Assembly (NCBI GenBank): GCA_963805945.1
Contig: CAWDVP010000001.1
Coordinates: forward strand, 224,001 to 288,000
DNA length: 64,000 nucleotides
Direction: 5' to 3'
DNA from: Vulcanimicrobiota bacterium
GTDB lineage: Bacteria > Vulcanimicrobiota > Vulcanimicrobiia > Eremiobacterales > Eremiobacteraceae
Below, piece after piece: positions 1 through 64,000 of the stretch (positions are counted from its first letter, which is position 1; each line of letters starts with the position of its first letter). The notes under the pieces are model-generated. The model worked only from the letters and a program-made list of their open reading frames with translations, ran no database searches and was not told the DNA's origin. The position numbers and the translations under genes were made by a program.

Positions 1-2240
1 CAAAGAGCGGCTGCTCGGCCACTGGGGCACGCAGCCCGGGCTGAACCTGATCTACGCGCACCTCGACCGCCTCATCGCGGACACCGGAGCGCGGATACTG
101 CTGGTGGTCGGTCCCGGTCACGGGGCACCGGCGATCTACGCCGACCTCTTCCTCGAAGGCAGTCTCGGACACCGCTATCCGGAGTTCTCCCGCAACCGCG
201 CGGGCGTTGAGCGGCTCGCGCGGCTCTTCTCATGGCCCGGCGGCCTGCCGAGCCATCTCAGCGCGTTCTCGCCGGGCGCACTGCATGAAGGCGGCGAGCT
301 CGGCTACAGCATCGCCCACGCCTTCGGCGCGGCGCTCGACAACCCGGATCTCATCGTCGCGTGCATCGTCGGCGACGGCGAAGCCGAGACCGGGCCGCTC
401 GCCGCCGCGTGGCAATCGAACAAGTTCCTCAATCCGGCCAGCTCGGGCGCCGTGCTGCCGATCCTGCATCTCAACGGCTACAAGCTGTCGGGTCCTGCGC
501 TCTTCGCGCGCATGAGCGCGCTGGAACTGCATCAGTATTTCGTCGGCTGCGGCTACGACGTCCGCCACATCATCACCGACGACGACCATGGCGATGCGCA
601 TCGACAGCTATGGAGCGCGATGAACTGGGCGTATGCCCGTATCCGGCACATCCAGGCCGAGGCGCGCGAAGGCCGGGCGATCGCGCCGCCGGCATGGCCG
701 CTCATCGTTCTGCGCACCCCGAAGGGATGGACAGGCCCGCGCGAGCTCCACGGCCGGCCCATCGAGGGCACCTTCCACTCGCATCAATTGCCGCTGCCCG
801 ATCCGCGCGGCGATCCCGAGCAATTTGCCGCGCTCGAAGCGTGGCTGCGCAGCTACCGCCCGGACGAACTGTTCGATGATCCAGGGAGCGCCGCGTTCGG
901 ACGTGCTCGCGGTCATCCCGCCGGACGCGTTGCGCATGGGTATGAGTCCACACGCGAACGGCGACGCCCGGCCGTTGCGCCTACCCTCGACCCACGCATA
1001 TGCGGTCGACGTCGGCACGCGCGGTGCCACCGCTGTCTCCGCGACGGAAGTCCTCGGGGGCTTCTTGCGCGACACGTTCCGGCTCAACGTCGAGCAGCGT
1101 TGCTTCCGGTTGATGTGCCCAGACGAGACCATGTCGAACAAGCTCGAAACGGTCTTTGAGGCGACTGACCGCGCGTTCATGTGGCCGCTCGTCGAGAGCG
1201 ATGAGTTCTTGTCGCGTGATGGACGCGTGATGGAGATCTTGAGCGAGACGACCTGCGAAGGCTGGCTGGAGGGCTACGTGCTCTCCGGACGGCACGGCGT
1301 CTTCGCCTGCTATGAGGCGTTCGCCACCATCGTCGACTCGATGGTGTCGCAGCACGCGAAGTGGCTCAAGACCGCCCGCGAAGTCACGTGGCGGCAGCCG
1401 GTCCCGTCCTTGAACATCCTGCTCACCTCGCACGCGTGGCGGCAGGACCACAACGGCTATTCGCACCAGGGGCCGGGGTTCATCGACGCGCTGATCAGCA
1501 AGAAAAGCTCCATCGTCCGCGCCTATCTGCCGCCGGACGCGAATTGCCTCGTGTCCGTGTTCGAGCATTGCCTGCGCAGCCGCGACCACATCAATCTGGT
1601 CATCGTTTCCAAGAACGACGCGCCGCAATGGCTTTCGATGCAGGAGGCGGAGCAGCACTGCGCGCGCGGCGCGTCGATCTGGGATTGGGCGGGCGACGAG
1701 GGCGACGGCGCCGCCGAGGTCGTGCTCGCCGCCGCGGGTGACGTGCCGACGCTGGAAACGCTCGCCGCCGCGTGGCTGCTGCGCAGGCATGCGCCGGAGT
1801 TGCGCGTGCGCGTCGTCAACGTCGTCGATCTTTTCGCGCTCGCCGAGCCCGACGAGCATCCGCACGGCCTCGACGCGCAGACCTTCGCGCGATGCTTCGG
1901 CGAACATCTGCCGGTCGTATTCGCGTTCCATGGCTACCCGCGTGTCATCCACGAATTGGTGCACCGCCGGCCCGACCCGACGCGCTTCCACGTCCGCGGC
2001 TATATCGAGGAGGGCTCGACGACGACGCCTTTCGATATGGTGGTGCGCAACCAGGTGAGCCGCTATCATCTCGCGCTCGAAGCGCTGCGCCGCGCCGGTT
2101 CGAAGAGCACTGCGGTCGCGGCCGCGACGGATCTCTTCAACGACAGGTTGGCGGCGCATCGCACGTACGTGGTCGAGCACGGCGTCGACATGCCGGAGAT
2201 AACCCAGTGGATGTGGGCTGATGCGGGCACGCCGTCGTAG
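1..2240 (+). CDS. xfp: Phosphoketolase (XFP family); 5' end outside window; apparent +1 frameshift near 881
   Basis: From base 2 the frame reads KERLLGHWGTQPGLNLIYAHL, then GPGHG, HEGGELGY and GDGEAETGP (ThDP-binding). It continues in ORF 633..2240 with EILSE, WRQDHNGYSHQGPG and GYIEEGSTTTPFDM. The join is gat-gat-[c]-cag-gga-gcg. Confidence 0.93.
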
Positions 2241-3534
2241 CGGCTCGCCGCGCGGCGCGACCTCATACCTCTCGTGCGATGCGGGGTCGAGCAGCTACAA
2301 AGCCGCGCTGTACGACGTCGGGTCGCCGCTGCCGCTCGATCCGCCTGCGCCGCGCTGGTCCGGCGAGATCTCGTGGAAGCACCTGCCCGGCAACGCGTCC
2401 GTCCGTTCGTCCTGGCAGGATGGCCGGGTGAGCGAAAGCGCGCTCATGCTGGAACGCCCTCTCGATGCGCCCGGCCGGCTGCTGCACGAGATGGCTGCGG
2501 CGGCGGTGCCCGCGTTCCCGGCGCCGGGCGACGTCGACGCCGCGGTCCATCGCATCGTGCACGCCGGTGACCTGCGGTCTTCGCCCGCCCGCGTCACGAT
2601 GGAGGTGCGGCGCACCATCGCGGCGGCGGCACCGCTCGCGCCGGAGCACAACGAGCTGGCGCTCGCCGGCATCGATGCGCTGAGCCGGGCGCTGCCCAGG
2701 GCCGAACAGTTCGTCGTCAGCGACTCCGCATATCACGCCGACATGCCCGACGCGGCGTCGACGTATGCGGTGCCGATGGCGTGGCAGAAGGTGTGGGGCA
2801 TCCGCAGGCTGGGCTTCCACGGGATCAGCCATAAGGATGCCGCGCAGCGCAGCGCTCGTCTGATCGGCGCGCCCTTGCGCGGGCTCAAAATCGTGACGTG
2901 CCATCTCGGCAACGGCTGTTCGCTTGCCGCGACGGCCGCGGGCTGCAGCGTCGACACGACCATGGGCTGGACGCCGCTCGAAGGCCTCGTCATGGGTCAA
3001 CGCTCGGGCAGCGTCGACCCGGGCATCATCCTCTATCTGCTCGAGCGCGGCCGCTATACGCCCGCCGAGCTGGCGCGCGTGCTCAACGAGCAGTCCGGCC
3101 TGCGCGGGATCTCCGGGCTGTCGGGTGACATGCGCGAGATCATCGCCGCTGCGACCGGCGGCCACCCGCAGGCGACGCTGGCGTTCGACGTCTTCACCCA
3201 TCGCCTGCGCGCGGCGATCGGCGCGATGACGGCGAGCCTCGGCGGCATCGACGTGCTGACGTTCACCGGCGGCATCGGCGAGAACGCGGCGGAGGTCCGG
3301 CTCGCCGCATGCTGCGGCCTCGAATTCCTCGGCATGCGTCTCGACGAAGAGCGCAATCGCGGCGTCGGCGCGAAGGACGCGGATATCGCGATGCCCGATT
3401 CGCGCGTGCGCATCCTCGTGGTGCACGCTCGCGAGACCTGGGCGATGGTTCGCGAATGCGCGCAGGCGTTCGAACGCCAACCCGAGCTCCGCTCGGGCAC
3501 TACCGACGGTTCTCGCGGAAGCAAGGAGCTGTAG
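2221..3534 (+). CDS. ackA: Acetate kinase
   Basis: Motifs DAGSSSYK, HRIVH, APLAPEHN, GFHGISH, CHLGNGCS, DTTMGWTPLEGLVMGQRSGSVDP and FTGGIGEN. Follows xfp. Exact start uncertain. Confidence 0.92.
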   Translation: MRARRRSGSPRGATSYLSCDAGSSSYKAALYDVGSPLPLDPPAPRWSGEISWKHLPGNASVRSSWQDGRVSESALMLERPLDAPGRLLHEMAAAAVPAFPAPGDVDAAVHRIVHAGDLRSSPARVTMEVRRTIAAAAPLAPEHNELALAGIDALSRALPRAEQFVVSDSAYHADMPDAASTYAVPMAWQKVWGIRRLGFHGISHKDAAQRSARLIGAPLRGLKIVTCHLGNGCSLAATAAGCSVDTTMGWTPLEGLVMGQRSGSVDPGIILYLLERGRYTPAELARVLNEQSGLRGISGLSGDMREIIAAATGGHPQATLAFDVFTHRLRAAIGAMTASLGGIDVLTFTGGIGENAAEVRLAACCGLEFLGMRLDEERNRGVGAKDADIAMPDSRVRILVVHARETWAMVRECAQAFERQPELRSGTTDGSRGSKEL

Positions 3535-3537
3535 ATC

Positions 3538-3994
3538 ATGGGACTCTTCCACACCATCCTCGTGCCCATCGACGGGTCGGAAGCCTCAGACGCCGCGTGC
3601 GCGCTCGCCGTGCGGCTCGCGGCGGAGCACGGCGCGTCGATCGCTTTCATCAACGTCGTGGAGACGGACAAGATCATCGCCTCCGTCGTCCCCGGGCAAG
3701 GCTACGCCGACCCGATGCCGGCGATCGAGGCGCTGCGCGCGGGGGGCGGCGCGATGCTCAAGGACGCGCTGGACGCTCGCCAAGGCGGCTGGCGTCGCCG
3801 CCACGTCTGAGCTCGCAGAAGGCGATTGCCTCCAGACCATTCTCGATCGGGCCAAGAGCGGCGACGCAGACCTCATCGTCATGGGCAGCCATGGCCGGGG
3901 CGGCGTGGCGCGCCTCATGCTCGGCAGCATCGCCGAGGGCGTGCTGCGAAACGGCACCACGCCGGTGCTCGTCACCAAGGCGCACAAGGACTGA
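3538..3994 (+). CDS. Universal stress protein; apparent +1 frameshift near 3771
   Basis: N-terminus FHTILVPIDGSEAS. After removing one base it continues LAKAAGVAATSELAEGD...ADLIVMGSHGRGGVARLMLGSIAEGVLR...PVLV to TGA at 3992-3994. Confidence 0.88.
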
Positions 3995-3999
3995 CGCCG

Positions 4000-4452
4000 A
4001 TGCTAGGACATCTCGACGCCGACGAGATCGACGAGCTGCTCTCGCGCGGGATCGTCGGGCGCATCGGCTGCCACGCCGGCGGGCGCACCTATGTCGTGCC
4101 GATCACCTACGCCTATGAAGACGGCGCGATCATCGGTCACAGCGCGAACGGCTTGAAGCTGCAGATGATGCGCGAGAATCCGAACGTGTGCTTCGAGGTG
4201 GACCAGATGGACGATCTGGCGAACTGGCGCAGCGTGATCGCGTGGGGCCGATATGAGGAGCTGGGCGGCGCTGAGGCGGACCATGCGATGGCGCAGCTGC
4301 TCGGCAAGCTGCTGCCGTTGACGGCGACGAGCGAGACGAGCCATCCCGTGAAGGACCTCGCGCATCAGCATCGCGCGATGGCCGAAGGCCTCACGGCCGT
4401 CGTCTATCGCATCCGCCTCACGGAGAAATCCGGCCGCTTCGAGAGGCGCTAG
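4000..4452 (+). CDS. Pyridoxamine 5'-phosphate oxidase-like flavin-binding protein
   Basis: MLGHLDADEIDELL...VGRIGC...YVVPITY...GLKLQMMRENPNVCFEVD...WRSVIAWGRYEEL. Confidence 0.85.
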   Translation: MLGHLDADEIDELLSRGIVGRIGCHAGGRTYVVPITYAYEDGAIIGHSANGLKLQMMRENPNVCFEVDQMDDLANWRSVIAWGRYEELGGAEADHAMAQLLGKLLPLTATSETSHPVKDLAHQHRAMAEGLTAVVYRIRLTEKSGRFERR

Positions 4453-4456
4453 ACCA

Positions 4457-7022
4457 GTGGCTCGCACGAGCCCGGGCGACGCCGCCGGCGACGGTTGGCG
4501 CGCGGTAGAGTTGGGCGCGTCGGCTCGCATGTCGACCGCTGACGTCTTCACCGCGTTGGACGGTTCGCCGCAGGGGCTCTCGTCGGCGGAGGCGGCGCGA
4601 CGGCTGGTCGTCGCCGGTCCCAATTCGCTGCACCGGTACCACGCGCACGCAGGCGCCGTCCTCACCCGTCAGCTGAACAACCCGCTACTGCTGTTGCTCG
4701 CTGCCACCGCGATCGCAGCCGTCCTCCTCGGCGAGAAGACCGACGCGCTCATCATCTTGGCCATCGTCGGACTGAGCATCGGGCTCGGTTTTATCAACGA
4801 GTATCGCTCGGCGCGCGCGATCGAAGCGCTCCAAGCACAGGTCACGCATTCGGCCGTCGCCCTGCGCGACGGTCGCGTACAAGGGCTTGACGTCGCGACG
4901 CTGGTGCCCGGCGACGTCATCCTCTTGGATGTCGGTGACATCGTGCCCGCCGACGCCCGCCTGCTCGACGTCGCCGGCCTCGAGTGCGACGAGAGCGCGC
5001 TCACCGGCGAGTCGCAGCCCGTGGAGAAATCGGCGCTGCCGATGTCGACGGCGGCCGGCCCGCTCGAGCTGACGTCGTGCGCGTTCATGGGCACCGTCGT
5101 GCGCGGCGGCAGCGGCCGCGCCGTGGTCGTCCGCACGGGGACGCGCAGCGAGTTCGGCGCTATCGCCCAGCGGTTGAGCACCCGCCTCCCGGAGACGGTC
5201 TTCCAACAGGGGCTGCGCAAGTTCTCGACGATGCTGGTGCAGATCACGCTCGTGCTTTGCATCATCATCTTCATCCTCAACCTCTGGCTGCTGCACCGCC
5301 CGCTCTTCGAGTCGCTGCTGTTCGCCCTTGCCATCGCGGTCGGGCTCACGCCCCAGCTGTTGCCTGCCATCGTCACGATCGGGCTCGCGCGCGGCGCGAG
5401 CATGATGGCCCGCAAGTCGGTGATCGTCAAGCGCCTCGTCAGTATCGAGGATTTCGGCAACATCGAGGTGCTTTTCACGGACAAGACGGGGACGCTGACG
5501 GAGGGACGCATCACCTTCAGGGGCGCGATCGACGAACATGGCTCGCCCTCGGACGAGATCCTCTCGCTGGGGCTGTTGTGCAACGCGGCTTCGCCACAAG
5601 ATGGGGGCGCCATCGGCGGCACGCCGCTCGATCGCGCGCTGTGGGAAGCGCCGCCGCCCGCCGGACTGACGGGCAGCACACGCCTCGGTGCGGCGCCATT
5701 CGACTACACGCGGCGCCGCATGTCGGTGCTCGTACGAGGATGCGCTCGGACATCGCACCATCGTCACCAAGGGCGCCCCCGAGGCGGTCTTCGCCTGCTG
5801 TGCGCAGGTGCCCGCATCGCTGCGCGCATCGCTTGACGCGCAGTTCGCGGCCGGTTCGCGCGTCGTCGCCGTGGCGACTCGCGATGCGGGCGCGGCGACG
5901 TCGGTGAGCGCGGCGGACGAACATGACCTCACGCCGGCGGGCCTGCTGGTCTTCGAAGACGCGCCGAAAGCCGACGCACGCGAATCGCTCGACCGCTTGC
6001 GCGCGCTGGGCGTGGAGGTCAAGCTGCTGACCGGTGACAACGAGCGCGTGGCGCAGAAGGTGTGGGCGGATCTCGGCCTGGGCGAGGCGCGCTGCCTCAC
6101 CGGCGTCGAGATCGAAGCGATGGCGGATGCGCAGCTGCGGCGTGAGTTGCCCGGCGTGTCGATCCTCGCGCGCGTCTCGCCCGAACAGAAGTCGCGGATC
6201 ATCCGCGCGCAGCGGGCGACGGGGACGGACGTCGGATTCCTCGGCGACGGCGTCAACGACGCCATCGCGCTGCACGACGCGGACGTCGGCATCTCGGTCG
6301 ATTCGGCGGTCGACGTGGCCAAAGATGCGGCGGACATCGTGCTGCTCCGCAAGGATCTCGGCACGCTCGCCGACGGCGTCGTCGAGGGTCGCCGCATCTT
6401 CGCCAACACGATCAAGTACGTGCTCATGGGCACCTCGTCCAACTTCGGCAACATGGTGAGCACCGCCGGCGCGTCGCTCATCATCCCCTTCTTGCCGATG
6501 CTGCCGTCGCAGATACTGCTCAACAACCTGCTCTACGATGCGAGCGAGATGACCATACCGACCGACAACGTCGACCCGGAGATGCTGCGCCGGCCGGCGC
6601 ATTGGGACATCGGCATGATCCGCAGGTTCATGGCCGTGTTCGGACCGATCAGCTCGCTCTTCGATTTCGCGATCTTCGGCGCCCTGATCTTCATCTTCCA
6701 TGCGGGAGAGACGATGTTCCAGACCGGCTTCTTCGTCGAAAGTCTCGTCACGCAGACGCTCGTCATCTTCGCCATCCGCACGCGGCGCGTGCCCTTCTTC
6801 CGCAGCCGGCCGAGCGCGGCGCTGACGATCACGACGCTCGCGGCGGTCGCGATCGGCATATCGCTGCCGTTCTCGCCGCTCGCGGGCCTCTTCGGCTTCG
6901 CGCCGCTGCCGCAATTGCTCTTCGGAACGATCATGGCCGCGATCGTCACGGTCTACTTCACGCTCGTCGAGACGGCCAAGACCTTCTTCTACCGGCGGGT
7001 CATCGCCGAGGCGGGCCGATGA
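4457..7022 (+). CDS. mgtA: Mg2+-transporting-type P-type ATPase; apparent +1 frameshift near 5733-5735
   Basis: TGES, DKTGTLT, KGAPE, TGDN, GDGVND and GTSSNFGNM motifs are split over ORFs 4457..5836 and 5688..7022. Confidence 0.85.
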
Positions 7023-9740
7023 GCGCCGGCGGCGAGCGCGCCTGGCCGCACCGGCTCGACGCGTTGTTCTCACCGCGGAGCGTCGCGGTCATCGGGGCGA
7101 GCGAGCGGCCGCACAGCGTCGGCCGCATCGTCTTCTCGAATCTCACCGACGGGTCGTTCGGCGGCGCCGCGTTTCCGGTGACGCCGGCGCACGCGTCGGT
7201 GCTCGGGCATGCGGCGTTCGCGGACATCGGCGCAGTGCCTCGCCCAGTCGACCTCGCGATCATCGCGACGCCTGCGGCGTCCGTCCCCGGCATCGTCGCG
7301 CAGTGCGCCGCCGCCGGCGTCAACGCCGCCATCATCCTGTCGGCGGGGTTCCGTGAGACGGGCGCTGCGGGCGTCGAGCTGGAGCGGCGCATCGCGCTCA
7401 GCGCCGCCAGCACGGGCCTGCGCATCCTCGGCCCCAATTGTCTCGGGCTGATGTCGCCGGGCAGCGGTTTGAACGCGAGTTTCGCCGGCGAATCGGCTCT
7501 GCCCGGGTCTGTGGGATTCGTGAGCCAGAGCGGCGCGCTGTGCACCGCAGTGTTGGATTGGAGCCTGGGCGAGCGCGTCGGCTTCAGCGCGTTCGTGTCG
7601 GTCGGCTCGATGCTCGACATCGGCTGGGCCGATCTCATCTACTATCTCGGTGACGACCCGGCGTGCAAGAGCATCGTGTTGTACATGGAGTCGGTCGGCA
7701 ATGCCCGCACGTTCTTGTCGGCGGCGCGCGAGGTGGCGCAGTCCAAGCCGATCGTGGTCATGAAGGCCGGCCGGACGGCGGTCGCCGCGCATGCCGCCGC
7801 CTCGCACACCGGCGCGCTTGCGGGCAGCGACGACGTCATCGATGCGGCGCTGCGACGCTGTGGCGTGCTGCGCGTCGACGCGCTCGAAGACCTCTTCCAG
7901 ATGGCAGACGTGCTTTCGAAGCAGCCCCGGCCTCGAGGCAGACGACTCGCCATCGTGACCAATGCCGGCGGCGCCGGCGTGATCGCCGCGGACGCGCTCA
8001 TCCGGGGCGGCGGCGAGACGGCGACGCTGTCGGCCGCCAGCATGGCAGCGCTCGACGTCTTCTTGCCCCCGAGCTGGAGCAAGGGCGACCCGATCGATAT
8101 GTTGGGCGACGCCGATCCCGCGCGCTACGAGCGCACGCTTGAGATCGTGGCGGCGGACGAGGGCGTGGACGGGCTGCTCGTCGCGCTCGCACCGCAAGGC
8201 GTCGCCGATGCAGCCGACGTCGCCGCACGGGTGGCCCAAGCACGGGCGCTTGGATCGAAAGCCCGTGCTCGCGGCCTGGATCGGCGGACCAGGGGTGAGC
8301 GCAGGCGCCGCCGTGCTGCGCGACGCCGGCGTGCCGGTGTTCACCTATCCGGACACCGCGGCCCGCGTCTTCAACGACATGTGGCGCAGCGAGGCGAATC
8401 TGCGCGCGCTGTTCGAGACTCCCGCGCCTACCACGGAACTTGACGAGGCCTCGCGGCGCGCGGTCGCGGCCGAAGTCATCGCCGGCGCGCAGTCACGCGG
8501 GCGTACGGTGCTCACCGAAGCCGAAGCGAAACGCATGCTCGCCGCATATGGCATCCCGACGGTGCCGACGGCGAGCGCCTCGAACATCGCGGACGCCATC
8601 CTCGCCGCGAAGCGGATGGGCTATCCCGTGGTCGTGAAGCTCAACTCCGAGACGATCACGCACAAGAGCGAGGTCGGCGGCGTGTGCTTGGACGTCGCGG
8701 ATGCGAGCGGGGTCGAGAGCGCGTATCGCCAGATCGAAGCGTCGGTGCTGGCGGCGACGGGGCCGGGAAACTTCGCGGGCGTGAGCGTCGAGCCGATGAT
8801 CCGTCGGCGTGGGATCGAGCTGATCCTCGGCAGCGCCGTCGACGCGCAGTTCGGACCGACGCTCTTGTTCGGCACGGGCGGGACGCTCGCTGAGGTGCTC
8901 GCCGACAGCGCGGTCGAGCTGCCGCCCTTGACGACGACGCTCGCGCGGCAGCTCATGGAGCGGACGAAGATATACCGCGCCCTCAAAGGCATCCGTGGCG
9001 AGCCGCCGGCCGACCTCGCGGCGCTCGAAACCACGCTCGTCCGCTTCGGCACATTGGTCATGGAACAGCCGCGCATCCGCGAGATCGAGATGAACCCGCT
9101 GCTCGCCGGGAGCGATGGCGTGCTCGCGCTGGATGCCCGCGCGATCCTCCATCCAGCGGAATCGCGCGACGAGGACCTGCCGCGCCCGGCCATCCGCGCC
9201 TATCCGGCGCAGTATGCTGGTGAGTGCGTGTTGCGCGACGGCGCGCGCCTCCACATCCGGCCGATCCGTCCCGATGACGAGCCCATGATGCGCGAGTTCC
9301 ACGGCGCGCTGTCGAAGGAGAGCGTCTACCATCGGTACGCGGGCATCGTCTCGCTCGATCAGCGCATCGTCCACGAGAACCTCTCGCGCGTGTGCTTCAT
9401 CGACTACGCGCGGCAGATCGCACTCGTGGCGATCGCGGGCTCCACGATCGTCGCGGTCGCGCGGCTCATCCGTGCGCACGATGCGGATGAAGCGGAGTTC
9501 GCGCTCGTCGTGACGGACGCGTACCAGCGCCGCGGCCTCGGCATGGAACTCATGCGACGCCTATTGGCCATCGCCCGCACCGAACGCATCGGCGCCGTCG
9601 TCGGCTACATCTTGAATGAGAATCTCGGCATGCAGCGCATCTGCTCGACGCTCGGCTTCACGCTCGAGCCGGGTGACGCGAAGGATTTCGTCCGCGCGGT
9701 GTATCGGGTGACGCCCGACGTCCCGACCGGGCCGATCTAA
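7019..9740 (+). CDS. Acetate-CoA ligase (ADP-forming) family / GNAT fusion (Pat/YfiQ-like); apparent +1 frameshift near 8236
   Basis: CoA-binding domain ([21 protein letters not shown]), ATP-grasp domain ([15 protein letters not shown]) and C-terminal GNAT ([25 protein letters not shown]). The ATG overlaps the ATPase stop. Confidence 0.88.
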
Positions 9741-9756
9741 AGATCGGCCCCTACAT
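9729..9756 (-). repeat. GTAG-type REP palindrome
   Basis: Minus strand reads ATGTAGGGGCCGATCTTTAGATCGGCCC, identical to the copy at 54588. Lies between convergent genes. Confidence 0.85.
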
Positions 9757-10196
9757 CAAGATTTGTTCGAGCGTACTGCCAGGACCGGGATGGGCGACGC
9801 GCGCAGCACGCCTTCCGCGATGCTGCCGAGGAACAGGCGTGCGAGACCGTGGCGGCCGTGACTGCCGATGACGATGAGAGCGCAGCCGCGGGCGGCGGCG
9901 GCGTCAAGGATGGCGCGCACCGGCTCTTCCTCTTGCAGCACAAGCTCGTGTTGCACGCCCGCGCTCTTCGCGCGGGCACCCGCCTCGGCGAGGATCGCCT
10001 GGCCTTCGGCACGCAGTTGGTCGAACATCGGATTTCGGCCGCCGCCGTGGGCCACGATCGGCGCGTCCAAAACCGACAGGTCGAGCGCGTAGCAGAAGAT
10101 GAGCGAGCTGTGCCCCTTGGCCAGCGCTATCGCGAGGTCCGTCGCCGCGTGCGCGCAGTGCGATCCGTCGACGGCGACGAGGATGCGTTCGAACAC
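9756..10196 (-). CDS. Universal stress protein
   Basis: MFERILVAVDGS...LIVIGSHGRHGLARLFLGSIAEGVLRASPIPVL. Confidence 0.92.
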   Translation of the reverse strand: MFERILVAVDGSHCAHAATDLAIALAKGHSSLIFCYALDLSVLDAPIVAHGGGRNPMFDQLRAEGQAILAEAGARAKSAGVQHELVLQEEEPVRAILDAAAARGCALIVIGSHGRHGLARLFLGSIAEGVLRASPIPVLAVRSNKS

Positions 10197-10218
10197 GGAC
10201 TGCCTGCCTTCCGCTTCG

Positions 10219-10251
10219 ATGATACCGCCGGCTCAGGAAGAGGCCGTGAAT
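10219..10251 (-). promoter_or_regulatory. Putative promoter with shared island motif
   Basis: Minus strand ATTCACG-N20-TATCAT upstream of the USP start at 10196. Confidence 0.45.
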
Positions 10252-10266
10252 TCCAGGCCCGCTTCT

Positions 10267-10863
10267 TCACACCTCGTGGATGGCGCCTTCCGATCGAGCG
10301 CCGAGCTCGGCGACGAGCTCCTCGATGAACCGATCGAGCGCCGGCCAATCGGTATACTCGTAGTCACGCGACGTGTCGGTGTCACCGCCCTCCCGCCTCG
10401 CGATGTCTTTCATCACGAGACGCAACAGCACGTTGTAATGGCTATAGAGCAGCGCGCCGGCGATCGGCATGACGCGGGCCGGGCGCCAGTGCGTCTCCTC
10501 GAAGAAGGCGTCGAGCATGCCTTGTACCTCATGCGCCGCCTTCGCCCGCGCTTCGGGGCTGGCGGACGCCTTCTCGGCGCCGGCCTCCGAGAGGCTGATC
10601 GAAAGGAGCGCCGTCCGCATGTGTTCGAGCATCGCCTTGTGCTTGCGCACGAAAGCGATCATCTCGGGCTCGTGGTGCCCGGTATGGATCGACGCGACGA
10701 GGATGACGGCGCTATAGGCGCTCAGATCGATATCGCCGTGCATGCTCGCGACATCGACCACTTCCTCGGGCACCGCGTGCGTCCGGACGGTGGCGGCGAC
10801 GTGTTCGGCCACCCGCTTCGCCTGGCCCTCGCGTGTGGCGTAGGCGATGAGAATCTGTTTCAC
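10267..10863 (-). CDS. Flavodoxin-domain protein (HemG/protoporphyrinogen oxidase-like)
   Basis: ILIAYATREGQAKRVAE, ASIHTGHH, AGALLYSHY and DTSRDYEYTDW. Confidence 0.82.
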   Translation of the reverse strand: MKQILIAYATREGQAKRVAEHVAATVRTHAVPEEVVDVASMHGDIDLSAYSAVILVASIHTGHHEPEMIAFVRKHKAMLEHMRTALLSISLSEAGAEKASASPEARAKAAHEVQGMLDAFFEETHWRPARVMPIAGALLYSHYNVLLRLVMKDIARREGGDTDTSRDYEYTDWPALDRFIEELVAELGARSEGAIHEV

Positions 10864-10888
10864 GCAACCCTCGATCTTCGGCGAGAGA

Positions 10889-11356
10889 TCACGAGCGGGC
10901 GCTCTCTTCCATGACGTCTTTGATGCGGCGAAGCAGTTCGCGCGCGGTCTCCTGTGCGATGCGGTGGCCCAACGCCATATCGAACACCTGCCCCGCTGGA
11001 CCGAACGGCGGCTCGTAGTCGCCAGTCAGCGAGAGGAAGCATCGGCCGCCCGGCTCGGCGTGCAGCGTGAGCGAACCCTTGAATGTCGGAAAGGCGCCGC
11101 CGTGCTTCGGTGACCAGTGCAGCGACAATTGCTGCTGCTGGCGATCGAGCTCGTCGCCGGCCGGCGCATACGTGGCGACCACCTCCCGGCCGATGCTCAC
11201 GCCGCCCGGCACGCCGAGCACGTCTCCCGGCAGCTTCAACTCCAGCGTCCCCGGCGTTGCGTTGGGAACGGCGAGCTGGTCCATATACCATTCCAAGTAC
11301 GACGGCACTTGGGCCGCGGGCCAGCGCACGAGCAGGCCTTCATGGAGATGTGCCAT
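10889..11356 (-). CDS. Hypothetical protein (possible helix-grip/SRPBCC-like fold)
   Basis: GAGG precedes the ATG at 11356; contains FPTFKGSLTL...LTGDYEPPFGPAGQVFD. Fold is a guess. Confidence 0.6.
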   Translation of the reverse strand: MAHLHEGLLVRWPAAQVPSYLEWYMDQLAVPNATPGTLELKLPGDVLGVPGGVSIGREVVATYAPAGDELDRQQQQLSLHWSPKHGGAFPTFKGSLTLHAEPGGRCFLSLTGDYEPPFGPAGQVFDMALGHRIAQETARELLRRIKDVMEESARS

Positions 11357-11362
11357 GCCTCT

Positions 11363-11406
11363 ATTCCACCGCACCGGTCTGCCGGGCATATGAACTTCCG
11401 GTGAAG
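11363..11406 (-). promoter_or_regulatory. Putative promoter with shared island motif
   Basis: Plus strand TATGAAC-ttcc-GGTGAAG at 11389-11406, 20 nt from a weak -10 (TGGAAT on the minus strand). Confidence 0.4.
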
Positions 11407-11453
11407 TCCGGCGGGCGTGCGGGACCGCTCTCGCCTCGACCGAAGGTGCCGTC

Positions 11454-12458
11454 ATGCAGGCGATGCTGTTGGAAACTGCTGGTCGCGCGTTGCGTGCCGC
11501 CGACGTGCCTGTCCCCACACCGGAAGCCCATCAGGTGCTCGTGCAGGTGGACGCGTGCGGCGTGTGCCGGACGGATCTCCACATCCTCGACGGCGAGCTG
11601 GCCAAGCCGAAGCTGCCGCTCGTGCTCGGACACGAGATCGTCGGGCGCGTCGCAGCGCTTGGCGCTGACGTCTCCCGTTTCGCGGCCGGCGATCGCGTCG
11701 GCATCCCGTGGCTCGGCTGGACGTGCGGGCACTGCGTCTTCTGCCGCTCGGGGCGCGAGAACTTGTGTGCGCGCGCGCGCTTCACCGGCTACGACATCGA
11801 CGGCGGCTACGCCGAATACACCGTGGCCGACGAGCGCTATTGCTTTTCCATCTCCTCGATCTACTCGGACGCCGAAGCGGCTCCGCTCATGTGCGCGGGG
11901 CTTATCGGCTATCGCTGCCTGCGCGCGGCGGGCGACGCGGCGCGCCTCGGCATCTACGGCTTCGGCGCGGCGGCGCACATCATCGCGCAGGTGGCGCGCC
12001 ACCAGGGCCGCCGGGTGTTCGCATTCGTGCGGCCGGGCGACGACACGGCCCAGCGCTTCGCGCTCGACCTCGGCGCGGTCTGGGCAGGTGACTCGACGCA
12101 GACGCCGCCCGAGCCGCTCGACGCCGCCATCATCTTCGCGCCTGCGGGCGAGCTGGTGCCGGCGGCGCTCGCAGCCCTCGAACGCGGCGGCACCGTCGTG
12201 TGCGGCGGCATCCACATGAGCCCGATCCCATCATTCGACTACGATTTGCTGTGGGGCGAGCGCTCGATCCGCTCGGTCGCCAATCTCACGCGCCGCGATG
12301 CCGAGGAGTTCCTCGCGCTCGCGCCTGCCGTGCCGGTCCGCACGCACATCATGAACTATCCGCGCGCGCGGGCGGATGAGGCTCTCGCCGACCTGCGCGC
12401 CGGGCGCGTGCGCGGGGCGGCGGTGCTCGTTTCGCAGGGACTAGCTCCAAGAAAATAG
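11454..12458 (+). CDS. Zinc-dependent alcohol dehydrogenase
   Basis: CGVCRTDLH, GHEIVG, CGHCVFCRSGRENLC and GFGAAAH. Confidence 0.93.
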   Translation: MQAMLLETAGRALRAADVPVPTPEAHQVLVQVDACGVCRTDLHILDGELAKPKLPLVLGHEIVGRVAALGADVSRFAAGDRVGIPWLGWTCGHCVFCRSGRENLCARARFTGYDIDGGYAEYTVADERYCFSISSIYSDAEAAPLMCAGLIGYRCLRAAGDAARLGIYGFGAAAHIIAQVARHQGRRVFAFVRPGDDTAQRFALDLGAVWAGDSTQTPPEPLDAAIIFAPAGELVPAALAALERGGTVVCGGIHMSPIPSFDYDLLWGERSIRSVANLTRRDAEEFLALAPAVPVRTHIMNYPRARADEALADLRAGRVRGAAVLVSQGLAPRK

Positions 12459-12490
12459 CGCGGCCTCCCCGGTCGGGGGAGAGCCGCGCT
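12457..12490. terminator. GC-rich hairpin between convergent adh and hsp20
   Basis: agcgcggcctcccc-ggtc-gggggagagccgcgct, an imperfect inverted repeat without a U-tract. Confidence 0.55.
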
Positions 12491-12524
12491 GCCGCCTCCA
12501 TGGGCGGTGACTTGTACGGGCCGA

Positions 12525-13001
12525 CTAGCCCTTGATGCCGATCCGTTCGGCTTGGGCTGCTTTCGGCGCCGGTATCTTGACCTTGAGGATCCCGTGCTCG
12601 TACTCCGCTTCGACCTTCTTCGGGTCGATGGGCTCCGGGAATGTGAGCGAGCGGAGGAACTCGCCGCGCTGGCGTTCGCGATAGAAGTACTGAGGACGAT
12701 CCTCTTTCTTCATCTCTTCGCTGCGCGCGGTGATGGTGAGCGCCTTGCCGCTGGCCTGGATCTCGATGTTCTCCTTCTTCATCCCAGGCAGCGCGCACTC
12801 GACGACATACATGCCCTCTTTCTCGTACACGTCAAGATCGAAGGTGAAGGCCGGCGTCCGGAACGCCGTTTGCGCGGCGGGCAGCCAGCCAAGAAGCGGT
12901 TTGAGGCCTTCGCTCATGCGTGTGAATTCCGCGAATGGGTCATATAGTTCGACCGTCTGCAGTTCTTTGGTGGCTCTCTCGCCGTTGATGGTGGTCGCCA
13001 T
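12525..13001 (-). CDS. Hsp20/alpha-crystallin small heat shock protein
   Basis: DVYEKE...LPGMKKENIEI...RERQRGEFLRSLTFPEPID...AEYEHGILKVKIP; GGAGGG RBS. Confidence 0.93.
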   Translation of the reverse strand: MATTINGERATKELQTVELYDPFAEFTRMSEGLKPLLGWLPAAQTAFRTPAFTFDLDVYEKEGMYVVECALPGMKKENIEIQASGKALTITARSEEMKKEDRPQYFYRERQRGEFLRSLTFPEPIDPKKVEAEYEHGILKVKIPAPKAAQAERIGIKG

Positions 13002-13053
13002 GATGTCCCTCCTTGTTCAGAGCGGTTCCGGTTTTGCCCGGCGACCTACAGCA

Positions 13054-13098
13054 AGCGTACTCGCGTCATCAGAGCGATGCTATGAAGATGGCGTGAGG
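13054..13098 (-). promoter_or_regulatory. Putative promoter with shared island motif
   Basis: Minus strand CCTCACG-N4-CTTCATA-N21-TACGCT upstream of hsp20. Confidence 0.5.
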
Positions 13099-13109
13099 GT
13101 TGCGACTTT

Positions 13110-13814
13110 TCACGACCCAGCGCCTCGCTGCGCCGCGTGCTCGAGCAGCCTGCGGACCTCGTCGTCTTGGGTCTGGGAGAAATCTTCGTACCACGCGCCG
13201 ACGGCGAAGAACGGATCGGGGGTCTGCGCGCACACGACCTCGTCGACCATTTCAGCGAGTTCGGCGGCCGCCTCCGGCGCGGCCACAGGGACCGCGACGA
13301 CGATCGCCGCGGGCCGCTCGCGCCGCAGCGCCTGCACGGCGGCTTGCATGCTCGAACCGGTCGCCAGCCCGTCGTCCACGAGGATCACGGTGCGGCCTTG
13401 TACGACCGGTGGCGGGCGATGGTTGCGGTATGCAGCCTCACGGCGTTCCACTTCGTGACGCGCTTGCTCCACGATCTCCGCGATCGTCTGCTTCGGCAGA
13501 TCGAGGTGGCGGGCCAGTTCCTCGTCGATCAACACCAGCCCGCCGCTTGCGGCGGCGCCAAGCGCCAGCTCTTCATAGCCCGGCACGCCGATCTTCTTGA
13601 CGACGAGGATGTCGAGCGGCACGCGGAGCGCCGACGCGATCTCAAAGGCGACGGGCACGCCGCCGCGGGGCAACGCCAGGACGACGACGTCAGGACGATC
13701 TGCGAAGCTAGAGAGCAGGCCGGCGAGCACGCGCCCGGCATCGGTGCGATCGCCAAACCCATGCGCCCGCGGGTGTGTCCGGGCGCCGGCATGGCTGCGA
13801 TCGAGTGTGTTCAT
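13110..13814 (-). CDS. Phosphoribosyltransferase family protein
   Basis: ALPRGGVPVA, VILVDDGLATGSSM and AVGAWYEDFSQTQDDEV. Confidence 0.9.
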   Translation of the reverse strand: MNTLDRSHAGARTHPRAHGFGDRTDAGRVLAGLLSSFADRPDVVVLALPRGGVPVAFEIASALRVPLDILVVKKIGVPGYEELALGAAASGGLVLIDEELARHLDLPKQTIAEIVEQARHEVERREAAYRNHRPPPVVQGRTVILVDDGLATGSSMQAAVQALRRERPAAIVVAVPVAAPEAAAELAEMVDEVVCAQTPDPFFAVGAWYEDFSQTQDDEVRRLLEHAAQRGAGS

Positions 13815-13851
13815 GGCTCATCTCGCTTTTCTCAAAGCGTGCGCGCCTGCG

Positions 13852-14007
13852 TCAGCGTCTCCGCCGCTTGGTCTTTGGATCGAGCTCGGCCCGTCGTTTG
13901 CGCGCGTCGACGCGCTCGTATTCCTCGATGCGCGCGATGGACAGCCTCGCATTGTCCGGCTTGCCGTGCCGCATGGTCGAGCGCGTCCGCTTCTTCGGCT
14001 TCTTCAC
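13852..14007 (-). CDS. Possible small basic protein (51 aa)
   Basis: GTG-start ORF MKKPKKRTRSTMRHGKPDNARLSIARIEEYERVDARKRRAELDPKTKRRRR fills the gap after a hairpin. No clear RBS. Confidence 0.35.
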   Translation of the reverse strand: MKKPKKRTRSTMRHGKPDNARLSIARIEEYERVDARKRRAELDPKTKRRRR

Positions 14008-14019
14008 GGGCAGACAGCC

Positions 14020-14050
14020 ATAGCGATGCCGGGGTCTCCGGCATCGCTAT
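14020..14050. terminator. Perfect 13-bp-stem hairpin downstream of the cyc2-like gene
   Basis: atagcgatgccgg-ggtct-ccggcatcgctat. Confidence 0.65.
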
Positions 14051-14077
14051 CCGAGTGCGCGCTCACGGGTGCTCCTC

Positions 14078-15244
14078 CTAGTGCAGCGCTCCGAAGGTCG
14101 TGTCGAATTGCAGGTTCATCCGCCACGCCGGCATCGTGCCGCTTTGCATCCCCACCTCGCCGTTGAGCGTCCACGCGGTGGCCGCACGCGACGAGACGTG
14201 GCGCGAGACGACGATGCCGAGATCGACGTTGCCGTATTGGGTGATCGTGCCCAACCCGTCGTTGGTCATCTCTTTGCGAACGCCGAGCATGACCACGTTC
14301 TTGTAGAGCGGTTCGGTGAGGTCGATCGAGTAGCCGTAGCTGTGCGCCGGGCCGAACGCGGGACCGGCGTTCGAGTCGTTGTTGTTCTGCACGAGCGCGA
14401 ACAATCCGGGGAGGCCGTGCTGCGGGTCGATCTCGATATATGGTCCGACCGCGCTGTAATTGTCAAAGGAGCCGTCCGAGAGCGGATACGAGCCCGTCGC
14501 TCCGTACACGCCTGCCTCGATCGGCTTATCCGCGCGTGCGTATGCGAGGCGGTACTGGAACGTCCGGTCGGACTCCCAGTCGAAGGCGGTGTTCAGATTG
14601 TCGCCGGTGGTCACATAGGCGGCTTCGGCGACGTAGCCCGGACGGATGTATTGCATCTTCGCGCCCCAGCGATTGGACGACAGGCCGTACGTGTGCTCGC
14701 CGACGGTCATCGACGGCGGTACGAATCCGGACAGCTCGAACCACTGGCTGAACGGAGAGGGAGCCGGCAGTTCCAGCTTACCGACAGTCAAGTGCCCGTC
14801 ACGGTGGAGCAGGTTGTTGTAGGTCAACCACAGCGTGTCGGTGCCGCCCGGCTGATCGTTCTGCTGGATCCATTGGTGCAGATGCCAGGTGATGTCGTTG
14901 CCTATGTAGCCCGCGCCGTGCAGCGACAGATTGCCGGTCTGCATAACGTACGGCTCGGCGGCGTCCTGCGTGTCGTAGAAGATCGCTTCGGCGCCCCACA
15001 GCGGGAAGGCCTTATGGATGGTGCTCGCGTCCAGCGACGAGTAGTCGCTGCGCTGCACGTATCGTCCGTACGCGTTGAGCGCCGGCACGGAGGAGTGGCA
15101 GACCTCGCAATTGATGCCGTACGCTTGGGCGAAGACCGGCATGGCCTGGGTCGGGCGCAGGCTCTCGATCACGAACGCGACCGCGAGCACGCCCCCGACG
15201 ATCAGGATGGTAGCCCGGATGGTGCCTCGGGCGGGCGCGTTCAC
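14078..15244 (-). CDS. Cyc2-like monoheme cytochrome c / porin fusion
   Basis: Signal peptide, then AMPVFAQAYGINCEVCHSSVPALNAYGRY (a single CxxCH in a Cyc2-type context), then about 330 aa rich in alternating aromatic beta-strand-like segments. GTGA overlap with the cupredoxin stop. Confidence 0.72.
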   Translation of the reverse strand: MNAPARGTIRATILIVGGVLAVAFVIESLRPTQAMPVFAQAYGINCEVCHSSVPALNAYGRYVQRSDYSSLDASTIHKAFPLWGAEAIFYDTQDAAEPYVMQTGNLSLHGAGYIGNDITWHLHQWIQQNDQPGGTDTLWLTYNNLLHRDGHLTVGKLELPAPSPFSQWFELSGFVPPSMTVGEHTYGLSSNRWGAKMQYIRPGYVAEAAYVTTGDNLNTAFDWESDRTFQYRLAYARADKPIEAGVYGATGSYPLSDGSFDNYSAVGPYIEIDPQHGLPGLFALVQNNNDSNAGPAFGPAHSYGYSIDLTEPLYKNVVMLGVRKEMTNDGLGTITQYGNVDLGIVVSRHVSSRAATAWTLNGEVGMQSGTMPAWRMNLQFDTTFGALH

Positions 15245-15597
15245 GGCTTGACCTCGACCGTCAGCACCATGTCCCCATGTCCAGGGCCGCACGGTTGGCT
15301 GCAATGGATCTTATAGGTCCCGGCCGTCTTCGGCGTCACCATGACGTCGACGAACTTGCCCGGCGCGATCGTCGTGTCGGGGATGCCGAGTTCCGTGGAC
15401 GAGATGCCGTGCACGCCGCCCGATGAGGTGAGATGCAGCGTGGTGGTCTCTCCGACGTGCATCTCGACGGTCGCCGGGGTGAACTTCCAGTTCGAGGCCA
15501 CGACGTCGACCGTGGGATGGGCGAAGGCCGGCAGTGCCAGCATGAGAACCGCGCCGCCAGCAAGGCCGGCAAGCCGATGTGCGAGTGAAAATGTCAT
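15241..15597 (-). CDS. Exported cupredoxin with CuA-type motif
   Basis: Signal peptide ending AFA; WKFTP, VHG and HCSQPCGPGHGDM (H..CxxxCxxxHxxM); AAGGAG RBS. Confidence 0.88.
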   Translation of the reverse strand: MTFSLAHRLAGLAGGAVLMLALPAFAHPTVDVVASNWKFTPATVEMHVGETTTLHLTSSGGVHGISSTELGIPDTTIAPGKFVDVMVTPKTAGTYKIHCSQPCGPGHGDMVLTVEVKP

Positions 15598-15619
15598 GGT
15601 TATCTCTCCTTCTGACATC

Positions 15620-15673
15620 AGTCTACCAGAGCGGGTCGCGCAGGACGTGAAGCCGTTTGGAAGGTGTGTGAAG
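15620..15673 (-). promoter_or_regulatory. Putative promoter with triple shared island motif
   Basis: Plus strand CGTGAAG-ccgt-TTGGAAG-gtg-TGTGAAG at 15646-15673, 20 nt from TAGACT on the minus strand. Confidence 0.5.
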
Positions 15674-15770
15674 GGTGCGACTAGGGACGCACGGGTGCTG
15701 GCGGCGCCTGCGAGAATCGTCCCGCTGAGTTAGACGCATCGGCCCAGGAAGCGACCGCTCTATCGGCCGG

Positions 15771-17402
15771 TCACCACGTGCGCATGCCGGGCGCGCCGTA
15801 CGGATGCACGTGCACCAGGTCGTACATCGGCCCGACGTAGGCGAGGAAGGCCAGCACGACCGCCGCGAGCGCCCACATGCCGATCTTGTCGAACGCGGCC
15901 GGCGTGGGCATGGCCTCGTCCTCGGGCTGCGCGAACGTCACGGCCTCGTCCGCGGGCTCATCGTGCAGGCGCGTGCCGATCGCCACGGTCGCGAACATGA
16001 GGATGCTGATGAAGAGGATCGCGCCGCCGATCGCCGCCGCGATCATCTCGGGCATCCACAGGCTCGCCGCGGCCGAACCGAAATACGTCACGTCGTCGGT
16101 GCGCCGCGGCGAGCCGAGCAGGCCGGCCCAATGCATGGCGGTGGACATCACGAGCATCCCGATGAACCAGGCATAGGTCTGTGCCAGCGCCAGTTTCGGC
16201 GCCCACAACTTGCGCCCGGTGAGCGCCGGCACCAGCCAATAGGCGATGCCGACGAACGACAGCGCCACCGGGCCGCCCACGGTCACATGGAAGTGCCCGA
16301 CGATCCACATGGTGTTGTGCACCAGCGTGTCCATGCTGTACGAGGCGTTCACCACGCCGCCGAAACCGCCGAAGATGAACAGGATCATGCCGAGCGCAGG
16401 CCCCGCGAACGCCGGGTTGCTCCACGGCAGCGTGGCGACGGCGCCGATGAAGCCGGGGCGGCCCTTGCGCCGCGCGGCCATCTCGAACGAGGCGAAGATC
16501 GCGAACGCGGTCATGATCGACGGGATGACGACGCCGTAGGTCGTCATGGTGTGGACCCATTTCCATGCCGCCGAGATGCCCGGCTCCATGAACTGGTGAT
16601 GCAGACCGACCGGCGTCGAGAGGATCAACAGCAGCAGAAACGCCAGACGCGTGAGCGCGTCGCTGAACACCTTGCCGCCGTATAGCGTCGGCACGATGTT
16701 GTACCAGATCAGATACGCGCCCATGATCCAGAAGTAGACGAGCGGATGGCCGAAGTACCAGAACAGCATGCGCGTCATCATCACGTCGACGGTCGGCGTC
16801 CAGCCGAGCGACCACGGGATGAGGAAGAACAGCATCTCGATCGCCACGCCGATCGTGGCGATGAACCACATGACGAACGTGCAGGTGGCGCCGTGCACCA
16901 TGAGCGGCAGCGCCTCGCCGGGGCGCGTCCGCCGGAAGTACACGACGTTCTCGAGGATCTCGTAGAGCACGAACCAGGTCGCGACGACGAGCACGGTCGC
17001 GCCGATGTAGAACGACGGATGCGCCTTGAGCGGCGCGTAGAACGTGTAGAGCACCGACGCGCTGCCGCTGAGGATGGCGACGGTGGCGGTGAGCGTGCCC
17101 GCGAGCATCAGCGCGAAGCCCGACCAGGAAAGCGCGAGCGAGCGCTCGCGCGGTATGGTGCGATACACGCCGAACAGCGACAGCCCGCAGATGAAGAACG
17201 TGGTGAACACGATCGCCATGAGCACGCCGTGCGCGGTGAGCATGCGATAGTAGTCGAACCAGTGCGGTGCGGCGAACCAGCGCGCGCGAGAGAACGCTTG
17301 CAGCAGGCCGAAGATCGCGCCGACGACGATCGCGCCGGTGGCCGTGTACACGTAGCCGAGGATGAGACGGTTCTCGCGCTGGACCTGCGCCGACGCCGCC
17401 AT
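15771..17402 (-). CDS. cbaA: b(o/a)3-type (B-family) heme-copper oxidase subunit I
   Basis: LTAHG, YTFYAPL, FWYFGHPLVYFW, GLHHQF and HNTMWIVGHFH. Confidence 0.93.
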   Translation of the reverse strand: MAASAQVQRENRLILGYVYTATGAIVVGAIFGLLQAFSRARWFAAPHWFDYYRMLTAHGVLMAIVFTTFFICGLSLFGVYRTIPRERSLALSWSGFALMLAGTLTATVAILSGSASVLYTFYAPLKAHPSFYIGATVLVVATWFVLYEILENVVYFRRTRPGEALPLMVHGATCTFVMWFIATIGVAIEMLFFLIPWSLGWTPTVDVMMTRMLFWYFGHPLVYFWIMGAYLIWYNIVPTLYGGKVFSDALTRLAFLLLLILSTPVGLHHQFMEPGISAAWKWVHTMTTYGVVIPSIMTAFAIFASFEMAARRKGRPGFIGAVATLPWSNPAFAGPALGMILFIFGGFGGVVNASYSMDTLVHNTMWIVGHFHVTVGGPVALSFVGIAYWLVPALTGRKLWAPKLALAQTYAWFIGMLVMSTAMHWAGLLGSPRRTDDVTYFGSAAASLWMPEMIAAAIGGAILFISILMFATVAIGTRLHDEPADEAVTFAQPEDEAMPTPAAFDKIGMWALAAVVLAFLAYVGPMYDLVHVHPYGAPGMRTW

Positions 17403-17404
17403 CG

Positions 17405-17872
17405 CTATTTCACCTCGATCGCGCCGTACATGAAATGATGACCGGCGCCGCAATACTCGTTGCACAGCAGCAGATGCTGACCGGGCGTGCGGAAGACATG
17501 GGTCGCCTTGCTGACCCAGCCGGGCACCACGAGCATGTTCACGTCGGTGTCGGTGATGAAGAAGCCATGTACGACATCGGGACTCGTGCTGTAGAACGTC
17601 ACCTTCGCGCCGACGGGCACGGTGATGCGCGGCGGCGTGAACGAGAACACGCGGGCCACGACATAGGCCTCATACTCGTTCGGGCCGGTCTGATGCAGGC
17701 CCGGCGCGTCGAACGGCGCGGTCTGCGCCACCTTGGTGGGGTCGATGGTCTTCTCGTAGCTCGGTGGGATGATGCCGTCCATGAGCGCCGCGCTGCCGAT
17801 GATCGCCAAGAAGATGACGAGCGCCACGACACCAAAACCGAGCCACAGCTTCTCGAGCCGATGGACGTGCAC
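17405..17872 (-). CDS. cbaB: ba3-type oxidase subunit II (CuA)
   Basis: MHVHRLEKLW, one transmembrane helix, DVVHGF and CNEYCGAGHHFM. Confidence 0.93.
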   Translation of the reverse strand: MHVHRLEKLWLGFGVVALVIFLAIIGSAALMDGIIPPSYEKTIDPTKVAQTAPFDAPGLHQTGPNEYEAYVVARVFSFTPPRITVPVGAKVTFYSTSPDVVHGFFITDTDVNMLVVPGWVSKATHVFRTPGQHLLLCNEYCGAGHHFMYGAIEVK

Positions 17873-17873
17873 G

Positions 17874-17993
17874 CTACCACCTGCTCGCCATGAGCGCGTA
17901 CATCAGAAGCCAGCCGACGACGATGAAGACGCCCAAGCCCGTGAGAAAGCGCGCGGTGCCCGGCAGCGGTTGGTCGTCGCGGTCCTGGCTCAT
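17874..17993 (-). CDS. ba3-type oxidase small subunit IIa (CbaD/CoxIIa-like), 39 aa
   Basis: MSQDRDDQPLPGTARFLTGLGVFIVVGWLLMYALMASRW, a single transmembrane helix directly upstream of subunit II. Too short for the ORF track. Confidence 0.78.
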   Translation of the reverse strand: MSQDRDDQPLPGTARFLTGLGVFIVVGWLLMYALMASRW

Positions 17994-18002
17994 TTGGATG
18001 CC

Positions 18003-18047
18003 ATGATACCAGCCGTCCGACGGACGGCGTATGAAGATTCTGCGAAG
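18003..18047 (-). promoter_or_regulatory. Putative promoter with shared island motif
   Basis: Minus strand CTTCGCA-N4-CTTCATA-N21-TATCAT upstream of the oxidase operon. Confidence 0.5.
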
Positions 18048-19892
18048 TTAACCGACGACGCTGCCCGCGGCTTCGCGCAGGCGGGCGCCCTCGATCGCGA
18101 CGCTCGCGAGCTGCGCGAAGACCTCGATCGTGCGCACCGTCTCCTCGCTCGGCACGAGGTGGTCGCGCGGCTCGTCGGGCGACAGCACGCCCATGAGCAC
18201 GCCGTTCGAATCGAAGAACGGGAAGAGCAGCAGGTCGTCCTCGTGCCATTCACCCTGCGCGCCGCGCGGCAGCGTGGCGAGCTGCGGGTTGCGCACGACG
18301 CCGCCCTCGATGTGCAGTTCCATCGGCGCGTAGTAATAGGTGTCGCGCACGCGCGCGCGTTCGGTCATCGACGCCTGCAGCTCGGCGTCGGGCACCTCTT
18401 GCCCGACGACCGCCGCCGCGAAACCGATCGCCGCGCGTCGCACGAACACGTTGCGCGTGGGGTCGCGCACGACGATGGTGCCCGCGGTGAAGTTGAACTG
18501 GCTGACGGCGACCTCGAGGATGCGCTTGAGGACGCGGTCGAGGTCCCGCTCCTTGAAGATGGACGCGGTGAGGTCGAGGATGCTCGCCAGCCTGGCCGCC
18601 TGTTTGCGCCGCCCTTCGGCGGCGGTCTCGGCGTCGCGGTAGAGGCGCTGCATCTCGCGATTGGTCTCGGTCAGTTCTTCAGCGCGACGCTGTTCGGTGG
18701 TGAAGAGATGCACGTTCTCGATCGCCGCCGCCGCCAGGTGGGCGAAGAGCGCGACGTTGTCCAGCGTGGCTTTGGACGGCACCTTGTCGTCGGCAGGCGC
18801 ATCCGGCTCGAGCAGCCCGATGACGTCGCCCGATGACGAGTGCAGGCGGAAGAGCAGCGTATCCGCTTCGTTCCAATCGTCGGGCGAGTTGCGCGCCTCG
18901 CCGAGACGGCTGCGATCGAAGGTCAGCGCCGGATCCGTATACCACGTCTGCTCTTCGACGGGCGCGTAATACACGCTCGGGCGGACCTCGAAGCGTTTGT
19001 CGAGCTTCAGGTCGACCTGGGCGAACGCGAACTCGCCGTCGCGCAGGGCCGCCTCCACATCGGGCGCGTAGCCGCGCACCGCGCTGGCGCGATAGACCTC
19101 GCGATCCCTGTCCGCCACCAGAATCGAGCCGGCCCGGAAGCCGAATGCTTTGATCGTGGCGTCCAGGATGCGGTCGAGCAGCATCGCCAGCTCGCGTTCA
19201 CGCATGAGCGTGACGCTGAGCTCGACGACCTTGCGCAGGGTCGCGGCTTGCGCCTTCGTCTCGGCGAGCATGATCTGTTCGCTGCGCGCCGCGTTCGAGA
19301 GCGCTGCGCTGCGAAGCGAGAGCGCCGCATTGCGCTCGTCGATCTCACGGACGAGCAGTCCGATGTTGAGGACATTGAGCCACAGCACCGCCGCCTGGAA
19401 GAACAGGCTGACCGACGTCGATGATGGCGTAGGACGCAGCCAATGCGACAAGACGATGACGGCGGTAGCGCCAAAACCCGCGGCGAGCGCTCCCGGATAA
19501 CGCTCACGCGCAGCCGCGATCGCGGTGAAGATGATGAGGCCGACCCACGTTCCCGGGAATACCGGCTCGTAGGCCACCACGACGGCCGAGAGGGCGATGA
19601 AGTCCGCGACGAGGACGAGCCGCGCCATCTGGCGGATCGCCGTGAAGCTCTGCGCGCGGTTGTTGAACCACGCGGCCGCGAGGCTCGCGACCAGCCAGAA
19701 CACGATCGCCGCGGGCCTGACCCACGCCGGGCTCGAGGCCGGCAACCAGTAGGCGATCGCCGCGGTCATGAAGACCGTGATGAGGCGCACGCGAAGAATG
19801 CCCGCTTCGATGCGGCGCTGCTCTTCGAGAGTCGTGCCTAAGATGTCGTCTATCATGGCGTTGGGTGCGGCGCCGGCTGTGCGGGCCGCCAT
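18048..19892 (-). CDS. Membrane protein with tandem GAF-like domains and no output domain
   Basis: About 5-6 N-terminal transmembrane helices, coiled coils, and two internally similar GAF-like repeats (W.E.D.LLF....S.G...G.L.PD.P.D..VPS). Alternative start at 19856. Confidence 0.75.
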   Translation of the reverse strand: MAARTAGAAPNAMIDDILGTTLEEQRRIEAGILRVRLITVFMTAAIAYWLPASSPAWVRPAAIVFWLVASLAAAWFNNRAQSFTAIRQMARLVLVADFIALSAVVVAYEPVFPGTWVGLIIFTAIAAARERYPGALAAGFGATAVIVLSHWLRPTPSSTSVSLFFQAAVLWLNVLNIGLLVREIDERNAALSLRSAALSNAARSEQIMLAETKAQAATLRKVVELSVTLMRERELAMLLDRILDATIKAFGFRAGSILVADRDREVYRASAVRGYAPDVEAALRDGEFAFAQVDLKLDKRFEVRPSVYYAPVEEQTWYTDPALTFDRSRLGEARNSPDDWNEADTLLFRLHSSSGDVIGLLEPDAPADDKVPSKATLDNVALFAHLAAAAIENVHLFTTEQRRAEELTETNREMQRLYRDAETAAEGRRKQAARLASILDLTASIFKERDLDRVLKRILEVAVSQFNFTAGTIVVRDPTRNVFVRRAAIGFAAAVVGQEVPDAELQASMTERARVRDTYYYAPMELHIEGGVVRNPQLATLPRGAQGEWHEDDLLLFPFFDSNGVLMGVLSPDEPRDHLVPSEETVRTIEVFAQLASVAIEGARLREAAGSVVG

Positions 19893-19926
19893 CTCTTTTG
19901 TTATCGGCAGCCGCGGCGGGGGAGCG

Positions 19927-19943
19927 GACCGGACACGCCGGTC
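19927..19943 (-). promoter_or_regulatory. Putative bacterial SECIS hairpin
   Basis: GACCGG-CGUGU-CCGGUC begins 10 nt after the in-frame UGA, with G at the second loop position. Confidence 0.55.
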
Positions 19944-20166
19944 AGTGGATCGTTCAGCCGCCGTTGAAGCCGACGGACACCGAGCCGTCCGGCGCCACGA
20001 TCACCGGCACTTTGAGACCGCCCGAGAGGGCCCGCATCTGTTCCCGAGCCGCGAGGTCGCCCTCCGCGTCGATCTGAAGAAACGGGACACCGCGTTCGCG
20101 CATGTCCGCCATCGCGGCCGCGCAGTAGGGGCAGCCGGGCTTGGTATAGATAATGGTCTGCGCCAT
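19942..20166 (-). CDS. Glutaredoxin-like protein, probable C-terminal selenocysteine (Uxx-star-like)
   Basis: IYTKPGCPYC...VPVIV...VGFNGG-TGA-T-I-H-TGA. It ends at 19954 if the first TGA is a true stop. Confidence 0.8.
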
Positions 20167-20539
20167 GAAGCTCATTTCGACCGATGCCGCTCCCACCCCC
20201 GTGGCCGCGTATTCGCAAGCCGTCATGGCGCGCGATTTCGTGTTCACCGCCGGCCAGGTCGGCATCGACCCGGCGACGGGCAAACTCCACGACGGCCTCG
20301 AGCGGCAAGCCGAGGCCACCTTCGCGCACGTGGCCGCGATCCTGCGCGCCGCCGGTCTGGAAGTGTCCGATATCACCAAGGTGACGATCTACGTCACGGA
20401 TCTATCGCGCTTCGCGACCGTGAACGCGCTCTTCGAGCGATTCGTCGGCGCGCACCGGCCGGCGCGGTCGACGGTCGCCGTCGCGGCGCTGCCGCTCGGC
20501 GCGCTCATCGAGGTCGACGCGATCGCCGCGAAGCGCTAG
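20165..20539 (+). CDS. RidA/YjgF family enamine deaminase
   Basis: MKLISTDAAPTPVAAYSQAV, AGQVGIDP and RPARSTVAVAALPLGALIEVDAIA. Confidence 0.9.
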   Translation: MKLISTDAAPTPVAAYSQAVMARDFVFTAGQVGIDPATGKLHDGLERQAEATFAHVAAILRAAGLEVSDITKVTIYVTDLSRFATVNALFERFVGAHRPARSTVAVAALPLGALIEVDAIAAKR

Positions 20540-21825
20540 TGCGTACGCTCTGACTCGATCTCCGCGAGTTTGGCGACGGCCAGCGAGTCTTTGGGGTCTT
20601 GCGCCAGCGCGGCTTTGACCTGCTCCTCCGCCAGCGCATATTTCTTCTGCGCTTCGTACACATAGCCCAAGCCGAGATGCAGGCGCGCGTTGTGCGGCTG
20701 CAGCGCGATGCCCTTGATGAAGGCGGCCTCGGCGAGGTTGTACTGGCCGTGGCTGTAGTAGAGGAAGCCGAGATTGAGGAACACGTTGCGCTCGTGTGGA
20801 TCGAGCGTGATCGCGCGCTGGTACTGCTCGACCGCGCCGGTGAAATCGCCGAGGTGGTCGTAGTCGACGCCGAGGTTCTCGTATCCAAGCGCGAAACCGG
20901 GATCGAGCGTGATCGCCTGTTGGATCTTCTCGATCGCCGCCTTGTATTGACCTTCGTTGATCAGTTCGACGCCCCAGTTGAGCCAGGCGAACGAGTAGCG
21001 CGAATCGATGCCGAGCGCGAACTTGTATTGCGTGATGGCGTCGTCGTAGCGCCCCATCTCGCCGTAGATCGTGCCGAGCAGGTTGTGCGCGTCGATGAAA
21101 CGTTCGTTCCGGTCCAGCGCATAGCCGAGCTGCGCGATCGCCGCGTCGTACTTCTGCTCTGCTTTGTAGACGACCGCCAGATTGTAGTGGTTCGAGGGAT
21201 CGAACGGATAGCGCGTCTCTTCCAGCTCGATCTCACCCTCGAGCTCGCCGAGCTTGCCCTCATCGGCGTACGCGGCGACGAGATTCGCGAAGCCCTCCTT
21301 TGAAGGCAGGCTCTTGCGAAACGCCGCGATGGCCTCGTCGACGTGGTCCTGCGCCGCATACACGCCGCCCAGGCGGTTGTACACCTCGCGATTATTCGGA
21401 TCGACCGCCAGGACCGCCTGATACGCAGCTTCAGCGGCTTTGTAGTTCTCGAGCCGGTATTCCACGTCGCCGAGCAGCCGCTGGATCTCGATGTTACGCG
21501 GCTCTTGCAGCGCGGCCTTGCGCAGCAGTTCGGCGGCGGCTTGGTTGAGGCCGCGGTCAGCGTCGTAGCGCGCCTCGTTGAGCAGTTCCGAAGCGCCGGA
21601 CGAGCGCGGGCCCGCGGGCACGCCCGCCGGGTAGCTGGACACAGGGTGGGTCGACGTGGCAGGCGCTGGCGCAGACGCGAGCGGTGACGCCGATGCGCTG
21701 GCCGATGCCGACGCGATAGGCGCCGGTGCCGGTGAAGGCGTTCCCGCGGCCGCTGCGACGCCCGGGCCGCCGATGCACGCGATGACGAGCACCGCGATGA
21801 TCGGCGGAAGCTGCGATCTGGTCAC
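20536..21825 (-). CDS. Exported tetratricopeptide repeat protein
   Basis: Signal peptide, Ala/Pro/Ser linker and multiple TPR motifs; GAAGGAG RBS before the GTG. Confidence 0.85.
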   Translation of the reverse strand: MTRSQLPPIIAVLVIACIGGPGVAAAAGTPSPAPAPIASASASASASPLASAPAPATSTHPVSSYPAGVPAGPRSSGASELLNEARYDADRGLNQAAAELLRKAALQEPRNIEIQRLLGDVEYRLENYKAAEAAYQAVLAVDPNNREVYNRLGGVYAAQDHVDEAIAAFRKSLPSKEGFANLVAAYADEGKLGELEGEIELEETRYPFDPSNHYNLAVVYKAEQKYDAAIAQLGYALDRNERFIDAHNLLGTIYGEMGRYDDAITQYKFALGIDSRYSFAWLNWGVELINEGQYKAAIEKIQQAITLDPGFALGYENLGVDYDHLGDFTGAVEQYQRAITLDPHERNVFLNLGFLYYSHGQYNLAEAAFIKGIALQPHNARLHLGLGYVYEAQKKYALAEEQVKAALAQDPKDSLAVAKLAEIESERTH

Positions 21826-21889
21826 GAGGGCTCCTTCCCCGCCGTGCGAAAATGTGGGTTCGTCACTTCGCCCTTTGTGGAGAACCCTC

Positions 21890-22225
21890 ATGCGTTCTTT
21901 GGCCGCCGTCACCGCGTGCGCCGCGGCGCTTTTCCTCACCGGATGCCCGAATCCGAACGCCATCGGCGTGCAGAAATACGGCACCATCGCCGCGACCTGC
22001 GTGTTGGCGAGCAGCGGCCAGCCGGTGGTCGGTGCTCTCGTCAAGGTCAACTCGACTCAGACCTGCGACACGCTCGCCAACGGCGCATGTTCTGTCACCG
22101 GCGTGCCCATCGGCTCGCAGGTCGTGCAGGCTTTCGCCCCGGGCCTGCAGAGCGACCTCACGCCGGTCCAAGTGATGGAGAACCAAATCGCCCCGGTGAC
22201 GCTGCAGATGGCGCCGGCACCATAG
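21890..22225 (+). CDS. Small lipoprotein (carboxypeptidase-regulatory-like beta domain)
   Basis: Lipobox LTGC; QPVVGALVKV...NGACSVTGVPIG. Confidence 0.65.
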   Translation: MRSLAAVTACAAALFLTGCPNPNAIGVQKYGTIAATCVLASSGQPVVGALVKVNSTQTCDTLANGACSVTGVPIGSQVVQAFAPGLQSDLTPVQVMENQIAPVTLQMAPAP

Positions 22226-22240
22226 GCGGAGTGCGTCCGC

Positions 22241-23062
22241 GTGCCTGAGCTGCCGGAACTCGAGCTGCTGCGTGCGACGCTCGCCGACCGGGCCGCCGGA
22301 CATACGATCCTCGAGGTCGTGCTCGATCCGAAGCGCGCGTTCATCATCCGCTACCCGCCGCTCTCCTTCGCCGCGGAGCTCGCCGGCAAGACGCTGACGC
22401 AGGTGCAGCGGCGCGGCAAGTTCCTCATCTTCTCCTTCGAGGGGTTCGACAAGCGCCTTGTCATCAATCCGATGTTGGGCGGCCGCTTCGCGCTGTGCAG
22501 CCGCGCCGCTCCGTCGCTTCCGGCGACCTGCTTCACCCTGCGCCTCGATCGCGCGCTCGACATCCGCTTTCTCGATTCGACGCTCATGGCGCGCATCTAC
22601 CTGACCGCGGATCCCGATGAGGACGTGCCGGCGTTCGCCGGACTGGGCCCCGACGCGCTCGATCCGGCGCTCACCTACGACGCGTTCGCGGCGCGGCTGC
22701 GCAAGCATCGCGGCGAGTTGAAGAACGCGCTGCGCAATCAGGTCTTCGTGTCGGGCGTCGGCAATGCGTACGCCGACGAGATCCTCTTCGCCGCCCGCTT
22801 GCGGCCGCTTCGCCGCGCGAGCACGCTTTCCGACCCTGAGCGCCGCACGCTGTACGACGCGATGCGGTCGACGCTGCGCGAGGCGGTCGCAGTGACCGCC
22901 CGTCAATATGAAGCGGGCAAGCATCCGCTCCACAAACAGGATCGCCGCTTCATGCAGATCCACAGCCGCAAGCAGTCGGCGTGCCCGCGCTGCGGCCACC
23001 GTATCTCGGTGGTGCATCCCGGCGGCGAGGCGACCTACTACTGCCGCGGCTGCCAGCTCTAG
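22241..23062 (+). CDS. Fpg/Nei family DNA glycosylase
   Basis: N-terminal PELPEL, RRGKFL, GVGNAYADEILF and zinc finger CPRCG...YCRGCQ. Confidence 0.9.
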   Translation: MPELPELELLRATLADRAAGHTILEVVLDPKRAFIIRYPPLSFAAELAGKTLTQVQRRGKFLIFSFEGFDKRLVINPMLGGRFALCSRAAPSLPATCFTLRLDRALDIRFLDSTLMARIYLTADPDEDVPAFAGLGPDALDPALTYDAFAARLRKHRGELKNALRNQVFVSGVGNAYADEILFAARLRPLRRASTLSDPERRTLYDAMRSTLREAVAVTARQYEAGKHPLHKQDRRFMQIHSRKQSACPRCGHRISVVHPGGEATYYCRGCQL

Positions 23063-23072
23063 AGGCCGACAA

Positions 23073-23140
23073 ATGTAGGGGCCGATCTTTAGGTCGGCTC
23101 GCCAGGACATGAGGGTCGACCTGAGGGTCGACCCCTACAT
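23073..23140. repeat. Inverted REP doublet (REPIN/BIME-like)
   Basis: ATGTAGGGGCCGATCTTTAGGTCGGCTC (23073-23100) and the inverted GGGTCGACCTGAGGGTCGACCCCTACAT (23113-23140). Confidence 0.85.
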
Positions 23141-23180
23141 CGGAGGGCGCGCCGCCGGTTTGTGAGAACCCGGCCAGCCT

Positions 23181-24323
23181 ATGAAAACGATGCGCGACGC
23201 GATTCTTCTTCTTTGTATCTGCGCTGCCGCGACGGGCTGCACCACCTCGGGCACCGGCGGCGGCGGCCCAGGTCCCACGCCGACGCCGCCCATCCCCGCG
23301 GGCATCTATTACGTCAACGGCGGGACCTCGCCCAATAAGGTGCCGGCGCTCTCGTCCGCGCCGATCGCGTCGGGGTTGCAGCCCTCGCCCTTGCCCGGCT
23401 CGCCATTCTCCACTAACACGGAGAACGGAGCGGCCGGCGCGCCTTTCGGCATAGCGCTCGCCAAAGGCGGCACCGTGCTCTATGTGGTGAATGACAACGC
23501 TGCGTCGATTTCAGCGTTCCCCGTCAACGCAGATGGGACGTTGAACGCGCCCCTAGCGCCGGCCCCGGCTGGCGGCGTGGGCCCGAACGGCGTATGTGTG
23601 GACCCGCTCAGCCAGTTCGCCGCCGTCGCGAACACCGGAAACTCGAGCGTCGAGTCGTTCACTATCGGCGCGAACGGCGCGCTGACGCAGGCCTCTAATG
23701 TCGCGACCGGCGGACTCAACTCGCCACAGGCCTGCGCGTTCTCGGCGGACAGCAAGTATCTGTACGTCACCAACGGTGCGGGCGCCGGGGGAGTCTCCGG
23801 CTATTCGGTCACTCCCGGGACCGGCGTGCTCGTCGCGCTTGCCGGCTCGCCGTACAACCTCGCGGGTAGCCATCCGTGTCAGGGCATCGCGCTGACGTCG
23901 ACCGCCCTCTTCGCCACCAACTTCGCGGAGAACCAGATCACCGCGTTCCTCATCCCCGGCACCGGCCAACTGCAATCGCCCACGCCTTTCGGCACGGCAA
24001 TCTCGCCGTCGAGCCTCGCGGCCACCCCGAATGGCAAGTTTCTGTATGTGGCCAACCCCGGTGCGCAAGCAGTGGACGGCTATGCGGTCAACGGCTTCGC
24101 GCTCACGCGCCTCGCCGGTGCCCCGTTTCCGACGCAAGCCACCAAGACCGCGATGGTCGCGATCAATTCCGCCGGCACGCTGCTCGCCGCGCTCGACGAA
24201 CAGGCGCCCGGCGTGACGTTGTTCGCCGTGAAAAGCGACGGGACGCTCGGCTTCGCGCCGCAGAACGAGTACGGTCTGCCGGCTCTGGCCGGCCAGAACC
24301 CGATGGCGATCGTCGTGCGCTAA
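23181..24323 (+). CDS. Lactonase-family beta-propeller lipoprotein
   Basis: Lipobox-like ATGC, PTPTP linker, and repeated blades (DSKYLYVTN, PNGKFLYVAN, GSPF). Confidence 0.75.
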   Translation: MKTMRDAILLLCICAAATGCTTSGTGGGGPGPTPTPPIPAGIYYVNGGTSPNKVPALSSAPIASGLQPSPLPGSPFSTNTENGAAGAPFGIALAKGGTVLYVVNDNAASISAFPVNADGTLNAPLAPAPAGGVGPNGVCVDPLSQFAAVANTGNSSVESFTIGANGALTQASNVATGGLNSPQACAFSADSKYLYVTNGAGAGGVSGYSVTPGTGVLVALAGSPYNLAGSHPCQGIALTSTALFATNFAENQITAFLIPGTGQLQSPTPFGTAISPSSLAATPNGKFLYVANPGAQAVDGYAVNGFALTRLAGAPFPTQATKTAMVAINSAGTLLAALDEQAPGVTLFAVKSDGTLGFAPQNEYGLPALAGQNPMAIVVR

Positions 24324-24483
24324 AGCGCTTATCCACAGCGCTCGCACTTATGCACAGCCCGACGCTGGGCCAACATAACCGCGTCCGCCTTCAACCAAAG
24401 TCGAAAAGCGCGCCGGCCGCCGATGCGAAGCTCATCTCCCGGGATCAATCGATTCCGGTTTTTCTTTTTCAAGGAGGGGAAAC

Positions 24484-25932
24484 GTGCCGCCACGCGCATC
24501 GGCCAAGAGCGCGCTCGACTTCGCCAAGAAGCACGGCGCCAAGATCATCGATTTCAAGTTCATCGATCTGCCTGGGATGTGGCAGCACACCTCGGTGCCG
24601 GCTGATCAGCTCGACGATGCCACGTTCGAGCACGGCATCGGCTTCGACGGTTCGAGCATCCGCGGTTTCCAGGAGATCCAGGAGAGCGACATGGTGCTGC
24701 TCCCGGATCCCGAGAGCGCGCGGCTGGACACGTTCTGCGCCATCCCGACCGTCTCGTTCGTCTGCGACGTCTTCGACCCGCGCGAGCAGGCGCTCTACGA
24801 CCGCGATCCGCGCAACATCGCCAAGCGCGCGCAGGCGTATCTGAAGAAGAGCGGCATCGGCGACACCGCGTACTTCGGCCCCGAGCTCGAGTTCTACATC
24901 TTCGACCACGTGAGCTACGACAATCTCCCCTACATGAGCGGCTACGCCATCGATTCCGAAGAAGCGCATTGGAACTCGGGCGCCAACGACGAGCCGAACC
25001 TGGGCTACTCGCTGCGCCCCAAGGAAGGCTACTTCCCCGTCCAGCCGTCCGACAAGCTCATGGACATCCGCTCGGAGATGGTGCTCACGCTCAAGGAATG
25101 GGGCGTGCCCGTCGAGATGCATCACCACGAGGTCGCGACCGCCGGCCAGACCGAGATCGACATCCGCTACAACACGCTGCTGCAGCAAGCCGATAACGTC
25201 ATGATCTACAAGTACGTGACGCGCAACGTGGCCCGCCGCCACGGCAAGACGGTGACCTTCATGCCGAAACCGCTCTTCGGCGACAACGGTTCGGGCATGC
25301 ATGTGCACCAGAGCATCTGGAAAGCCGGCAAGAACCTGTTCTACGACGAGAAGGGCTACGCCGAGGTTTCCAAGACCGCGTTGTACTACATCGGCGGCCT
25401 GCTCACGCACATCGACGCGCTGCTCGCGTTGTGCGCGCCGACCACGAACTCGTACAAGCGGCTCGTGCCGCACTACGAGGCGCCGGTCAACGTGGCGTTC
25501 TCCAAGGGCAACCGTTCCGCGGCGGTGCGCATCCCCATCTTCTTCAAAGGCCCGCGCTTCGCGAAGTCCAAGCGCATCGAATTCCGACCGCCGGATCCGA
25601 CCGCCAATCCGTATCTCGCGTTCTCGGCGCTGCTCATGGCCGGTCTCGACGGCATCAAGCGCAAGATCGACCCCACCAAGGCCGGCTTCGGGCCGCTCGA
25701 CAAGAACATCTACGAGCTTCCCGCGAGCGAGGCGCGCCGCATCAAGTCGGTGCCCGGCAGTCTGGACGCCACGCTGAGCGCGCTCGAGCGCGATCACGAC
25801 TTCTTGACCGCAGGCGGCGTCTTCTCCGAGAGCCTCATCGAGACGTGGATCGACTACAAGCGGGTGAAGGAGCTGCAAGAAGTCCGCATCCGCCCGACGC
25901 CGTACGAGTACTACCTCTACTACGACCTGTGA
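24484..25932 (+). CDS. glnA: Glutamine synthetase type I
   Basis: FDGSSIRG, HHEVAT, FMPKPLFGDNGSGMHVHQS, NSYKRLVP, RIEFRPPDPTANPYL and the KNIYEL adenylylation-site region; AAGGAGG RBS. Confidence 0.97.
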   Translation: MPPRASAKSALDFAKKHGAKIIDFKFIDLPGMWQHTSVPADQLDDATFEHGIGFDGSSIRGFQEIQESDMVLLPDPESARLDTFCAIPTVSFVCDVFDPREQALYDRDPRNIAKRAQAYLKKSGIGDTAYFGPELEFYIFDHVSYDNLPYMSGYAIDSEEAHWNSGANDEPNLGYSLRPKEGYFPVQPSDKLMDIRSEMVLTLKEWGVPVEMHHHEVATAGQTEIDIRYNTLLQQADNVMIYKYVTRNVARRHGKTVTFMPKPLFGDNGSGMHVHQSIWKAGKNLFYDEKGYAEVSKTALYYIGGLLTHIDALLALCAPTTNSYKRLVPHYEAPVNVAFSKGNRSAAVRIPIFFKGPRFAKSKRIEFRPPDPTANPYLAFSALLMAGLDGIKRKIDPTKAGFGPLDKNIYELPASEARRIKSVPGSLDATLSALERDHDFLTAGGVFSESLIETWIDYKRVKELQEVRIRPTPYEYYLYYDL

Positions 25933-25963
25933 TCGTTATAGCGGCCGAATTCATTCGACCGTA

Positions 25964-26442
25964 GTGCCCGATCGCAACTCGGGTCTCGACGGACCCGTCA
26001 CGTTCCGGGGCGCGCGGCCTGACGATCGCGATGCGGTGGTCGCGCTCGTCTTCACCACCCTGCGGGCGTTCGGCATCGAACCGGAACCCGAAGGGCTCGA
26101 TGCCGATGCGATGGAGTTCGGCAGCCCGGACGATGCGGCGGCGGAATTCGTGGCGGAATGCGACGGGCGCGTCGTGGGGTCGATCGCGCTGCGCGATCGC
26201 GGCGACGGAACCGGCCACATCTCGAAGCTGTTCGTCGACCAGTCGCTCCGCGGCAAGAGCATCGGCCGGACGCTGCTCGAGCGTGCCGTGCAGGAGGCGC
26301 GGCGCAGAGGCTTGCGCACGCTCGACTTGGAGACCCGCGCCCAGTTCGAAGCAGCGCTTCGACTGTATGAATCCACCGGTTGGAAGCGCGGACACCCGAC
26401 CCCACGAACTTGTGCGACCGCACGTACCTGCTGACGCTCTAG
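25964..26442 (+). CDS. GNAT family acetyltransferase; possible 1-base deletion near 26393
   Basis: KLFVDQSLRGKSIGRTLL and AALRLYESTGW. The ORF ends at 26434, but an alternative frame gives DPTNLCDRTYLLTL* ending at 26442. Confidence 0.8.
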
Positions 26443-26483
26443 CGCGGCATGAGACCGGCGCCGCAATCCGCAACCCTAGACCT

Positions 26484-27602
26484 ATGCCGCTGCCCGGACC
26501 CGCCATCACCGCAGGCTCTTTCTACGCCTCTTTTCTCTTCGACGTCGCCGACACGATCGACCTGAAGCGGCTCGGCAGCATCGCGGGTGAGAGCGTCGCG
26601 CCCGCGCCGCTGCGCATGCGCATCACGCCCTCGCCGGAGCACATCCAATTCGCCGTGCCGCCGTTGGCCGCGAATCTCGCTCCCGTCACGGTCGACGGCC
26701 ATCCAGCGACGGTGCGCGCCAAGATCTACGATTACGGCGTCATCTCTGTCCGCTTCGCGTTCCCGTACTCGGGCGAGTGGTCGGGGTTCGCCGGGCTGGC
26801 GAACGGGCTGCGCCGCGGCGATCAGCTCGCCAATGAGGCGCGCCGCCTGCTCGCGGAGATCCTGGCCGACTGCGGCGGCGCGCTCGGCGAGCCCCACGAC
26901 ACGCTGGTCGAGGACTATTTCACCTGCGCGATCGAGGCGCTGACGCAGCCGCTCGACGCCGCGACGCTGCTCACGGAGCGCAAAGCCGCGCTCGTCGGCC
27001 TCATGATGGCGGAGACGCGCGACCTTTCGCCGGACGAGCAGACCGAGGTGCTGCGCCAGCGCTTCAGCTATTTCCCCGAAGATCTGGTGGTCGTGCAATG
27101 GGACTGCGCGTTCGTTCTCGACACGCAGGAGAACGCGTTGGTGCTGCTCGACCTCTTCGAATTCGCCAACTCGCAGCTGGTCGAGTTCCGCACCTACGAC
27201 GCGCAGCTCGACGCCCAGATCGACACGATCTACGGGCTCGACCAGACGCGGCGCTTGCGCATCCGTCCGCTGCACCGGCGCGAGGCCGAACAGCGCGCCG
27301 ACCAGCTCGGCTATCTGCTCGTCGACATCCGGGAGCTGTCCGATCGCGCCAGCAACGCGTTGAAGATCATCGGCGACGCCTACTACGCACGGGTCTACCG
27401 CGCGCTTGCGGCACGGCTCGGCATCGACGTGTGGCAGAGGGAGATCGAGAGCAAGCTCGACAGCGTCGGCGACGTGTACCGCTATCTCATCGACCAGGCG
27501 CAGGCCGCGCGCAGCGAGTTCCTCGAGGTGATCGTCATCGTCCTCATCGCGGTCGAGATCGTCGTCGGCGTGCTCGGCCTGCTGCTCATGGGGCGGCACT
27601 AA
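26484..27602 (+). CDS. Conserved hypothetical protein (RMD1/DUF155-like) with C-terminal TM helix
   Basis: FDVADTIDL, KIYDYGVISV, EFANSQLVEFRTYD and SEFLEVIVIVLIAVE. Confidence 0.65.
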   Translation: MPLPGPAITAGSFYASFLFDVADTIDLKRLGSIAGESVAPAPLRMRITPSPEHIQFAVPPLAANLAPVTVDGHPATVRAKIYDYGVISVRFAFPYSGEWSGFAGLANGLRRGDQLANEARRLLAEILADCGGALGEPHDTLVEDYFTCAIEALTQPLDAATLLTERKAALVGLMMAETRDLSPDEQTEVLRQRFSYFPEDLVVVQWDCAFVLDTQENALVLLDLFEFANSQLVEFRTYDAQLDAQIDTIYGLDQTRRLRIRPLHRREAEQRADQLGYLLVDIRELSDRASNALKIIGDAYYARVYRALAARLGIDVWQREIESKLDSVGDVYRYLIDQAQAARSEFLEVIVIVLIAVEIVVGVLGLLLMGRH

Positions 27603-27659
27603 GGCCGTAAAGGGCCGGCGGCACGCGGGTCGCGAACCAGCGGCGCAGAGGGCGTCTAT

Positions 27660-29339
27660 ATGAAGCGATTCATGGTCGTGCTCGCGGCAGCGTTCCTTTG
27701 GACGATGCCCGCAGCCGCATTCGCCGACCTCGACACCAACACCGATCCGCCTGCCGGTATCGCGACCACGACATCCGCGCTCGCGGACGTGCTGGCGGCG
27801 AACGTGCGCGCGAGGGGAAAGTCGCTCACTTCGTTCGCAACGCGCATCGAGGAATGGTCGATCGAGACCAACGGCAACGAATCGACCGAGCGCATCGTCT
27901 GGTCCGGCGAAGATTTCAAGCGGGTGGAGAACGGCGGCCCGCTGTCGACGCAGAGCGGCCGGATCGGCGGCGTCAGTTGGGACCACACCGAGAACGGCAT
28001 CACGGTCATCGGCGGCGGCGTCCATCATCAAGGGGAAGCCTTCGACGCATCGCTGCGGGCCGCGCGCGCCGGCACGCCGGGCGATGCGGTCAAGCTGCTG
28101 GGGGAAGTGACGGCGCCGGTGGCCGCCTACGTCGTCGAGGTGCGGCCGTCAGGTTATCCTCCGGCCTGGCTGTTCTTCGACAAGTCGAGCGGCTTGCTGG
28201 TCCGCAGAGAGGATATCTTCGAGGGTGTCCGTTCGACGGCCACCTACGGCGACTTCAAGGCGTTCAGCGGGGCGATCGTCGCGACGACGATCAAGCGCAC
28301 GAACGGCGATTCCAGCTATGATTCGCTGAGCACGCTCACGTCGCTGAAGCTCAACGTGCCGGTGCCGGGTTCGGAGCTCAACATCCCGGCGACGCGCCAG
28401 GGCTTGGTGGAGTTCCCGCCCGGCGTGACCAGCGTCCGTCTGCCCGCGAGCCTCCCGCTTCCCGGCTCAGCGCCCCGACTGATGGATAGGGACTACACCA
28501 TCTCGCGCAGCGCGCTGCGCCGCAGCATCTCGGTCCGCGTGAATATCAACGGCCGCGGGCTCGATTTCATCCTCGACTCCGGCGCGAGCGGCATCCTCAT
28601 CGACAAGGACGTCGCCGACAGCTTAGGGCTCAAGCGCTACGGCGCAAGCGGCCAGGAAGTCCAAGGACACGCGGATGCGTCGCGCGTGGTCGTGCCCGAG
28701 ATGAAGATCGGCGATCTCACGATGAAGAACGTCGTGGCCTACAGCGTGAGCTTCCAAGACCGTCCAGCCGACACCGAGAAAGTCGTCGGGCTGCTCGGTT
28801 TCGATTTCATCGCGAGCGTGGGTCTTAAGGTGGACTGGGACAAAGGCGAGCTGACCGCGTTCGCTCCTGGCACGATGAGCGTGCCGGAGAACGGCATCGC
28901 GGTCCCGATCAATCTCGACGACCGCGTGCCTGATATCAGCGTGTCGGTGGGCGGCGTCAGCAGCGATCACTTCATCCTCGACACCGGCGCCTCGGACGTC
29001 ATCATCTTCCCTCGTTTTGCGGCGCTGCATCGCGCCGAGCTCGTCGATCAAGGTTTCGGCACCACCATTCAACATGTGTTCGGCGACACGTATATCGGCG
29101 TGGTCGGCGGCGCAGCAAAGGTGTATCCGGTCCAGCTCAAGCGCTTCGTCTTCGGCGTCGCTTTCAACAAGTTTCTGGTCTTAGTCGTCGACCCGGACTC
29201 GCAGTTCCAGTTCCAGGACACGGACGGCCTGGTCGGCTGGCCGTTCTTCCATTATTTCAACTTGTACTTCGACTACGCCAACTCGCGCATCGTGCTCGAA
29301 CCAGACGGCGATTTCAAGAAGGCCGCCAAGTCCCCATAA
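27660..29339 (+). CDS. Exported tandem retropepsin-like aspartyl protease
   Basis: Signal peptide; two catalytic motifs FILDSGAS and FILDTGAS with GLLGFDF and GLVGWPF. Confidence 0.85.
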   Translation: MKRFMVVLAAAFLWTMPAAAFADLDTNTDPPAGIATTTSALADVLAANVRARGKSLTSFATRIEEWSIETNGNESTERIVWSGEDFKRVENGGPLSTQSGRIGGVSWDHTENGITVIGGGVHHQGEAFDASLRAARAGTPGDAVKLLGEVTAPVAAYVVEVRPSGYPPAWLFFDKSSGLLVRREDIFEGVRSTATYGDFKAFSGAIVATTIKRTNGDSSYDSLSTLTSLKLNVPVPGSELNIPATRQGLVEFPPGVTSVRLPASLPLPGSAPRLMDRDYTISRSALRRSISVRVNINGRGLDFILDSGASGILIDKDVADSLGLKRYGASGQEVQGHADASRVVVPEMKIGDLTMKNVVAYSVSFQDRPADTEKVVGLLGFDFIASVGLKVDWDKGELTAFAPGTMSVPENGIAVPINLDDRVPDISVSVGGVSSDHFILDTGASDVIIFPRFAALHRAELVDQGFGTTIQHVFGDTYIGVVGGAAKVYPVQLKRFVFGVAFNKFLVLVVDPDSQFQFQDTDGLVGWPFFHYFNLYFDYANSRIVLEPDGDFKKAAKSP

Positions 29340-29390
29340 AGCGCCGGCGCGCCGCAGGGCACCTCGGCCGCCGCGTTCAAACCCCTGCGC

Positions 29391-29495
29391 GTGAAAGAAC
29401 CAGCGAAGCTGTGGCGTCTCCTCCTGCTGCTCGCGGTGGCGATCTTCGCCATCGTGTGGCTCCACCGCTATGCGGTCATGAACGGCGCGCATTGA
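29391..29495 (+). CDS. Possible small single-TM protein (34 aa)
   Basis: MKEPAKLWRLLLLLAVAIFAIVWLHRYAVMNGAH; its stop overlaps the TTG start of PMM/PGM (TTGA). Confidence 0.5.
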   Translation: MKEPAKLWRLLLLLAVAIFAIVWLHRYAVMNGAH

Positions 29496-30826
29496 ACCCG
29501 GATATCTTCAAGAGCTACGACATCCGCGGCATCTACCCGGCTGAGTTCGACGAAGCGACGGCGGAGCGCATCGGCCGTGCCTACGTGCGCTACCTGCAGC
29601 CCGCGACCATCGGCGTCGGGCGCGACATGCGCGTGTCGTCTGAAACGCTGTTCCGAGCCTTCGCGAAAGGCGCCACGGAACAGGGGGCCGATGTGGTCGA
29701 CCTCGGACTCACCTCCACTGACGAGTTCTACTTCGCCATCGGCCACTTCGGCTATCCGGCAGGCGCGATGATCACGGCGTCGCACAATCCCAAGGAGTAC
29801 AATGGGCTGAAGCTGTGCCGCGAGAACGCGATCGCGCTCTCCGGCGAGAGCGGCATCTTCGCCATCCGCGACCTCGCCATGGCAGGCGCGTTCGCGCCCG
29901 CCGCGCGCGCAGGCTCGATCACGGCGCTCGACCCGTTGCCGGCGTTCGTGGAGCACTGCCTGTCCTTCATCGATGTCGCGGCGATCCGGCCGCTGAAGAT
30001 CGCCGTCGACGCAGGCAACGGCATGGCGGGTCACATCGTGCCGGCGGTCTTCAAGCGCCTGCCGGTGGAGCTCATCCCGCTCTACTTCGACCTCGACGGC
30101 TCGTTTCCGAACCATCCGGCCAGCCCGATCGAACCTGAGAACATGGCCGACCTCCAGGCCGCGGTGCGTGCCAACAACGCCGACCTCGGCGCGGCGTTTG
30201 ACGGCGACGCCGACCGCGTCTTCATCACCGACGAGCACGGCGCGCTCATCGGCGGCGATATGGTCACCTCGCTCGTCGCAAAAGAACTGCTCCTCAGCCA
30301 CCCCGGCGCGACGATCCTCTACAATCTGATCTGCTCGCGCAGCGTGCCGGAGATCATCGCCGCCAACGGCGGCGTGCCCGTACGCACGCGCGTCGGCCAC
30401 TCGCACATCAAGGCGATCATGCGCGAGCGCGATGCGGTGTTCGGCGGCGAGCACTCGGGGCATTTCTACTTCCGCGACAACTACTTCGCCGACTCGGGCC
30501 TCATCGCGCTGCTGCTCGTGCTGCAGTTGGTCTCGCGGCAAGACGCGCCGCTGAGCGCATTGCTGCGGCCGCTCGACACGCGCGTGCGCAGCGGCGAGAT
30601 CAACAGCCGGGTGCGCGACAGCGCGGCCACGATGGCGGAGCTCGAACGCCGCTACGCCGACGCGCGAATCGATCATCTCGACGGCGTCACCATCCAGTAC
30701 GACACGTGGTGGGCCAACGTGCGGCCCTCGAACACCGAGCCGCTGCTGCGGCTCAACGTGGAAGCCGACGACGCAGTGACGCTGGCCGCCAAGCGCGACG
30801 AGCTGCTCGCCATCATCCGGTCGTAG
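29492..30826 (+). CDS. Phosphomannomutase/phosphoglucomutase
   Basis: IFKSYDIRG, TASHNP, FDGDADR, GGEHSGH and VRPSNTEP. Confidence 0.94.
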   Translation: MNPDIFKSYDIRGIYPAEFDEATAERIGRAYVRYLQPATIGVGRDMRVSSETLFRAFAKGATEQGADVVDLGLTSTDEFYFAIGHFGYPAGAMITASHNPKEYNGLKLCRENAIALSGESGIFAIRDLAMAGAFAPAARAGSITALDPLPAFVEHCLSFIDVAAIRPLKIAVDAGNGMAGHIVPAVFKRLPVELIPLYFDLDGSFPNHPASPIEPENMADLQAAVRANNADLGAAFDGDADRVFITDEHGALIGGDMVTSLVAKELLLSHPGATILYNLICSRSVPEIIAANGGVPVRTRVGHSHIKAIMRERDAVFGGEHSGHFYFRDNYFADSGLIALLLVLQLVSRQDAPLSALLRPLDTRVRSGEINSRVRDSAATMAELERRYADARIDHLDGVTIQYDTWWANVRPSNTEPLLRLNVEADDAVTLAAKRDELLAIIRS

Positions 30827-30832
30827 CCGTCA

Positions 30833-32056
30833 GTGCTCGGCGCCGACCGCTACCGTGCGCTGTTCTCCAATCGCGCGGTCGCGCTGCTGGTGGCCGCGCT
30901 CGTGTTCTCGCGCATCGGCGACCAGTTCGTCGCCATCGGCCTGCTGTGGGCCACGCTCGAGATCACGCACAGCGCCGCGGCGGCCGGCGTGGTGCTCGCG
31001 GCGTACACCACCGCGCTCATCATCGCCGGCATCGGCGCCGCGTCGCTGCTCGACCGCTACCCGCGCAAGCCGCTCATGCTGCTCGACAACGCCGCGCGCG
31101 CCATCTGCATCGGGGGCTTGGCGTGGGCCGGCATCGCCCACACGCTCACCCTGCCGCTGTTGGTCGGCCTTTCACTGGTCGCGGGTTTCGCCAGCGCGAT
31201 CACCGTCGTCGGCACGCGCGCATATTTGCCGACGCTCGTGCCGGAAGAACTGCTCACCTCGGTGTTCGCCGTCGACTCCACGCTGTACCAGGTGGCGGCC
31301 ATCGCCGGGCCTGCGCTCGCCGGTCTTGTCACCGCGCGCTTCGGCGCGAGCTGGTCGCTGGCAACGGGCGCTGCCTGCTTCGTGCTCTTCGTGCTGGTCG
31401 CCGCGGCGATTCCGGCCGGCGCGCTCGATGAAGGCATCCCGCCTGAGGCGCGCCCGCTCTCGGTGAACGACGAGCTGCTCGGCGCACGCTTCATCCTCAC
31501 CAACCCGGTGCTGCGCGGCGTCACCGCGCTCACCGTCATCGCCAATTTCTTCTTCGGCATCTGCATCGTCGGGCTGGCGTTCCTGAGCAGGGACGTCTTC
31601 GGCCGCGCTGCCGGCGGACAGGGCATCATGCTCACGGCGTTGGCCGTCGGGGCGCTGCTCGCCGGTATCTGGCTCGGCGCCGGACACTGGCACCGTCCGC
31701 GCGGCCTTTCGTTTATCGGCGTGAACGTGCTCATCGGCGTGCTCGCCATCGCGATCGGCCTCGCGCCGACCATCCTCCTCGCCTGCGCCCTGCTCGTGGC
31801 CTTCGGCGCAGCTGACGCGGCGTTCTTCATATGGATGTCGGAGATGCGCCAGCGCACGCCGCCGCCGGAGCTGCTCGCGCGGGTCATCAGCGCTTCGATG
31901 ATCCTCAACGTGGTCTCGGTCCCGTTCGCGAGCGCGGTCACCGGCTTCGCCGTGACCGGCATCGGCGTGCGGCCGATGTTCGTCGTCGCGGGTGCCGCGC
32001 TGGCGCTGTGCGCAGCGCTCTTCCTGCGCGACGAGGCCTTGCGGCAGGCGCCCTAG
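30833..32056 (+). CDS. MFS transporter
   Basis: About 12 hydrophobic segments; motif-A-like LLDRYPRKPLM. Confidence 0.88.
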   Translation: MLGADRYRALFSNRAVALLVAALVFSRIGDQFVAIGLLWATLEITHSAAAAGVVLAAYTTALIIAGIGAASLLDRYPRKPLMLLDNAARAICIGGLAWAGIAHTLTLPLLVGLSLVAGFASAITVVGTRAYLPTLVPEELLTSVFAVDSTLYQVAAIAGPALAGLVTARFGASWSLATGAACFVLFVLVAAAIPAGALDEGIPPEARPLSVNDELLGARFILTNPVLRGVTALTVIANFFFGICIVGLAFLSRDVFGRAAGGQGIMLTALAVGALLAGIWLGAGHWHRPRGLSFIGVNVLIGVLAIAIGLAPTILLACALLVAFGAADAAFFIWMSEMRQRTPPPELLARVISASMILNVVSVPFASAVTGFAVTGIGVRPMFVVAGAALALCAALFLRDEALRQAP

Positions 32057-32082
32057 CCTCGGCTGCGTGAACTAGGACGGCT

Positions 32083-33198
32083 ATGGGTGGACGCACGATC
32101 GGCCACGCGCTGCTCGCGATCGGCGACGGCACGGCGCATCAAGGCTGTATCCGCATCGAGGGCGGCACGATCTCACGTCTCGACGACGGCCCACACCATC
32201 TCGACTTCGAGCTGCCCTTCGGCAGCACCATCACGCCGGGGCTCATCGACCTGCACGTGAACGGCGCCGATCGTCACTGGTTCAACCGCGAGCCGCTCGA
32301 AGCGATGCATGCGTTGGCGACCGGCGGGCCGCGTTACGGACTCACCTCGTATCTTCCCACCGTGATCACCGGACCGTGGGATCAGATGCTGCGTTCGGCG
32401 CGCGAGCTGTTCCGCCAGATCGAGTTGCCGTCCGAAGGAGCGCGCGCGCTCGGCGTCCATTTCGAAGGACCGTTCCTCAACCCGATGTATCGCCGCTTCC
32501 ATCCGGCCGAGCACTTGCTCACGCCTACTCCCGGGCGCATCGAAGCGTTGCTCGAGTGCTGGACGAGCGGCCGTTGCCGCGTCACGATGGCGCCAGAGGT
32601 CGACGACGGTACCCGCGCCGCAGCCGAGCTACGGCGACATGGCGTGGTGCTGTCCGCCGGGCATACCGCCGCCGACTTCGCCGCGGGCGTCGCGGCGATC
32701 GAGCATGGCTACCGCATCCTCACGCACTCGTTCAACGCGATGCCGGGCCTGCATCATCGGGCTTCTTCCATCTTAGTGGCATATCTGCTGGATAGCGCCG
32801 CGCTGTGCGAGGTCATCGCCGACGGCGTCCACGTCTTGCCCGAGCACGTCGCGCTGCTGTATCGTCTCAAGGGGCTTAACCTCGTGCTGTCCACCGATAT
32901 GATGCCCGTCGGCGCCGGGCTGACGCACGAGGGCGGCGTCGTGCGCGATCTCGACGGCGTGATCGCCGGCAGCGATCTCCGTCCGGATGCCGCGGTCCGC
33001 AACCTCATGGCGGCGACAGGCATCACGCTCGCAGAGGCGGTCGCCTGCGCGACCTGGGCGCCGGCGCGCGCGCTGGGTCTCGATGCGGAGATGGGCATGC
33101 TGCGCGAGGGGCTGCGCGCCGACCTCGCGGTGTGGGATCGGCACAACCGCATCTCGCACGTGTTCGTGGGAGGCGAGCTTGTATACGCGGACGGCTAG
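32083..33198 (+). CDS. nagA: N-acetylglucosamine-6-phosphate deacetylase
   Basis: PGLIDLHVNG, HFEGPFL, AGHT, THSFNAM and IADGVH. Confidence 0.88.
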   Translation: MGGRTIGHALLAIGDGTAHQGCIRIEGGTISRLDDGPHHLDFELPFGSTITPGLIDLHVNGADRHWFNREPLEAMHALATGGPRYGLTSYLPTVITGPWDQMLRSARELFRQIELPSEGARALGVHFEGPFLNPMYRRFHPAEHLLTPTPGRIEALLECWTSGRCRVTMAPEVDDGTRAAAELRRHGVVLSAGHTAADFAAGVAAIEHGYRILTHSFNAMPGLHHRASSILVAYLLDSAALCEVIADGVHVLPEHVALLYRLKGLNLVLSTDMMPVGAGLTHEGGVVRDLDGVIAGSDLRPDAAVRNLMAATGITLAEAVACATWAPARALGLDAEMGMLREGLRADLAVWDRHNRISHVFVGGELVYADG

Positions 33199-34229
33199 AG
33201 CGCGACGATCTCTCCCACGACCGTGCCCGCATAGTTCTTGATCTTCGGCCGTCGATGACGTGCGAGCGCGTCGAGCTGGCCGGCGTCGAGCAGCGCATGC
33301 CGCGCAAGGGTTTCGACGACGAACGGCCCGACCGCCCGATAGTTGCCGTCGGCCACTTTGACCGCGAGCCCCATACCGGCGCGCAGCGCCGACGTCGCGT
33401 GATACCCTTCGGCGCCGCCCTTGCTCAGCAGCGTGCCGTCCGCCGCCAGCATGAGGTCGGTGTCGAATCTGCCCGTGCCAGCCACGTACTGCGGAAAGCT
33501 CGTCATCGCGCGGACGACGCGCGTGACGGGCGCGCGCCACGCCGGGCCGAAGCGCTCCGGATCGGAGAATTTCGCGAAACACACGGCCGCGTTGCGCATC
33601 GGCACGCCGATGACCGGGATGCCGCAGCCATCGACGCCGATCGCCATATCGGGCTCATCGACGTCGAGCAGTGCCGCGCACGCTGAAAGGATCTCGCGCT
33701 GGGCCCGATGGTCCGGCGAACGATAGCCGTGCGGCGCATAGCCGCGATGCACCGCCAGCGCGAGGATAGAGGCGTGCTTGCCCGAGCAGTTGTTATGGAT
33801 GCGCCCCGGCTTTTCGCCGGCGGCGGCGAGCGCCGCGGCGCTCGGTTCGTGCAACGGCGGATGCGGACCGCACTCGAGCGCGCTTTCAGTCAGGCCGATC
33901 TTCGCGAGCATGCTGCGCACGGCGGCGATGTGATACGGCTCGCCGCTATGCGACCCTGCCGCGACCGCCAGTTCTTCATCGGTGAATCCGAAGCGCTCCG
34001 CTGCGCCCGAGGCGACGACCGCAGCGCAGATGAGCGGTTTGGCGGATGAGCGCATGAACGCCGGGCCGTCGATGTCGCCGGCCGCGTCGAGCAGCGTCCC
34101 ATCGGCGCGCGCCAGGGCCTTTCGGACGAAATGCTCGCTTTCGACGACACCGCCGCGCGTCACCACGACAGCAGGCGTCGTGCCTGTGTCGAACGGCGTC
34201 AAGGTCCCGACGTCGCGCTTGGCGGACAT
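33195..34229 (-). CDS. Asparaginase (Rhizobium AnsA-type family)
   Basis: RSSAKP, SHSGE, NNCSGKH, DGCGIP and SKGGAEG. Confidence 0.85.
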   Translation of the reverse strand: MSAKRDVGTLTPFDTGTTPAVVVTRGGVVESEHFVRKALARADGTLLDAAGDIDGPAFMRSSAKPLICAAVVASGAAERFGFTDEELAVAAGSHSGEPYHIAAVRSMLAKIGLTESALECGPHPPLHEPSAAALAAAGEKPGRIHNNCSGKHASILALAVHRGYAPHGYRSPDHRAQREILSACAALLDVDEPDMAIGVDGCGIPVIGVPMRNAAVCFAKFSDPERFGPAWRAPVTRVVRAMTSFPQYVAGTGRFDTDLMLAADGTLLSKGGAEGYHATSALRAGMGLAVKVADGNYRAVGPFVVETLARHALLDAGQLDALARHRRPKIKNYAGTVVGEIVAL

Positions 34230-34327
34230 GCTTCGTGCCACGGCCTTCGCTGGTTCGCACAAAGGCGGCGCATCGCCTCGCATCACGCCACAGGGCGTCC
34301 CCGGCGCACCAAAGAACCGTCGAACCC

Positions 34328-35341
34328 ATGTCTTCGCCACCGCCCGGCGCGCCGACGCTTGAAGCCTCGGAGGCCGCCGCCCGCCTGCGCCCATTGAGCA
34401 TCGGCGAGATATTCGATCGCGCCTTCACCATCTATTTCCGCCACGTCCTCACCTTCGCGTCGCTCTTGCTCGTCGTCATCGTCCCGCTTTCGTTCGTGTA
34501 CTACTTCATGGCGCACGGCCTGCTCCAAGCCTATGTCGATCTCGTGTCCGACGCCTTCAAGCATCCTTCGACGCCGCCCGATCCAAGCATCATCCAGAAC
34601 GCCATCACGCCGTCGTATTTCGCTTGGGCCGGCCTATACTACGCGATCGCCTTCTTCGGGATCCCGCTCGCCAACGCGGCGGTCGTGTCCGGCGTGTCGC
34701 GCGCGTACCTCGGCCTGCCGGTGCGCTTCAGCGAATGCTATGCGGACGCGCGCAAGCGCTGGGGCTACGTGCTCATCCTCTCCATATTGTGGTTCATCGC
34801 GGTCGTCGCGGTCGCGTTCGCCGCCGGCTTCCTCATCGTCGTGGTCGTCGCGGTGTCGGTCGGGATCGGCGCGGTCCTCAAGGTCTTGGGCATCGTCCTC
34901 GGCGCGATCTTCGGCATCGCGTTCAGCATCGCGTTCACCGGCCTCATCATCATGAGCTACATGGCGTTCGCGTCCTCGTTCATCGCATGCGTGCTCGAAC
35001 AGGCCGATCCGGTGAAGTCGTTCGGCCTCGGCATCACACGCGTCTTCGGCGGTGGTCAGTTCTGGCGGTCGCTGCTGCTCGCGTTCGCCATCGGCGCGCT
35101 CGGGATCGGCTTCGTGCTCGTCGCCTATCTGATCGGCGGCCTCGCGTTTTGGCTCACCAAGTCCATCTTTCTCTTCCTCGCCGTCTTCCAGCTCACCAAC
35201 GTGTTCTTCATCGGCTTCGCCTTCGTGACGGTCGCGCTGTATTATTACGACGTGCGCATCCGCCGTGAAGGCTTCGACTTGCAGCTGCTCGCCGCTCAGC
35301 TCGCCGCCACATCCCCAGCATCGCCGCCGGCCTCGCCGTGA
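34328..35341 (+). CDS. Integral membrane protein of the MoxR cluster
   Basis: LRPLSIGEIFDRAFTIY...YYDVRIRREGFDL; multiple transmembrane helices. Confidence 0.75.
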   Translation: MSSPPPGAPTLEASEAAARLRPLSIGEIFDRAFTIYFRHVLTFASLLLVVIVPLSFVYYFMAHGLLQAYVDLVSDAFKHPSTPPDPSIIQNAITPSYFAWAGLYYAIAFFGIPLANAAVVSGVSRAYLGLPVRFSECYADARKRWGYVLILSILWFIAVVAVAFAAGFLIVVVVAVSVGIGAVLKVLGIVLGAIFGIAFSIAFTGLIIMSYMAFASSFIACVLEQADPVKSFGLGITRVFGGGQFWRSLLLAFAIGALGIGFVLVAYLIGGLAFWLTKSIFLFLAVFQLTNVFFIGFAFVTVALYYYDVRIRREGFDLQLLAAQLAATSPASPPASP

Positions 35342-36366
35342 CCCGCGCCATCGCGGCCGCTTTCGGCGGTCTTATGCTCGCGCTCGTGCTCGCGCTCGCG
35401 TCCGCGCCCGCCGCCCGCGCTGACGACGCCGCGTACCGTGCGAGCCTGCTCGCGTCGGCCGCGACCCTCGAGGCTGCCGAAAAGGTCCAACGGCAGGGCG
35501 TATCCGTGCCGGACCTCCATCTGCCGCCGGCGCCGCTGCCGGGGCCGCCGCGCTTCTCACCGTCGCTCGACGATTGGTTGCAGGCGCAACTCGCCGACGT
35601 GCGGCATGCGAAGAGCTGGCGCGAGCGCATCCGCCGCTTGCGCGAGATGTCGAAGACGCTGCGCCGCACCGCGCTCGCGGATCAGGGGGCCGGCGCCGCG
35701 CCGGCGCCGGCGCACGCGGTCGACCAGACCATCGCCTCCGTGCTCGCGCAGGCCGCCTATCACCAACAGGAATCGACGAAGCAGGCGCAGATCCACAAGT
35801 CGCTGTGGCAGCGCTTCGTCGAATGGCTGGCGGGCGAGGTCGACAAGCTGTTCAGCGCGATCGCCAACGCGGCGGCGGGCGCGCCGATCCTGGGCCAGAT
35901 CATCGTCGTACTGCTCGTCGCGGCGTTCCTCGCGCTCGTCGCCACCGTCGCATACCGGCTCGCGCGGTACTTCGCGAGCGCGCGACGGGACAGAGCAGCG
36001 GTCGACGCCGGCGAACTGCTTGAGGGTCGCCCCGACCCGGACGAACTGTACGCGCAAGCACGCGACGCGGCTGCGCGACGCCGCTACGCCACAGCCGTCG
36101 CATTCGCATTCCGGGCAAGCCTGCTCCAGCTCGACGCGAAGGGGCTCATCGCGTTCGATCCGTCGCGTACCGCGGGCGAGTATCGGCGCGCGGTGTGGCG
36201 CGCGCGATCGGGCGCGGCGGCACCCTTCGACGAGCTCGCGCACGCCTTCACCCTCGCCGCGTACGCGGAAGCGCCCACGGATGAACGCGATTGGCGCGAT
36301 GCCGATGCGGCGTACCAGCGCTTCGAGCCGTTGCTCGGCCCACGCGTGGGAAGCGGCGCGCGGTGA
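35338..36366 (+). CDS. DUF4129-type protein
   Basis: Signal peptide, transmembrane helix, C-terminal SRTAGEY...FTLAAY; cluster context. Confidence 0.7.
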   Translation: MTRAIAAAFGGLMLALVLALASAPAARADDAAYRASLLASAATLEAAEKVQRQGVSVPDLHLPPAPLPGPPRFSPSLDDWLQAQLADVRHAKSWRERIRRLREMSKTLRRTALADQGAGAAPAPAHAVDQTIASVLAQAAYHQQESTKQAQIHKSLWQRFVEWLAGEVDKLFSAIANAAAGAPILGQIIVVLLVAAFLALVATVAYRLARYFASARRDRAAVDAGELLEGRPDPDELYAQARDAAARRRYATAVAFAFRASLLQLDAKGLIAFDPSRTAGEYRRAVWRARSGAAAPFDELAHAFTLAAYAEAPTDERDWRDADAAYQRFEPLLGPRVGSGAR

Positions 36367-37598
36367 AGCAGCCGTTCCCTTGGGCTGAGACGATCATCTT
36401 GAGCTTGGCGGTCGCGTCGCTGCTGCTGATCACGTATGCGAACGCACGGCGCCAGGCGGCGCAAGCGCCGCGCTACGACACGTTCTCCTCGTATGACGCG
36501 CACACGGGCGGCTATCGCGCATGGTACGAGCTCCTCCAGCGCGAGGGCATCCACGTCACCCGCTTCGAGCGGCGCCCCGCCTTCCTCGACGATTCGATCG
36601 GCACGCTCATCGCATCCGCCAACACCATGGAGACGGTCCTGCGCGGCCAGGCCACCGGCGACGTGACCGGCTCGCTTCAGGCGATCGACATCGAGAACTT
36701 GAAGCGATGGGTCCAAGCGGGCGGCCGCCTTGTATGGGTCAGCGACGGCTCGTCGGATGAGCCGCTCGTGCAGACGTCCCTGATCGATTCCGGCCAGCAG
36801 CGCGACGACGCTGTGCCGCTGGCTCGTGCACCGGTCACTCAAGACGTGACGTCGGTATCGGGCCCCGGGCAGCGGCGCGTGGCGTACGGGGCCAACGCGC
36901 GCCTGGAGCCCCTCATCGGCGACGGTTCCGGCGCCGTGGTGGCGGACTATCCGTTGGGCAAGGGCCGCATCATCGTCGTCACGGATCAGAATCTCTTCGA
37001 CAACAAGCACATCGCCGCGGCCGGCAACGCCCAGCTCGCGCTCAACCTCGCAACCGGCGGGCCGCGCGGCTCCGTCGCCTTCTTCGAATGGGTGCACGGC
37101 TACGCGGCGGGCGGTTCCTGGTGGACCATCCTCCCCATGCCGGTGCGCGCGGCGGTGATCATCGTCCTCGTGGCCGCCCTGCTGCTGCTCGTCGGCACCG
37201 CGTTGCGCTTCGGCCCGACCGCACGTCTACCAGAAGATGCCGAGCGCACATCGGCGGAGTATCTGTCGTCGATGGCGCAGTTGCTCGCGCGGGGCAAGGC
37301 GGCGCGCAAGGCGATCGGCGACCTTGCCGCCGTCACGCTGCGCGATGTCGCGACCGCGCTCGGGCTGACGGAGCGTGCGACCGTCGCCGAACTGGTGACA
37401 CGGCTGAGCTTCGGCCAGGACGGCGAGGCCCGCGTGGAGCAGTTGCGCGAGCTCGACCGCATACGCGCGCTCGCTCATCCGAGCGACGCCGACCTCATAC
37501 GTGCGGCGCAGATATGCGCGCTCTTACGAAAGGAATACACGCGTTATGGCCGCATCGGCTTCGGTCGTCGCCCAGCGCCTCTCCGCCGGTCTGCATAA
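36363..37598 (+). CDS. DUF4350-type protein
   Basis: SSYDAHTGGYRAW, WVQAGGRLV, LGKGRIIVV, FFEWVHG and RFGP. Confidence 0.72.
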   Translation: MKQPFPWAETIILSLAVASLLLITYANARRQAAQAPRYDTFSSYDAHTGGYRAWYELLQREGIHVTRFERRPAFLDDSIGTLIASANTMETVLRGQATGDVTGSLQAIDIENLKRWVQAGGRLVWVSDGSSDEPLVQTSLIDSGQQRDDAVPLARAPVTQDVTSVSGPGQRRVAYGANARLEPLIGDGSGAVVADYPLGKGRIIVVTDQNLFDNKHIAAAGNAQLALNLATGGPRGSVAFFEWVHGYAAGGSWWTILPMPVRAAVIIVLVAALLLLVGTALRFGPTARLPEDAERTSAEYLSSMAQLLARGKAARKAIGDLAAVTLRDVATALGLTERATVAELVTRLSFGQDGEARVEQLRELDRIRALAHPSDADLIRAAQICALLRKEYTRYGRIGFGRRPAPLRRSA

Positions 37599-38565
37599 GA
37601 TCGTCGTCGGCCAGGACGACGCGATCTTCGCGCTGCAGCTCGCGCTGCTCGCGGCCGGCCATGCGCTGATCGAAGGCGTGCCCGGCACCGCGAAGACGCT
37701 CATCGTGCGCGTGCTCGCGCTCCTGCTCGGCGCGGACTTCCGGCGCATCCAGTTCACGCCGGACCTGATGCCCTCCGACGTCGTCGGCACGACGGTGTTC
37801 AATCCCAAGAGCGGCGAGTTCTTCACCCGCAAGGGACCGATCTTCACGAACCTGCTGCTCGCCGACGAGATCAACCGGACGCCGCCCAAGACGCAGTCGG
37901 CGATGCTCGAGGCGATGGAGGAGCGCCAGGTGACGATCGACGGCGTCTCTTTCCCGCTGCCGACGCTGTTCATGGTGTGCGCCACGCAGAACCCGGTGGA
38001 ATACGAGGGCACCTATCCGTTGCCCGAGGCGCAGCTCGACCGCTTCATGGTCAAGTGCGCCACGGATTACCCTGCCGAGAGCGAAGAAACAATTCTGCTC
38101 GAGCGCGTCGCCGCCGGCTTCGACGCGCGCTTTCTCGAGCGCGAAGGCATCACGGCGCTGGTCACCGAGGGCGAGATCGAGGCGGCGCGACAGGATGTGC
38201 GTGCGGTGCACGTGGCGCCGGGACTGCGCAAATACATCCTCGACGTCGTCACCGCGACACGCCAGGCCGCCGACGTGAGCCTCGGAGCGAGCCCGCGCGC
38301 CGGCATCCAGCTGCTCGTCGCGGCGCAAGCCGCCGCAGCGATGGACGGGCGCGACTTCGCCACGCCCGATGATGTCAAAGCCACCGCGCACTTCGTGCTC
38401 GCGCATCGGCTCCTCGTCCGGCCCGAAGCGGAGATCGAAGGGCTGAGCGCTTCCGATGTGGTGAAGCGGACGTTGGACTCGGTGACCGTGCCCAAAGATG
38501 CGTCGCCGTCCGCCGCGCCTGGCGCTGCGCCGGAAGGACCCGCGCAACCGGCCGCCGGCGAGTGA
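37546..38565 (+). CDS. MoxR family AAA+ ATPase
   Basis: EGVPGTAKT, RIQFTPDLMPSD, LADEINR and ATQNPVEYEGTYPLPEAQLDRF. Confidence 0.95.
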   Translation: MAASASVVAQRLSAGLHKIVVGQDDAIFALQLALLAAGHALIEGVPGTAKTLIVRVLALLLGADFRRIQFTPDLMPSDVVGTTVFNPKSGEFFTRKGPIFTNLLLADEINRTPPKTQSAMLEAMEERQVTIDGVSFPLPTLFMVCATQNPVEYEGTYPLPEAQLDRFMVKCATDYPAESEETILLERVAAGFDARFLEREGITALVTEGEIEAARQDVRAVHVAPGLRKYILDVVTATRQAADVSLGASPRAGIQLLVAAQAAAAMDGRDFATPDDVKATAHFVLAHRLLVRPEAEIEGLSASDVVKRTLDSVTVPKDASPSAAPGAAPEGPAQPAAGE

Positions 38566-39896
38566 AGCGGTTCGACGCCGCCTTCCCGTGGATCACCCTG
38601 CGTTTCGCGGGGTGGATGGTCGCGATCGCGTTCGTCATCGCGCTCGGCGCGGCGTGGCCTCCCCTCGTCTTATTCGGCGCTCTCGCCGCCGTCGTGCTGG
38701 CCGGCTTCGTGCTCTTCGACGTCAGCGCGGGTCCGCGCCGTGCCGACGTCCGCGTCGAACGCGAACCGCTCGAACATCTCGCGCTGCGTTCGCCCGGCGC
38801 GCTGCGCTACGCGATCGAGAACCGTTCTTCACTTCCCCTCCACTACAGCCTCGTCGACACGCCGGTGGACCATCTGCAGATGCCCGAAATGGCCCTGACC
38901 GGCGTCGTCGGAGCGGGGCGGCGCGTCAAGGTCGAACTTCCGGTGACGCCGCTCGAGCGAGGCCCGGCGGCGCTCGGGTCGCTCTACCTCAGCGCAGAGA
39001 ATCCGCTCGGGTTGGTGCAGCGGCGCTGGCGCTACGACGCAGCACAGGTCGCGCAGGTCTTCCCCGATCTTTCCGCGGTCGAGCGCTACGGCATGCTGGC
39101 GCGCCGCGGCCGGCTCGTCGAAGCGGGCTTCCGCAAGCTGCGCCTGCGCGGCGGCGGCGGCGAGTTCGACAGCCTGCGCGAGTGGCAGCCCGACGACGAG
39201 TTCCGCTCGATCGATTGGAAGGCGACCGCCCGGCGCAGCAAGCTGATGGTCGCGCAATACGACATCGAACGCAGCCAGACCGTGATGCTTGCGCTCGACG
39301 CCGGGCGCCTGATGACGCCGCGCATCGGCGGGCAGCGCAAGTTCGACTACGCGATCACCGCCGCGCTGTCGGTCGCTTCCATCGCCTCGCTCGCCGACGA
39401 CAAGGTGGGCCTCATGGCGTTCGCGGGCGACATCCGAGAACACATCGCGCCGCGTTCGGGCTCGCGCCACGTGGCGGGACTCGTGCGGCGCATCTACGAT
39501 CTGCAGCCGCGCTTCGAAGAATCGGACTACGCGGGCGCGTTCACGTACCTGCGGCGGCGCCAGCCCAAGCGCAGCCTGGTCATCTTCTTCACCGATATGT
39601 TCGACCCGGTCGCGTCGGCGAACGTGCTGTCCAACGTCGCGGTGCTCTCGCCCCGCCACCTCGTCATCTGCGTGCTGATGAACGACGAGGCGATCGAAGA
39701 CGCGTTGGGCGACGTGCCGCACACCGCGAACGACGCCTACCGCGCCTCGGTCGCAGCGACGCTGGGCGCCGAGCGGCGCAAGGCGGCGGCGCTGCTGCGA
39801 CAGCGCGGCATCGGCGTCATCGACGTGCCCGCCGCGGATCTCACGGTGTCGCTCATCAACGCCTACGTCGACGTGAAGGCCCGCAACCTGATCTGA
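38562..39896 (+). CDS. DUF58 domain protein (vWA-like)
   Basis: EFDSLREWQPDDEFRSIDWKATAR and LDAGRLM. Confidence 0.9.
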   Translation: MKRFDAAFPWITLRFAGWMVAIAFVIALGAAWPPLVLFGALAAVVLAGFVLFDVSAGPRRADVRVEREPLEHLALRSPGALRYAIENRSSLPLHYSLVDTPVDHLQMPEMALTGVVGAGRRVKVELPVTPLERGPAALGSLYLSAENPLGLVQRRWRYDAAQVAQVFPDLSAVERYGMLARRGRLVEAGFRKLRLRGGGGEFDSLREWQPDDEFRSIDWKATARRSKLMVAQYDIERSQTVMLALDAGRLMTPRIGGQRKFDYAITAALSVASIASLADDKVGLMAFAGDIREHIAPRSGSRHVAGLVRRIYDLQPRFEESDYAGAFTYLRRRQPKRSLVIFFTDMFDPVASANVLSNVAVLSPRHLVICVLMNDEAIEDALGDVPHTANDAYRASVAATLGAERRKAAALLRQRGIGVIDVPAADLTVSLINAYVDVKARNLI

Positions 39897-39903
39897 TCTA
39901 GGT

Positions 39904-40941
39904 CTATGGAGCGGTCGAATTTATTCGACCGTTCTCTCCTTGAAACCCGAAGTAGTAGATCAGCGCGAGCGCGGTCACGGCGCCGAACATCAGCCGTATC
40001 TCGGGAGAGAAACGCTGCGGCGAGATGAACCCTTCGATGAGCGCGGCGCACATGAGCATGACGACCACGCCGCCGAAGAGCACAAGCGCTCGTTTCGAAT
40101 TCCGCACCAACGCATCGATGCGGCGCAGCCGCCCTGGGTTGAACAGCGCCGCCGACATCAAGAAGCCGGCGCCGCCCGCGATCTGGATGGCGGTCAACTC
40201 GATGACGCCGTGGGGCGCGATCGTCGCCCAGAAGTCGTAGCCGAAGCCTGCGTTCTGATACATCGCGCCGAGCCCGCCGACCATGAGGCCGTTGGTGAAG
40301 ATCATATAGGCCGTGGGCACGCCGGGCACGAGCAGCAGCAAGGTCATCGCGATGCCGTTCTCGAGCCCGAGCAGCGGCATGGGCGCGATGCCTCCGGCGA
40401 ACGCCATGGCGGCGACCCTGATGTTGTTCGTCATGATGGCCGCCGACATCGTGGACGCGAAATCGCGGTCGAACCCGAAGTTGGAATCGTGGAGCCGCTC
40501 GTGGATCGGCCGGATCCACTGCTCCGGCAGGATGACGAAGGCGTTGGTCGGATTGGCGGTGATCTGCAGATACGAGATGACCGCCGGAACGGCTGCGAGA
40601 GCGACAGCCGTGAGGATGTACCAGCGCGACCGGCGCACTTCTGCGGGGAAATCCCGGGCGAGAAAACGCGTGACGCGATTCCAACCGCCCTCCACGTTGC
40701 CGGCGTAGACGTACGCGTGCGAGCGCGCGGTCAGCCGATGGAGGTAGGCGCGCAAGCTCGCGTCGTACCTGCGCCCTTCGGCGAACGCGAGATCGGACGT
40801 CACCCAGCGGTAGAGCCGGCCGAGCTCCTCGATGGCCTCCGGTGGCAGCGCGCGCAGCCCGCGCTTCTCGGCCGTGTCGAGCAGCGCTTCGAGCCGCTGC
40901 CAGCCCGCGCGGCGCCGTTCCACGAAAACGCTCTGACGCAT
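39904..40941 (-). CDS. Stage II sporulation protein M (DUF95) family membrane protein
   Basis: IMTNNIRVA, NGLMVG, PHGVIELTAI and ALIEGFISP. Confidence 0.87.
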   Translation of the reverse strand: MRQSVFVERRRAGWQRLEALLDTAEKRGLRALPPEAIEELGRLYRWVTSDLAFAEGRRYDASLRAYLHRLTARSHAYVYAGNVEGGWNRVTRFLARDFPAEVRRSRWYILTAVALAAVPAVISYLQITANPTNAFVILPEQWIRPIHERLHDSNFGFDRDFASTMSAAIMTNNIRVAAMAFAGGIAPMPLLGLENGIAMTLLLLVPGVPTAYMIFTNGLMVGGLGAMYQNAGFGYDFWATIAPHGVIELTAIQIAGGAGFLMSAALFNPGRLRRIDALVRNSKRALVLFGGVVVMLMCAALIEGFISPQRFSPEIRLMFGAVTALALIYYFGFQGENGRINSTAP

Positions 40942-40979
40942 GCGGGCGATTTCTTGGGGGCCGCCGAAAGCGCCTCCGC

Positions 40980-41744
40980 GTGGAACGAACCGTCTCGGTG
41001 CGCACGCCTGAGAGCATCGCCTTCTCGTATGAGCTGGCGGGCCTCGGCAGCCGCTTTTTGGCGGTCGCGATCGACATCGTCATCCAAGTCCTCATCGCGG
41101 TCGCGATCGGCTTCGCGTTCAGCCTTGCCGCCGAGCGCAGCGGCGACGTCGCGAAGACGGCGCACGTCCCCAACGCCCAGGTCACCTCGCTCGTCATCGC
41201 GATCGTCATCCTCGTGATGTTCTTGATCTTCGACGGCTACTTCATCGTTTTCGAGGCGCTGTGGAACGGGCAGACGCCGGGCAAGCGGCTCTTGGGCATC
41301 CGCGTCGTGCGCGACGGCGGCTATCCCATCGATCTCGGCAGTTCGGTGCTGCGCAACCTGATCCGCATCCTCGAGGCCGCCCTGATCTACGTCCCCGCGG
41401 CCGTCTGCGCGTTGCTCTCACCGCAGAACAAGCGCATCGGCGACTACGCGGCCGGCACGATCGTCGTCCGCGACCGGGCGTTTGAAGTGTCGCATCCTGA
41501 CACGTGGCTCACGGGCGATGCGGCGCCTCAGTTGCCGCCGCTCGTCTCCGCCGAGGCGCTCACGCCGGAGGAGTGGATGCTGGTCGATCGCTACGTCGAG
41601 CGGCGCACGAGCCTGCCGCCCGGCGTCGCCGCGGATTCTGCCGCGCGCATCGCGAGCGCGCTGCGCCCGAAGATCGGCGATGCGGGCGCATCGCTCACTG
41701 ACGACGACCTCTTGTTGCGCTTGTCCGCTTCCCGCCGCCGCTGA
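40980..41744 (+). CDS. RDD family protein
   Basis: TPESI..ELAGLGSRFLAVAID, GQTPGKR and KRIGDYAAGT. Confidence 0.9.
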   Translation: MERTVSVRTPESIAFSYELAGLGSRFLAVAIDIVIQVLIAVAIGFAFSLAAERSGDVAKTAHVPNAQVTSLVIAIVILVMFLIFDGYFIVFEALWNGQTPGKRLLGIRVVRDGGYPIDLGSSVLRNLIRILEAALIYVPAAVCALLSPQNKRIGDYAAGTIVVRDRAFEVSHPDTWLTGDAAPQLPPLVSAEALTPEEWMLVDRYVERRTSLPPGVAADSAARIASALRPKIGDAGASLTDDDLLLRLSASRRR

Positions 41745-41822
41745 CAGGTCGGCGCTGCCCCGCCGCCTAAGTCGCCGAGTCGCCGTAGAACACCGGCACG
41801 TCAGACGGAGAGTGCGTCGCCT

Positions 41823-42941
41823 ATGAATCTCCTCGCGGTTTTGGTCGTCGCGCTCGCGGCGGCATCGCCTACTCCGGCCGCCCCGGCCGGCGCCGCGGCC
41901 ACTGCTACGCCCGTTCCCGGACCGACTATCAAACCGGTGCAGTGGCAGGGCGTCACGCTCGGCGAAGACATCGACGCCGTCCGCACGCGGCTCGGCAAGC
42001 CGGATTTCAGCCGCAAGATCATCCAAGGTTCGGCGCTCGTCGGCTATCAGATCCACGGCGGCGAAGGTTCACTCGTCATCGAGACCTCCGACCGCCAGGT
42101 GACGCAGATCCGCGTGGAGGCCGCGGCGCCGAAGCAGCTCGGCCTGCCGATCGGCGATCCGTTCGGTGTCGATCTCGGCGACAGTCTCAACCGCCTGCTC
42201 ACGGTGCGTGGCGAACCGACCCGCGCCGACGACGAAGGCGGCGATGAATCGACGACGACGTACGGAGGCTCGAACGACAACCGCTGGGTCTACAGCATGC
42301 ACAGCGGCATGATCTATGCGATCACGCTCGTCGCGCCGAAGCTGATCAACCCCGCTACGTTGGTGCCGCCGCGGCACGGCATCACGCTGACGGGCACACC
42401 CGCGCCGCCGCCGCGTCACCATATCGTCATCAAAGGGACGCCGGCTCCGACGCCCACGGGTGCGACGCCGAAAGGCGCCACGCCGGCCGGAGCGCCGACG
42501 GAAGCCCCCGTCGCCACGCCGTCGCCGACGCCGATACCCGGCATCGCAGTGACGCCGGCGCCGTCGCCCGAGCCGCGCATCGCGCCGCCGCCTTCAGGGC
42601 ATGGTTCGCCGACGCCGAAGCCCACCGCCGCGCCGACCGCTGCGCCGACGCCGACGCCGACGCCCAATCCGAACGCGACACCGGCGGCCGACGGCAGCTC
42701 GGTGCAGACGGCGATCGTCGTGCGCGCGCCCGATCAGACCGAGGGCTTCACCTACATCTATAAGTTCGTCGAGAACATCCCGTGCGCCGACGGCAACTCG
42801 CAATATCGCATCGCCGATCAGGTCATCTTCTCGGAGAACCGCCACAACTACGCCAAGGTGACCGGGGAATGTCCGGTGGGGCACGACCGTCGAGCGTTCT
42901 TCTTCGACATCACGTACATCTTCACGCGCGCCCCGCGCTGA
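41823..42941 (+). CDS. Exported hypothetical protein with long Pro/Thr linker
   Basis: Signal peptide, two similar small domains (GVTLGE / GVDLGD), PTPTP tract and C-terminal DGSSVQTAIV...FFFDIT. Confidence 0.7.
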   Translation: MNLLAVLVVALAAASPTPAAPAGAAATATPVPGPTIKPVQWQGVTLGEDIDAVRTRLGKPDFSRKIIQGSALVGYQIHGGEGSLVIETSDRQVTQIRVEAAAPKQLGLPIGDPFGVDLGDSLNRLLTVRGEPTRADDEGGDESTTTYGGSNDNRWVYSMHSGMIYAITLVAPKLINPATLVPPRHGITLTGTPAPPPRHHIVIKGTPAPTPTGATPKGATPAGAPTEAPVATPSPTPIPGIAVTPAPSPEPRIAPPPSGHGSPTPKPTAAPTAAPTPTPTPNPNATPAADGSSVQTAIVVRAPDQTEGFTYIYKFVENIPCADGNSQYRIADQVIFSENRHNYAKVTGECPVGHDRRAFFFDITYIFTRAPR

Positions 42942-42970
42942 CGCGCACGACACGGCTGGCGCGCCCGACC

Positions 42971-42998
42971 ATGTAGGGGTCGACCCTTAGGTCGGCCC
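42971..42998 (+). repeat. GTAG-type REP palindrome
   Basis: ATGTAGGGGTCGACCCTTAGGTCGGCCC, overlapping the stop of the FAD subunit gene. Confidence 0.8.
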
Positions 42999-43985
42999 TT
43001 GCACGGTCAGGTCGCCGAGGGCGCGGCGCGCGAACACGCGCAGCATCCGCTTGCGATACGGGATGGTCGCGCTGGTGTTGTCGAGCGGCCGCCCGACGGC
43101 GAACGCCGCGTCCGCGGCGGCTTCAAGTGCGCCGTCGTCGAGCGTACTGCCGACGAGGGCCTGCACCGCGAGCGGCACCTCCAACGGTTTCGGTGCGACC
43201 GCGTTGAGCACGAGCTTCGCGGCCGTGCAGATGCCGGCGTCATCGAGCCGCACGACGACCGCGACGCCGAGGATCGGGAAATCGAACGAGTTGCGCAACC
43301 GCAGCTTGCGATAGGCGCTGCGCGTGTGCGGCGCGGGCGGCGGCACCGAGATGCGCGTGACGATCTCGCCCGGCTGCTTCTCCCATGCGTACATGCCGTC
43401 GTTGAGGTAGAACGATGCGATCGGCACTTCGCGCTCGCCTGACGGCCCTGCAAGATGCACGCTAGCACCGAACGCCTGCAGCACCGGCGCCATGTCCGAC
43501 GAGTTCACCGCGAGGCATTTCGGACTGCTCGTCGCGACGCGGCAGATATCGCCGTCCTTCTTCATGCAATAGCCGAGCGCTTTGCGCCAATCGAGGTTCT
43601 GGTTGTAATAGTTGCAGCGTGTATCGACGCATAGATTGCCGCCCAGCGTCCCCATGTTGCGCAGCTGCGGCGTCGAGATGAGCGCTGCGGCCTGCGCGAG
43701 CGCGGGATAGTGGCGCTGCACCGCATCGCTTTCGGCGATCGAGGTGAGCGTCGCGAGCGCGCCGACGGTCAGCCCGCTCACGTCGTTGTAGCGGATGAAA
43801 CCGAGATTGCGGATGGGCCGCAGACCGACGAGCACCTTCGGCGTGAACAAGCGCTGCTTCATGTTCGCGTAGAGATCGGTGCCGCCGGACACCGGCAGCG
43901 CGTCGAGCCCATGCTCGGCGAGCAGCGCGACCGCTTCATCGGCGGTGTGCGCGGGGACGTAACGGAACGACGGCAGGCGCAGCAT
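42987..43985 (-). CDS. Xanthine dehydrogenase family FAD subunit, HcrB-like with [4Fe-4S] insert
   Basis: GGTDL and QLRNMGTLGGNLC; four-Cys insert RCNYYNQ..CMKKDGDIC..KC. Confidence 0.85.
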   Translation of the reverse strand: MLRLPSFRYVPAHTADEAVALLAEHGLDALPVSGGTDLYANMKQRLFTPKVLVGLRPIRNLGFIRYNDVSGLTVGALATLTSIAESDAVQRHYPALAQAAALISTPQLRNMGTLGGNLCVDTRCNYYNQNLDWRKALGYCMKKDGDICRVATSSPKCLAVNSSDMAPVLQAFGASVHLAGPSGEREVPIASFYLNDGMYAWEKQPGEIVTRISVPPPAPHTRSAYRKLRLRNSFDFPILGVAVVVRLDDAGICTAAKLVLNAVAPKPLEVPLAVQALVGSTLDDGALEAAADAAFAVGRPLDNTSATIPYRKRMLRVFARRALGDLTVQGPT

Positions 43986-44017
43986 GGTGGACTCTTATCG
44001 GGCGGACGCCATGCGCC

Positions 44018-45619
44018 CTACCTGCCGGCGAATGACAGGTCCTGGAACGAGACCATGCTGTCGGGCGAGGCCACGAAACCCCGGATGTCCGCGCGGAAGA
44101 CGATCGGGTTGCTGGTGTGGGCGATAGTGACGATCGGCGCTTGCTCTCGGACGACCGCAAGCGCCCGCAGGTACAGCGCGCTGCGCTGTGTGCGTCCGAC
44201 GATGCGCTGCGCAGCGGCGACGTCCGCGCTGAACGCATCGTCGCGCCAAAACGCCAGGTTGTACGCGCCTGGCGGATTCGCATTGTCCTTGCTCAGCGGC
44301 ACGTAGAGGAAATTGTCCGGATCGCCGTTGTCGCCCGTCCAGCCCGAGAGGCACATGTCGTGCTCGGCGTTCTCGACCTTCTGCAGGTAGACACCCCACT
44401 CGAAGCCTTGGAGCCGCGCGTCGATGCCGACGGCGCGCAGTTCCGCTTGCACCGCCTCGGCGACACGCTGCGGCTCCGGCAGATACGGCCGCGGCGCGGT
44501 CATGTACCAGAGCGTGGTTGAAAAGCCATGCGGATAGCCGGCTTGCGCGAGCAGCCGCCGTGCCGCTGCCGGATCGTACGGATGCGCCACCTCGCCGCCG
44601 CGCGGCCACACCACCTCGGGCAAGAACTCGCGCGCGATCTTGGCGGTCGGATCGTAGAAATGCGCGACGATCGACGCGCGGTCGATCGCTTCGTTGATCG
44701 CGAGCCGCACGCGTGCGTCGTCGAAGGGATGCTTGAGATTGTTGAGCGCGATGAAGCTGAGGCTGTTCGGCGGCTGGTGGTAGATGCGCAGACGCGGATC
44801 TGCGGCGACCTGCGCAAGCGCGCCCGGGGTCGGGTATTCCCAGCCGTCGAGATCGCCGCGCCCGAGCAGCAGCAGGGTGGTCGCCGCATCGGGGATGTCG
44901 CGCAGCACGACCGTACGGATGTAGGCCTTTCGTCCCCAATACCCCTCAAAACGACGCAGCGTGATGTGGTCGTCGCGCACCCACTCGACGAACGCGTACG
45001 GACCCGTGCCGACAGGCTGCTGCGCGAAACGCTCGCGCTCTTTTTGCAGCGCGGTGGGCGATGCGATGCCGAACGCCGGCATGGCGAGATTGGCGAGCAG
45101 CGGCGCCACCGGATCGCGCAGGTCGATCTCGACCGTGAGCGGATCTGTCGCTTTGACCGCGGCGATGCGGCCGGGAAATCCGCCGAACTGGCCGCCGTAA
45201 TAGGTGAAGAATCCCCACGCGTGATAGGGGTTGTGCGGATCGCGCCAGCGATCGAAGTTGAACTTGACCGCGTTGGCGTCGAACGGCGTGCCGTCCTGGA
45301 AGCGCACGCCGCGCCGCAGGTGGAAGGTCCACATGCGCCCGTCAGCGCTCGACGACCAGGATGTGGCGAGCGATGGCTCGACGTCGAAGCTGCCCGGCTT
45401 GTAACGGGTGAGCCCTTCGTAGATGACGTGCGTCGCGGTGAGCGAGATGCCGTCGGATGAGACGGCCGGGTCCAAGGTGACCGCATCCTTGTTGCGCCCG
45501 AACACGAGCGTGTCGGGCACGCCGGCGGTCGGCTGCGACGCGCAGCCATACGCCGACATTAAGATGAACACCACGAGGCATGCCACAGCCGAAAAGCGTA
45601 CAGGGCGGCGAGAGGACAT
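44018..45619 (-). CDS. Peptide/nickel ABC substrate-binding lipoprotein (DppA-like)
   Basis: Lipobox AYGC; IYEGL, PSLATSW, GVRFQDGTPF, PVGTGPY and GWTGDNGDPDNF. Confidence 0.9.
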   Translation of the reverse strand: MSSRRPVRFSAVACLVVFILMSAYGCASQPTAGVPDTLVFGRNKDAVTLDPAVSSDGISLTATHVIYEGLTRYKPGSFDVEPSLATSWSSSADGRMWTFHLRRGVRFQDGTPFDANAVKFNFDRWRDPHNPYHAWGFFTYYGGQFGGFPGRIAAVKATDPLTVEIDLRDPVAPLLANLAMPAFGIASPTALQKERERFAQQPVGTGPYAFVEWVRDDHITLRRFEGYWGRKAYIRTVVLRDIPDAATTLLLLGRGDLDGWEYPTPGALAQVAADPRLRIYHQPPNSLSFIALNNLKHPFDDARVRLAINEAIDRASIVAHFYDPTAKIAREFLPEVVWPRGGEVAHPYDPAAARRLLAQAGYPHGFSTTLWYMTAPRPYLPEPQRVAEAVQAELRAVGIDARLQGFEWGVYLQKVENAEHDMCLSGWTGDNGDPDNFLYVPLSKDNANPPGAYNLAFWRDDAFSADVAAAQRIVGRTQRSALYLRALAVVREQAPIVTIAHTSNPIVFRADIRGFVASPDSMVSFQDLSFAGR

Positions 45620-45622
45620 GTG

Positions 45623-46852
45623 ATGACACTTATACTCGAAGGCGCGACACTCATTGACGGCACCGGCGCAGACCCGGTAGCGCAGGCGACGGTGGCGATC
45701 GACGGCGACACGATCGCATCGGTCGGCAAAGGCGGCACGGCTCGGTCCAAGGGCGAGGTCATCGACCTCGCGGGACTGACGCTCTTGCCCGGACTCATGG
45801 ACGCGCACGCCCATCTCGGACTGGTCACCGATTTCACCGCGGACCCGGGCGCGATGTCGTCCGCCGAGATCGCTGCGCGCACGTTCCGCAATTGCGAGCT
45901 GTGCATCGACGCGGGCTTCACCACGGTCCGCGATATGTGCGGCGTCGACGGCGGGCTCGCGCACACCGTCGCAAGCGGCCAGGTGCGCGGTCCGCGCATC
46001 TTCCCGTCCGCGGCGGCGATCGTGCAGACCGGCGGCCACGGCCACATCACCGGACCCTACTGCTTCCAAGACCACTCGCTCGAATTCCCCGGTCTCGTGC
46101 AGATGATCGCCATCTGCGACGGCGCGGATGAGGTGCGCCGTCAAGCGCGGCTCAATTTCCGGCGCGGCGCCACGCAGCTCAAGGCGTTCATCAGCGGCGG
46201 CGTCGTTTCGACCACCGATCGACTCGAGGACACGCAGCTCACCGTCGAGGAGCTGCGCGCTGCAGTGTTCGAAGCACGCGCGCGCGACACGTACGTCGCC
46301 GGGCACGCGCACAACTGCCAGGCGATCATGAACGGCTTGGAAGCGGGCCTCGAATGCTTCGAGCACGGCACGATGCTCGACGAGAAGACCGCAGCCGCCA
46401 TGAAACGCGCCGGCGCGGCGCTCGATCCGACCTTCGCCGTCTGCCGCCTCATGGTCGATTCGTGGCGCGAGTGGAAACTGCCCGAGTCCGTCGTGCCGCG
46501 TGTCGCGCGCTGCGAACAGATGATGAGCGACGCCGTGCGCATCGCTCGCGCCGCGGGCGTCCTCACCGGCTCCGGCTCCGACCTGCTCGGTTCGGAGCAG
46601 AACCGGCGCGGGCTTGAGCTCGTCATCAAGGCCAAGATCCTGAGCCCGATGGAGGCGATCGTCAGCGCCACGCTCTCCAATGCCAAGATCTTCCGCCAAG
46701 ACCACCGGCTCGGTTCGGTGGAAAAGGGCAAGCTCGCCGACGTCATCGCGGTGCGCGGCGATCCGTTGTCGGACCCGGCGCTGTTCGACGACCCCTCGCG
46801 CGTCATGCTCGTCGTCAAAGGCGGCACAATCCTCAAGAATCTCGTCGCCTAA
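45623..46852 (+). CDS. Metal-dependent amidohydrolase (Xaa-Pro dipeptidase-like)
   Basis: PGLMDAHAH, GFTTVRD, AGHAH, FEHG, GSD and GKLAD. Confidence 0.9.
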   Translation: MTLILEGATLIDGTGADPVAQATVAIDGDTIASVGKGGTARSKGEVIDLAGLTLLPGLMDAHAHLGLVTDFTADPGAMSSAEIAARTFRNCELCIDAGFTTVRDMCGVDGGLAHTVASGQVRGPRIFPSAAAIVQTGGHGHITGPYCFQDHSLEFPGLVQMIAICDGADEVRRQARLNFRRGATQLKAFISGGVVSTTDRLEDTQLTVEELRAAVFEARARDTYVAGHAHNCQAIMNGLEAGLECFEHGTMLDEKTAAAMKRAGAALDPTFAVCRLMVDSWREWKLPESVVPRVARCEQMMSDAVRIARAAGVLTGSGSDLLGSEQNRRGLELVIKAKILSPMEAIVSATLSNAKIFRQDHRLGSVEKGKLADVIAVRGDPLSDPALFDDPSRVMLVVKGGTILKNLVA

Positions 46853-47065
46853 GGCCCCGTCCCGCTTCCTCGTCTTCATGCGCACCGCGGCGGCCCAAGT
46901 CTCGGTACCGGGCTCGCGGCATGTTCCGTATTGACCCCGAGGCCCACATCGGGCCTCATGCTCTATCCTTGGACCAGAGGCAGGCGCCGCTCGGCAACCC
47001 CGGCGCCTCGCCCTCTCCGATCGATGCGAATCGATATGGCGCTCAAGGTTCAAGGAGGTTCAATC

Positions 47066-47509
47066 ATGACCGCACGCTCGAACCGCAATCCCGCATTGGC
47101 AGCCGCCGCCCTGGCGGTCGCGATCGGCCTTGCGTCCGCCATCCCCGCCGGCGCGGCGCCCCGCGTCAGCTTCAGCGAACTCCTCCCGGCCGGGCCGGTC
47201 TACATGCTCGACACCATCATCGTGACAGGCTGCGCGACCCCGGACTCGCCGGCGCGCATCAGCGACGCGTATCCCGTGCAGTGGCCGGAAGTTCCGGCGT
47301 CGCAGAACGTCGACGCGGCCACTTCGAGGATCCGACTCAACCTCGACTCACGCGGCACCTTGGTCGCGGCGGCTATCGCCGACTCCTCGGGCAATGAGCT
47401 GCTCGACGAGGCAGCGCTCTCCGCGGTCCGGCTCTCGTCCTACGAGCCCGAGGTCCGCAAGTGCACCTCGCTCGCGGCCGCGTACTTCGTCGACGTGATG
47501 TTCGAGTGA
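47066..47509 (+). CDS. Exported TonB C-terminal-domain-like protein
   Basis: AAGGAGG RBS, signal peptide and SSGNELLDEAALSAVR. Confidence 0.7.
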   Translation: MTARSNRNPALAAAALAVAIGLASAIPAGAAPRVSFSELLPAGPVYMLDTIIVTGCATPDSPARISDAYPVQWPEVPASQNVDAATSRIRLNLDSRGTLVAAAIADSSGNELLDEAALSAVRLSSYEPEVRKCTSLAAAYFVDVMFE

Positions 47510-47596
47510 CCCGCGATCGACGACACGGATGACACGACACAGGCCGGCGCCGCTCATCTCAGCGGCGTCGGTCTTCCTTATCCTAAGGCGTTCGCG

Positions 47597-48082
47597 TCAG
47601 TTCGAGGACTTTGCGGCGGCACCGTAGCGGCGCAGCTCGGCCGCGAGATCGAGCCGTTTCGTCGGCGCTTCCTTCTCATATTGGCCCCATTGGTCGCGCG
47701 GCACCATCCACATGATCTCGAACTCGTGACCGTCGGGGTCGGCGCCATACAGCGATTTCGTGGCGCCGTGGTCGCTCTCGCCAGCGAGCACGCCGGCGGC
47801 GACGAGCGCTTCACGCGCCTGGGCGAGATCCTCGATCGTCGGCACTTCCCACGCTATGTGGAACAGACCGACCGCGTTGCGCGCCGGACGCACCGCTTTG
47901 TCGCCGAGCGCGAGGAAGCCGAGGTCGTGGTGGTTCGCCGAGCCGTGCGCGCGCATGAACGCCATCTGGCCGCCGGCACGCGCCACTTCGTCGAAGCCGA
48001 AAACGTCATGATAGAAGGCGACGGAGCGGTCGAGGTCGCGCACGAGCAGGACGGCGTGATTGATGTGTTTGACGGGGATCAA
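47597..48082 (-). CDS. VOC/glyoxalase family protein
   Basis: INHAVLLVRDLDRSVAFY, HHDLG, GLFHIAW and SLYGADPDGHEFE; TTG start after GGAGG. Confidence 0.88.
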   Translation of the reverse strand: MIPVKHINHAVLLVRDLDRSVAFYHDVFGFDEVARAGGQMAFMRAHGSANHHDLGFLALGDKAVRPARNAVGLFHIAWEVPTIEDLAQAREALVAAGVLAGESDHGATKSLYGADPDGHEFEIMWMVPRDQWGQYEKEAPTKRLDLAAELRRYGAAAKSSN

Positions 48083-48195
48083 TGCGAACTGCCTCCATGG
48101 AGAGTGACGATGATGAGCACAACGATCAAGAAGACGCCCATCGCGATCCAAAGTACCTGGTTTGCGTACACAAGCACGAGAAGCGACGTGAACAT
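48079..48195 (-). CDS. Possible small single-TM protein (38 aa)
   Basis: MFTSLLVLVYANQVLWIAMGVFLIVVLIIVTLHGGSSH; TTGA overlap with the VOC start. Confidence 0.45.
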   Translation of the reverse strand: MFTSLLVLVYANQVLWIAMGVFLIVVLIIVTLHGGSSH

Positions 48196-48257
48196 CCCCT
48201 GAATCCGTTTCGGGTCACCGCCGGGTCGAGCGTTCGGCGGAAAACCCGGCAACTGTT

Positions 48258-50708
48258 TCATGCCCGTGCCGGCTCTTTGAGCTTCTTCAACCGCAGCGGC
48301 GCGCCGCTGCCCGCGTCCAGCGCTTTCAAGACCTTCTCCGCGGTGATCGGCGTCGAGTGGACGCGCGCTTTGATCGCGTCCGCCACCGCGTTGGCGAGCG
48401 CGGGGATGACGGGATTGAGCGGGCCTTGGCCCGCTTCCTTCGCGCCGAACGGTCCCTCACGGTCGTCGGTCTCGACGATGATCGTCTCGATCGGCGGCGT
48501 GTCTAGACTCGTCGGCGTCTTGTAGTCGAGCAGGTTGGGATTCTTGTGCTCGCCCGCGCGGAACGGCCACTCCTCCATGAGCGCTTCGCCCAGCCCCATG
48601 TAGACGCCGCCCTCGATCTGCCCTTCCACCGAATCCGCGTTCACGCAGCGCCCGACGTCGTGCGCCAGCGTGATCTTCTCGACTTTGATCTCGCCGGTCT
48701 CGAGGTCGACGTCGACTTCTGCCACCGCCACGCTGTATGAGTATGCCGGCGAGGGTCCCACGCCTGAGCCCTTGTATTCCGCGGCGAGTTTCGGCGCGGT
48801 GTACGAGCCCGCGCACGCAATCGTGCCGAAGCGGCCCTCGGCGAGCTGCGCCGCTTCGATGAAGGTGAGCTCGTTGGCAGGAGTATCGACGTCGAACACC
48901 CTGCGTTTGGCGAAGCCGACGCGCTCGACCGCGATGCCCAGTTTCTCCGCGGCGGTGTGCGCGATCATCGCGCGCGCCTTGCCGGCGGCTTCACGCGCCG
49001 CGTTGCCCGCCATGAACGTGACGCGGCTCGAGTACGAGCCCAAATCGACCGGCGTGAGATCCGTGTCGCCGTAACAGACGCACACGTCTGTCACGTCGAC
49101 GCCCAGCGTCTCCGCCACGATCGCGGCGAGCATGTGCGTCGAACCTTGGCCGCACTCGCTCGTGCCGGTGAGGATGGTGACGCCGCCGCCGCGATCCACC
49201 TTCACGATCGCGGCCGATTGCGGCATATCGTTCCAATAGATGGGCAGGCCCGCGCCGCACAGATATGCGCTCGCCGCGATGCCGATGCCCTTGCCGCGCG
49301 GCAGCTTCCCCTTCTTGCGCTTGTATCCGGTGCGCTCCGCCGCGGCGTCGAGGCACTCGCGGATGCCGCACGAGGTGACGCGCAAGCCGTTGATCGTCGT
49401 CGTGTTCGGATCGACCGCGATGCGCTTGCGATACTCGGCCGCGTCGAGGCCGAGCGCGTCGGCGATCTTGTCGAGCTGGCTCTCGAGCGCGAAGCGCGGC
49501 TGCGTCGTGCCGTGCCCGCGCTTCGGACCGCACGGCGGCTTGTTGGTGAACACGCGGATGCCGTCGAACTTGTACGCGGGCACCTTGTAGGTGACGGTGG
49601 TCAGCGCGCCGGTGTAGTAGGTCGTCGCCACGCCGTACGAGCCATATCCGCCGCCGTCGAGGAACGATTGCAGGTGGATGGCGGTGATCGTGCCGTCGTT
49701 CTTGACGCCGGTCTTGAGCTTGAACTTCACCGGATGGCGGCCGCGGTGGGCGTAGAACACCTCTTGGCGGGTGAGCGCGATCTTCACCGGACGGCCAGTC
49801 TTGCGTGCGAGGAACGCCGCCGCGAGCTCGTGGGCGAACGGCTCGGTCTTGCCGCCGAAGCCGCCGCCGACCGGCGGCGCTATCACGCGCACGTGGCTGC
49901 CGGGCAGGCCGAGCACGGCGCACGAGATGCGATGCAGATAGTGCGGCGTCTGGGTTGAGCACCACAGTGTCAGCTTGCCGTCGCCGCCGAAGCGCGCGAC
50001 CACCGCGTGCTGCTCGATCGGCGCATGCGTCGTGCCGTCGAAGAAATACTCGTCTTCGAAGATCCGGTCGGCGGCGGCGAAGCCCGCCTCGACCTCGCCG
50101 AACTCGAGGTGGACTTCCTTATGGATGTTGTTCGTGCGCCGCGGGTTTTCGTGGATCTGCGGCAGGTCGTCGCGCAGGCCTTGTTCGATCGTCATGATCG
50201 TCGGCAGGGGCTCGTACTCGACCTCGATCAGCTCGAGCGCCTCCTCGGCCGTGAACTCATCGTCCGCCACGACACACGCGATGGGATCGCCGACGTAGCG
50301 CACCTTGTCGACGGCCATGACCGTCTCGTCCGCGCTCGACGGGAGGATGCCGTAGCGGACCGGCATGTCCTCGCCGGTCGCGATCGCGACGACGCCGGGA
50401 AGCTGCAAGGCGCGGCTCACGTCGACTCGTAGAAGCTTCGCATGCGGCATGGTGCTGCGCAGCATCTTGCCGTAGAGCATGTTCGGTAAGAAGATGTCGT
50501 CGGTGAACTGGTCTTGGCCGGTGACGCGCGTGTAGCTGTCGAGCTTCGGCATGGCCTTGCCGATGACGTGAAAACCTTCGGGTTTGCCGGGCGGCGTCTG
50601 CGGTGCGCGTGCGACGATCGTGAGGGCGTCGTGCGCCGGCATCGGCGGGCTCGCGTCGCCGTCCGGATTGGTCGCGGTGGTGACCTTGGGGAGATCGCTC
50701 TCCTTCAT
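48258..50708 (-). CDS. Xanthine dehydrogenase family molybdopterin subunit, HcrA-like
   Basis: STQTPH, GGGFGGK, HRGRHP, RGHG, GQG, GSYSSRVT, GQIEGG and GPFGAKEAG. Confidence 0.9.
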   Translation of the reverse strand: MKESDLPKVTTATNPDGDASPPMPAHDALTIVARAPQTPPGKPEGFHVIGKAMPKLDSYTRVTGQDQFTDDIFLPNMLYGKMLRSTMPHAKLLRVDVSRALQLPGVVAIATGEDMPVRYGILPSSADETVMAVDKVRYVGDPIACVVADDEFTAEEALELIEVEYEPLPTIMTIEQGLRDDLPQIHENPRRTNNIHKEVHLEFGEVEAGFAAADRIFEDEYFFDGTTHAPIEQHAVVARFGGDGKLTLWCSTQTPHYLHRISCAVLGLPGSHVRVIAPPVGGGFGGKTEPFAHELAAAFLARKTGRPVKIALTRQEVFYAHRGRHPVKFKLKTGVKNDGTITAIHLQSFLDGGGYGSYGVATTYYTGALTTVTYKVPAYKFDGIRVFTNKPPCGPKRGHGTTQPRFALESQLDKIADALGLDAAEYRKRIAVDPNTTTINGLRVTSCGIRECLDAAAERTGYKRKKGKLPRGKGIGIAASAYLCGAGLPIYWNDMPQSAAIVKVDRGGGVTILTGTSECGQGSTHMLAAIVAETLGVDVTDVCVCYGDTDLTPVDLGSYSSRVTFMAGNAAREAAGKARAMIAHTAAEKLGIAVERVGFAKRRVFDVDTPANELTFIEAAQLAEGRFGTIACAGSYTAPKLAAEYKGSGVGPSPAYSYSVAVAEVDVDLETGEIKVEKITLAHDVGRCVNADSVEGQIEGGVYMGLGEALMEEWPFRAGEHKNPNLLDYKTPTSLDTPPIETIIVETDDREGPFGAKEAGQGPLNPVIPALANAVADAIKARVHSTPITAEKVLKALDAGSGAPLRLKKLKEPARA

Positions 50709-51229
50709 CGGCCGTGCGTACGGTCGAATGAATTCGGCCGCTCCATATCACCCATTCGCGCAGAGGCGAGCGCGATGGCTTCGACGATCTTCGAATAGCC
50801 CGTGCAGCGGCACAGATTACCGGCGATCGCCTCGCGGATCTGCTGCTCGGTGAGATCGCCCTTCTGCTCGACGAGCGCGGCGCCTGTCATAAGAAAGCCT
50901 GGCGTGCAGTAGCCGCATTGCGCGGCGCCGCACTCGGCGAACGCGGCTTGGATCGGATGCAATGTGCCATCGCGCGCCAGACCCTCGACGGTGCGGATCT
51001 CATGCCCTTCGGCTTCGATGGCGAGCGCGAGGCACGACAGCACGGGCACGTCATCGACCAGCACGCAGCACGCGCCGCAATGGCCCATCTCGCAACCGTG
51101 CTTGGTGCCGGTCAAACCGAGATCCTCACGCAGCACTTCGAGCAGCGTTTTGTTGGGATGAAACGCGCACTCGATCGGCTCGCCGTTGATGGTGAGCGTC
51201 ACGAGGACTTTCGCGGGGGCGACGGTCAT
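50705..51229 (-). CDS. (2Fe-2S) subunit, HcrC/CoxS-like
   Basis: GTKHGCEMGHCGAC, QCGYCTPG and GNLCRCTGY. Confidence 0.93.
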   Translation of the reverse strand: MTVAPAKVLVTLTINGEPIECAFHPNKTLLEVLREDLGLTGTKHGCEMGHCGACCVLVDDVPVLSCLALAIEAEGHEIRTVEGLARDGTLHPIQAAFAECGAAQCGYCTPGFLMTGAALVEQKGDLTEQQIREAIAGNLCRCTGYSKIVEAIALASARMGDMERPNSFDRTHGR

Positions 51230-51286
51230 GGGGTGTGTCGGCGCTCCGTTCAGCTAGCAGAACGCCCGTTCTCGGGCCAGACAGTA

Positions 51287-51703
51287 TTATAGATGATGGG
51301 GGAGTGGATAGCAACGAGTCGCCGCAGAGCGCCACAGCCGCCATCCCAGGGCGGCGCTGAGGCCGCCCAGCCCGATGATGAGACCTTCAAGCAGTTTCGA
51401 GATGAAGCCGTGCCGGTAGTCCGGCCCGGCGAAGAGCATGTCGTGGCCATGCACGACGATCGCGCCGATGCACCACAACGCGCCGGTGAATGCGAGCACG
51501 ATCGCGGCCCGGTCGTTCCCGCGAAGCACGAGCGCGATGCCGATCAGTTGCAGCACGTACGCACCGGCGAGGAGCCACTCGCTCGCGGCCAGCGATATTC
51601 CGAAACGGTCTAGATCACCGTAGCGGAAGTCCTCAAGTGCGTGCGGGAAAGCGACGAACGCGAGCGCGACCGCGACGACGACAAGACTAATGCGAGGCGA
51701 CAT
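51287..51703 (-). CDS. Hypothetical membrane protein
   Basis: About four hydrophobic segments; PHALEDF. Confidence 0.6.
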   Translation of the reverse strand: MSPRISLVVVAVALAFVAFPHALEDFRYGDLDRFGISLAASEWLLAGAYVLQLIGIALVLRGNDRAAIVLAFTGALWCIGAIVVHGHDMLFAGPDYRHGFISKLLEGLIIGLGGLSAALGWRLWRSAATRCYPLPHHL

Positions 51704-51716
51704 GCGTGATGGATTT

Positions 51717-51744
51717 GGGTCGAGCTAAAGCTCGACCCCTACAT
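51717..51744 (-). repeat. GTAG-type REP palindrome
   Basis: Minus strand ATGTAGGGGTCGAGCTTTAGCTCGACCC. Confidence 0.82.
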
Positions 51745-51752
51745 AGGTCGAT

Positions 51753-52238
51753 TTATTGGGCGGGCTTGAAGACCAGCGCCACCCCGTTCATGCAGTAGCG
51801 CAGTCCGGTCGGCTTCGGCCCGTCGTCGAACACGTGGCCGAGATGTCCGCCGCAGCGACGGCAATGCACCTCGGTGCGCACCTCTAAGAACGACGTGTCG
51901 CGCGTCGTGCCGATAGCGTTCGGCAACGGCGCCCAGAAACTCGGCCAGCCGGTCCCGCTGTCGTACTTGGTCTTCGACGAGAACAGCTGGAGTTCGCAGC
52001 CGGCGCACGAGTATATCCCCGGCCGCGTCTCGAGATCGAGCGGACTGGTGAACGCCGTCTCGGTCCCCTGCTCGCGCAGCACGTAGAACTGCTCCGGCGT
52101 GAGCCGCTTCTTCCACTCTTCGGTGCTGTAGCTCACTTCGTATGTCTGCGCCGAGCGTGCGGCGCGGCGCGAATTAGCCACGCCTACGGCGGCGGCGATC
52201 GCGGCGAGTGTCCCTGTGATCCAAGTGCGTCGAGTCAT
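51753..52238 (-). CDS. msrB: Peptide-methionine (R)-S-oxide reductase, probably Tat-exported
   Basis: GTETAF, KYDSGTGWPSF and GHLGHVFDDGPKPTGLRYCMN; N-terminal TRRTWI plus a hydrophobic stretch. Confidence 0.95.
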   Translation of the reverse strand: MTRRTWITGTLAAIAAAVGVANSRRAARSAQTYEVSYSTEEWKKRLTPEQFYVLREQGTETAFTSPLDLETRPGIYSCAGCELQLFSSKTKYDSGTGWPSFWAPLPNAIGTTRDTSFLEVRTEVHCRRCGGHLGHVFDDGPKPTGLRYCMNGVALVFKPAQ

Positions 52239-52356
52239 GATGTCCCTCGTCAAGCGTACTTTCTCTGTGTGGATATACGTTGTCCCGGTGGTTTTGGATG
52301 CGGGTACCCCGCCGGCGCGGGTGAATGCTCCCTATTTCGCCAAGCGTGCAAGCGAT

Positions 52357-53223
52357 ATGCAATTCAAGACCTTCAGTTGGCCGGTCAGCATCGGCCTGCT
52401 CATCATCCACTTGATCGCGTTCGCGGCGTTCTTCCCGTACTTCTTCTCGTGGGGCGGCGTTGCCGTCGCGCTGGGGCTGTGGTGGATGACGGGCGCCGTC
52501 GGGATCGCGCTATGCTACCACCGCATGCTGACGCATCGCAGCATAGAAATGCCAAAGCCGCTCGAATATTTCGCCGCGTTGTGCGGCACGCTCTCGCTGC
52601 AGGGCGGCCCCATCGAATGGGTGGCGACGCATCGCCTCCATCATGCGCACGCCGACGACGAGGGCGACCCGCACGACGCGCATCGCGGTCTCATCTGGAC
52701 GCACATCGACTGGCTCTACAAGCCCAATGATGCGCGCCCGAGCGTGGAAGAACAACAGCGCTACGCGATGGACCTGTACTCCCAACCGTACTACCGGTTC
52801 TTGCAGCGCTATCAGCTGTGGTTGCAGGTCGCACTCGGTCTCGTGCTCTTCGCGTTCGGCGGCGCGTCCTGGGTCGTGTGGGGCATCTTCGCGCGCTTGG
52901 TCTTCGTCTACCACATCACGTGGTTCGTGAACAGCGCGGCGCACAAGTACGGCTATCGCACCTACAAGACGACAGACCTCTCCACCAACTGCTGGTGGGT
53001 CGCGCTGCTCACCTGGGGCGAAGGCTGGCACAACAACCACCATGCCTTCCCGTTCTCAGCGCGCCATGGGCTGCGCTGGTTCGAGTTCGATCCGACTTGG
53101 ATCCAGATCAAAGTGCTCAAGGCGCTCCACTTGGTGCGCGACGTCAAACTGCCGTCACCCGCCATGCTCGAACGTCTCGCCGCCCGCGCCACGGGATCGG
53201 CGCGGTCGCAGCCGCAAGGATAG
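52357..53223 (+). CDS. Delta-9 type fatty acid desaturase
   Basis: His boxes HRMLTH, HRLHH and WHNNHH; VNSAAH. Confidence 0.93.
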   Translation: MQFKTFSWPVSIGLLIIHLIAFAAFFPYFFSWGGVAVALGLWWMTGAVGIALCYHRMLTHRSIEMPKPLEYFAALCGTLSLQGGPIEWVATHRLHHAHADDEGDPHDAHRGLIWTHIDWLYKPNDARPSVEEQQRYAMDLYSQPYYRFLQRYQLWLQVALGLVLFAFGGASWVVWGIFARLVFVYHITWFVNSAAHKYGYRTYKTTDLSTNCWWVALLTWGEGWHNNHHAFPFSARHGLRWFEFDPTWIQIKVLKALHLVRDVKLPSPAMLERLAARATGSARSQPQG

Positions 53224-53247
53224 TCTCAAGGAGGCGCGGGAAAGCGC

Positions 53248-54588
53248 ATGTCGACACGCACGATCGAGACCAGCCGCCCGAGCGAGCCCGCTCCAGAACC
53301 GGCGAGCGTTTCGGCCGCACGTGATGTCGTCCAAAGACTTTTCGCGGGTATCGACCTTCCCGTCTCCGTGATCCTCGCCGACGGCACCCCGTTGTTCGCG
53401 TCAACCGCCGCGCCGAAAACCACCTTCGTCCTCGCGCATCCCGGCGTACTGCGTTCGCTCACCGCGCGCGCGTCAGATCTCGCCGCGGGCGAGGCGGTCG
53501 TGCACGGCGACATCAAGGTGCGCGGCGACGCGGAAGGCGCGTTCGCCGCCATGGACGCGATCGTCGGACTGCGCACGCCGAAGGAATGGCTGGCGATCGG
53601 CGCGCTGATCACCCGCCTGCCGCGCGCCCGCAGCGCGCAGACGGCTCAAGGAAGAGGGCCGGCCCGTCTGCATGGACGCGTGCATTCGATCGAGCGCGAC
53701 CGTCTGGCGATCTCGTACCATTACGACGTCTCCAATGAGTTCTTCGCCCTCTGGCTCGGACACGAGATGACGTACTCGTGCGCGTACTTCCGCCATGCGA
53801 CCGACACGCTTGATCAAGCGCAGGCGCAGAAGTACGACCTCATCTGCCGCAAGCTGCGGCTGCGCGCCGGCGAGCGGCTGCTCGACGTCGGCTGCGGCTG
53901 GGGCGGCTTGGTCCGTTTCGCCGCGCGCGAATACGGGGCTCGCACCGTCGGCATCACCTTGAGCCGCAAGCAGGCGGAGTACGCGCAAGCGCGCGGCGCA
54001 GCCGAAGGGCTTGATGCGCTCAGCCGTGTCGTGCTGCTCGACTATCGCGAGCTCGGCACGCTCGGTCCTTTTGATAAGGCGGCGAGCATCGGCATGGTCG
54101 AGCATGTCGGCGAAGAGCGCCTGACCGACTACTTCCGTTGCGTCTACGACGCGCTCGTGCCCGGCGGTGTCTTCCTCAACCACGGGATCGTGAAGCAGCA
54201 TGCGGCGGCGCGCGGTTTGGCGGAGCGCTTCTTCCCGCCCAACTCGCGCTTCATCGAGCACTACGTCTTTCCGGACGGCGACATACCGCGCTTGTGGAGC
54301 ATGTGTCGCGCCTCGCAGGACGAGGGTTTTGAGGTGCGCGACGTCGAGAATCTGCGCGAGCACTACGCGCTCACGCTGCGCATGTGGGTGGCGGGACTCG
54401 AGGCGCATGAGGCCCAGGCGCGCGCGCTCGTCGGGGACGAGACCTACAACGTGTGGCGTTTCTACATGTCGGGCTCCGCGCGCACCTTCGCGGTCGGCCG
54501 CATGGGCATCGTGCAGATGCTGCTCGCGAAGCGGACGGGCGACGGGCGCGCGCTCGTGCCCCCGACGCGCGACGACATCTACAAGTGA
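53248..54588 (+). CDS. cfa: Cyclopropane-fatty-acyl-phospholipid synthase family methyltransferase
   Basis: ISYHYDVSNEFF, MTYSCAYF, LDVGCGWG, SIGMVEH, YVFP and HYALTL. Confidence 0.9.
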   Translation: MSTRTIETSRPSEPAPEPASVSAARDVVQRLFAGIDLPVSVILADGTPLFASTAAPKTTFVLAHPGVLRSLTARASDLAAGEAVVHGDIKVRGDAEGAFAAMDAIVGLRTPKEWLAIGALITRLPRARSAQTAQGRGPARLHGRVHSIERDRLAISYHYDVSNEFFALWLGHEMTYSCAYFRHATDTLDQAQAQKYDLICRKLRLRAGERLLDVGCGWGGLVRFAAREYGARTVGITLSRKQAEYAQARGAAEGLDALSRVVLLDYRELGTLGPFDKAASIGMVEHVGEERLTDYFRCVYDALVPGGVFLNHGIVKQHAAARGLAERFFPPNSRFIEHYVFPDGDIPRLWSMCRASQDEGFEVRDVENLREHYALTLRMWVAGLEAHEAQARALVGDETYNVWRFYMSGSARTFAVGRMGIVQMLLAKRTGDGRALVPPTRDDIYK

Positions 54589-54615
54589 TGTAGGGGCCGA
54601 TCTTTAGATCGGCCC
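54588..54615 (+). repeat. GTAG-type REP palindrome
   Basis: ATGTAGGGGCCGATCTTTAGATCGGCCC between convergent genes. Confidence 0.85.
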
Positions 54616-54619
54616 TCGC

Positions 54620-57433
54620 TCAGGACTTCAGCTTCGCGATAAGCTCCGCACGCGAGCCGGCTTCCATCTTCGTGAGCACGGAGGAGACGTGGGTCTCGAC
54701 GGTGCGTTCGCTGATGACGAGCGCCTCGGCGATCGCTTTGTTGGTCTTGCCCTGCACGAGCAGGTCGCAGATCTCGCGCTCGCGGGCGGTGAGCTCGCTC
54801 TTGGTCCGCCCACGCCGGTTGACGGGGTTGAGCAGCGCCTCGAGGCGGCGCGCATCGCGTGCCGCGCCGGTCCGTCTGTAGATCTCGAACGCCTCGGGCA
54901 TCTCGCCCGCGAGTTCGAGCGCCTGCGCTTCGAGCAAGGGCCAGCCGATCGCCTTGAACCGCGCCGCCGCGTCGCGCGCCGCTGCGGCGGCCGCTTCACG
55001 GTCCTTGGACCGGTGACGTTCGAAGGCGTCGAACAGCGCGAGATATGCCGGCAGCGTGGCCACTGCGGAGAGGTCTGCGGTGCGCTGCAGCAGCGCTCGC
55101 GCACGCGGCGCGTCCGCGAGATCGCCGTGCTGCGCCACCATCGTCAGCAGGCGCTCGGCGTCGCTCGGACCGGGATGCGACGTGATATGCTCGAGCGCGT
55201 CGAGCGCGCGGTGCAGCAGGGCAGCGGCTTCGTCGTGTTTGTTCTGCGCCGCGTGCCGCTCGACAAACGCGGCGAGCGCGCCGATGAGCGTCGAGTCGGT
55301 GGAGGTGAGACCGAAATCGATGAGGTCTTTCTTGGCGGTGCGACGCACCAGCTCGTCGTCGTTGAGGGCGAGCCCCAATGGGATCGCGACGCCCGCGAGG
55401 TGGATGCGAAAACTCGGCATTTCGATGCCCGCGGCGAGCGCTTCGTCGACGAGCGCCTTCGCCCGCGCCAACTCCCCTTCGAGGAGCGCGGCGTACGCGG
55501 CGTAGACGAGCGTCCAGTTGACCGTGAGACCGCCGAGTTTTGTCGCTCGCGCGATCTCCAACGCCCGTTCAAAACCGCCTCGCGCCGCCTCGCGCTCACC
55601 GATGAGCGCCATGATGCCGGCGTAGTTCCCCCAGCAGCGCACCGCCGCGCGGACGTCGCGCTCGAGCGCGGCCGCCTCGACCGCCTTCGTGGTGAATTCG
55701 AGCGCTTCGCGCGGCCGGCCGAGCCCGATCGCGAGCGACGCACGGTTCTCCCAGAAGCTCACGAGCTCGGCCGGCCGCCGCGCTGCCGCAGCGCGCTCCG
55801 CCTCGCGTTCGTGCTCGCGGGCCTTGTCGGGGTCCCAGCGATACGACGTGTGAAGACCCAGCAGCTCGACATGCGTGAAGAAGAAAGCGGGACTTGCCGG
55901 ATTCGATCCGACCAGCTCGAGCGCCAGACGACAGTCGCGCAGGTGCCCCTCTGTGTCTCCCAGCGTGAGGCGCTGACGGGCGAGACGGAGCGCCGTCCGC
56001 GCTGCATCCTCAGTGGCGTCTGCCGACCGGTAGTACGCGAACGCTTCTTCCAGCGCTCGAACCGCTCGTTCTCCGAAACCGGCTTGATGCAGCACATCGG
56101 CGAACTTGCGGTTGAGCGCGGCGCGCTGTGGGCCTGCGAGCGCGCCCGTATCGAGGGCGCGGCCGTAGCACGTCACCGCATCCCGGTAGGCGAAGAATTC
56201 AAACGCGAGATCGCCGGCGCTCTCGTTGTAGCGAGCGGCCTTCTCGGCGTCGTGCGACTGCCAGTAATGGTATGCCAGCTCGGCGATATGCGCCTCGACG
56301 TCGGCAGAGGCCTCGAGCGCGTCCCCGATGCGCCGATGCAGGCCGCGCGTCTCGGCGACCAGCAGCTCGGCGTAGAGCGCTTCGCGGATGAGCTCGTGCC
56401 GGAAGGCGTAACGGATATCGGTGCCGGCCTCCTCGACGAGCAACTGCAGACCGATGGCGCGCTTGAGCATCTCGATGACGCGCTCGATCTCGCGACCGGA
56501 GATCGCGGCCAGGAATTCGGCGCTGAAGCGGCGCCCGATCGCCGCGGCCTGCGCGAGCAGCGTCCGATCGAGATCGTCCATGCCCGCGACGCGTTCGCTG
56601 ACCGCTTGGGCCACCGAGCCCGGCAGCTGCCGGCTATTCGCGCGGTCGCCCGCTTCGACGTTCTTGAGCAGCTCTTCGGCGAACAGCGGATTGCCTTCGG
56701 CCCGTTCGCAGATCGCGCCGACCGTGACGGCCGGCAAGGGCGCCCTATCCTCCAACGCCCGTTCCACCAGCTCGCGCATATCGGCGTCGGTCAACGGCCC
56801 GAGATCGAGGCGCTGCACCTGCGGATATCGGCCGAGCTTGGCCAACACGGACCGCAGCTGGTGTCCGCGGGGCAGTTCATCAGAGCGGAAAGTGACGACG
56901 ATGACGAGTCGCGACGCCACGATGCGCGGCGCGAGATGCAGCAGCAGCTCCAAGGTCGCGCTATCCGCCCATTGGAGATCCTCGATGACCACGACCGTCG
57001 GCGTCGCCGCAGCGAAGCGCACCAGCGCGTCGGCTAAGGCGTTGAACTGGAGCAGTTTATCACGCGCGGGCTCCGCTGCAGTCACGCCCGCCTCTGCGAG
57101 CGCCGGCAGCAGCGGTGCGATCGCTTTGCGCAGCGCGGTCGCGCCGCGCAAAGCCGATGGTTCGATGACATCGAGCGTCTCGATGACGGCGAGGAACGGC
57201 GCGAAGGGAGATTGGACGTATTCGAGACAGCCGCCGACCGCGCAGCGGGCGCCGCGCCCCTCGAGGCTCGCGCAGAACTCGGCGACGAGCCGGCTCTTGC
57301 CCGCGCCGCCGTCGCCTGCCACGATGCAGAGCGAGCCCTCGCCCCGCTCTGCCGCGACGATGCGATCCCGCAGCGCGGCGAGTTGCGGCCAGCGATTGAC
57401 GAGACCCCGCCCGTGCGGAGGTGGAGTCGGCAT
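54620..57433 (-). CDS. STAND-type AAA ATPase with C-terminal LuxR HTH (LAL/MalT-like regulator)
   Basis: GDGGAGKSRL, VIEDLQWAD, GNPLF, FRHELIR, a helical repeat region, and LTAREREI...NKAIAEALVISERTVETHV. Confidence 0.92.
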   Translation of the reverse strand: MPTPPPHGRGLVNRWPQLAALRDRIVAAERGEGSLCIVAGDGGAGKSRLVAEFCASLEGRGARCAVGGCLEYVQSPFAPFLAVIETLDVIEPSALRGATALRKAIAPLLPALAEAGVTAAEPARDKLLQFNALADALVRFAAATPTVVVIEDLQWADSATLELLLHLAPRIVASRLVIVVTFRSDELPRGHQLRSVLAKLGRYPQVQRLDLGPLTDADMRELVERALEDRAPLPAVTVGAICERAEGNPLFAEELLKNVEAGDRANSRQLPGSVAQAVSERVAGMDDLDRTLLAQAAAIGRRFSAEFLAAISGREIERVIEMLKRAIGLQLLVEEAGTDIRYAFRHELIREALYAELLVAETRGLHRRIGDALEASADVEAHIAELAYHYWQSHDAEKAARYNESAGDLAFEFFAYRDAVTCYGRALDTGALAGPQRAALNRKFADVLHQAGFGERAVRALEEAFAYYRSADATEDAARTALRLARQRLTLGDTEGHLRDCRLALELVGSNPASPAFFFTHVELLGLHTSYRWDPDKAREHEREAERAAAARRPAELVSFWENRASLAIGLGRPREALEFTTKAVEAAALERDVRAAVRCWGNYAGIMALIGEREAARGGFERALEIARATKLGGLTVNWTLVYAAYAALLEGELARAKALVDEALAAGIEMPSFRIHLAGVAIPLGLALNDDELVRRTAKKDLIDFGLTSTDSTLIGALAAFVERHAAQNKHDEAAALLHRALDALEHITSHPGPSDAERLLTMVAQHGDLADAPRARALLQRTADLSAVATLPAYLALFDAFERHRSKDREAAAAAARDAAARFKAIGWPLLEAQALELAGEMPEAFEIYRRTGAARDARRLEALLNPVNRRGRTKSELTAREREICDLLVQGKTNKAIAEALVISERTVETHVSSVLTKMEAGSRAELIAKLKS

Positions 57434-57502
57434 CAGCTGGCTCTCAGCCTGACGACCGGAGGGAAGACACGCTGGTCAGTTATCTAACGTTGGCGCCCCG
57501 AC

Positions 57503-57970
57503 CTAGCGCTTGCGTTTGGACTTCGCGGCAGCCGCTTTCCCTTTGGCCTTCGGCTCCTTCTTCAGCGCTGCCGGATAGCCCGACTGGACGTGGCCACCGC
57601 CTGGCGGCCAGGGGAAGGGCAAGCGGGGGCGAGGTACTCCGGGATCGCCAGGCGCGTCCGGCCAGACATGTTGGACGTGGCCGCCGATGTAAGGATTCTC
57701 GGGGTTCGTCCGCAGACCGTGCTGGACATGGCCGCCCTGCATGGCTTTACCCTGATGCTCGGCGTCTATCTCTTGGTTGACGTCGTGCGCCCTATCCTTC
57801 GGAGGGCTCTCTTTGAAGAGGCCGACTTGCTTCATCGTCAGACCGTACGCGTCGGCCCAACCGGCGGTGTCGGCGTCGCCGTAAAAATCGTTGCGCGCGT
57901 CCTCATCAAAGGTGAGGAGCAACGCAAGCGCGGTGAATCGGTAGTAGGTGCCTGACGTTCTGCGCGCCAT
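57503..57970 (-). CDS. Putative split-borosin RiPP precursor (155 aa)
   Basis: AAGGAG RBS; N-terminal LigA/BBD-like helical segment (DEDARNDFYGD...AYGLTMKQV), three GGHVQ repeats and a Lys-rich tail. Lies directly downstream of the borosin methyltransferase. Confidence 0.72.
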   Translation of the reverse strand: MARRTSGTYYRFTALALLLTFDEDARNDFYGDADTAGWADAYGLTMKQVGLFKESPPKDRAHDVNQEIDAEHQGKAMQGGHVQHGLRTNPENPYIGGHVQHVWPDAPGDPGVPRPRLPFPWPPGGGHVQSGYPAALKKEPKAKGKAAAAKSKRKR

Positions 57971-58034
57971 GATGCTACGCTCCTTTAGAAAGCACGAAGG
58001 CATTCTGACCGGTGCGTCAGGCGGCGGCCTTCTT

Positions 58035-58886
58035 TCAGCCCCGAGGGGGAACCTTCGCCTTCCGACGTCCCTTCGTGGAACGCGGCTGCACGGGTGACAA
58101 GCGCTGGAGCCCCAGCCGTCGCAGCATGCGCGCGTCGGTGGTTCCGGGCCGCTTGGGTGGCGCGTAGAGCGTGGACGTGACGCCGACCGATGCCCGTGCG
58201 AGATCCCGCAGTGCTACGCGTTGGATCGACGGCGCGGCGAGGGGCGTGGGCGCGGCGTCGTAGATCGTGACGACGTGTTTCGGACCGTACCGTCGGATCA
58301 GCTCTCGCGCGAGGATCGCCAGTCCGCTGCCGCCGTAGGTCTGCTTATGCGTGAGGTCGCCGACGACCCCGATCTGGAACAGCACGAGCGGAATCGTCGA
58401 TTCGAACTTCGGTCTGCTGATCAAGAACGATGTCGCCTCGAAGGTGAGGCAACCGCTCCTCGCCGGGTCGACACCCAGGTCTGCGAACAGGCAATCCTCG
58501 CTCGATACGCCGGGCAGCATCGCGGCGGCGCGGCCGGACTCTCTCACGCGCACGATCGCCTCCGCCGTCGCGTCGACGAAGACCCCTGGATGGCCGTATG
58601 TCACCATGCAGACGTTCTCACCGCGGCGCACGTACGAAAGGACATCTTTCACGATGGCCTCGTAGATCCGCGCCCGGATCCGACCTGGTTTGTAGTGATG
58701 ATTGAGGGGTTCGGCGGTCGGGTTCAGCCGCTTGATCATCGCGGCGGTGATGAAGTCGGTGACCAAGTGCAGGACCTTGTCGGCACGCGTGATCGCGACG
58801 CGAGCGCCCGGCGTCAGATCCCGCCCGATCTGTATCCCGGTCCCGACGACTGTGAGCGATCCGCGTCGGGTTTGCGCGCGCTTCAT
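58035..58886 (-). CDS. Borosin-type peptide alpha-N-methyltransferase (OphMA/SonM family)
   Basis: GSLTVVGTGI, Y-x5-R-x3-Y (YKPGRIRARIY), YGHPGVFV, MLPGVSSEDCLFADLGVDP, FEAT and STLYAPP. Confidence 0.9.
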   Translation of the reverse strand: MKRAQTRRGSLTVVGTGIQIGRDLTPGARVAITRADKVLHLVTDFITAAMIKRLNPTAEPLNHHYKPGRIRARIYEAIVKDVLSYVRRGENVCMVTYGHPGVFVDATAEAIVRVRESGRAAAMLPGVSSEDCLFADLGVDPARSGCLTFEATSFLISRPKFESTIPLVLFQIGVVGDLTHKQTYGGSGLAILARELIRRYGPKHVVTIYDAAPTPLAAPSIQRVALRDLARASVGVTSTLYAPPKRPGTTDARMLRRLGLQRLSPVQPRSTKGRRKAKVPPRG

Positions 58887-58953
58887 CTGGGCTGCGGCGG
58901 TTCCGCACGCCCTTCGTCGCGCCCTGCGCGCAGAATTCTGCGCGTTGGGTGGG

Positions 58954-59463
58954 CTAGTTCGCGGCGGCTGCCGGTGCGCGGCGCGCGACGAGCGAGAGCA
59001 ACGCGCCTGCGACAGCGGCCACGATTATGATCCATGCTGCGTTCGGATCGCTCAAGAGCCCGAGCGGCGCTTGCGCATCGAGCGCATAGGCGCCGACGCC
59101 GCCAAAGGCGATCGCGAGCGCGGCGGCGATATTCGCGAGATTGTACTCGTAGCCGCCGTTGCTCGCCCAAAATCCCTTGCCGAAATGCACGGTGGCGATA
59201 GCGACGATCATCACCGCGATGATGAGCGCCGGGCCGACCGGATTGAGCCAGCCGAGCGCCGTGAGCAATCCGCCTGCGAGCTCACCGAAGCCGGCGACGA
59301 ACGCGAAGAGCACTCCCGGCTTCATGCCGAGGCCTTCGAAGAAGCCGCCGGTGCCTTTGAGGCCATAGCCGCCGAACCAGCCGAACAATTTCTGCGCGCC
59401 GTGCGCGAAGAAGATGGTGCCGAGCAGCAGGCGCGCGATGAGGAGTCCAATGCTTGTGATCAT
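58954..59463 (-). CDS. DoxX family membrane protein
   Basis: HGAQKLFGWFGG, ELAGG and GGYEYNL. Confidence 0.9.
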   Translation of the reverse strand: MITSIGLLIARLLLGTIFFAHGAQKLFGWFGGYGLKGTGGFFEGLGMKPGVLFAFVAGFGELAGGLLTALGWLNPVGPALIIAVMIVAIATVHFGKGFWASNGGYEYNLANIAAALAIAFGGVGAYALDAQAPLGLLSDPNAAWIIIVAAVAGALLSLVARRAPAAAAN

Positions 59464-59484
59464 GACGGGATTATAGTCTTAAAT

Positions 59485-59517
59485 GGGCCATAATGTAAGT
59501 ACGGACTATTATGACCC
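59485..59517. promoter_or_regulatory. Inverted repeat in the AT-rich doxX upstream region
   Basis: GGGCCATAAT-N13-ATTATGACCC (9 of 10 positions paired). Confidence 0.4.
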
Positions 59518-59536
59518 TAAATATCGAATAGGAAAG

Positions 59537-60448
59537 TCACTGAGCGGCGCGACACTGTTGATTGCCGCTATCGGTGAACGCGTACCCGGCGATCGGCGCG
59601 AAGCGCCACGCAAACGAGTGCGGGTGCAATGTCAAGAACAACACGCCGAACGTGCCGGCGGCCCGCGACTCGCTGTTCTGTCCTATCTTTAGAAAGATCG
59701 AGTGACTGCGCCCTCCCGTGCCGACCACGAACTCGGTGATGCCGCGCGCCGTGTCCGCGGCGCCCGCAGGCGTCTGCGGCGCAAAGCGCTCGTAGTCGTG
59801 GTCGTGACCGGCCAGCACGACATCCGCATCCGCCGCGTAGAGATCGTTCCAGAACGGCGCATAGCGCGGATCGCTGTTGTGCGTGCCTGAGGAGAAGCGC
59901 GGCTGATGCCAATACGCCAGCGTGCACGCCGCGTGATGCTGCGCCAAGTCCGCGCGCAGCCAGCGTTCCTGCGGCGAGCCCAGCCCGCAACCGCCGATGA
60001 AGTCGCAATTGCCGTTGAGCGCGATGATGTGCCAGCGTCCGAGGTCGAAGCTGTAGTAGCCTTTCGCCGGCGCGCCGGCGCTGGCCCCGAAGTACGCGAA
60101 GTAGCCTTCCGCGCGCGTTGATGAATAGTATTCGTGATTGCCCGGCGTCGGGTGCGTGATGGCTTTGACCTGGCCCCACGAGGCCTGATACGAGTGCTCG
60201 AACGCTTCGAGCGCACCATCTTCATATTGCTCGTCGCCGAGCGTGAGGACTGCGTCAGGATGCGCAGCGGCGATCAGTTTGTACGTTTGTGCTGCTTGAC
60301 AGCCGCCGAACATCGACTCGATGTTCGAACCGAGATGCGGCCTGCTGTCGCACGCGATGTCGCCGGCCGCAGCGATGAGCGGATCGTGCGGCGGGGTGTG
60401 GATAGGAGCCGCTGTTACGATGCTGAGAGCTGCGAGGAGCGCGAACAC
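59537..60448 (-). CDS. Exported metallophosphoesterase
   Basis: AAGDIA, LGDEQY, PGNHEY, WHQP and GHDHDYER. Confidence 0.88.
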   Translation of the reverse strand: MFALLAALSIVTAAPIHTPPHDPLIAAAGDIACDSRPHLGSNIESMFGGCQAAQTYKLIAAAHPDAVLTLGDEQYEDGALEAFEHSYQASWGQVKAITHPTPGNHEYYSSTRAEGYFAYFGASAGAPAKGYYSFDLGRWHIIALNGNCDFIGGCGLGSPQERWLRADLAQHHAACTLAYWHQPRFSSGTHNSDPRYAPFWNDLYAADADVVLAGHDHDYERFAPQTPAGAADTARGITEFVVGTGGRSHSIFLKIGQNSESRAAGTFGVLFLTLHPHSFAWRFAPIAGYAFTDSGNQQCRAAQ

Positions 60449-60520
60449 GCGCTCCTCTTCTTGAGCCGAGCCGCCCCGCCTTCGACCCGAGCTTCGCTCG
60501 GGCGCCACAGAGCTCGGACC

Positions 60521-61792
60521 CTACAGCAAGGGTCGCACGTAGCGGCGCCACACGAAGACGGCGATCAGCACCAGCGGCAGCCAGAACGGCGCGAACGCGA
60601 TGATGGTGAGCAGCCGCGAGACGAGCTTCACGGAGACCTTCTTGACGCTGATCAGCGCGGCTTTCCAGGCATCGGCGATCTGCACGCCGGCGCTCGGTTC
60701 GACGGTCGCGGCCGGCTTTTCGTCTTGGATGCCGATGGAGATGGTCGAATACGCCACGCGATGCTGCATCGACTGGAGCTGCGCGTCGAGCTGCTCGATC
60801 TGCTCGCGGACCTGTGCGATCTGCTGCGTCACCTCGAGCACATCGGGGATCTTGCCCGCGCGGTCCATGATGCGCAGCATGTCGCCTTCGGTGCGACGCA
60901 GGTTGCGCAAGCGCGCCTGCGCGTCGACGATCTGATCGGAGACGTTCTCGGCGCTGATGGAACGGGCTTGCACCGTGCCGAGCGCGGCGAGCGCGCTCAT
61001 CGTCTGGTCGAAACGATCGGACGGTACGCTGATCTGCACTTGCGCCGAGTGCCGGATGCCGGGCTGATAGGGCGTCTGGTCGTCGAGCGACACGATGTCG
61101 CCGAACTGTAGCTGCGCGACGCCCGCCAGCTGGCGCAGCGCCGCTTCGACGTCGGGCACGATAAGGTAGATGTTGCCGGTGCGGATGAGCTGCGGCCGCG
61201 TGATGCCGCCGGGCGGAATGCTCTTGTACAAGCTCTGCACGGCGCCCATCTCAGCCGGGGGAGCCGCCGGAGCAGCCGCCGGCGCACCGCCCATGGCCCC
61301 TTGCGGCAGATTGCTCGCCGAGCGCGTGGTGACCGCGTCGAGCGTCTTCGCCCGCTCGCCGGCCACGGGCTGATTGACAGGTTGACTCATGCTGTGAAGG
61401 AGCGGCTGGGGCTCGACCGCCACCACGCTCTCCGGCGGCCCCGACCAAGGACGAGCGACGATGATCAGCAGCGCGATCGCCGCCGCCGCGAGCGAAAAGA
61501 CCTTGCCGAGCGCGGGCAGCCTCCGCCACCACGCCGTCAGCGAGACCGTGGCGGGCGTCTGGGGCTCGGCGCTGGCGCGCGCAAGCGTGCGGCCGAGCAG
61601 ATAGTCGGAAGGACCGGGCGCGTCTTTTTCGATCTCGTGCAGCGCCGCATGCAGTTGCCGTAGCTGCTCGAGCTCGGCCGCGCACAGCGGGCACGTCGCC
61701 AGCTCGGACTCGACGGCGGCGCGGTCCTGCGGCGGCAGCGTGCCGTTGACGTACCAGGGCAGCAGTTCGACGATCCGTTCGTGTTGCATCAC
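60521..61792 (-). CDS. Anti-sigma (zf-HC2-like) / DUF4349 membrane protein
   Basis: ELLPWYVNGTL...ATCPLC, a transmembrane helix, and DUF4349-like ENVSDQIVDAQARL...RVAYSTISI. Overlaps the sigma factor stop. Confidence 0.8.
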   Translation of the reverse strand: MMQHERIVELLPWYVNGTLPPQDRAAVESELATCPLCAAELEQLRQLHAALHEIEKDAPGPSDYLLGRTLARASAEPQTPATVSLTAWWRRLPALGKVFSLAAAAIALLIIVARPWSGPPESVVAVEPQPLLHSMSQPVNQPVAGERAKTLDAVTTRSASNLPQGAMGGAPAAAPAAPPAEMGAVQSLYKSIPPGGITRPQLIRTGNIYLIVPDVEAALRQLAGVAQLQFGDIVSLDDQTPYQPGIRHSAQVQISVPSDRFDQTMSALAALGTVQARSISAENVSDQIVDAQARLRNLRRTEGDMLRIMDRAGKIPDVLEVTQQIAQVREQIEQLDAQLQSMQHRVAYSTISIGIQDEKPAATVEPSAGVQIADAWKAALISVKKVSVKLVSRLLTIIAFAPFWLPLVLIAVFVWRRYVRPLL

Positions 61793-62361
61793 ATCTCTCT
61801 CCGAACGCCCCGGTCATCAAGTATACGGCGCAGTTGCTGTTTCGCGTAGAAGACCCGCGTCTTGACCGTGTTGAGCGGACAGCCGACGATGCCGGCGATC
61901 TCCGCCTGTGAATATCCGTTGATGAACGTCAGCTCGAGCACGGAGCGGTGCTCGGGCGACAGCGCGTCGAGCGCGTCGCGCACGCCGCGCATGAGGCTGC
62001 CCGCGAGCGCGACCTCCTCTGGCCCTCGCTGCGGATCGGGCGCGTCCGCGAGCGTGGCCAGCTCGATCGCCTGCGGCGCGTGACGCCGCAGCGAGTCCAT
62101 CGCCTTGTGATGCGCGATGCCGAAGATCCAGGTCGACACCTTCGATTGGCCGCGGAAGCGAGCCGCGCTCTTCCACACCTCGAGCATGACGTCGCCTTGC
62201 AGCTCTTCCGCGGTCTGCGGTGTTCGCACGAGCCCGAGCAGATAGCGGTACAGCCGATGTTCGTATGCGCGGAAGAGGCGTTCGAACGCAGCGCGATCGC
62301 CCCGCGCGATGAGCTGCAGGTCGGGAAGATCGCCGTCTGGTGTGCTGCTCTGCGGCGTCAT
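61789..62361 (-). CDS. ECF RNA polymerase sigma factor
   Basis: GDRAAFERL, STWIFGIAHH and SQAEIAGIVGCPLNTVKTR. Confidence 0.93.
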   Translation of the reverse strand: MTPQSSTPDGDLPDLQLIARGDRAAFERLFRAYEHRLYRYLLGLVRTPQTAEELQGDVMLEVWKSAARFRGQSKVSTWIFGIAHHKAMDSLRRHAPQAIELATLADAPDPQRGPEEVALAGSLMRGVRDALDALSPEHRSVLELTFINGYSQAEIAGIVGCPLNTVKTRVFYAKQQLRRILDDRGVRREM

Positions 62362-62593
62362 GTCGCTTTCTCGCGCCCGCGTAGTCCCTTGTTGCGGTCG
62401 AATTCACTCGACCGTATTGAGCGGCGCGGCCGGGGCGGGCAGACCGGTCGCGCCACTCCGGCCATGTGTCGCGCCACGCGCGTATAAGGTTCATCGACTA
62501 AAGTCGCCCGCCGGTGAAGGGGCTTAAAAGGGCGTCCCAAGACCGCTACTGAAGGCTCGACGCCGATAGCCGGAAGAGCGTAAGGAGTTGACC

Positions 62594-64000
62594 GTGATCG
62601 TCGACCACGACATCTTGGTTCTCGGCGCGGGCCTCGCCGGAATGCGCGCGGCGCTCGAGGCGGCACGCAACGGCGCGAACGTCGCCATCATCAGCAAAGT
62701 CCATCCGGTCCGCAGCCATTCTGGCGCCGCGCAGGGCGGCATCAATGCCGCCATCGGCGAGGGCGATTCGTGGGAGATCCACGCGCTCGACACCATCAAG
62801 GGCTCCGATTACCTCGCCGACCAGGACGCGGTCGAGGTCATGTGCAGCGAAGCGCCGGGCGACATCATCGAGCTCGAGCACATGGGCGTCACCTTCTACC
62901 GCGGCCCCGACGGCAAGCTCGGCACGCGCGCCTTCGGCGGCGCCTCCAAAGCCCGCACGTATTTCGTCGGCGACATCACAGGGCAGGCGCTCCTCTACAC
63001 GCTGTACGATCAGCTGCTCAAAGCCGGCGTCAAGGTCTACGAGGAGTGGTTCGCGACCTCGCTCTACATGGTCGACGGCGCCTGCCGCGGCATGGTCGCG
63101 CTCGACATGATGAGCGGCGATCTGCACCTGTTGCGCGGCAAAGCCGTGGTGGACGCGAGCGGTGGCATGGGCCGCGTCTACGAGCCGAGCACGAACGCGC
63201 TCATCTGCACCGGCGACGGCATCGCGCTCGCCTATCGCGCCGGCGCGCCGCTCATGGACATGGAGATGGTGCAATACCATCCCACCACGCTCAAAGGTTC
63301 GGGCTTCCTCATGACCGAGGCGGCGCGCGGCGAGGGCGCCTACCTGCTCAACTCGCTGGGCGAGCGCTTCATGGAGAAGTACGCGCCGAAGATGAAGGAG
63401 CTCGCGTCGCGCGACGTCGTCTCGCGCGCGGAGTGGCAGGAGATCGCTGCGGGCCGCGGCATCGACGGCTGCGTGCTGCTCGACCTGCGGCATCTCGGTC
63501 CGGATGTCGTCCTCAAGAAGCTGCCGCAGATCCACGAGATGGCGCTCGATTTCCTCAGCATCGACATGCTGACGCAGCCGGTGCCCGTGCGACCCGGCAT
63601 GCATTACATCATGGGCGGCGTCAAGACCGACGCGGGCGCAGCCACACCGGTCCCCGGACTCTATGCAGCCGGCGAATGCGCGTGCGTGAGCGTCCACGGC
63701 GGCAACCGCCTGGGAGCGAACTCACTGCTCGACACGCTCGTGTTCGGCCGGCATGCAGGCGAGAATTCGGCGGCATATGTGAAGACCGTCGGCAACGTGC
63801 CGTCGGATGCGGCCGCTGAGGCGTTCCTCGCTTCAGAGCAAAAACGCGTCCAAGCTTTCTTGGATCGGCCGACGACCGCCGAGACGCACGCCAAGCTGCG
63901 CCTCGAGCTCGGCATGCTCATGGACGAGAAGGTCGGCGTCTATCGCGACGACGCCGGCTTGCGCGCGGCGCTCGCAGGCGTGCGCGACATCGCCAAACGC
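62594..64000 (+). CDS. sdhA: Succinate dehydrogenase/fumarate reductase flavoprotein subunit (3' partial)
   Basis: TAAGGAG RBS, GTG start, then [45 protein letters not shown] and [11 protein letters not shown]. It has no stop before the window end, so it is absent from the ORF track. Confidence 0.94.

What the first reader, a model, noticed from the sequence alone, without database searches (positions are those of the whole stretch)
14078..17993. Cyc2-like cytochrome-porin, CuA cupredoxin and ba3 oxidase: a compact candidate Fe(II)-to-O2 chain
Seen: 14078-15244 has a signal peptide, then PVFAQAYGINCEVCHSSVPALNAYGR and a beta-rich remainder. It is translationally coupled (GTGA) to an exported cupredoxin with CxxxCxxxHxxM, and both lie just downstream of the cbaD-B-A genes. 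Known: Cyc2 of iron oxidisers starts with PxFARQ..CxxCH...PxL..FGR fused to a porin, and in Acidithiobacillus it is encoded with a copper protein and a terminal oxidase. B-family oxidases are associated with low O2. Inferred: an outer-membrane electron uptake route using a soluble CuA carrier in place of rusticyanin or Cyc1. Distant Cyc2 homologues are not proven iron oxidases.
Basis: partly seen in the sequence, partly recalled or inferred. Interest (0 to 1): 0.8.

Follow-up and report, generated by a model that had tools for sequence, protein, structure and literature searches.

The report
Heme-porin with dedicated copper electron shuttle
A soil bacterium of the Eremiobacterota group carries, next to the genes of a low-oxygen-type respiratory oxidase, a heme-motif protein predicted to form an outer-membrane pore and a small protein with a two-copper motif that is fused to it in some relatives, likely a wire passing electrons across the cell surface, though whether iron feeds it is untested.

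Summary
Observation confirmed. 14078-15244 is a signal peptide + single CXXCH + predicted 16-stranded OprP-like barrel (pLDDT 89.6; Z 24.1), homologous along its length to strict-motif Cyc2-type proteins (hhalign 99.3%) but failing the published Cyc2 motif (0 of 120 family members). It belongs to a family found in 146 of 226 genomes of this class. The conserved unit is barrel + CuA-motif cupredoxin: directly upstream in 54 of 80 loci, co-occurring regardless of ba3 (80/101 and 34/45 versus 5/20 and 3/60), and fused to the barrel's C-terminus in 14 sequence clusters. A triheme cytochrome c flanks 34 of 80 loci. The ba3 link is real but lineage-limited (14 of 14 in this family within 1.2 kb; 22 of 75 elsewhere within 7 kb). 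The two transcription units share an 11-bp direct-repeat box (cbaD ranks first of 2243 genes) and sit in a stress/fermentation island; most carriers lack RuBisCO. Best reading: a low-oxygen surface electron conduit, barrel heme to CuA to ba3, in mostly non-autotrophs. Fe(II) as donor is unproven; outward Fe(III) reduction is the main rival. Cyc2-like hits in Eremiobacterota are already in print; the CuA partner and fusion were not found there.

The parts
14078..15244 (-). Monoheme cytochrome-porin (Cyc2-like), 388 aa, GTG start
15143..15244 (-). Predicted Sec signal peptide of the porin (residues 1-34), cleavage likely just before the conserved M-P-x-F-A motif
   Evidence: sequence; helix 4-27 in model; A34 in 116 of 120; inferred
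15095..15109 (-). Heme c attachment motif C46-x-x-C49-H50; PxL follows at 54-56
   Evidence: invariant in 120 of 120
14096..15001 (-). Predicted 16-stranded beta-barrel (residues 82-383) with invariant H121, D136, H184, D261, D273, D290
15241..15597 (-). Exported single-domain cupredoxin with CuA ligand set (H63, C99, C103, H107, M110); overlaps porin start (GTGA)
15647..15672 (-). Three TTC half-sites at 10-11 bp spacing (direct-repeat box), 21 nt before a -10-like hexamer at 15620-15625
   Evidence: function inferred
15771..17402 (-). cbaA, B-family heme-copper O2 reductase subunit I (H219/Y223, H269-H270 region, H371/H373 kept)
17405..17872 (-). cbaB, subunit II with membrane anchor and CuA
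17874..17993 (-). cbaD-like 39-aa single-helix subunit, conserved ahead of cbaB in relatives
   Evidence: name by position (recalled)
18031..18046 (-). Direct-repeat box ahead of cbaD, best score of 2243 genes in the genome; -10-like hexamer at 18003-18008
10235..10250 (-). Same box ahead of the Usp gene 9756-10196 (score 13.5)
11390..11405 (-). Same box ahead of the unknown 146-aa gene 10889-11329 (score 11.8)

Best explanation
The two genes encode a predicted outer-membrane heme-porin and an exported CuA-motif cupredoxin that likely form a surface electron conduit, which in this lineage would pass electrons from an outside reductant to the neighbouring ba3 oxidase and O2 when oxygen is likely scarce. 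Shown: gene content, motifs, conserved pairing, natural barrel-CuA fusions, a shared upstream box. Predicted: 16-stranded barrel; with both termini on the periplasmic side (established for even-stranded porins) the heme domain and the fused CuA domain share a compartment. Inferred: heme c and CuA are loaded; conserved His/Asp residues of the barrel bind a dissolved metal donor (Fe(II) or organically bound Fe(II) most likely); the cupredoxin shuttles to CbaB; an OmpR-family regulator at the island's edge switches on both units. The gain would be supplementary energy for a heterotroph, not autotrophic growth. Elsewhere in the class a triheme cytochrome c, or a fused cytochrome c, likely plays the carrier role and other oxidases may be the sink.
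For: Fold: pLDDT 89.6, 16 long strands; best match OprP, Z 24.1, rmsd 2.7 over 275 residues, the template named for Cyc2 in PMC8406198. Homology to 34 strict-motif proteins over 332 columns, E 1.9e-20. Partner: cupredoxin directly upstream in 54 of 80 loci, triheme-family cytochrome within 1.2 kb in 34, either in 75; cupredoxin found in 80/101 and 34/45 porin genomes with and without ba3 but 5/20 and 3/60 without the porin; 14 fusion clusters whose CuA domain is 50-63% identical to the window cupredoxin and 25-36% to CbaB, intact in DNA in L160 and L180. ba3: found in 101 of 146 porin genomes versus 20 of 80 others (kin not independent); within 1.2 kb in 14 of 14 genomes of this family, also in head-to-head order. 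Box: leave-one-out score >=10 in 62 of 81 upstream regions versus 32 of 2243 genes; cbaD ranks first. Maturation and envelope: ResB present, weak Omp85 hit, outer membrane seen in V. alpinum.
Against: Strict Cyc2 motif absent in 0 of 120 and the family branches apart from the strict-motif set (FastTree, long branches); none of those comparison proteins is characterised. 45 of 146 porin genomes have no ba3 found; outside this family only 22 of 75 have it within 7 kb. The box precedes cbaD in only 1 of 14 unlinked loci but in 3 of 5 genomes lacking the main porin family, so it marks a regulon, not a dedicated pathway. The neighbours include phosphoketolase, acetate kinase and alcohol dehydrogenase, which fit electron disposal as well as uptake. 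RuBisCO not found in G000 (82% complete) or 0 of 6 of its genus. Seven loci sit in a housekeeping context. Low-oxygen control rests on gene company only.
Confidence: 0.5

Rival explanations
1. Same wire, opposite direction: under low O2 the bc complex reduces the cupredoxin, which splits electrons between ba3 and the heme-porin, and the porin reduces soluble Fe(III) or humic quinones outside as an overflow sink in acidic soil.
For: Stress/fermentation genes in 41 of 80 loci versus 2 of 172 tiles of G000; Rieske and cytochrome b-c genes about 28 kb from the porin; mostly no RuBisCO; PMC8790237 describes micro-aerobic Fe(III) reduction by acidophilic heterotrophs, a higher Fe couple at low pH and Cyc2 proposed as terminal reductase.
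Against: Tight co-location and co-occurrence with an O2 reductase; the tested Cyc2 relatives oxidise Fe(II); CuA centres are high-potential acceptors (about +240 mV for Thermus CuA, recalled), poor reductants of Fe(III) oxides near neutral pH; V. alpinum grows at pH 4.5-8.
Confidence: 0.22
2. Specifically a dissolved-Fe(II) oxidase chain supporting lithotrophic growth, equivalent to the Acidithiobacillus rus system.
For: Architecture parallels cyc2-copper protein-oxidase; Eremiobacterota with cyc2 calls are reported from mine drainage and were up to 89% of some tailings samples; invariant H121/D136 recall the H119/D137/D138 site of A. ferrooxidans Cyc2 (similar numbering only, not aligned).
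Against: RuBisCO in 31 of 232 class genomes, and 17 of 30 of those carry the porin against 146 of 226 overall; named carriers include palsa, fen and Antarctic soil records; PMC8406198 warns that distant homologs are unverified.
Confidence: 0.1
3. A metal-acquisition unit: the heme-porin reduces and admits Cu or Fe, and the cupredoxin is a copper chaperone or store for assembling the ba3 CuA/CuB sites.
For: Porin fold of solute channels; conserved His/Asp in the barrel; SCO1/SenC beside cbaA in 3 of 80 loci; tandem CuA domains in 2 of 14 fusions.
Against: The cupredoxin follows the porin, not ba3 (5 of 20 ba3 genomes without porin; 34 of 45 porin genomes without ba3); it alternates with c-type cytochromes as neighbour and as fusion partner, which are electron carriers; full redox-type CuA ligand set in 63 of 63.
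Confidence: 0.1
4. No joint pathway with ba3: both units merely landed in the same stress island under one regulator, and the porin-cupredoxin pair feeds another sink (caa3) or a sensor.
For: Separate promoter-like boxes; 45 of 146 porin genomes lack ba3; a caa3-type oxidase is present in G000; box not porin-specific.
Against: Adjacency kept in 14 of 14 family genomes through an inversion; ba3 gains or loses linkage about 9 times on the porin tree; G000 has few soluble cytochromes that could serve ba3.
Confidence: 0.08

Closest known systems
Cyc2 fused cytochrome-porin family (A. ferrooxidans Cyc2, M. ferrooxydans Cyc2PV-1, G. bivora Cyc2TAG1_1, Leptospirillum Cyt572)
   Same: Signal peptide, one N-terminal CXXCH, PxL four residues later, 16-stranded OprP/OprO-like barrel, over 365 aa.
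   Different: Motif reads A-M-P-x-F-A-Q-A-Y, not AXPXFAR[Q/K][T/Y] (0 of 120); shorter (about 385 aa); separate branch from strict-motif proteins; no activity data; carriers mostly lack RuBisCO.
Acidithiobacillus rus operon (cyc2-cyc1-cup-coxBACD-rus)
   Same: Heme-porin, periplasmic copper protein and heme-copper oxidase encoded together.
   Different: Carrier has a binuclear CuA ligand set rather than the mononuclear sites of rusticyanin/AcoP; no c4 cytochrome in the locus; oxidase is B-family, not aa3; two likely transcription units; carrier can be fused to the barrel.
Thermus thermophilus ba3 oxidase (CbaDBA) and its CuA domain
   Same: Subunit I E 2.5e-120 with metal ligands and cross-linked Tyr position kept; cupredoxin's best solved relatives are Thermus CuA domains (E 4e-9).
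   Different: Thermus uses cytochrome c552 as donor (recalled); here a free CuA-motif protein without membrane anchor is the candidate donor.
Cyc2-like genes reported in Eremiobacterota MAGs (PMC8357290, PMC13594681)
   Same: Same phylum, same marker-level inference of Fe(II) oxidation.
   Different: The passages read give no gene context, carrier, fusion or regulation; I could not tell whether their hits are this family or one of the paralogous heme-porin families.

Membership tests
Cyc2 (Keffer et al. 2021) | Signal peptide and a single N-terminal CXXCH | tested here: met
   (signal peptide by eye and model, not SignalP)
Cyc2 (Keffer et al. 2021) | 16-stranded porin resembling OprP/OprO | tested here: met
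   16 strands; OprP top hit Z 24.1, rmsd 2.7, 275 aligned; OprO/OprP among Foldseek hits
Cyc2 (Keffer et al. 2021) | AXPXFAR[Q/K][T/Y] motif ahead of CXXCH | tested here: not met
   Window reads AMPVFAQAY; strict pattern in 0 of 120, looser spacing pattern in 110 of 120. Filed as Cyc2-like, not as a member
Cyc2 (Keffer et al. 2021) | PXL four residues after CXXCH; length at least 365 aa | tested here: met
   P54 and L56 in 120 of 120; 388 aa
Cyc2 (Keffer et al. 2021) | FeGenie Cyc2 HMM hit and placement in cluster 1, 2 or 3 | not testable with these tools
   No such HMM or reference set on hand; no Pfam or NCBIfam hit. Proxy only: hhalign to 34 uncharacterised strict-motif proteins, 99.3%
Cyc2 (Keffer et al. 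2021) | Heme reduced by Fe(II) | not testable with these tools
   needs protein
rus operon | cyc2-cyc1-cup-coxBACD-rus gene set with aa3 oxidase and rusticyanin | tested here: not met
   locus holds no second cytochrome and no rusticyanin; oxidase is B-family
B-family heme-copper O2 reductase (ba3) | Six His ligands, active-site Tyr, K-channel-analogue residues, subunit II CuA, small subunit IIa | tested here: met
   alignment to Thermus ba3, positions; channel residue roles recalled; the Thermus T315 position is Ala
CuA cupredoxin | His ... Cys-x3-Cys-x3-His-x2-Met ligand set | tested here: met
CuA cupredoxin | Binuclear mixed-valence copper centre (purple spectrum, EPR) | not testable with these tools
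   needs protein
OmpR/PhoB-type regulon box | Tandem 10-11 bp direct repeats in place of the -35 element, bound by the response regulator | tested here: inconclusive
   repeat and position met; a regulator at least 50% identical to the island's lies within 6 kb in 18 of 80 loci; binding untested

The most novel reading that the evidence does not exclude
Most Eremiobacteria, abundant acid-soil heterotrophs and trace-gas users, carry a cryptic extracellular electron transfer module in which a divergent Cyc2-type heme-porin is wired to a free or covalently fused CuA domain (heme-porin-CuA, even heme-porin-CuA-CuA, in one chain) and is switched on with a high-affinity oxidase when soil turns hypoxic, making them unrecognised iron or humic redox cyclers that strict Cyc2 motif screens miss.
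Probability: 0.35. Interest if true: 0.8.

Novelty: new variant of a known kind. Interest (0 to 1): 0.6.

Why it matters
Cyc2 is used as a marker of iron oxidation, yet what distant homologs do in organisms not known to oxidise iron is open (PMC8406198), and the native redox partner is unidentified even for a characterised cluster 1 protein (PMC13692758). Here nature names the partner by fusion: a single gene giving heme-porin plus CuA can be expressed and tested for donor and direction in one preparation. If it works, a free CuA protein would be a respiratory shuttle of a type my searches did not find described, and a widespread soil class would gain a surface redox activity.

Tried and rejected
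Pfam and NCBIfam gave no hit for the porin; the family profile gave no significant PDB sequence hit. The complex prediction of porin + heme + cupredoxin returned 'no answer' (score 0.00, controls not folded). A fold of a natural fusion gave two well-predicted domains, a disordered linker and pTM 0.69, which says nothing on docking. No model coordinates were available, so the second heme ligand and the pore-facing residues were not identified. The sigma-70 scan found no promoter-like site; a palindrome count upstream gave only GC-rich noise before the sampler found the direct repeat. Extending the box search to about 1 kb ahead of 19 unlinked or porin-less ba3 loci gave 6 hits at >=10 against 9 on the opposite strand, so no signal. 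One locus (L063) was a slicing artefact and is dropped (11 of 17 valid linked loci score >=10; two more were too short). The independent-pairs test of cupredoxin/triheme exchange had too few pairs (median p 1), so 'interchangeable' is descriptive only; 13 of 80 loci have both. The mixture-model tree did not finish; only a FastTree is reported. Three look-ups of earlier scan findings returned nothing. Rejected: chance ORF or frameshift origin of the fusion (14 clusters, two intact genome loci); NO reductase identity of cbaA (active-site Tyr kept); cupredoxin as ba3's dedicated donor or chaperone (tracks the porin). The Ji et al. 2021 Eremiobacterota paper was not held, and the Cyc2 tree in the PMC8357290 supplement was not legible enough to place their hit.
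Full report
Observation. CUP's stop and CYC's start overlap as GTGA. The window is G000:C1:224001-288000 in a 2.3 Mb, 82% complete genome; named homologs are Eremiobacterota/Vulcanimicrobiota.

The porin. CYC has no Pfam or NCBIfam hit but 427 homologs among 4305 candidates. I aligned it with 119 of the 120 listed (A1; one long outlier, P0053, left out). CXXCH, P54 and L56 are invariant. AlphaFold2 gives mean pLDDT 89.6, pTM 0.83, a short helical heme region and 16 long strands. Foldseek returns 16-stranded porins; the wide VIA search ranks OprP first (Z 24.1, rmsd 2.7, 275 aligned). Keffer et al. (PMC8406198; passages and section 13 read) define Cyc2 by this same fold plus an AXPXFAR[Q/K][T/Y] motif. 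The strict motif is met by 0 of 120; a looser spacing pattern by 110 of 120. To test homology I collected proteins with the strict motif (34 of 121 candidates); hhalign pairs them with A1 over 332 columns, heme region and barrel, probability 99.3, E 1.9e-20. They are uncharacterised, and three were first found with A1, so this is a proxy for the FeGenie test, not a replacement. On a FastTree with long-branch warnings the family stands apart from them. Conserved candidate metal ligands in the barrel are H121, D136, H184, D261, D273, D290, an acidic residue at 170 and at 325 (120 of 120 each). A. ferrooxidans Cyc2 has a modelled H119/D137/D138 site (bioRxiv 2021.03.22.436458, passages), reported as tested by mutagenesis in a review (PMC13741234, passages); the similar numbering is a lead only. 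Verdict: Cyc2-like in build, not filed as a member.

Range. A profile search of 301 phylum genomes hit 230, nearly all in this class (f1 21/21, f2 198/207, f3 3/3; 7 weak hits in the other 69 genomes; tally includes unpublished genomes). Splitting at E 1e-50 and leaving out six unpublished genomes, 146 of 226 class genomes carry the main family; weaker hits are paralogous heme-porins.

The partner. CUP is an exported single cupredoxin domain whose best solved relatives are Thermus CuA domains, with H63 and C99-x3-C103-x3-H107-x2-M110 aligned to the CuA ligands. I fetched 6 kb either side of 80 of the 150 listed matches (chosen for contig length and spread, not at random). CUP is directly upstream in 54 of 80, a cytochrome of a triheme c family lies within 1.2 kb in 34, either in 75, both in 13; 63 of 63 CUP hits keep the CuA motif. 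Genome-wide, CUP follows CYC and not ba3: 80 of 101 genomes with CYC and ba3, 34 of 45 with CYC only, 5 of 20 with ba3 only, 3 of 60 with neither. Fourteen 90% clusters among the best 120 hits are single chains of heme motif, barrel, linker and a CuA domain, two with tandem CuA domains; the fused domain is 50-63% identical to CUP and 25-36% to CbaB. The fusion is intact in genome DNA in L160 and L180 (2 of 137 distinct barrels scanned), and barrel-cytochrome c fusions in L052 and L089 (more). This is the strongest evidence that a CuA protein is the barrel's functional partner.

The oxidase. CbaA aligns to Thermus ba3 at E 2.5e-120 with the metal ligands, the active-site Tyr (Y223) and most K-channel-analogue residues kept (residue roles recalled), so it is an O2 reductase rather than a derived NO reductase. 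It was found in 122 of 301 genomes: 101 of 146 with CYC and 20 of 80 without (kin are not independent, so the Fisher p overstates). Of 89 genomes with both positions listed, ba3 is within 1.2 kb in 14 of 14 of this family, including head-to-head arrangements (L039, L043), but within 7 kb in only 22 of 75 others (30 on different contigs). The three-part cluster is thus a family-level arrangement that recurs patchily.

Regulation. A Gibbs sampler on 81 upstream regions found TTC-n-CA-n4-CTTC-n-C, an 11-bp direct repeat (12.6 bits against 7.6-7.9 for shuffles). Leave-one-out scores reach 10 in 62 of 81, against 32 of 2243 G000 genes and 67 of 475 other genes in the loci. With the window excluded from training, cbaD's upstream region ranks first in the genome (17.1); Usp (13.5) and an unknown gene (11.8) in the same island also score; CUP's own site scores only 8.7, though it has three half-sites. 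At CUP and cbaD the box ends 21-22 nt before a TG-extended -10-like hexamer, where -35 would be, the layout known for OmpR/PhoB activators (recalled). An OmpR-family regulator and a sensor-less kinase flank the island, and a regulator at least 50% identical is within 6 kb in 18 of 80 loci. Against generality: the box precedes cbaD in 11 of 17 valid linked loci, 1 of 14 unlinked, and 3 of 5 genomes without main-family CYC. The island holds phosphoketolase, acetate kinase, Usp, a P-type ATPase, an acetate-CoA ligase-like gene, flavodoxin, alcohol dehydrogenase and Hsp20; such genes occur in 41 of 80 loci against 2 of 172 tiles of G000. Reading this as a low-oxygen regulon rests on resemblance to FixK/DosR-type gene sets (recalled); no expression data were found.

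Physiology. G000 has ResB, a weak Omp85 hit, a broken-looking caa3, Rieske and cytochrome b-c genes and few other c-type cytochromes; RuBisCO, NiFe hydrogenase and bd oxidase were not found (82% complete). RuBisCO was found in 31 of 232 class genomes, 0 of 6 in this genus, and 17 of 30 published RuBisCO genomes carry CYC against 146 of 226 overall (the two samples overlap only in part). The cultured relative V. alpinum has an outer membrane, grows at 1-20% O2 and pH 4.5-8, and iron is not among the donors or acceptors in the passages read (PMC9758169).

Mechanism. Most likely an outside reductant binds in the barrel, reduces the heme, the CuA protein carries the electron across the periplasm, and here ba3 passes it to O2 (0.5). 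Within that, dissolved or chelated Fe(II) is the best guess by analogy with all tested relatives, but full lithotrophy is unlikely (0.1 as a separate rival). Reverse flow to Fe(III) or humics as an overflow sink under low O2 is the main rival (0.22; PMC8790237 passages). Metal acquisition (0.1) and mere co-residence (0.08) fit worse.

Novelty. Cyc2-like genes in Eremiobacterota are in print as marker hits (PMC8357290 passages and supplement search; PMC13594681 passages). Searches for Eremiobacter + Cyc2, Cyc2 + CuA + fusion + porin (one paper, PMC10654088, whose passages show no such fusion), Eremiobacter/ba3/cupredoxin, FeGenie/Vulcanimicrobiota and soluble CuA carriers (listings only) found no account of a CuA partner, the fusion or the box; the library lacks most subscription papers, and figshare files of PMC8406198 could not be seen. 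New variant of a known kind; interest 0.6.

Noticed in passing
G000:C2:681193-681945 (L194:694-1446, minus): Second CUP-type CuA domain fused behind a copper-amine-oxidase N-terminal domain; similar 255-262 aa frames in G134, G087, G041, G071.
   Followed up: partly
G000:C2:587414-588856 (L193:915-2357, minus): 480-aa flavoprotein with a weak match to type III sulfide:quinone reductase (below cut-off) carries the second-best box in the genome (16.7); sulfide could be another low-O2 donor in the same regulon.
   Followed up: partly
window 10889-11329 (minus): 146-aa protein with no Pfam or NCBIfam hit; relatives in 24 of 80 porin loci, often several copies and often with the box.
   Followed up: partly
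L192:15312-16765 (just left of the window): OmpR-family regulator followed by a 245-aa histidine kinase with no sensor domain; a 66-aa fragment of the same kinase type stands alone in L050 and L060.
   Followed up: partly
window 4457-7022 and 6602-9740; G000:C6:182398-183695: The P-type ATPase, the acetate-CoA ligase-like gene and the caa3 subunit I are each split across frames, likely assembly errors rather than pseudogenes.
   Followed up: no
window 18048-19892 (minus): Membrane protein with two GAF domains and no output domain directly upstream of cbaD in all 5 same-genus loci; a possible sensor.
   Followed up: no
window 17994-18008: The -10-like hexamer lies 9 nt before the cbaD start, so the cbaDBA message would be almost leaderless.
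   Followed up: no
L057, L058, L061, L068, L071, L074, L076: The porin, with or without CUP, sits between two genes recognised from memory as mutS and mutL, a housekeeping context without the stress genes.
   Followed up: no
L101, L102: Two radical SAM/SPASM genes stand divergent from CUP-CYC; possibly heme biosynthesis (role recalled).
   Followed up: no
P0164, P0180, P0215, P0225, P0236, P0272, P0165, P0173, P0186: Several further heme-porin subfamilies with other motif variants, some fused to one or two C-terminal cytochromes c; many class genomes have 2-5 matches while G000 has one.
   Followed up: partly
L063, L066: Loci with two porin copies and two or three CUP copies in tandem beside ba3.
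   Followed up: no
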